From Zygophlyctis sp. KS116 (taxonomy: Eukaryota > Fungi > Chytridiomycota): 24,523 nt of DNA. A model generated the notes under the pieces. It was not told the origin of the DNA, searched no databases, and saw only the letters and a list, made by a program, of their open reading frames with translations. The position numbers and the translations under genes are program-made. Of this stretch, positions 1 to 24,523 are shown in pieces (the first letter of the stretch is position 1; each line of letters opens with the position of its first letter). The DNA is taken from the NCBI GenBank assembly GCA_054661495.1, contig BAAFSQ010000149.1, forward strand, positions 1 through 24,523, read 5' to 3'.

Positions 1-199
1 CTGAAAACAACTTACCCCCTTTGGAAACATACGACGCTGGCGATTTAGATATGCCTACTGACATAACAAATGATATATACCAAGATTTTCCCAGGGAACC
101 GATTGAAGCTGGTGATTCGGGTGTTCCAACAGAAACAGATGATTTCTCTGAAAACAACTTACCCCCTTTGGAAACATACGACGCTGGCGATTTAGATAT
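1..199 (+). repeat. Coding direct repeat, 147-bp period (49 aa)
   Basis: 1-52 (ctgaaaacaacttaccccctttggaaacatacgacgctggcgatttagatat) is identical to 148-199. Weaker half-period subunits: EPIEAGDSGVPTE, GTYEATESDVP. Confidence 0.9.
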
Positions 200-371
200 T
201 CCAACCGAAACTGAAAATTCTCGATTGAATGAGATTCTTTCAGCTGGGACTTACGAAGCAACTGAATCTGATGTACCCTACCAAGAAGATTACAAAATCA
301 GCGCGGGCTTTGTATGTTCAGATCCTATTACTTCGCTATTTACTATACTGATGTCAATTGTTATGATTTAA
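3..371 (+). CDS. 3' end of an acidic, repeat-rich protein with a putative GPI-anchor C-terminal signal (5' end outside window)
   Basis: Frame is open from the window edge (ENNLPPLETYDAGDLD...). D/E/T/P-rich repeats. Ends ...KISAGFVCSDPITSLFTILMSIVMI*, i.e. small residues (SAG), a spacer and a hydrophobic tail. Confidence 0.6.
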   Translation, partial: ENNLPPLETYDAGDLDMPTDITNDIYQDFPREPIEAGDSGVPTETDDFSENNLPPLETYDAGDLDIPTETENSRLNEILSAGTYEATESDVPYQEDYKISAGFVCSDPITSLFTILMSIVMI

Positions 372-970
372 AAACCTGAATAACAAATGCATAAAGACTG
401 ATTTTCTTTATTTTATTGAATAAATCAACCATATGATGAACCCCGTATATTGAAAACAGTTAGAATAACATGAATGATGGTTTTTAATAGCGTTTACACA
501 TATTTTTAATTGACTACTAATCAATTTTGGCAGATTTCTCCATTCACAACGTTTGGAACTTTTGTAGCGTTAATCATTTGTGTCGTGGTGTGTTCTGGAT
601 TCTAGCAATTAACCATAACCCACTAGTGGAGGAGGTTCGTTCCATCTTTCATTCGTAAATTCGAAAGAGGTTATTTTGCTTGAATGACTATTGATGCTGA
701 TGCAAGGCTATAAAACGTATGTATTCCGTAAAAAAAAGTTAAATTATAGAAATGACCAAAAAGGAGATATCTCATAGACTAGGAATGAGTGTTGCCCAGT
801 TTTTTGCTTATGAAAAAGATATTTTGAGTTGGGGATGATGCACTAAGATATGAAGTGAATCATATAATTTAAGGAACGAGTTGGAAAAATGTTGTGACAA
901 TTCTATCAGCTTAAATTAGCACTTCCCTACTGAAAATTCCAACTTGCTGATGCATTTAAATTCCGAGTTT

Positions 971-1740
971 GGGAAGGCATCTGGCCGGCCACCGCGGCGG
1001 AATTTCAGTAAATTAAAAAATAAAAAAATGCTCAAAATACATGAGTTGTGTAAGATGAAGATGCTCAATCGGTGTACGGTGAAAATGACGACATGGTGCT
1101 CAGTCCTTTAATTGAGATGATGTCCATTAATGAAAACCCTAATAATCTTCAAATTTTACTTGAGGAAACAAAAGCTTGCAAAACTCAAGAAAGAATTCTC
1201 CTATTAGAAAAAAAAAGAGTCTGAAACTTATTATATAATAATAACTTATTTTTAGTGATATTTCAAATTATTTACAAAGGGAAATTAATGAAGGATATGA
1301 ATTTAGTTTGAAAAAGAAAAATGAAACAACCTGGAACTACAAATGCTCTAAACTCACTGGTAAAAAATGCCCTGCAACATTAACTGTTAAAAGAGATGGT
1401 ATACTTAACAATGCCCTGGAAAGATGTAATAGGAAGATGAACGACGCAATAAGGGAAGCAATCATCCTGGTTACGAACAATTTGTGCAAATTATACGGTC
1501 AGATGCCATAGACTACGTGGACCGAGTACGACAAATTTTCGATATCAATGAACGAGTAATTGACCGTGATGATGTACCTCTAATTGAAATACCAAAGAAA
1601 TTTCAATAAAATACCTAACCTATTTCATGGTTTATATTAATAAATGAAGGGCGGAACCCATATTTAATTTAATGGGCTCATCCCATTTAATCCTGGCCCA
1701 AACTGGCCGTGGCCAGTAGTGGCCGGCCAAATTCCATACC
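971..1740 (+). mobile_element. Non-autonomous Mutator-like (MULE) deletion derivative with TIRs and TSD
   Basis: 22-bp TIRs at 971-992 and 1719-1740 match 18/22 ungapped. Flanks ccgagttt (963-970) and ctgagttt (1741-1748) match 7/8. Internal FLYWCH-like EGYEFSLKKKNETTWNYKCSKLTGKKCPATLTV is joined directly to MULE C-terminal LNNALERCNRKMND and (frameshifted) NHPGYEQFVQII. Confidence 0.8.
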
Positions 1741-4156
1741 CTGAGTTTCGAGTATCTTCAAAATAGTTAATTTATTATCTTTCAAATTTGACATTCCACA
1801 TTCTGCCACAGTATAGCCAGTAGTGATTCATTTTTCCTAAAGTTAATCAATTAAATGTACAATGCCTCTAAATCATATTGATTTGGAATTTTCAGGTTCA
1901 ATCATATTCTGGGATTACCATCGTTGGGATCATCTTGATCTCCTCAGTTGCGATTTCCAGGATAAAGGAATCAATAATGTCCAACTGCCTATCCAACCTA
2001 CTGCGCCCTTTCTATGCGTTCTTGAGAGAGATGCAAACTGTCTTGTAAATTCTTTTATTTCAACCTAAAAATTGAGAGACTGTACCAAAATTCTTAAGAT
2101 AGATACCCATTAAACAAATCATATTAAGAAGATAAAAATACTCCCATCAACAGTATATAATACTTTAATTGTAAATATTTGAAAATCCCAGTTTGTGTGC
2201 AACTCCTCATATTTAATACCTAGTGTCGCCCAGCCTGAAAAATCCTAGCCATAGTAATCAGGTAATCAGCTAAATTCCTAACCCTCCTACTTCACTACAG
2301 TTGAAAAGACTTTTAAAATATTTTGCAAGGTTGTTTCTCAAACGTTTTTGAAGTTTTTTAAAGAGACCAATTCACAATTCGGCAAAAGTTATCAATTAAA
2401 TTTTATATAGTAAGTATATCAACGATTTTGAAGAAGGCAGATAACATTACTAATTAAATCAGGCAGAATGCAATTTAAAAAATTCACTTGAAATTGGACT
2501 TGCCCAACTTTTCTACTGAACTCCAAATTACACCGAAGAAGAAATAATTAAGTGAAAAATCTTACAATTTTTAACAAACCTAACCTAGATATACCTAAAA
2601 GTTCGCTGATTTGGATTTGTATAACGCATCAAGCTTTTTCTAGTAGAATCTGAGTAGACGGCATGGTATCGCAGAGGTTATAACCCTTTTTTCTCGGAAT
2701 CGGTCAAACAACCAAAACAGTGATCTAGCAAGAATTGTAAAGCTCCTAATATGTCAACATTACACACGCAGGAAAGAGGTCTCTAAATACGTGCGTTAGT
2801 TAGTGAGGGTTTAGGTTGAAAATATCAATAACTGACTGACAAAAGTAGCAATTGCAAGAGGTACAGAGATTCTTTAGTATTAAAATTATCTGAAGACATT
2901 CAGGGGCAATTGCTGAAAGAGAGATAAGAATTTAAATTAGTATTATGAATAACCCTTATTAAATGACCAATTTGGAAAGTCAATTTCAAATCCCTCTTCA
3001 TGGATATATCCCATTCATATAACTCTTTGGTTTGTAGACAATCAACAAAATAATGAAGCTTTATCGTACTCATTAGGTTATTTAATGGATTAGTCAATGT
3101 ATTTTCAAATAGAGTAATCTATGACAACACTTTGGGTTAGAGACGCACATACGCTCAAAAATTTTCTTGTGAGGCCTTTTTTACTGTCTCATGCACACAA
3201 CTCACTTATAAAAACACTAAATACAGGAATCTTTTGATCTTTCCTATGATGAAGAAACTTTTTAAATGAATCCAAGTATTTGCATGATGAAGCTTCAGAC
3301 AATTGGGACGCATCTTTTCAATCAAATGGTTCTAATCTGATTGATGATGGTAAACTTATTCAATTGGTTGCAATTAATTTTCGAAATATAACTAAAAGTT
3401 TATTTGCAACAAAATCTGATGCTAAATAAGTGGTATTTTGCATCCTGGTCAACGTAGTCCAATTTAGAACTTTGTTAACTCATTGTAAAGATTACAACAT
3501 CTTGGACAACATACTGAAAACTCAGACACTGAACAAAGTAAAGTACCTTGATATAATAATTTGCTTTCTATATAGCCCTTTTTCTAAAATATTTTTTGAC
3601 TTCCATTTTTGTATTTTCCCTTTAATAAGCAACATAATCAGGTATTATCATTTTATTCTTTCTCTAGATAGTTATCTTTATTCAATTCAAGTGCAAATAT
3701 GTTGTCCTAGCCTTCAAGATAAGCAAGATAGAGGAGATGTGACACAGAGCATCTCCGGCTCAGATGTTCAAAGAGCTGAACTCTATAAAATACATATATT
3801 CATAAGCTCCATATAGTATTAAAAATATTTTGGATGAATCTAATTACAGTTTGACCGAAATAGAAATATCGCAAAGAAATATGTGTTTTACTACAGATTT
3901 TGTTAAATTGGATTCATAATAGATATTCGTCGATTCTGTGGAAGGAACCTCCAGATCGTGCAATGACACGTCATCCACAATAAGAAGAACGTAATGCATA
4001 CGTCACCTCTTTCATAGGTAATTAAGAAAGCTTTTAATCTCATCTAGGTGATTAAGATTAAAAGAGAAAGAGAATCAAGAGATCAAAAGGAAATAAATTT
4101 ATTACAAGGAGCTATAAGGTTTGCAGAGTTTTACAGATTAATAGTCGAAGCAAAAG

Positions 4157-6393
4157 ATGAAAGAAGAAAAAGTTCTGTTTGATGGAGACAATTATGAAGA
4201 GTTTCACATGAATCTAGTTGATCATTTGAAATCTAAAAAGCTATAGAAAACAATCAGAAAGGCAAGACCAGAAATGGAATGGCATCGTACTTTGGGTCAT
4301 ATGAATTACGATGACATATTAAAACTTGAAATAGTGGTAGAAGACATGAAAATAGAAGAAAAAGTACGAAGTGACTGTATAGTTTGCTTGATTAGCAAAA
4401 GCACAAAATATGGATTCAACAGGAAAACCTTCTATCCAAACGAGAAGGATCAATTTTTATCAGCTGGATGTTGGATTCATTGACGGGGTACCATTCATTT
4501 GCTTCAACGATCATTACAGCGATTGTACACACACTGCGTTCATGAAACGGAAGGGCGAAGCCGCAGAGGAATTAAAGAAATATCTTGACTTTATCAAATC
4601 GCAGTATGATATATAGTTAAAACCTTAAAATCTGACGGTGGACCAGAGTACAGGGGTGCTTTTGATAAAGAGTGTACTGAACAAGACATACAACATTTAA
4701 TAACTACAGCCTATACTAAGGAACAATTAGGAAGGGGGGAGAGAGGAAATGGCAGCATGCATGTTAAATGACAGTGAGCTACCAGCCGAAAAATATAGTA
4801 GAGATGCAATGCTATATGCGACCTACATCAGAAATCGAGCCCCTAAAAGCATAGATGGAAAGCTTATAACACCTGTTGAGGCGTTTACTGGCAAAAGACT
4901 AAAGTTTACAAATTTAAAGAGATTCGGTGAGATTTGTTGCACGGTAAGGGACAAAATACAACGAAGAGATCGTCACACGTTGGTTCCAAAGGCCGATCAG
5001 AGTATATTTATGGGGTTAGATCCTATGGGTTACATAGTTGAACTACCTTCAGGGAGACGGATTACCTCTTGCCATGTAAAGTTTATGAAGAGAAATCCGA
5101 TGGTTAATTCTACCCCTAAATTTGATGACGATGACTCATCAGAGGAGGAGGAGGAAGTGAAAAATCCTGATAGAAGGGAAAATGATGACGATAATGAGGG
5201 GTCAGAGGAAACATTTGAAACTCCTTGCACAAGTCCAAAAACAACAAAGCCAGCAGAACTTGGCTATGATTACCAAGAAAGAGTCAAATGCCACCCAAGG
5301 ACATCAATTTGAATGTGCCTTTGGAGAACATCGTTTGAGAATTAGATAAAAGAACGACGAGAAAAAATCCAACTGCAAATTTGTTTACAACATGCCCTAC
5401 TCCCTCTACTTACCATGAAACCATTTCAGGTAAGAAAGCAAAAGAGTGGAATGCGGCAATTAAAGCTGAATTATCCCAATTAACAATGAATGGTACTTTT
5501 GGACAACCAGAGCCATTGCCCCAAGATCGTAAAGCAGTTAAGAGCAAATGGGTATTTAAAACAAAATATCTCCAAGATAACTCAATTGATAAATATAAAA
5601 CGAGATTGTGTGCGAAGGGGTACACACAGAAAGAAGGGATGGATTTTGAGGACATCGTTGCACCAGTGGTGTCCTTTATAAGTTTAAGGATTATTTTAAG
5701 CATGGCAGTGAAATTGGACTTCAGTATTACTGTGTATGATATAACAGGAGCTTATCTTTATCCGTATTTAGATAAAGAATTATATATGGAAATACCTTTG
5801 GGATTTAAAGGGGCATATAAGGAAGGGGACATCCTAAAATAACTCAAGGGATTTATGGACTGAAACATAGTGGAAAACTCTGGTATGAAAATTTAAAAGA
5901 TACATTGATGGATATGAATTTCTCTCAAAGTCTCTTTGATGGCGGTGTTTATTTTAAGAATACTTGAAAGGTTAACTATTTATCAAGAAAGATACATTAA
6001 CGAGAAAGTAACGAAATTCAATTTAGAGACCTCTAAGGATGAAAAAATTCCTTTGTCGGAAGGATTCGATGTTAGCAATGAGGAAGAAATTGAAAGAGAT
6101 GTTCCTTATTTAGAACTCATTGGCTAGGATACGCAGCTAAAACAAGCAGACCAGATATCGCTTTTGCCTTCGGATATCTTTCTAGATATAGTCATAAAGT
6201 CTCCAAAGCATCATGGGAAGGTGCAAAACGCACGTTAAAGTATTTGAAGATGACAATGAGTTGTCAAAGATAGAAATTTTGAATAATGGGATATTCGGAT
6301 GCTTCATTCAATCACGATAGAAATATAAGAATTGCAGGACATGTTATACTACTGAGAAATCATTTAATTCACTGGCGCTCAAGAAAGCAGGCC
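4157..6393 (+). mobile_element. Degenerate Ty1/copia gag-pol relic (gag N-terminus, integrase, RT, RNase H start)
   Basis: FDGDNYEEF..L*KTI (gag N-term); WHRTLGH..CIVC; KSDGGPEY..TAYTKEQLGRGER (integrase core); KSKWVFKTK, KTRLCAKGYTQ, APVV, DITGAYL, IYGLKHSG (RT); RPDIAF; GYSDASF..IHWRSRKQ (RNase H). IN-RT-RH order is copia-type. Multiple stops, frameshifts and deletions. Confidence 0.93.
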
Positions 6394-6394
6394 A

Positions 6395-6880
6395 TTCCCT
6401 GGATCGAGGATAGTATTTCTTCGGCTTGGATACCGAAAAAACATTGTGAATTTTTGAAGTTACAGGGAGTTCAAGAGTAACATTTAAGCCATCTACAGAT
6501 AGAACTTTAAAAGGTCCGAGCCATGGGGATAACAATTTGTTGGAGCTCTGAGATTACCAGTTAATTCCGTCACGCAACAGTAAGGCTCAATTTCCAACTT
6601 CCAATTGAGAAGGAGGACGATTGCAATTTTATAGTCGTGCCTGTCTTTACAATGAGGCCTGTTCAAGGAAATAAGCCCAGTTAGGAGGTTTTGAGAAGTA
6701 AGAGAATTAGTATGCTGCCCTAAACAAGATGTAAGGGGGTGAAACTTGTGCTGAGATTAATTGAGTCATTTAAAACCACTTAATTTGGTCCAATTTTTAA
6801 GACTCTAACAACATCATAAGCTTTTTTTACTGTGCGTATTGTTCTTTCCACCTGCCCATTGGTCTGTTGGTGGCTAGCGA
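6395..6880 (-). mobile_element. Ty3/gypsy integrase C-terminal fragment (copy A)
   Basis: SHQQTNGQVERTIRT; LNDSINLSTSFTPY; KLLSPWLGPFKV (GPY/F motif); LELP..IHNVFSVSKPKKY. Abuts the truncated copia RNase H. Confidence 0.88.
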
Positions 6881-7284
6881 AAGAATATTTGACAATTCAA
6901 TCCATGAATCACTTTCCTAGAGCTTCTTATCACCCAAAATCTAACGGAACCCTCAAATTCTTCGCACGAGTTTTCTAAACATTTATCTTCGCAGAAATTA
7001 AAGTGATCCATACTTCTGAATAAATACCTTTGAACGATTGCCCCCTTCCATTCTAAATTGTTCAACTACAAATGTAAATTTTCTATGCATATTCATGGCG
7101 GTAAAATGGATAAATATCAGAGACGAGAAAACAACTTTCAAAGCTAGGGTTTCGACCAGTTGTTGTTGTATCTCCGCCATCAGTCCACCGCATATATCTT
7201 CATCATCTTGTTCAGCTCATTGAATTTTAAGCATGAAAACTTGTCGTCGTCTTTGTTTTCGAGAGCAACCGCAGCTGTGTCATC

Positions 7285-8120
7285 ACCCGGACATAGATTA
7301 CATCGCGTTTTGGCAGAATCATTGAAGCATGCCTTTTTGCAAGGTTTTGGTTATGTTCAATTTTTGTTTGGCCCAATCTTGATGTAACTTGGAAACGGAT
7401 GAAGGTCCAAGAGACTGTGGGTGTTCGCCAAATAGACCGTATATCCGGTGGAACAAATAACGGAGTCATTGAGATTAAATTCAAGTGTAGATAGAATCTG
7501 GGGCCACTGATTTGCAGTAAGTTTCCTTTCGTCTAATAAGGCTAGTAGCATTGTTTTAATTGTGCGAATCGTACGTTCGACCTACCCATTTGTTTGTTGA
7601 TGGCGAGCTGTAGCGAGATTTCTAGAAATATTCAAGCTTTGACAAAGATCGTCCCAGATAGCGCTGGTTAATTTAGTATCCCGATCGGATATGATGACAT
7701 CAGGAATACCAAATCCAACATCGTGCCAAGAGTGTTTGAACTTTTCACCCATAATTTTGGACGAATCGGAGAGCTGCAAGGGAATATGTTTAACAAATTT
7801 TGACAAGTAGTCGACTATTATCATAATTTGTTAAACTGACTGAGATTTTTGGAGGAAAAACCAGTCAATGACGCTGGTTCGAAATCTAGAAGCAGGAATG
7901 GCTATACTGTGAAGGAGACCGTCTGGCTTAGAATTTCGATGCTTGAAACATTGGGTGAGGTCGCAGGTTTTGATAAAGGAACCGACATTTTTTTCATTTG
8001 GGGCCAGCTATAGAATCTTTGTATTTTCTTTGTAATTGCGTCAAAATCTTAGCTTGGTGTCCTTGATCATGAAACTGCTGTATTAAATGATTCTGTGCCT
8101 TACAGTCGTCGGTCAGATCA
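7285..8120 (-). mobile_element. Ty3/gypsy integrase fragment (copy B)
   Basis: FHDQGH..SWP..FIKTCD (HHCC region); KPDGLLHSIAIP; IIVDYLSKF; GIPDVIISDRDTKLTSAIW; ARHQQTNG*VERTIRT; FNLNDSVICSTGYT. Confidence 0.9.
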
Positions 8121-8123
8121 ACC

Positions 8124-8255
8124 TGTTGAAATCTAGGGTTTCATTCAGTAGATTATTCATGATATCTATAAATAGATATGCTATTTATAGATTACTACTA
8201 TAAATAGCGCACTACTATTAATAGATTCTTCTACCTTTTTCCAATAACTTCAACA
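8124..8255 (+). mobile_element. Short (132 bp) 5' LTR of a copia element
   Basis: Starts TGTTGAA and ends TTCAACA (7-bp terminal inverted repeat). Contains TATAAATAG twice. Followed immediately by PBS and gag ATG. A similar sequence occurs at ~14690-14770. Confidence 0.8.
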
Positions 8256-8269
8256 CGTTTTCAGCGCCA
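8256..8269 (+). promoter_or_regulatory. Putative primer-binding site complementary to the tRNA-Ile(IAU) anticodon arm
   Basis: cgttttcagcgcca directly after the LTR end. Second copy cgatatcagcacca at 14772-14785. The two copies are compatible with ancestral CGTTATCAGCACCA. Confidence 0.6.
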
Positions 8270-9085
8270 ATGTCTCAATCTACTCCCCCACCAGCACCGT
8301 CCCAAGCTATTGCATCATCTTCTGATCCAAGTCCCTCTTCCATCAAACTTTCTTTCGAACCCAAACTCGTTGGACAAGAGACTTTCTTTCAATGGAAATT
8401 CATGCTAAAGGTTATTCTACTTGCTTCAAATCTCTGGGATTCTCCCGATGATTCTCCAAAGAATGAGCCTCTAGCATTGCTCGCCATCACTTCAAATGTC
8501 TCTGAAGGAGTTCGATCCTTTCTGATCGATGCTACCACCGCTAAACAGTGCTGCATCATTCTTAAAACAAAGTACGCGTCCAAATCTATCCCCACTCAAA
8601 TTCAAACTATAAAGGAACTGTGCGCTTTCTCTTTTGTTTCTGGTAACTTCCAAAACGGGTTTACTAAACTCAGAGACCTTATTCGTACCTTTAAAGCCGC
8701 CAATGAGGAAAGCGAAACGATTAAATTTTCAACACTTGTTGCCCTCATTGCACTTTCCGCCCTACCAGCCGATTTTTCTTCCATTCGAACGGTACATCAG
8801 AAACAGTCAACTTCTGCCTTAAAAGTTCAAGCAAAACATATGGATAAAAAATTTCAGCACAATTCCTCCTGCTGGACATGTCATCCTGAAATGGCCCCGA
8901 TATGTGTAATTGGCCGTGGTCAAGGCCTAAGACGTTTTAAACACAAGCAATTTTCTCACGTATGCCCCCAACCTAAACAAGATCATGCAAATGTGGCTTT
9001 CACCGCACATAACGTGTTTAACAACACCTTCTCATGGATCCTGGATTCTGGTGCCACACAGCACATGTGTCATGGTAAATGCTAG
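8270..9085 (+). mobile_element. Ty1/copia gag plus aspartic protease start (truncated)
   Basis: KLVGQETFFQWKFMLKVILLASNLWD (gag N-term); DATTAKQCCIILKTKY; H..CWTCHPE knuckle-like segment; WILDSGATQHMC protease motif, then a stop. Confidence 0.9.
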
Positions 9086-9602
9086 TTAGGCATCCCAAAT
9101 CCAAAGAGTAATCCTTTTATTCGGCTTGTGAAAAAGATAATGGCGGATCGATCAAGACCTTCTTATAATAATTTTGTTTCAACTATTTGCTTGAAAAACA
9201 AGAGCACAAGCCTGGAGTTAACGAGGCAGTCATCTTTGAGCAACGTTCGATTCAAAAAAGTTTTAGCTTCATGAGCATCCTGAAGAAGAGAAAATAATTA
9301 AAGTCTCCTTAATGAATACGACTTCCGAACCCCTAACCTTAGAGCTGCTAGAGATGTCTTACCTTTTTAGATTGAAATTCAAATTCTCACGCTTTAAAAA
9401 CGTTTTTAAACATCGAACTTCTGGTCAGGGAACAGTTTCTCTACGACCTCAGCTAAAAGAATCAAGAATCTATGATGGAATAAGTCATTGGTCAAATAAT
9501 TTTATTTACTGAATACTTTTTTTCCTCCAAAGCGAGTCACGACTGGGTCACCCCTAAAATTTTACTGGTGGTGAGACTGAGAGATATTATCCGATTTCCG
9601 AA

Positions 9603-11130
9603 ATGGCAGCCCAAGAAAGGGTCGAAAGGGGTATAAATGTAAGTCCAAATACTAAGTGCATTAGAATCTCATGATGGAGACGAATGCAAGGCTTCAACTA
9701 AGGGCTTTGGAATACTCTACAGAAAATTCTAACACAAGAAAGCAATATGACCGATATTAGGGCCCAAAGAAAAACTCTAGTGGTACAAAATCCAGAACTC
9801 ATTCAAAATTTGGATGCCCTAAACCCATCAGAATGTGTTAAAGGCATTGCGACAGTAAAACAGTATGTAACTTCCATCGTGGACCTATGGGAGCAGGTGA
9901 AATTAAGTAGTAAAACTTATCACTAGCAGAGACAATTTGAGAATAATTTACATCCTCACCCAAGAACTAAGGCAGTAAAAATATTTCTTGATAGACTCAC
10001 TATAGATTGATGCAGGAAACAATGTTTTTTATCATGCAGTAAAATTTATCACTGAGAAAGGCAAAATGAATAAGTTCAAAATGACATTGATGAAAGGAAT
10101 GCTCAGGTAGGAAATTAAATTAAATTATAAGACATAGAAATATTGATTTGTGCCCTGTTAGTGCTCTTGCATTGCATTTACTTCATCGTTTTCACATCCA
10201 GAAAGAAAAACGACCGGAATTCGCAGACCGCTCTCTATGGTAGAACAGAATGATATTAAAGGTAAGGTAAGCATTATGAGTATTTAGATTATAGGGACAT
10301 GGTCTACAAGAAAAAAAATATGAAAAGCAGAGAGAATATATTCTTAAAGGTTACAAAGCCTTTGACGTAAATTGTAACAAGTAGGTTTCATAATAAACTA
10401 TTAGGTAAGTCATGTTGGGAGAGCACGTGGAGCCATAGATTTAGCTCATGCAGGTGTTTCTCAATCAGCAATTGAACGAATGGGGTTTTGGGGTCTAGAT
10501 GCTTTGAATGGTTCATATTTGAGTAAAGTTCTACCAGTGGAGTGTCTCCACGTTTTGGCAGGCTATTCAAAAGACGAGTCCTATTTTTTACACAGAAGTG
10601 TCATCCAGCCACCGCAGGAGCTGCAGGAAGAGATTTTTCCCTGGATAAATAAGTTGGAGAAAGATTGTAAAACTAGTATTGAACAAAACGGTACAGAATA
10701 CTCAGGTAAGCACAATTTTTTTACACACTAAGGCCTTGGACTAAAAAAAATACTCAGGTTTCTTAGGATAGTAATTTTACAAGATGCAGCTATTTATCTA
10801 AGCCAAGAACTGGCATTTTGATGTGGCCGTGTTCAAGTCTGAGATATTTAAAGCGTTTGCTAGGACTCTAGGAGCTGGTATGGAGGAAGCTCAAATCCCT
10901 AGGAACGAATTACTAGAAAGGGTAAAACCCACACAATTTATAAATAGGCAGTTCCTGCACTTAAACAAAGTCTTGATGCAATTCAACAAACTTTGCTGCT
11001 AGGCGAACATGCTCGTGCTAGCATGTCACTCTCAGTTGAGCAGCAGTGCCTTGTCAATGATTTCCGTAATTGGCGAGAAGTCCAGTCTTTCCTCAAGATG
11101 TGTGGTGTCTGGTCTGACAGAAATTTGTTT
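9603..11130 (+). pseudogene. Crypton / NDC10-domain-II-like tyrosine recombinase, intron-containing, decayed
   Basis: After splicing: NTRKQY; TVKQYVTSIVDLWEQQ..NLHPHPR; GKMNKF..LRHRNIDLCPVSALALHLLHRF; PEF..W; VSHVGRARGA (HxxR)..IERMGFW..NGSYL (W, catalytic Y)..LPVE..LAGY; IFPW; LRIVILQDAA. The Box-I Arg region appears deleted near 10000. Confidence 0.87.
9639..10947 (+). other. Series of ultra-short GT-AG introns: 9639-9664 (26 nt), 9897-9926 (30), 10107-10131 (25), 10262-10294 (33), ~10381-10404 (24), 10706-10732 (27), 10922-10947 (26)
   Basis: Each is an AT-rich GT...AG segment whose removal eliminates a stop or frameshift and rejoins conserved Crypton motifs. The 10381 case additionally needs a 1-nt deletion. 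Confidence 0.78.
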
Positions 11131-12363
11131 GTAAATTCTAATTTAAATGGGATCCAACTTCGTTAGTAAAACTTAATAAACAGAACATAAATACTATATT
11201 GGATTGTGGGGTAGGGTTCTAAAATCGCTAAAGCATTGCCATTCATTTTTTTGCTTATGTGTTAGTAATGAATGACATAAGCCATACAACACTAAGCGCA
11301 TTTCGGACACCTTAGGTTAAAACCCATTGAGGATCAGCTAAACGAAGGTACCACTCACGAGTGCCTGTGCATATCCCATTCGAACGAGCGATATCAGCCA
11401 AAAATCATCCTCAGAAGTCAATTTCCCTGATACAAATTTTTTAATTGATCTGGTAAAAACAGACAAGAGAAAATTACACTGAAATTCATAGAGTATCTTA
11501 AAAGTAAACCTGCAACATTGCTGATACTTTCCAGAGTGTGGCAGGAGTTGTATGGGCTACAAAACAGCAAGGAAATTGGTGTACTTTCAGGACTGGTGAC
11601 AGCAATTAACAATTTCCAAAAATGCAAATAAGATGTCAGCCGTACGGACATTGATCCTTCAAAATCCTCCTGCGGTCCCGGAGTACCTTGGGGATCCAAA
11701 AGCCGATAAGGAAATTACGAAATTAGTTTCTTATCTCTCAGGATATACACAGCGAAACATTATTGTATTATCAGGGATCAAACGTTTATACTATGATTTA
11801 AACGATACGTAATATTTCTCTGTACAACTCTCAAAGCAAACAGGGATATACTCTTCTAAATCAGTTTAATGTATGTTATAAAGAAATTAAATAAACTGCT
11901 CGTTTTAATTAGTTTTTTTTCCTTTTTACCAATTTCTTGCTTAGTCGATTTTGTTTGTATGTTCTGCTCTTCCCTAATGGTTGCGCGAACATCAGTGACA
12001 GATGGAAGAAAGGATTGAGATTAGCACTGAATCTCTCTTTGCAGACCTCACGATAAGACCGAAAATTAATCTGCCCAAAAACAATTTTAATAAGAGCAGA
12101 AAGGATGACTTGCTGAAGTACAGCGAGGCGCATTGTCAGCATCAACCACCCGCACAATTTCAGCATTTCAAGCTGGTCCTTTATTTGTTTCTTTGGTGGC
12201 CCGGTGCTTCATTTCAACTTTGTAACCTCATGACAGTGCTTCATCCAATGAATTTCCAGTGATGACTTTTTCTTGAAATATTTCGAAGAGTTTATTGTTC
12301 AGACTTGTTTCAGTCGAATTCCTAGTTTACCAAAGTCGGGGTTAGGGCAGTTTAGGGTAAGGA

Positions 12364-12534
12364 GAGGTTTGCAAGTTCATCTATGAGAGCATTATTGTGA
12401 AATATGTCGTACCTTTCGAAATAATTACTGATCGTGGGAAGAACTTTCTCTCTGAAGCTGAAGATTATGATTTAAAGATTGGAATTTCTCACCTGGCTTC
12501 GAGTCCTTATCATCCAGAAACCAACGGAATGATT
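12364..12534 (+). mobile_element. Ty3/gypsy integrase core fragment
   Basis: EVCKFIYESIIVKYVVPFEIITDRGKNF..IGISHLASSPYHPETNGM. Not present in the ORF track because it lacks a start codon. Confidence 0.85.
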
Positions 12535-12569
12535 GTCTTAACTCTTCCCCATGTTGAAATATAACCAAC

Positions 12570-13890
12570 AGTAAATTTATGTCGCGCTAATGAACCTAAA
12601 ACAGAAGGGGAGATGCTTCAAGTTGCCAATGTAGCGGAATCTTTTTTTAACGAAGCTTTATAGTCAAAATGGTCAAATTATTCTAACCTTTCTAATTTCT
12701 TTATTCGATTATCATAACGAATGACTACAAATACTACACTGATAATGATTGCTCTTATTAAGAAGATAGTAAGTACACGGAGTAAATAAACTGCCGTCTG
12801 TAATTTTCGTTCATGGGTTACCATTTTTTCACGGAAAATTGATTTTGTTGAGTAATGATGTCTAGACATTAAAATGGATGTCAAGTCTGATTTGATTATC
12901 GAAACTCCGACTTTCTTATCTAAAACGGACATGAAAAGAAAAACAGCTCAAAACGAGAAAAAGAAGAATCCTCCGCTATACCAGACTGCTACTGATGAGA
13001 GGATTTATGAGCCGAGAAGAAAAGCTGTTACTAGCTGGTTCTACTATTGTCAATGCTGCTGATGCTGGTACTACTTCTGTGGATGCTGATGGTGCTGGGA
13101 CCATTATAATGGATGCTGCTGAAGCTGTGACTACCGTAGTGGATGCTGCTGATTCTGGTACTACTGCTGCTGATGCTGCTGAATCTGTTACTATTGTTGT
13201 GGATGCTGCTGAAGCTGTTGCTACTGTTGTGAATTCTGCTGATTCTGGTACTACTGTTGTTGATGCTGAGAAAATTATAGTAGATGCAGCTGATGCTGGA
13301 TAACCCTTTGTAGATTTATTTAACATAATCCATACGTCTTATCATTGTCATAAGAAAAAGAAGGTTTATATAGCTGATCAGAATGGACAAATGAAGTTTG
13401 ATCAAATTTTTGATCAAATTGAGGCACTCAGAAACTTGTCAACTAATGAAAAATTGAATGCAGAGTACTCCAAACTCCCTGGAACCGTACTTAGAATCGC
13501 TGGTGCTCTACATAGAAAAGGTAATTTACAAACGAATGGATACGAGGCTTTAAAAAAAGAGCTGCTACGTGAATAGGTATAACTTAGCTACTTATTTTAT
13601 GATGCAAAGGTATGATTATGTACAGTGATTGTTTTCAGAATTATTTTTAAAGATGGTGTTTTATGAGAATTAGAACCCCCTGACATCATATATGATTTAG
13701 AAGAATTTGTGTTAAAAGAATCTTATATTGCCCTGGAATCAGCTTTTTTGCGTCGGATATAATAAGAGGACGTAGATTAGAGCAATCCCTTATCAAAAGA
13801 ACTATGGAATTAATTGGACTTGCAGGATTTGGCGAAGTATCATTTTCTTTGAGTCAGTCTAATCGAAACAGAGGAGTAATTTTTTAAATT
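12570..13890 (+). pseudogene. Decayed ORF of an unassigned multicopy family (tentatively DUF3987-like) carrying a 10-aa repeat insert
   Basis: ORFs 12995 and 13391 share a frame across one TAA. Motifs RGFMSR and AEYSKLPGTVLRIAGALH; C-terminal ELIGLAGFGEV. Homologous fragment at 21517-21620. Confidence 0.45.
13034..13300. repeat. 30-bp minisatellite, 7 full units plus partials (DAADSGTTVV)
   Basis: Units such as gatgctgctgattctggtactactgttgtg starting at 13052. Open on both strands. Confidence 0.92.
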
Positions 13891-14314
13891 TAAATGAGTA
13901 GGAAAATATAATCAAGCTAATCATATTTAGTTCTGATTATATAAAATCAAATTCAGTTGGAAGATCTCGGATCAAGCTCTTCAGATTAGACTCTCAGCTT
14001 TTGGACGATCCAATTTTCAATACAATACAGGATTTATGAATTTGAAGAAGATTTTTTTGATTTTTCTTAGTAGGGCTTTTTGAATATATTTGTCCTAAAT
14101 GTTCTCGTTTTACATTGTCGATGAGCATATAGGTGAAACCGGAATAATTAATAGAATCTGCTGTAAATGCTTGGGAAATGAGAAATTAGATAAAATCTAC
14201 TTTCTCGAGCATTTAGAAGAAATTTCTCAAATGATCTCTTTACCTTCCTGCATTTTAGTGCTATCAATCGACTGCATGGAAGATCAAACTCTAGAAGAGT
14301 TTGGTCTTGATCTT

Positions 14315-14441
14315 TATAATATATACCTATATATTATTAAAGTTGATTAGATAAAGTATAATATAATAAGTGTATAATATATACCGATATAATATTAAAG
14401 TTGATTAGATAAAGTATAATATAATAAGTGTATAATATATA
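14315..14441. repeat. AT-rich 58-bp tandem duplication
   Basis: attaaagttgattagataaagtataatataataagtgtataatatata occurs twice at 58-bp spacing. Confidence 0.92.
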
Positions 14442-14689
14442 TAATATTAAATAACCGTAACCCTAGACTGAGCCTTAATTCCAGAATTTTCAGCACACTT
14501 CACAAGAGTTGACCTGGCACACCTTTTGTAAAGATATCTGCTAGCTGATTCCTATAAGGACAATAAACAAATTTAACAAGGTTTTTAGATACATATTCCC
14601 TAATAACCTGGAATTTAACTTGTATATGTTTTGTGCGCTTATGATCTTCTGGATTCTTTATTAGAGCTATACACGCCTTATTGTATTCG

Positions 14690-14785
14690 AAAATTATTTA
14701 TAGAAATCACGACTATAAATAGAGACAATCTATAAATAGATTCTTTACCTTTTCTAAAACAACATTTTTCTCGATATCAGCACCA
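14690..14785 (+). mobile_element. Degenerate LTR 3' part plus PBS, paralog of 8124-8269
   Basis: actataaatagagacaatctataaatagattctttaccttttct aligns with actataaatagcgcactactattaatagattcttctaccttttt. PBS cgatatcagcacca overlaps the ATG. Confidence 0.72.
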
Positions 14786-15480
14786 TGTCTTCCAATAACA
14801 CTCAAGTTAAATCTTTTACTATCGAACCTCAACTCTCTGGCCAAGAGACATTCTTCCAGTGGCAATTCATGATAAAAATTCTTTTATCAGCATCCGGTCT
14901 TTGGGACACTGACGATTCCCCAAAAGACGACTCAACCGCACTCTTGGCAATCACTGCAAATGTAACAGAAGAGGTCAGATCTCTTCTAATTGATGCTACT
15001 ACTGCAAAACTTTGTTGGGCCATCCTCAAAACTAAATTCGCATCAAAGTCTATTCCTCTCCCGATTCAAACCATTAAGGATCTCTGTTCTTTTCAACTAG
15101 TAACAGGAGACTTCCAACAAGGGTTTATCTATTTACACAGGCTTACGAAGCGTTTAAGTATTATGCTAGTATGGCTTCAAACTGACACAATATGTTTATC
15201 ACATCAATAAGAATTGATTCTGGGGGGATATTCACTTCTGATAAATTTAGAGAATTGTACACCGTATTATACGCAGTGCACAATTTTAACATGATTCCTA
15301 GACTTCATCATGATGGTGAGGATGGAAAATCCCCATGGGAATATTGGTACGGGCATAAACCATCAGCCAACCGTTTACACGCGTTTGGTTGCCTGGCTTT
15401 TAAGTACATTCCTAAGAAACAGAGATCCAAACTAACCTCCAAATCTAAATTGAGAATCTTTAGAGTTGGTATATCATCTT
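14785..15480 (+). mobile_element. Ty1/copia relic (gag paralog of 8270 joined to integrase pieces)
   Basis: LSGQETFFQWQFMIKILLSASGLWD..DATTAKLCWAILKTKFASKS; RIDSGGIFTS; YAVHNFN..SPWEYWYGHKP..LHAFGCLAF..IPKKQRSKL. Confidence 0.88.
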
Positions 15481-15499
15481 GAAATGCTTCTAATTTCAA

Positions 15500-16230
15500 T
15501 TTTGCACAAAGAGCTATTAAAAAAACACCTAACCCTAAATTCTCTACGATTTGGTTTGGGAATTGTAACGTAACAAATGCTTCCAAATGGCATAATATTG
15601 TTTAAATTAATTCTTTGTCTACTTATCATTTCATATGGACTTTTATCCTTTTTGTAACGAATCATACGATTGACTCCATATGTAGAATATCTATGAGCGT
15701 CACTGTAGAAGGATAGAGGCAATTTGGAGGATATATGATTGGATTTTGCTATGCTAAGAATTTTTCTATGAGATCGCTCTGCGCGTGCGGGGTAGTTTTT
15801 TTCTGTGCGCATCTCCAACTTACCATTAGGAAAGATTCAAAATTACCTTGATACTCGGATCCTCCACCACTTTTAAAACCCAGTTAATTTTTCGTATTTG
15901 AATTTAAATTTCTTAAAGGCTTCAAGTAGAGTCACTGATTTTAGATCTTTAATCCAGTATAATTGAATAAATCCCGTTTTTCTGCAGACGAATTTAACAT
16001 TATATGAAAATCCTTCATATGAAGAAATAGGGAATGGAGTCGTATCTGACTCAATCATTTCCAGAATATCATAATCAATATAATCTTGTTTAAACATTAT
16101 ATTTCTTGTGACAATGCTTTTGATTTCAAAACCGAATTGCAGTTTATATCCATATCTATAAATTTTATCTCGTGCTAATTTAACGTGCGTTTTAATATGA
16201 CCCATTTTTTTATGTCAGTGTGCTCAATCA
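15500..16230 (-). mobile_element. Ty1/copia integrase fragment (different family)
   Basis: KMGH; LEMIESD..YNVKFV; GGGSEY; RAERSHR..LPLSFYSDA..YGVNR..SPYEM..MPFGSICYVTIP. Confidence 0.85.
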
Positions 16231-16344
16231 GTTATTTGAACTGTCTGCTTAGCTAAATTTTCATTTATATTTACGTTATCCAGTTCAATTAATCCAAATT
16301 TTGGATTAAAGTGACCAATCCGTAATACGGGGACTTTGCAAAGT

Positions 16345-17200
16345 TTTTAACCCTAATTCAGCACTTGAAATTAAAGCATACAGGATAAGATGATACTACT
16401 GTATCTAAGCAATCTCTATTGATATCTGATGCTGCATCCAATAATACCTACGACTGTTTTCGATGGATTGTTAGCGAGAACCGGGAACTAACTTTTTGTG
16501 AAAAAGAATTGGTGAGACATCACACTAGAGGAAATATAACGAGTAGTACATTGAAGATTATGCAAGTTGTAGAGCAAGATCTCGCTTAGTCTCTTCCTGT
16601 TAAATTTGGGGTTTCTTTTGATGGATGGAGTGAATTTGGTATTCATGATTTAGCTGTTTTTGCAGTTGGACCAGGGTTGCGAAAGGATCTACCAGTACTA
16701 ATGGATTTCTCGCCATTTCAACAAGAGAATGATCTGTCTGCTGATCAACAAAGAAAATATCTAAATACTTTGTTAAAATATTATCAAAGATACGAAGATG
16801 ATGTCATTTATCTTGTAGGGGATAATTGTTTAACTAATTTGAAACTTTCTCGTAATATGAGGATTCCTTTGATTGGTTGTCATAGTCACAAACTCAATCT
16901 GGCGGTTAAAAGATGGCTTGGTATTGTTGGCCGCGCTAAAAACAATGAAGATACTAGAACTGATGAACAAAAATATCGATGTTTGCTGCTAGAAAAGTTA
17001 TCAAAATTAATGTCCAAGATGAAGACAATCAAAGGAAAGCCAAGTTGGAGGAGTACACGGATTATGTTGCTATTAAATCCAACGAGACTCGTTGGAATGG
17101 AAGCTATCGAATGGTCGAAAGATATCTTAAATTCCATGCTTCATTATTTGAGATGGTGGCAGATGATAGTGCTGTAGGAAGGGAAATTGCCAGAACCTCA
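16345..17200 (+). mobile_element. hAT transposase relic (BED-finger tail plus catalytic N-half)
   Basis: LIQHLKLKH; LPVKFGVSFDGWS..AVFA; YLVGDNCLTN; PLIGCHSHKLNLAV (CxxH); NETRWNG. Confidence 0.88.
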
Positions 17201-17229
17201 CCTTATTCTGATGATAAACACGGAATACC

Positions 17230-17595
17230 AATGCTTCGTCGGTTTATTCGAGGTTTTTTTGAAAATGAATTTCATACAATAATTCGTTTTATAGAAGGGA
17301 CATTTCAAGCTGCCTCCTCCGGATTCAAACAACTTATTGTGCTCAGAACATATCTCAGATCAACTCATGAATACATTACTTGTGGTTTTGCTCTACTGAC
17401 TGGCAAATTAGAGTCATTACATGACGAGCTTCTAGGGGCGGTTCAAGTCGTTTTACAGGTACCTTGGAAGCCTAATTATTTTACCTCTGATTTTGAAATG
17501 GCAATTATCAATTCAATTCATAAGAAACTTCCTGAAACTCGCTTTGTGGGGTGTTTTTTCCATTTTATGCAGGCTTTATGAAAGAAAATGATAGA
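17230..17595 (+). mobile_element. MULE transposase catalytic-core fragment
   Basis: FIEGTF..GFKQ..FALLTGK..TSDFEMAIINS..GCFFHFMQAL*KK. Confidence 0.88.
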
Positions 17596-17717
17596 TTAAA
17601 AGACTAAATTTCAACTGTTTCTTATTATCTTCTATCTATTAAACTATTCATTTACCATGACTTGTTTCTGTTTTAAACAAATTACACCCATTACATTTCA
17701 ATTTGTCTATAATCGAG

Positions 17718-17841
17718 GGCTTTTTTTATGTTATCATTCTGCGATCCTCCAAAGAATTTGCCTGATTTCTTTGGCTGGAAGGCTTTTTTTATGTTTATCC
17801 TTCTGCGATCCTCCAAAGAATTTGCCTGATTTCTATGGCTG
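17718..17841. repeat. ~63-bp tandem duplication
   Basis: ggctttttttatg..ttctgcgatcctccaaagaatttgcctgatttct.tggctg at 17718 and 17781. Confidence 0.9.
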
Positions 17842-18075
17842 ATATCAGTTCCAATTTGGATCATTTGTTGATTTTTTTTCACCACCTAAAGGCGCAAAAA
17901 AAGGCAATTTTTAGCTGGCGCGAGGTGAACGCGAATACCAACGCCATATCTCGGAGGGTAAAACCGTCCTGGGTTTACTTAGGGTATTTCTATTTTGGGG
18001 CTGTCCATTAGGCAAACATATTTTAATTCAGCCAGTCTTTGAGTTCTTAGCTAACTTTTATATCAGTTGAAAATT

Positions 18076-18220
18076 TTTTGATTAGTGATTTAAGGTGTTT
18101 TTTTACCCTAAGACTTTTGATTAGTGATTTAAGGTGTTAAACCCTGATGTGGCTCAGTCTTTTATTTGTGAACTGACCACACAGGTAATAAAGTCTTTTA
18201 TTTGTGAACCGACCACACAG
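18076..18220. repeat. Two pairs of short direct repeats (24 bp and 29 bp) upstream of a gag-like ORF
   Basis: ttttgattagtgatttaaggtgtt at 18076 and 18115; agtcttttatttgtgaacYgaccacacag at 18156 and 18192. Confidence 0.88.
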
Positions 18221-18252
18221 ACTTTTAACTGATTCAGAGTCTCACTAATATA

Positions 18253-18790
18253 ATGACTATTGAAGAGTCGAAAGGAAAAATCAAACTAAGAGGTCAAGAG
18301 AATTACCTTGAATGGGTAAAACGTTTTGATGTACTAGATCATAAAAAAAATCCCTAAATTTTTCAGTACAACAAAACAAGAAAAAACAGAAGAGGCCTTT
18401 ATAAATGGTTGATCAATAATATATGCGATGAAGCTATAGCAGCACTCAATGCTGACAAAACGTTTGGAGAAAATCTTAGCCTGTTAAATAAGGCTTATGG
18501 TTATGGCAGACTAAGACCTTTGACTCAAAAGAAAAACGTTTTAGACTTGGTTGACTTTCCAGTTAAAAAAGATCCGAATCAGGTGTTCATATGGCTTGAC
18601 AAACAATTTTCTATTCTAGTGGCCTGTGGAGGACACGAAGATGAAATTTTTCTACGACAAGTTATTGAAATCAAGAAGTCCCAATGCAGCATTTGAAATA
18701 TGAGATTTTTGGTTCTTTTTAAGAGAGCAAACTTTGAACTAATCAAAAATATGATATGGGATTACTGGGAAGGTCACAGAAATTAAAAAA
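18253..18790 (+). mobile_element. Degenerate copia-type gag-like fragment
   Basis: MTIEESKGKIKLRGQENYLEWVKRF fits KLxGxxNYxxW. Continues frameshifted into ORF 18409. Confidence 0.55.
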
Positions 18791-20357
18791 TTGCAGTAGA
18801 TAAAACTATTTTTGATCCAGCAACAAAAGTAGCTTGTGCTTTTGTAGCCTCTGGAATTAAAGCAAAAGTTCGATGCGATTATAAAAAATTTAGATAACAG
18901 AAAAATGCTTTGATGGAGATAATGAAGGATGGCAAAGACTTCAGAAATCAAATGTGTTAGAATCAAATAAAATCGATTCGCAATTTCAGTGTATTCCCTT
19001 GTTTTTGTTGATTTAAAGGCGCTAAATTTAATTGGGATTCGTTTCTTTTGTTTGCTAGGAAATAGTGCGGAAAAAGATCCAGTTGATGGGGTTATAATTC
19101 TCCAGTTTCCAGAACTGTTTTTCATCAAACCTGCTCAAGAATTTGACAATCACTTCATTGATAGGAAGGGTAAAGAACATTATTTGACTGTAATTAATGA
19201 CTGCAGATTCTCAAAAAAGTATGCAAAAGAAAGAGCACAGAACGATTGTACGGAAGGGTTAGTTGAGACCAAATGTCATGGCTGGTAAACTGGGCTTGGA
19301 AAAGATCCCGTATTTATCTTATCCATCTTGGGATCATGAATGGCGTGGACTTCCACACGGAGTTGATATTTCAAAGTTTAAGAAACTGAAGAAAAAATCA
19401 TTGCGAGAAATCGCCAAGAATATGAACGCAGGGAAGATAAAATTAATAAAAAAGAATCATTAAATATGTATTTTATGTTTGATTAATAATGGTATATTGC
19501 ACGCTATTTCCATGAATTATTGAAGAAGCTATGTACATTTTTTTCTTCAGAATGCATAATTACCTCAATACTCCAAATATTGATATAATGTCGAGACATA
19601 CTATAACGGCATGATCATTTTAGTAGGTATTTAAGGTTTCAATCGTGATTTTCTAAAAATTTCAACGACTGATCTGGTTCCATAAATTACCTACTCGATT
19701 TATTATGCTTAAAATGACAAACGTTCAAAACTTGAAGACATTATCTATTAATTCGTACATTATACGCATGTTTTCGCGTCCACTCTGTCTGAAAATATTC
19801 AACGCGATCTATAAGAGTACGAGACAATACTTGTGGATTAAAACATGCCACATACATTTACACTTCTGAAAAAAAATGTGGGGAAACAATAATTGAGAAA
19901 ATATATTACTGTACAAAGATTGTGGAAGCTGTCCAAGACTGAAAATATCAAGACGGGATTAGTTGAGCATATTTCAGCATTTCACCTACAAAAAATTGGA
20001 CTTAGGACACGTATAAAACTATGATAATATCTTCCAAATTGCAATTTTTTGAGTTGTATTGATTAAAGAGGATCAAATACAGTACCTAAAGTTGAATTTT
20101 TCAGTATTGGTATTCTAATCATATCATAATATGAAAATATCTACTTCTTTAAAAGGTGTGTGGTTTAGCATATAAACTCGACCATGATATTTTAGAAATA
20201 ATTTATATATATAAAAAGCATCCCAATAGATAAGAAAAACTTTTCGAGTACGTTTAAGATAAGATTCTTTTCATAGATCGACATGTTTATGGATTTTTGT
20301 GGAAAAAATGAAAAAGTGGACCGGTTCGTTTATGTCATGAAACCATTGATATTCATT

Positions 20358-21115
20358 ATTTTTCATTATCATCAATATTCATGGATGGCAACTCATCATC
20401 ATCTTCACTTAGAACTTCTAGAAGCATCTCTAAAGTCACTTCTCTATCCTCTACATGCCCGTCGTCGTCCAAATTTTTGATGAATTTAATATTTTTCTAA
20501 TTCACCATCTTCTAAGTTAGTAATATTTAAATTCCAGAACCAGGATTTAGGACTGCTCAGTTTAGCCATAGTTAACTTTGGTTCACCCTGCCTCTGTGGC
20601 CTTTTTTCGATAAGTTGATTGAGTGCGGCAACTCCTTCGGCAATCTTAAGCCGCCAATGGTCTCTCCGAATTGGAATTATTATTCCTAAGTATTTCCCTG
20701 TAGCTGCGTATTTCATGGTACCATGCTCTTATATTATCATCTACATTCGTTTTAGGATCGGAGGTATTAATCCATTGGCATAATCTAGAATTCTTTCCTT
20801 AATTGATCTGTATTCTGATTCCTTGAGTACCCATTTGGATGATTATTAATGTATTCATTAGACTTCTTCTTTCTTTTATGCATTAGTTTACTGATTAAAT
20901 AAATTCTTAACATAATAGACGAAAATCACCCGCTCCAACAAGTCTCTTCTATTATAAGACGTCATCATCTTGGTTATTCTTACATATCGACCTAGTACTG
21001 ACCATGCACGCTCGCATGTTGCCCCATCGGTATTGCCAACTCCTAAAAAGTACTTGGGGTTCATAACCCAGGAGCACGGGAAAGTATATGTCTTAACATG
21101 CATAGCATTGACCAA
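20358..21115 (-). mobile_element. Kyakuja-Dileera-Zisupton (KDZ) transposase C-terminal relic
   Basis: VNAMH....C....NPKYFLGVGNTDGATCERAWSVL..KMM...RRDLLE fits the KDZ H/C..GxGxxDGExxERxWS motif. Acidic tail LEVLSEDDDE..*. Confidence 0.82.
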
Positions 21116-21516
21116 AAATTCACTATATTACAAAAACTTAAGGAGCAACAGAAATTCCAAACGTAAGTCTGAACTTTTAGGTTGCATTCACCCTGAAACA
21201 ATGATAAAGTACTTAAATAAAGATGAGCAAAACCATGATGGATTATTAGAAAGGTACATTATACATTATTGATAGTACAGATTTATTCCAACATACTTTA
21301 ATTTCGAATGCATAACACTTGATCAAATTAGAAAAAGTCGATTTGAGTCAAAAATTCTTCGCAGTATATTTTAACATTAACCTTTAGACTAGGATATGGG
21401 ATTATATGAATTTTTTCATTCAAAAATAAGACGAAATAATTATTCATTTAAGGTATTTGAAATTTTTTAACAGTAAGGAAGATCCACAAAAAATAATTTT
21501 TTATTTTGAAAACTTT

Positions 21517-21620
21517 GGATTTGACAACATTTACAATCTAATCAACTCAAAAAAAAGACGATAACCGAAGAGCACTAAGTTGCAGAATACGCAAAACTAC
21601 CAGGTACGGTATTGAGATTG
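21517..21620 (+). pseudogene. Second fragment of the AEY[SA]KLPGTVLR family
   Basis: GFDNIYNLINSKK/..TITEEH*VAEYAKLPGTVLRL aligns with KFDQIFDQIEALRNLSTNEKLNAEYSKLPGTVLRI. Confidence 0.7.
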
Positions 21621-21659
21621 CCTCCCTTAACCCTAAATAGAATCGGGAGGGGTTGTAAT

Positions 21660-22725
21660 TATTAGCCATTATACTTCTATTTTCTGGGGAGGGCTACCCT
21701 GCGAGCTATTTGTATTTGGACCGGAATTACCAAGAAAACGATAGGAAATTGGCCATTAAAGAGGGTTAGGTTCTGCACAACAAGTGTGGCCAGATGCCAC
21801 CGTTTCTCTGTGCTTGTGGCTTATATTAAAAGCAATAGAGAGACGACTATTGGAGCCTAAAAATGTGAAAAATGTTGATTTCCTAAGTTATTCTTCGAAT
21901 TTTTTTTATGCAGAAATTCTGCCTTGGATGATGATTTGAAGCTGACATTAATTCAAAAATCTCCCTCATTCAATAAAAGTCATATACCTTCTAAAAAAGA
22001 AGTCAGCTTTATTTTGGAAATGGTCACTTTCTTAGACACCCATTGATTCCTAATGAAAATGGTAGAAATTTGTCTTTTAAACAGATTCGAGATAAATCGT
22101 GGCAAGAAATCATGAAATATTGTTTAGAAAATGCGTACTATGATGCAAGTAACTATTTATGGAAAGAATGGTCTAAGAACTGCATGCTTTGGATGTGTGC
22201 AGATGAAGAGGGATATATCTGTAGGTACAGGACATCAATGTTTGCTGAGTTCCACTACAGAGGCAAATTAAAAAAGATGTCAAAACAGGATGCTTTACCA
22301 ATAAAATAGGCTGGGTATGCAGCTGTGAAGATTTTACTCACTCTGCGTACTTTTTAAGCCCACATTTAACCAAAGAATCAGATATGCCTAATCATTTTTC
22401 TGAAATCTGAATAAGGGATAACTTACCTTTTTTAAATCTTTTAAAACATTATGTAAGTATATTGACAGAGTCTCAAAACGATCAAGCGCAAGAAGTTTTA
22501 TCTAATCTAACAGTACAGCAACCGCTCTCTGAATACAAAAAGCTAAAAAATCTCTTAGATTGCCTTAGCAAATATTTAGAAGAAAATAAGCACAATGTAA
22601 AACAATTGAAAGTTTTAGACGAAAGCTTAGAAGAAGCTAAAACTTATCAAAATTCTGTTTCAAATTACCAGAAATCAAATCAAATTCCAAGAACTTATCT
22701 TAATAAATACACAATGTTTCTTTAA
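21660..22725 (+). mobile_element. MULE transposase relic (copy 1)
   Basis: FSGEGYPASYLYL; AQQVWPDATVSLCLWLILKAIERRL; HPLIP..EIMKYC..YLWKEW..RTSMFAEFHYR; ends SNQIPRTYLNKYTMFL*. Confidence 0.82.
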
Positions 22726-22764
22726 AATATTCTTTTTAGCAAAAAACTCGTTCTAAAATGAACC

Positions 22765-23193
22765 TATTCCAATGTTAAGTGGCGCGTCCGCGTGAGCGGG
22801 CGAAAAATGTCAAGTTTTGAACTATAGTAAGAAGGAAAATATTGATTGATTTATAGATTTTATTACAATATTCAAATTTAAAAAACTTAAGATATTCTAT
22901 TAGTAACATAATTTACAAATATATCCTGATTCTCCGTAAGTTTCCGAGACTTGAAATTTGAAACTTGAACTCTAAAACTCTCACATAAAGAGATAGAAGT
23001 TGAATGTTGAAAGTTGATACTTTCAACTTTCGGAAAATTAAAAAACTCTGAATAATCTAAGAAATTATTTCAAGTTTTTCAATTTGTTTATTATAATAAA
23101 ATCTATAAATCAATCCATCTTTTCCTTGTTCTTCTACTTGAAAATTGACATCTTACGCCCGCTCACGCGGACGCGCCACTTGGCATTGGAATA
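22765..23193. mobile_element. 429-bp foldback MITE with long TIRs (possible TA TSD)
   Basis: Left end tattccaatgttaagtggcgcgtccgcgtgagcgggcg versus reverse complement of right end tattccaatgccaagtggcgcgtccgcgtgagcgggcg. Inverted identity continues for ~130 bp and patchily towards the centre. TA at both ends. No ORF. Confidence 0.9.
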
Positions 23194-23315
23194 CATATTA
23201 TGTTGTTGAAGTATAAGTTTTTACAAAGAATAATTTTATAACAGTGTAAATTTAAAATTATATATACAAAAAAAAATTCAAAAATGAATCCATTCTTGGT
23301 TTCTTTCAGGTGATT

Positions 23316-24523
23316 TTATTGGAACATTGTGTATTTATTCAAATCGCTGCTCCAAGTTCTTGGTATTTTATTTGAGTCCAGATATTTAATCACTTCATGC
23401 AACTTGTTTGAATGCTCGTATTTTGATTCTCCGATATAGGCACTATAGATTTATTTTGGTCAATTTGGATCAATGGTACACAATCATTAATTTCTATCTG
23501 CGAAGCAAACTTTGGAAGATCAATGCTTTTGACCAAATGCTTCCATAAAAAGAATTGAGAATGTAGAAAATCAGAAGTTTGATTTGTTGAAAACTCCGTC
23601 GTATTTATTTTTTTCTGAGAAACCTCCCACTCTTTCTGAAACTCATGAAACCAGTATGGTGTTCGACGTTTAACTTTAGTTTGATTTAATTTTAAACGAA
23701 ACGGGTAAGATTTGGCCTTATAACAGTAGGTCAGCATTTCCAAACAGCTGAAATTCCTGATATCTAGATAAGAATTTTGAGTAGTATTATCATTTGGGAT
23801 TAAACTATGTTGTAGAAAGTGCTTCTTAACCATTTCCAATATTTCTGAGATTTGTGTTTTTGAAGGATGCCGAAGTTTGCCTGATGCTATTTCATCCTCA
23901 TTTTTTTTTTAAAATCTTCATTTATACAAGTTTACATGATTCCTTAAACGGTTACCTTATAGATTTGATTTCCTAAGGACCTGAAAGCCTTTTTTTAATC
24001 GCCCTCAATACATGATGCCACAAGCACAAATTTACAGTAGCGTTTGGCCATAAACTTTGAGCAGCTGCTATTTGGCCTCTTTCTTTATTCATCTTGATAG
24101 ATCTAGGCAAAATATTATTTTCTTTTAAACTATTAAACCTTAAATTCTTTTTACCATTTTGTTATCGCTGCTTTCCTATCATTTTCTTGAAATTTTCTCT
24201 CTAAATAGAAGTAGCTTCCTGGATAGCCTTCCCCTTCAAAAAGCAGTATCAACGCAAATAATTCGAATCCTTCCCTTTTTGACTTAAATGTTGAATCTAC
24301 AAATATGTAGAAGGAGTCAAGATTGACAAAGTTTGTTGTGAAATAAATGTGTTTTTGAGGAATTTCTAATACTTGAGAAGTACAACCAGAAGCAGTTAAA
24401 ACATCTATGCACGAATCATTATTTCCATATGCGTTATCACACTTAGTATTGAATTTGGAAGCATTTCATTGAGTTGATCTCTTTTAAGATTTTCCATTGC
24501 AAGTTGATTTATTTTTCTTAAAG
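23316..24523 (-). mobile_element. MULE transposase relic (copy 2; probably continues past window edge)
   Basis: IFVDSTF..FELFALILLFEGEGYPGSYFYL; NKERGQIAAAQSLWPNATVNLCLWHHVLRAIKKRL; HFLQHSLIP; SQFFLWKHLV (SWIM remnant); ends SNKIPRTWSSDLNKYTMFQ*. Confidence 0.85.

Follow-up and report, generated by a model that had tools for sequence, protein, structure and literature searches.

Position-conserved GT-AG segments of about 25 nt in a decayed Crypton copy point to very short introns spliced by the host

The window (the whole stretch of 24,523 nt analysed here) contains a broken gene for a tyrosine recombinase, the reading frame of which is interrupted by several segments with GT and AG ends. The question raised by this locus is whether these segments are spliceosomal introns of about 25 nt, as proposed in a first-pass annotation, and, if so, whether such introns belong to the mobile element or to its host. 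Six of the seven proposed segments were recovered exactly as GT-AG segments at breaks of the frame (26, 30, 25, 33, 27, and 26 nt), but the one given as about 24 nt is not a working intron. Likewise, all the local motifs quoted as becoming continuous after splicing are present, whereas removal of the seven segments gives no single open frame. A three-frame reading bore out the in-frame stops claimed for the segments with lengths divisible by three (30, 33, and 27 nt). When 10381-10404 (GT..AG) was cut out, the frame broke; four relatives have a phase-0 intron after AAG at this site, so intron 5 of the window has lost one junction G, leaving 23 nt (10382-10404). The 33-nt intron 4 is probably a 28-nt intron enlarged by a tandem repeat of GTAAG. 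The GC content of the segments is 26% overall versus 42% in the largest exon. An eighth candidate intron at 9975-10005 was rejected, as it overlaps a deletion junction and the relatives are coding there. The features of the window copy are shown in Table 1.

Table 1 Features of the Crypton copy in the window (9535-11052) and their counterparts in related copies.
Feature	Position	Strand	Details
Left-end motif AGTC-NN-GACT-RRGTC	9535-9549	+	short palindrome; L040 and C351 have it 5' of the start codon
Exon 1, short 12-codon coding leader	9603-9638	+	conserved at the protein level in L040 and C351
Intron 1, 26 nt, phase 0, GT-TAG	9639-9664	+	position common to L040 (28 nt) and C351 (25 nt)
Exons 2 and 3, fused remains	9665-9896	+	deletion of ~185 nt near 9760, one intron lost, frame shifted (L040 alignment)
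Intron 2, 30 nt, phase 0, GT-TAG, in-frame stop	9897-9926	+	column 109: L022 26, L040 28, C340 27 nt
Two exons, fused remains	9927-10106	+	deletion of ~260 nt near 10003; conserved Lys (10063) retained
Intron 3, 25 nt, phase 2, GT-AAG	10107-10131	+	column 246: found in 12 further copies at 25-31 nt; exact absence in L022
Exon, RH..CP motif	10132-10261	+	NDC10_II 96-134, E 0.002; premature TAG 10241-10243
Intron 4, 33 nt, phase 0, GT-TAG	10262-10294	+	column 289: L032, L039, and L040 28 nt each, L022 26 nt
Exon, GHG..Y..Q	10295-10381	+	
Intron 5 remnant, 23 nt, phase 0	10382-10404	+	column 320: L022 25, L032 28, L039 26, L040 27 nt
Largest exon	10405-10705	+	HxxR (10411, 10420), Trp (10489), Tyr at the nucleophile position (10516); NDC10_II 28 bits, over cut-off
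Intron 6, 27 nt, phase 1, GT-AAG, in-frame stop	10706-10732	+	column 420: L022 29, L039 27, L040 31 nt; also recognisable by eye in L032
Exon, LRIVILQDAA	10733-10921	+	small deletion and frameshift near 10808-10816
Intron 7, 26 nt, phase 0, GT-TAG	10922-10947	+	column 485: L022, L032, and L039 26, L040 29, L044 66 nt
Last exon, start only	10948-11052	+	homology stops; GCR1_C domain and right end missing

The window copy forms a clade (support 98/97; protein identity 59-78%) with L022 and L032 of the same genome and with L039 and L040, which come from freshwater or other metagenomes. All seven segments occur at the same codon position and in the same phase in two to four related copies, with the GT and AG ends retained, in the comparison that the first-pass annotation had proposed; intron 1 is shared with L040 and with a fragment on C351. 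The identity to the relatives was 75-88% at codon positions 1 and 2 and 46-74% at position 3, and the intron interiors were near the shuffled level of similarity in the three more distant copies, though not in the closest one. At the junction of intron 3, L022 reads straight across, so that the absence is exact. This site (L022:790-822) lacks the most widely shared of the Crypton introns (column 246) and is a candidate for exact intron loss in a DNA transposon; the absence is compatible with ordinary intron loss.

A profile built from 43 outside full-length proteins was aligned to the genomic DNA using an intron state with no length preference and a minimum of 15 nt. This alignment placed introns at 10107-10131, 10262-10294, the site at 10381, 10706-10732, and 10922-10947 in the 3' part and at 9897-9926 in the 5' part of the window; the same sites were chosen in the window and in the four relatives. 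Furthermore, single outside proteins (intronless or annotated, about 30% identical) recovered the same introns of L040. Aligner calls of long or GC-rich introns (47-1449 nt) in poorly conserved regions were taken as alignment artefacts. Contigs of four public DNA runs contained no intron-skipping joints at the locus, as expected for DNA. Among 43 called Crypton introns, the acceptors were 25 TAG, 16 AAG, and 2 CAG; a proportion of about 37% AAG is high for fungi, which speaks against the intron reading. A loose YTRAY branch-point word was found in 20 of the 43, a count made without a control in introns that are AT-rich.

The assignment to Crypton-type tyrosine recombinases made in the first-pass annotation was upheld by domain searches, which for the window gene were run exon by exon. 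The largest exon matched Pfam NDC10_II over the cut-off and a second exon gave a weak match, and sibling copies carry GCR1_C, including the clade members C732, C388, C340, and L040. The element is multicopy and dispersed in the assembly (12.7 Mb, 1175 contigs), which contains 32 matches to NDC10_II, many of them broken, and 22 to GCR1_C. With the largest exon as the query, 396 relatives were obtained; of ten long ones scanned, all ten had NDC10_II and seven had GCR1_C. This combination of an NDC10_II-type recombinase and GCR1_C defines CryptonF (PMC3212892), to which we assign the family. The named relatives are distant (Riccia, Heterosigma, Amoeboaphelidium, Aphanomyces, and Spongospora), a metagenome scan found no further relatives, and solved structures gave no match to the largest exon.

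The most informative relative is L040:95-2525, an ENA metagenome contig with an apparently intact CryptonF gene of 724 codons in ten exons. Its nine introns (28, 31, 28, 24, 30, 28, 27, 31, and 29 nt) are all GT-AG and consistent in phase, leaving no internal stops, and the product has NDC10_II, a C-terminal GCR1_C, and the full set of catalytic residues. L040 and the C388 copy of the host genome share 76% DNA identity. Words related to AGTC..GACT recur at the 3' end in L040, L022, and C340, and the terminal motif given in Table 1 may be a binding site of the recombinase or of GCR1_C. No long repeats flank the window gene, the right end of which is missing, and the L040 contig begins about 35 nt before the left motif. 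Elsewhere in the window, the flanks are a transposon graveyard (4749-5842, 8270-9085, 14785-15482, 16979-17581, and 20486-21115) with copia gag/pol and reverse transcriptase fragments, a transposase of the MULE type, and part of a KDZ transposase. The window also contains nested imperfect inverted repeats at 21634-24286 (arms up to 115 nt, centre near 22900-23050), which suggest an old fold-back duplication, and a 30-nt tandem repeat at 13035-13298 that is open on both strands with units rich in Ala, Thr, Val, and Asp.

The window copy itself, judged from its lesions, is a decayed and 3'-truncated pseudogene that is unable to encode an active enzyme. In addition to the premature TAG, the damaged donor of intron 5, and the frameshift listed in Table 1, the two larger deletions together remove two of the nine family introns, and the one near 10003 also takes the first catalytic Arg. 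Consequently, the copy does not hold the catalytic R-H-R-Y set in an open frame; the positions of the Lys, HxxR, Trp, and Tyr remain. No match to GCR1_C was found on contig C149, and homology to the intact relatives stops near 11050. The idea that the introns merely hide an intact gene was rejected, since no open frame results from removing the seven segments. A second, rearranged broken copy on C340 is nearly identical and shares both the TAG and the intron 5 donor lesion, and contigs from public DNA runs reproduce the window sequence, with runs X1 and X3 crossing the 9760 junction without difference, although one run is possibly the source of the assembly. An assembly error is therefore unlikely. 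A short telomere-like repeat of the GGGTTA type lies at a deletion junction of the sister copy on C340 (L036:8040-8060).

Subsequently, the size of introns in ordinary host genes was estimated from offsets between exon-wise HMM coordinates, without reading the intron sequences. The 24 usable junctions in nine chaperonin (CCT) genes gave a median of 27 nt, with 22 at 25-34 nt, one at 19 nt, and one at 208 nt. HSP70 offsets were 28, 28, 29, and 29 nt, plus one near 160 nt; the complex I 51K gene has an intron of about 29 nt, and Prp8 has a break of about 26 nt. The PROCN domain of Prp8 was found in the host assembly (E 3e-117), indicating that a spliceosome is encoded. Spans of the form AG/GTAA..TAG measured 24-33 nt in 60 of 94 cases among the donors listed (p ~4e-8). 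Crypton copies from the host genome gave 75 called introns at about 30 apparent positions, with a median of 28 nt and 70 of them at 23-33 nt. The CCT, HSP70, complex I, and Prp8 estimates support the proposal that the host spliceosome works on introns of about 25 nt, and the tiny introns are best taken as a trait of the whole host genome that is not special to the element. The earlier description of an intron-dense, host-adapted element with about seven introns was right in its tiny introns and is corrected in that the window copy is decayed and incomplete, the donor of its intron 5 is damaged, the full element has nine introns, and the property is genome-wide and not the element's own. Sequence of the host assembly occurs in freshwater DNA runs only. 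Two of the host introns are long, C5:59121-59330 (about 208 nt, chaperonin) and C6:23272-23413 (about 160 nt, HSP70), and are candidates for carrying snoRNAs. At C249:1115-4349, part of a chaperonin gene appears twice in tandem, the two stretches lying 1643 nt apart with the same match scores, which may reflect a real duplication or an assembly artefact.

Other Cryptons allowed intron length to be compared with intron position. L044, from another metagenome, has introns of 65 nt (72-136) and 66 nt (562-627) at columns 347 and 485, where introns are 25-32 nt here; at column 485, the window has 26 nt. Some positions thus appear older than the size regime, as far as one outside contig can indicate. 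L043 has introns of 37-41 nt at other positions, and L045, L047, and the P0050 gene are apparently without introns in the conserved core. Crypton intron length appears to follow the host, the longer class being represented by L044. Tiny introns also occur in other Crypton clades of the genome (L009, L013, L019, and L020), where they number up to about 11-12 and mostly occupy different positions, and P0050, an outside relative of L020 (37% identical), has none. We put forward tentatively, as a reading with somewhat less than an even chance, that the host represents an intron-rich chytrid lineage with previously unreported introns of about 27 nt throughout its genome, and that its Cryptons record introns shrinking to, or born at, the size limit of the host.

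Since the copy is a pseudogene with genuine indels, the segments might be decay indels that merely resemble GT-AG introns. In a spliced alignment of the window alone, GT-AG ranked first among the 256 possible pairs of end dinucleotides, yet only narrowly (219.7 versus 216.1 for the next; mean 185, sd 12; 158 without introns), so other pairs nearly match it and the comparison across copies is decisive. There, position, phase, and ends are kept in copies 60-80% identical in protein, and each site recurs in two to four diverged copies, whereas a GT with a frame-compatible AG 25, 28, or 31 nt downstream occurs by chance at 0.8% of positions. The stop-free frame of L040 in effect refutes decay, and the AT-rich composition of the segments and the same size class in host genes also speak against it. 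Nor did the three outcomes named beforehand as telling against introns appear: host introns do not lie well above 40 nt, intact copies do not lack the segments or their ends, and the spliced alignment does not gain gaps. We consider an origin by decay extremely improbable. Conserved position, phase, and ends, the precise absence in one paralog, and the intact nine-intron relative support real spliceosomal introns of about 25 nt, their splicing being deduced from genomic comparison.

The remaining alternatives accept the introns and concern the gene or the time of their arrival. The gene could be a domesticated host gene of the Ndc10/Cbf2 or Gcr1-like kind: it matches NDC10_II, yeast Cbf2, Gcr1, Msn1, and Hot1 are derived from CryptonF (PMC3212892), and nine introns are dense for a mobile element. 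This is very unlikely in view of the 32 NDC10_II matches in the genome, many of them broken, the near-identical broken copy on C340, the copia, MULE, and KDZ debris in the flanks, and the conserved terminal motifs; moreover, the intact relative keeps the catalytic residues, which domesticated genes lose (PMC3212892). We give equally little weight to the introns having been gained copy by copy after insertion, or in an introner burst, instead of being inherited with the element. Many of the roughly 30 apparent positions among the Cryptons of this genome occur in one clade only, and Glomhopper Cryptons lack consistent intron positions (PMC13465315), as later gain would predict. Within the window clade (5 rows, support 98/97), by contrast, the positions are fixed, columns 47 and 246 are common to distant clades, column 485 is shared with a Crypton from another sample, and the intron interiors are mutually dissimilar, unlike those of introners. 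The shared positions refute gain in each copy; this applies to per-copy gain, not to gain at the level of clades.

Taken together, it is very likely that the window holds a decayed copy, truncated at the 3' end, of a CryptonF rich in introns, whose functional form resembled L040 and had nine tiny, host-spliced introns with lengths set by the host. An intact element would be transcribed, and the U2-type spliceosome of the host would remove nine introns of 24-31 nt from between ten exons. The predicted product of 724 amino acids would combine a tyrosine recombinase core (R, K, HxxR, W, and Y) with a GCR1_C DNA-binding domain and, by analogy with known Cryptons, would excise the element as a DNA circle and reinsert it. 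Because such an element moves as DNA, its introns would be inherited by daughter copies, retaining position and phase while their interiors drift, and their length would track the host, in which the introns of ordinary genes measure about 27 nt.

Intron-bearing Cryptons and introns under 30 nt are both already known, and the window copy is an ordinary dead CryptonF that serves as a corroborating example. It provides transposon-based corroboration that introns of about 27 nt interrupt the genes of this organism, and a probable chytrid would join the few eukaryotes recorded with introns below 30 nt. Default gene finders would fragment the genes of this organism, and public catalogues list these Cryptons as single-exon pieces. 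Related elements in which an orthologous intron measures 26 nt in one and 66 nt in the other could provide test substrates for the minimal intron length. A literature search, with most subscription journals outside its scope, did not turn up any account of chytrids with introns of this size.

Introns in fungal Crypton genes are known, reportedly from the work of Goodwin et al. in 2003. The family described here resembles CryptonF of the Crypton-Cn1 type (Goodwin et al. 2003, as cited in PMC7175516; Kojima and Jurka 2011, PMC3212892), in its recombinase core matching NDC10_II, GCR1_C in siblings, catalytic residues in the intact relative, multiple copies, and apparent lack of long terminal repeats; CryptonF has terminal direct repeats of 4-6 bp and neither TIRs nor LTRs. 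The family described here differs in the nine introns of 24-31 nt, its copies yielded no recognisable direct repeats of 4-6 bp at the termini, and the window copy is broken and without GCR1_C. Glomhopper CryptonA elements of Glomeromycota, most of which bear introns (1-20) and many of which are truncated (PMC13465315), are likewise fungal Cryptons with introns and truncated copies, but those belong to DUF3504/CryptonA with no consistent positions, whereas these belong to NDC10_II/CryptonF with positions fixed within clades.

The host resembles the eukaryotes of ultra-short introns in having canonical GT-AG introns of less than about 30 nt, and differs from them in its many introns per gene, a retained complex I, and TAA and TAG as stops. 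Complex I has been lost in Rozella allomycis and microsporidia, and its presence speaks against a host of either kind. A search for TLC/NTT transporters gave no match, and neither did its controls. Ciliates, microsporidia, dicyemids, and myxozoans have ultra-short spliceosomal introns (PMC13644364), as does R. allomycis, with about 30 nt in S23 (PMC6349667). The medians of 22-27 nt in myxobolids (PMC13644364) match the 27 nt of the host.
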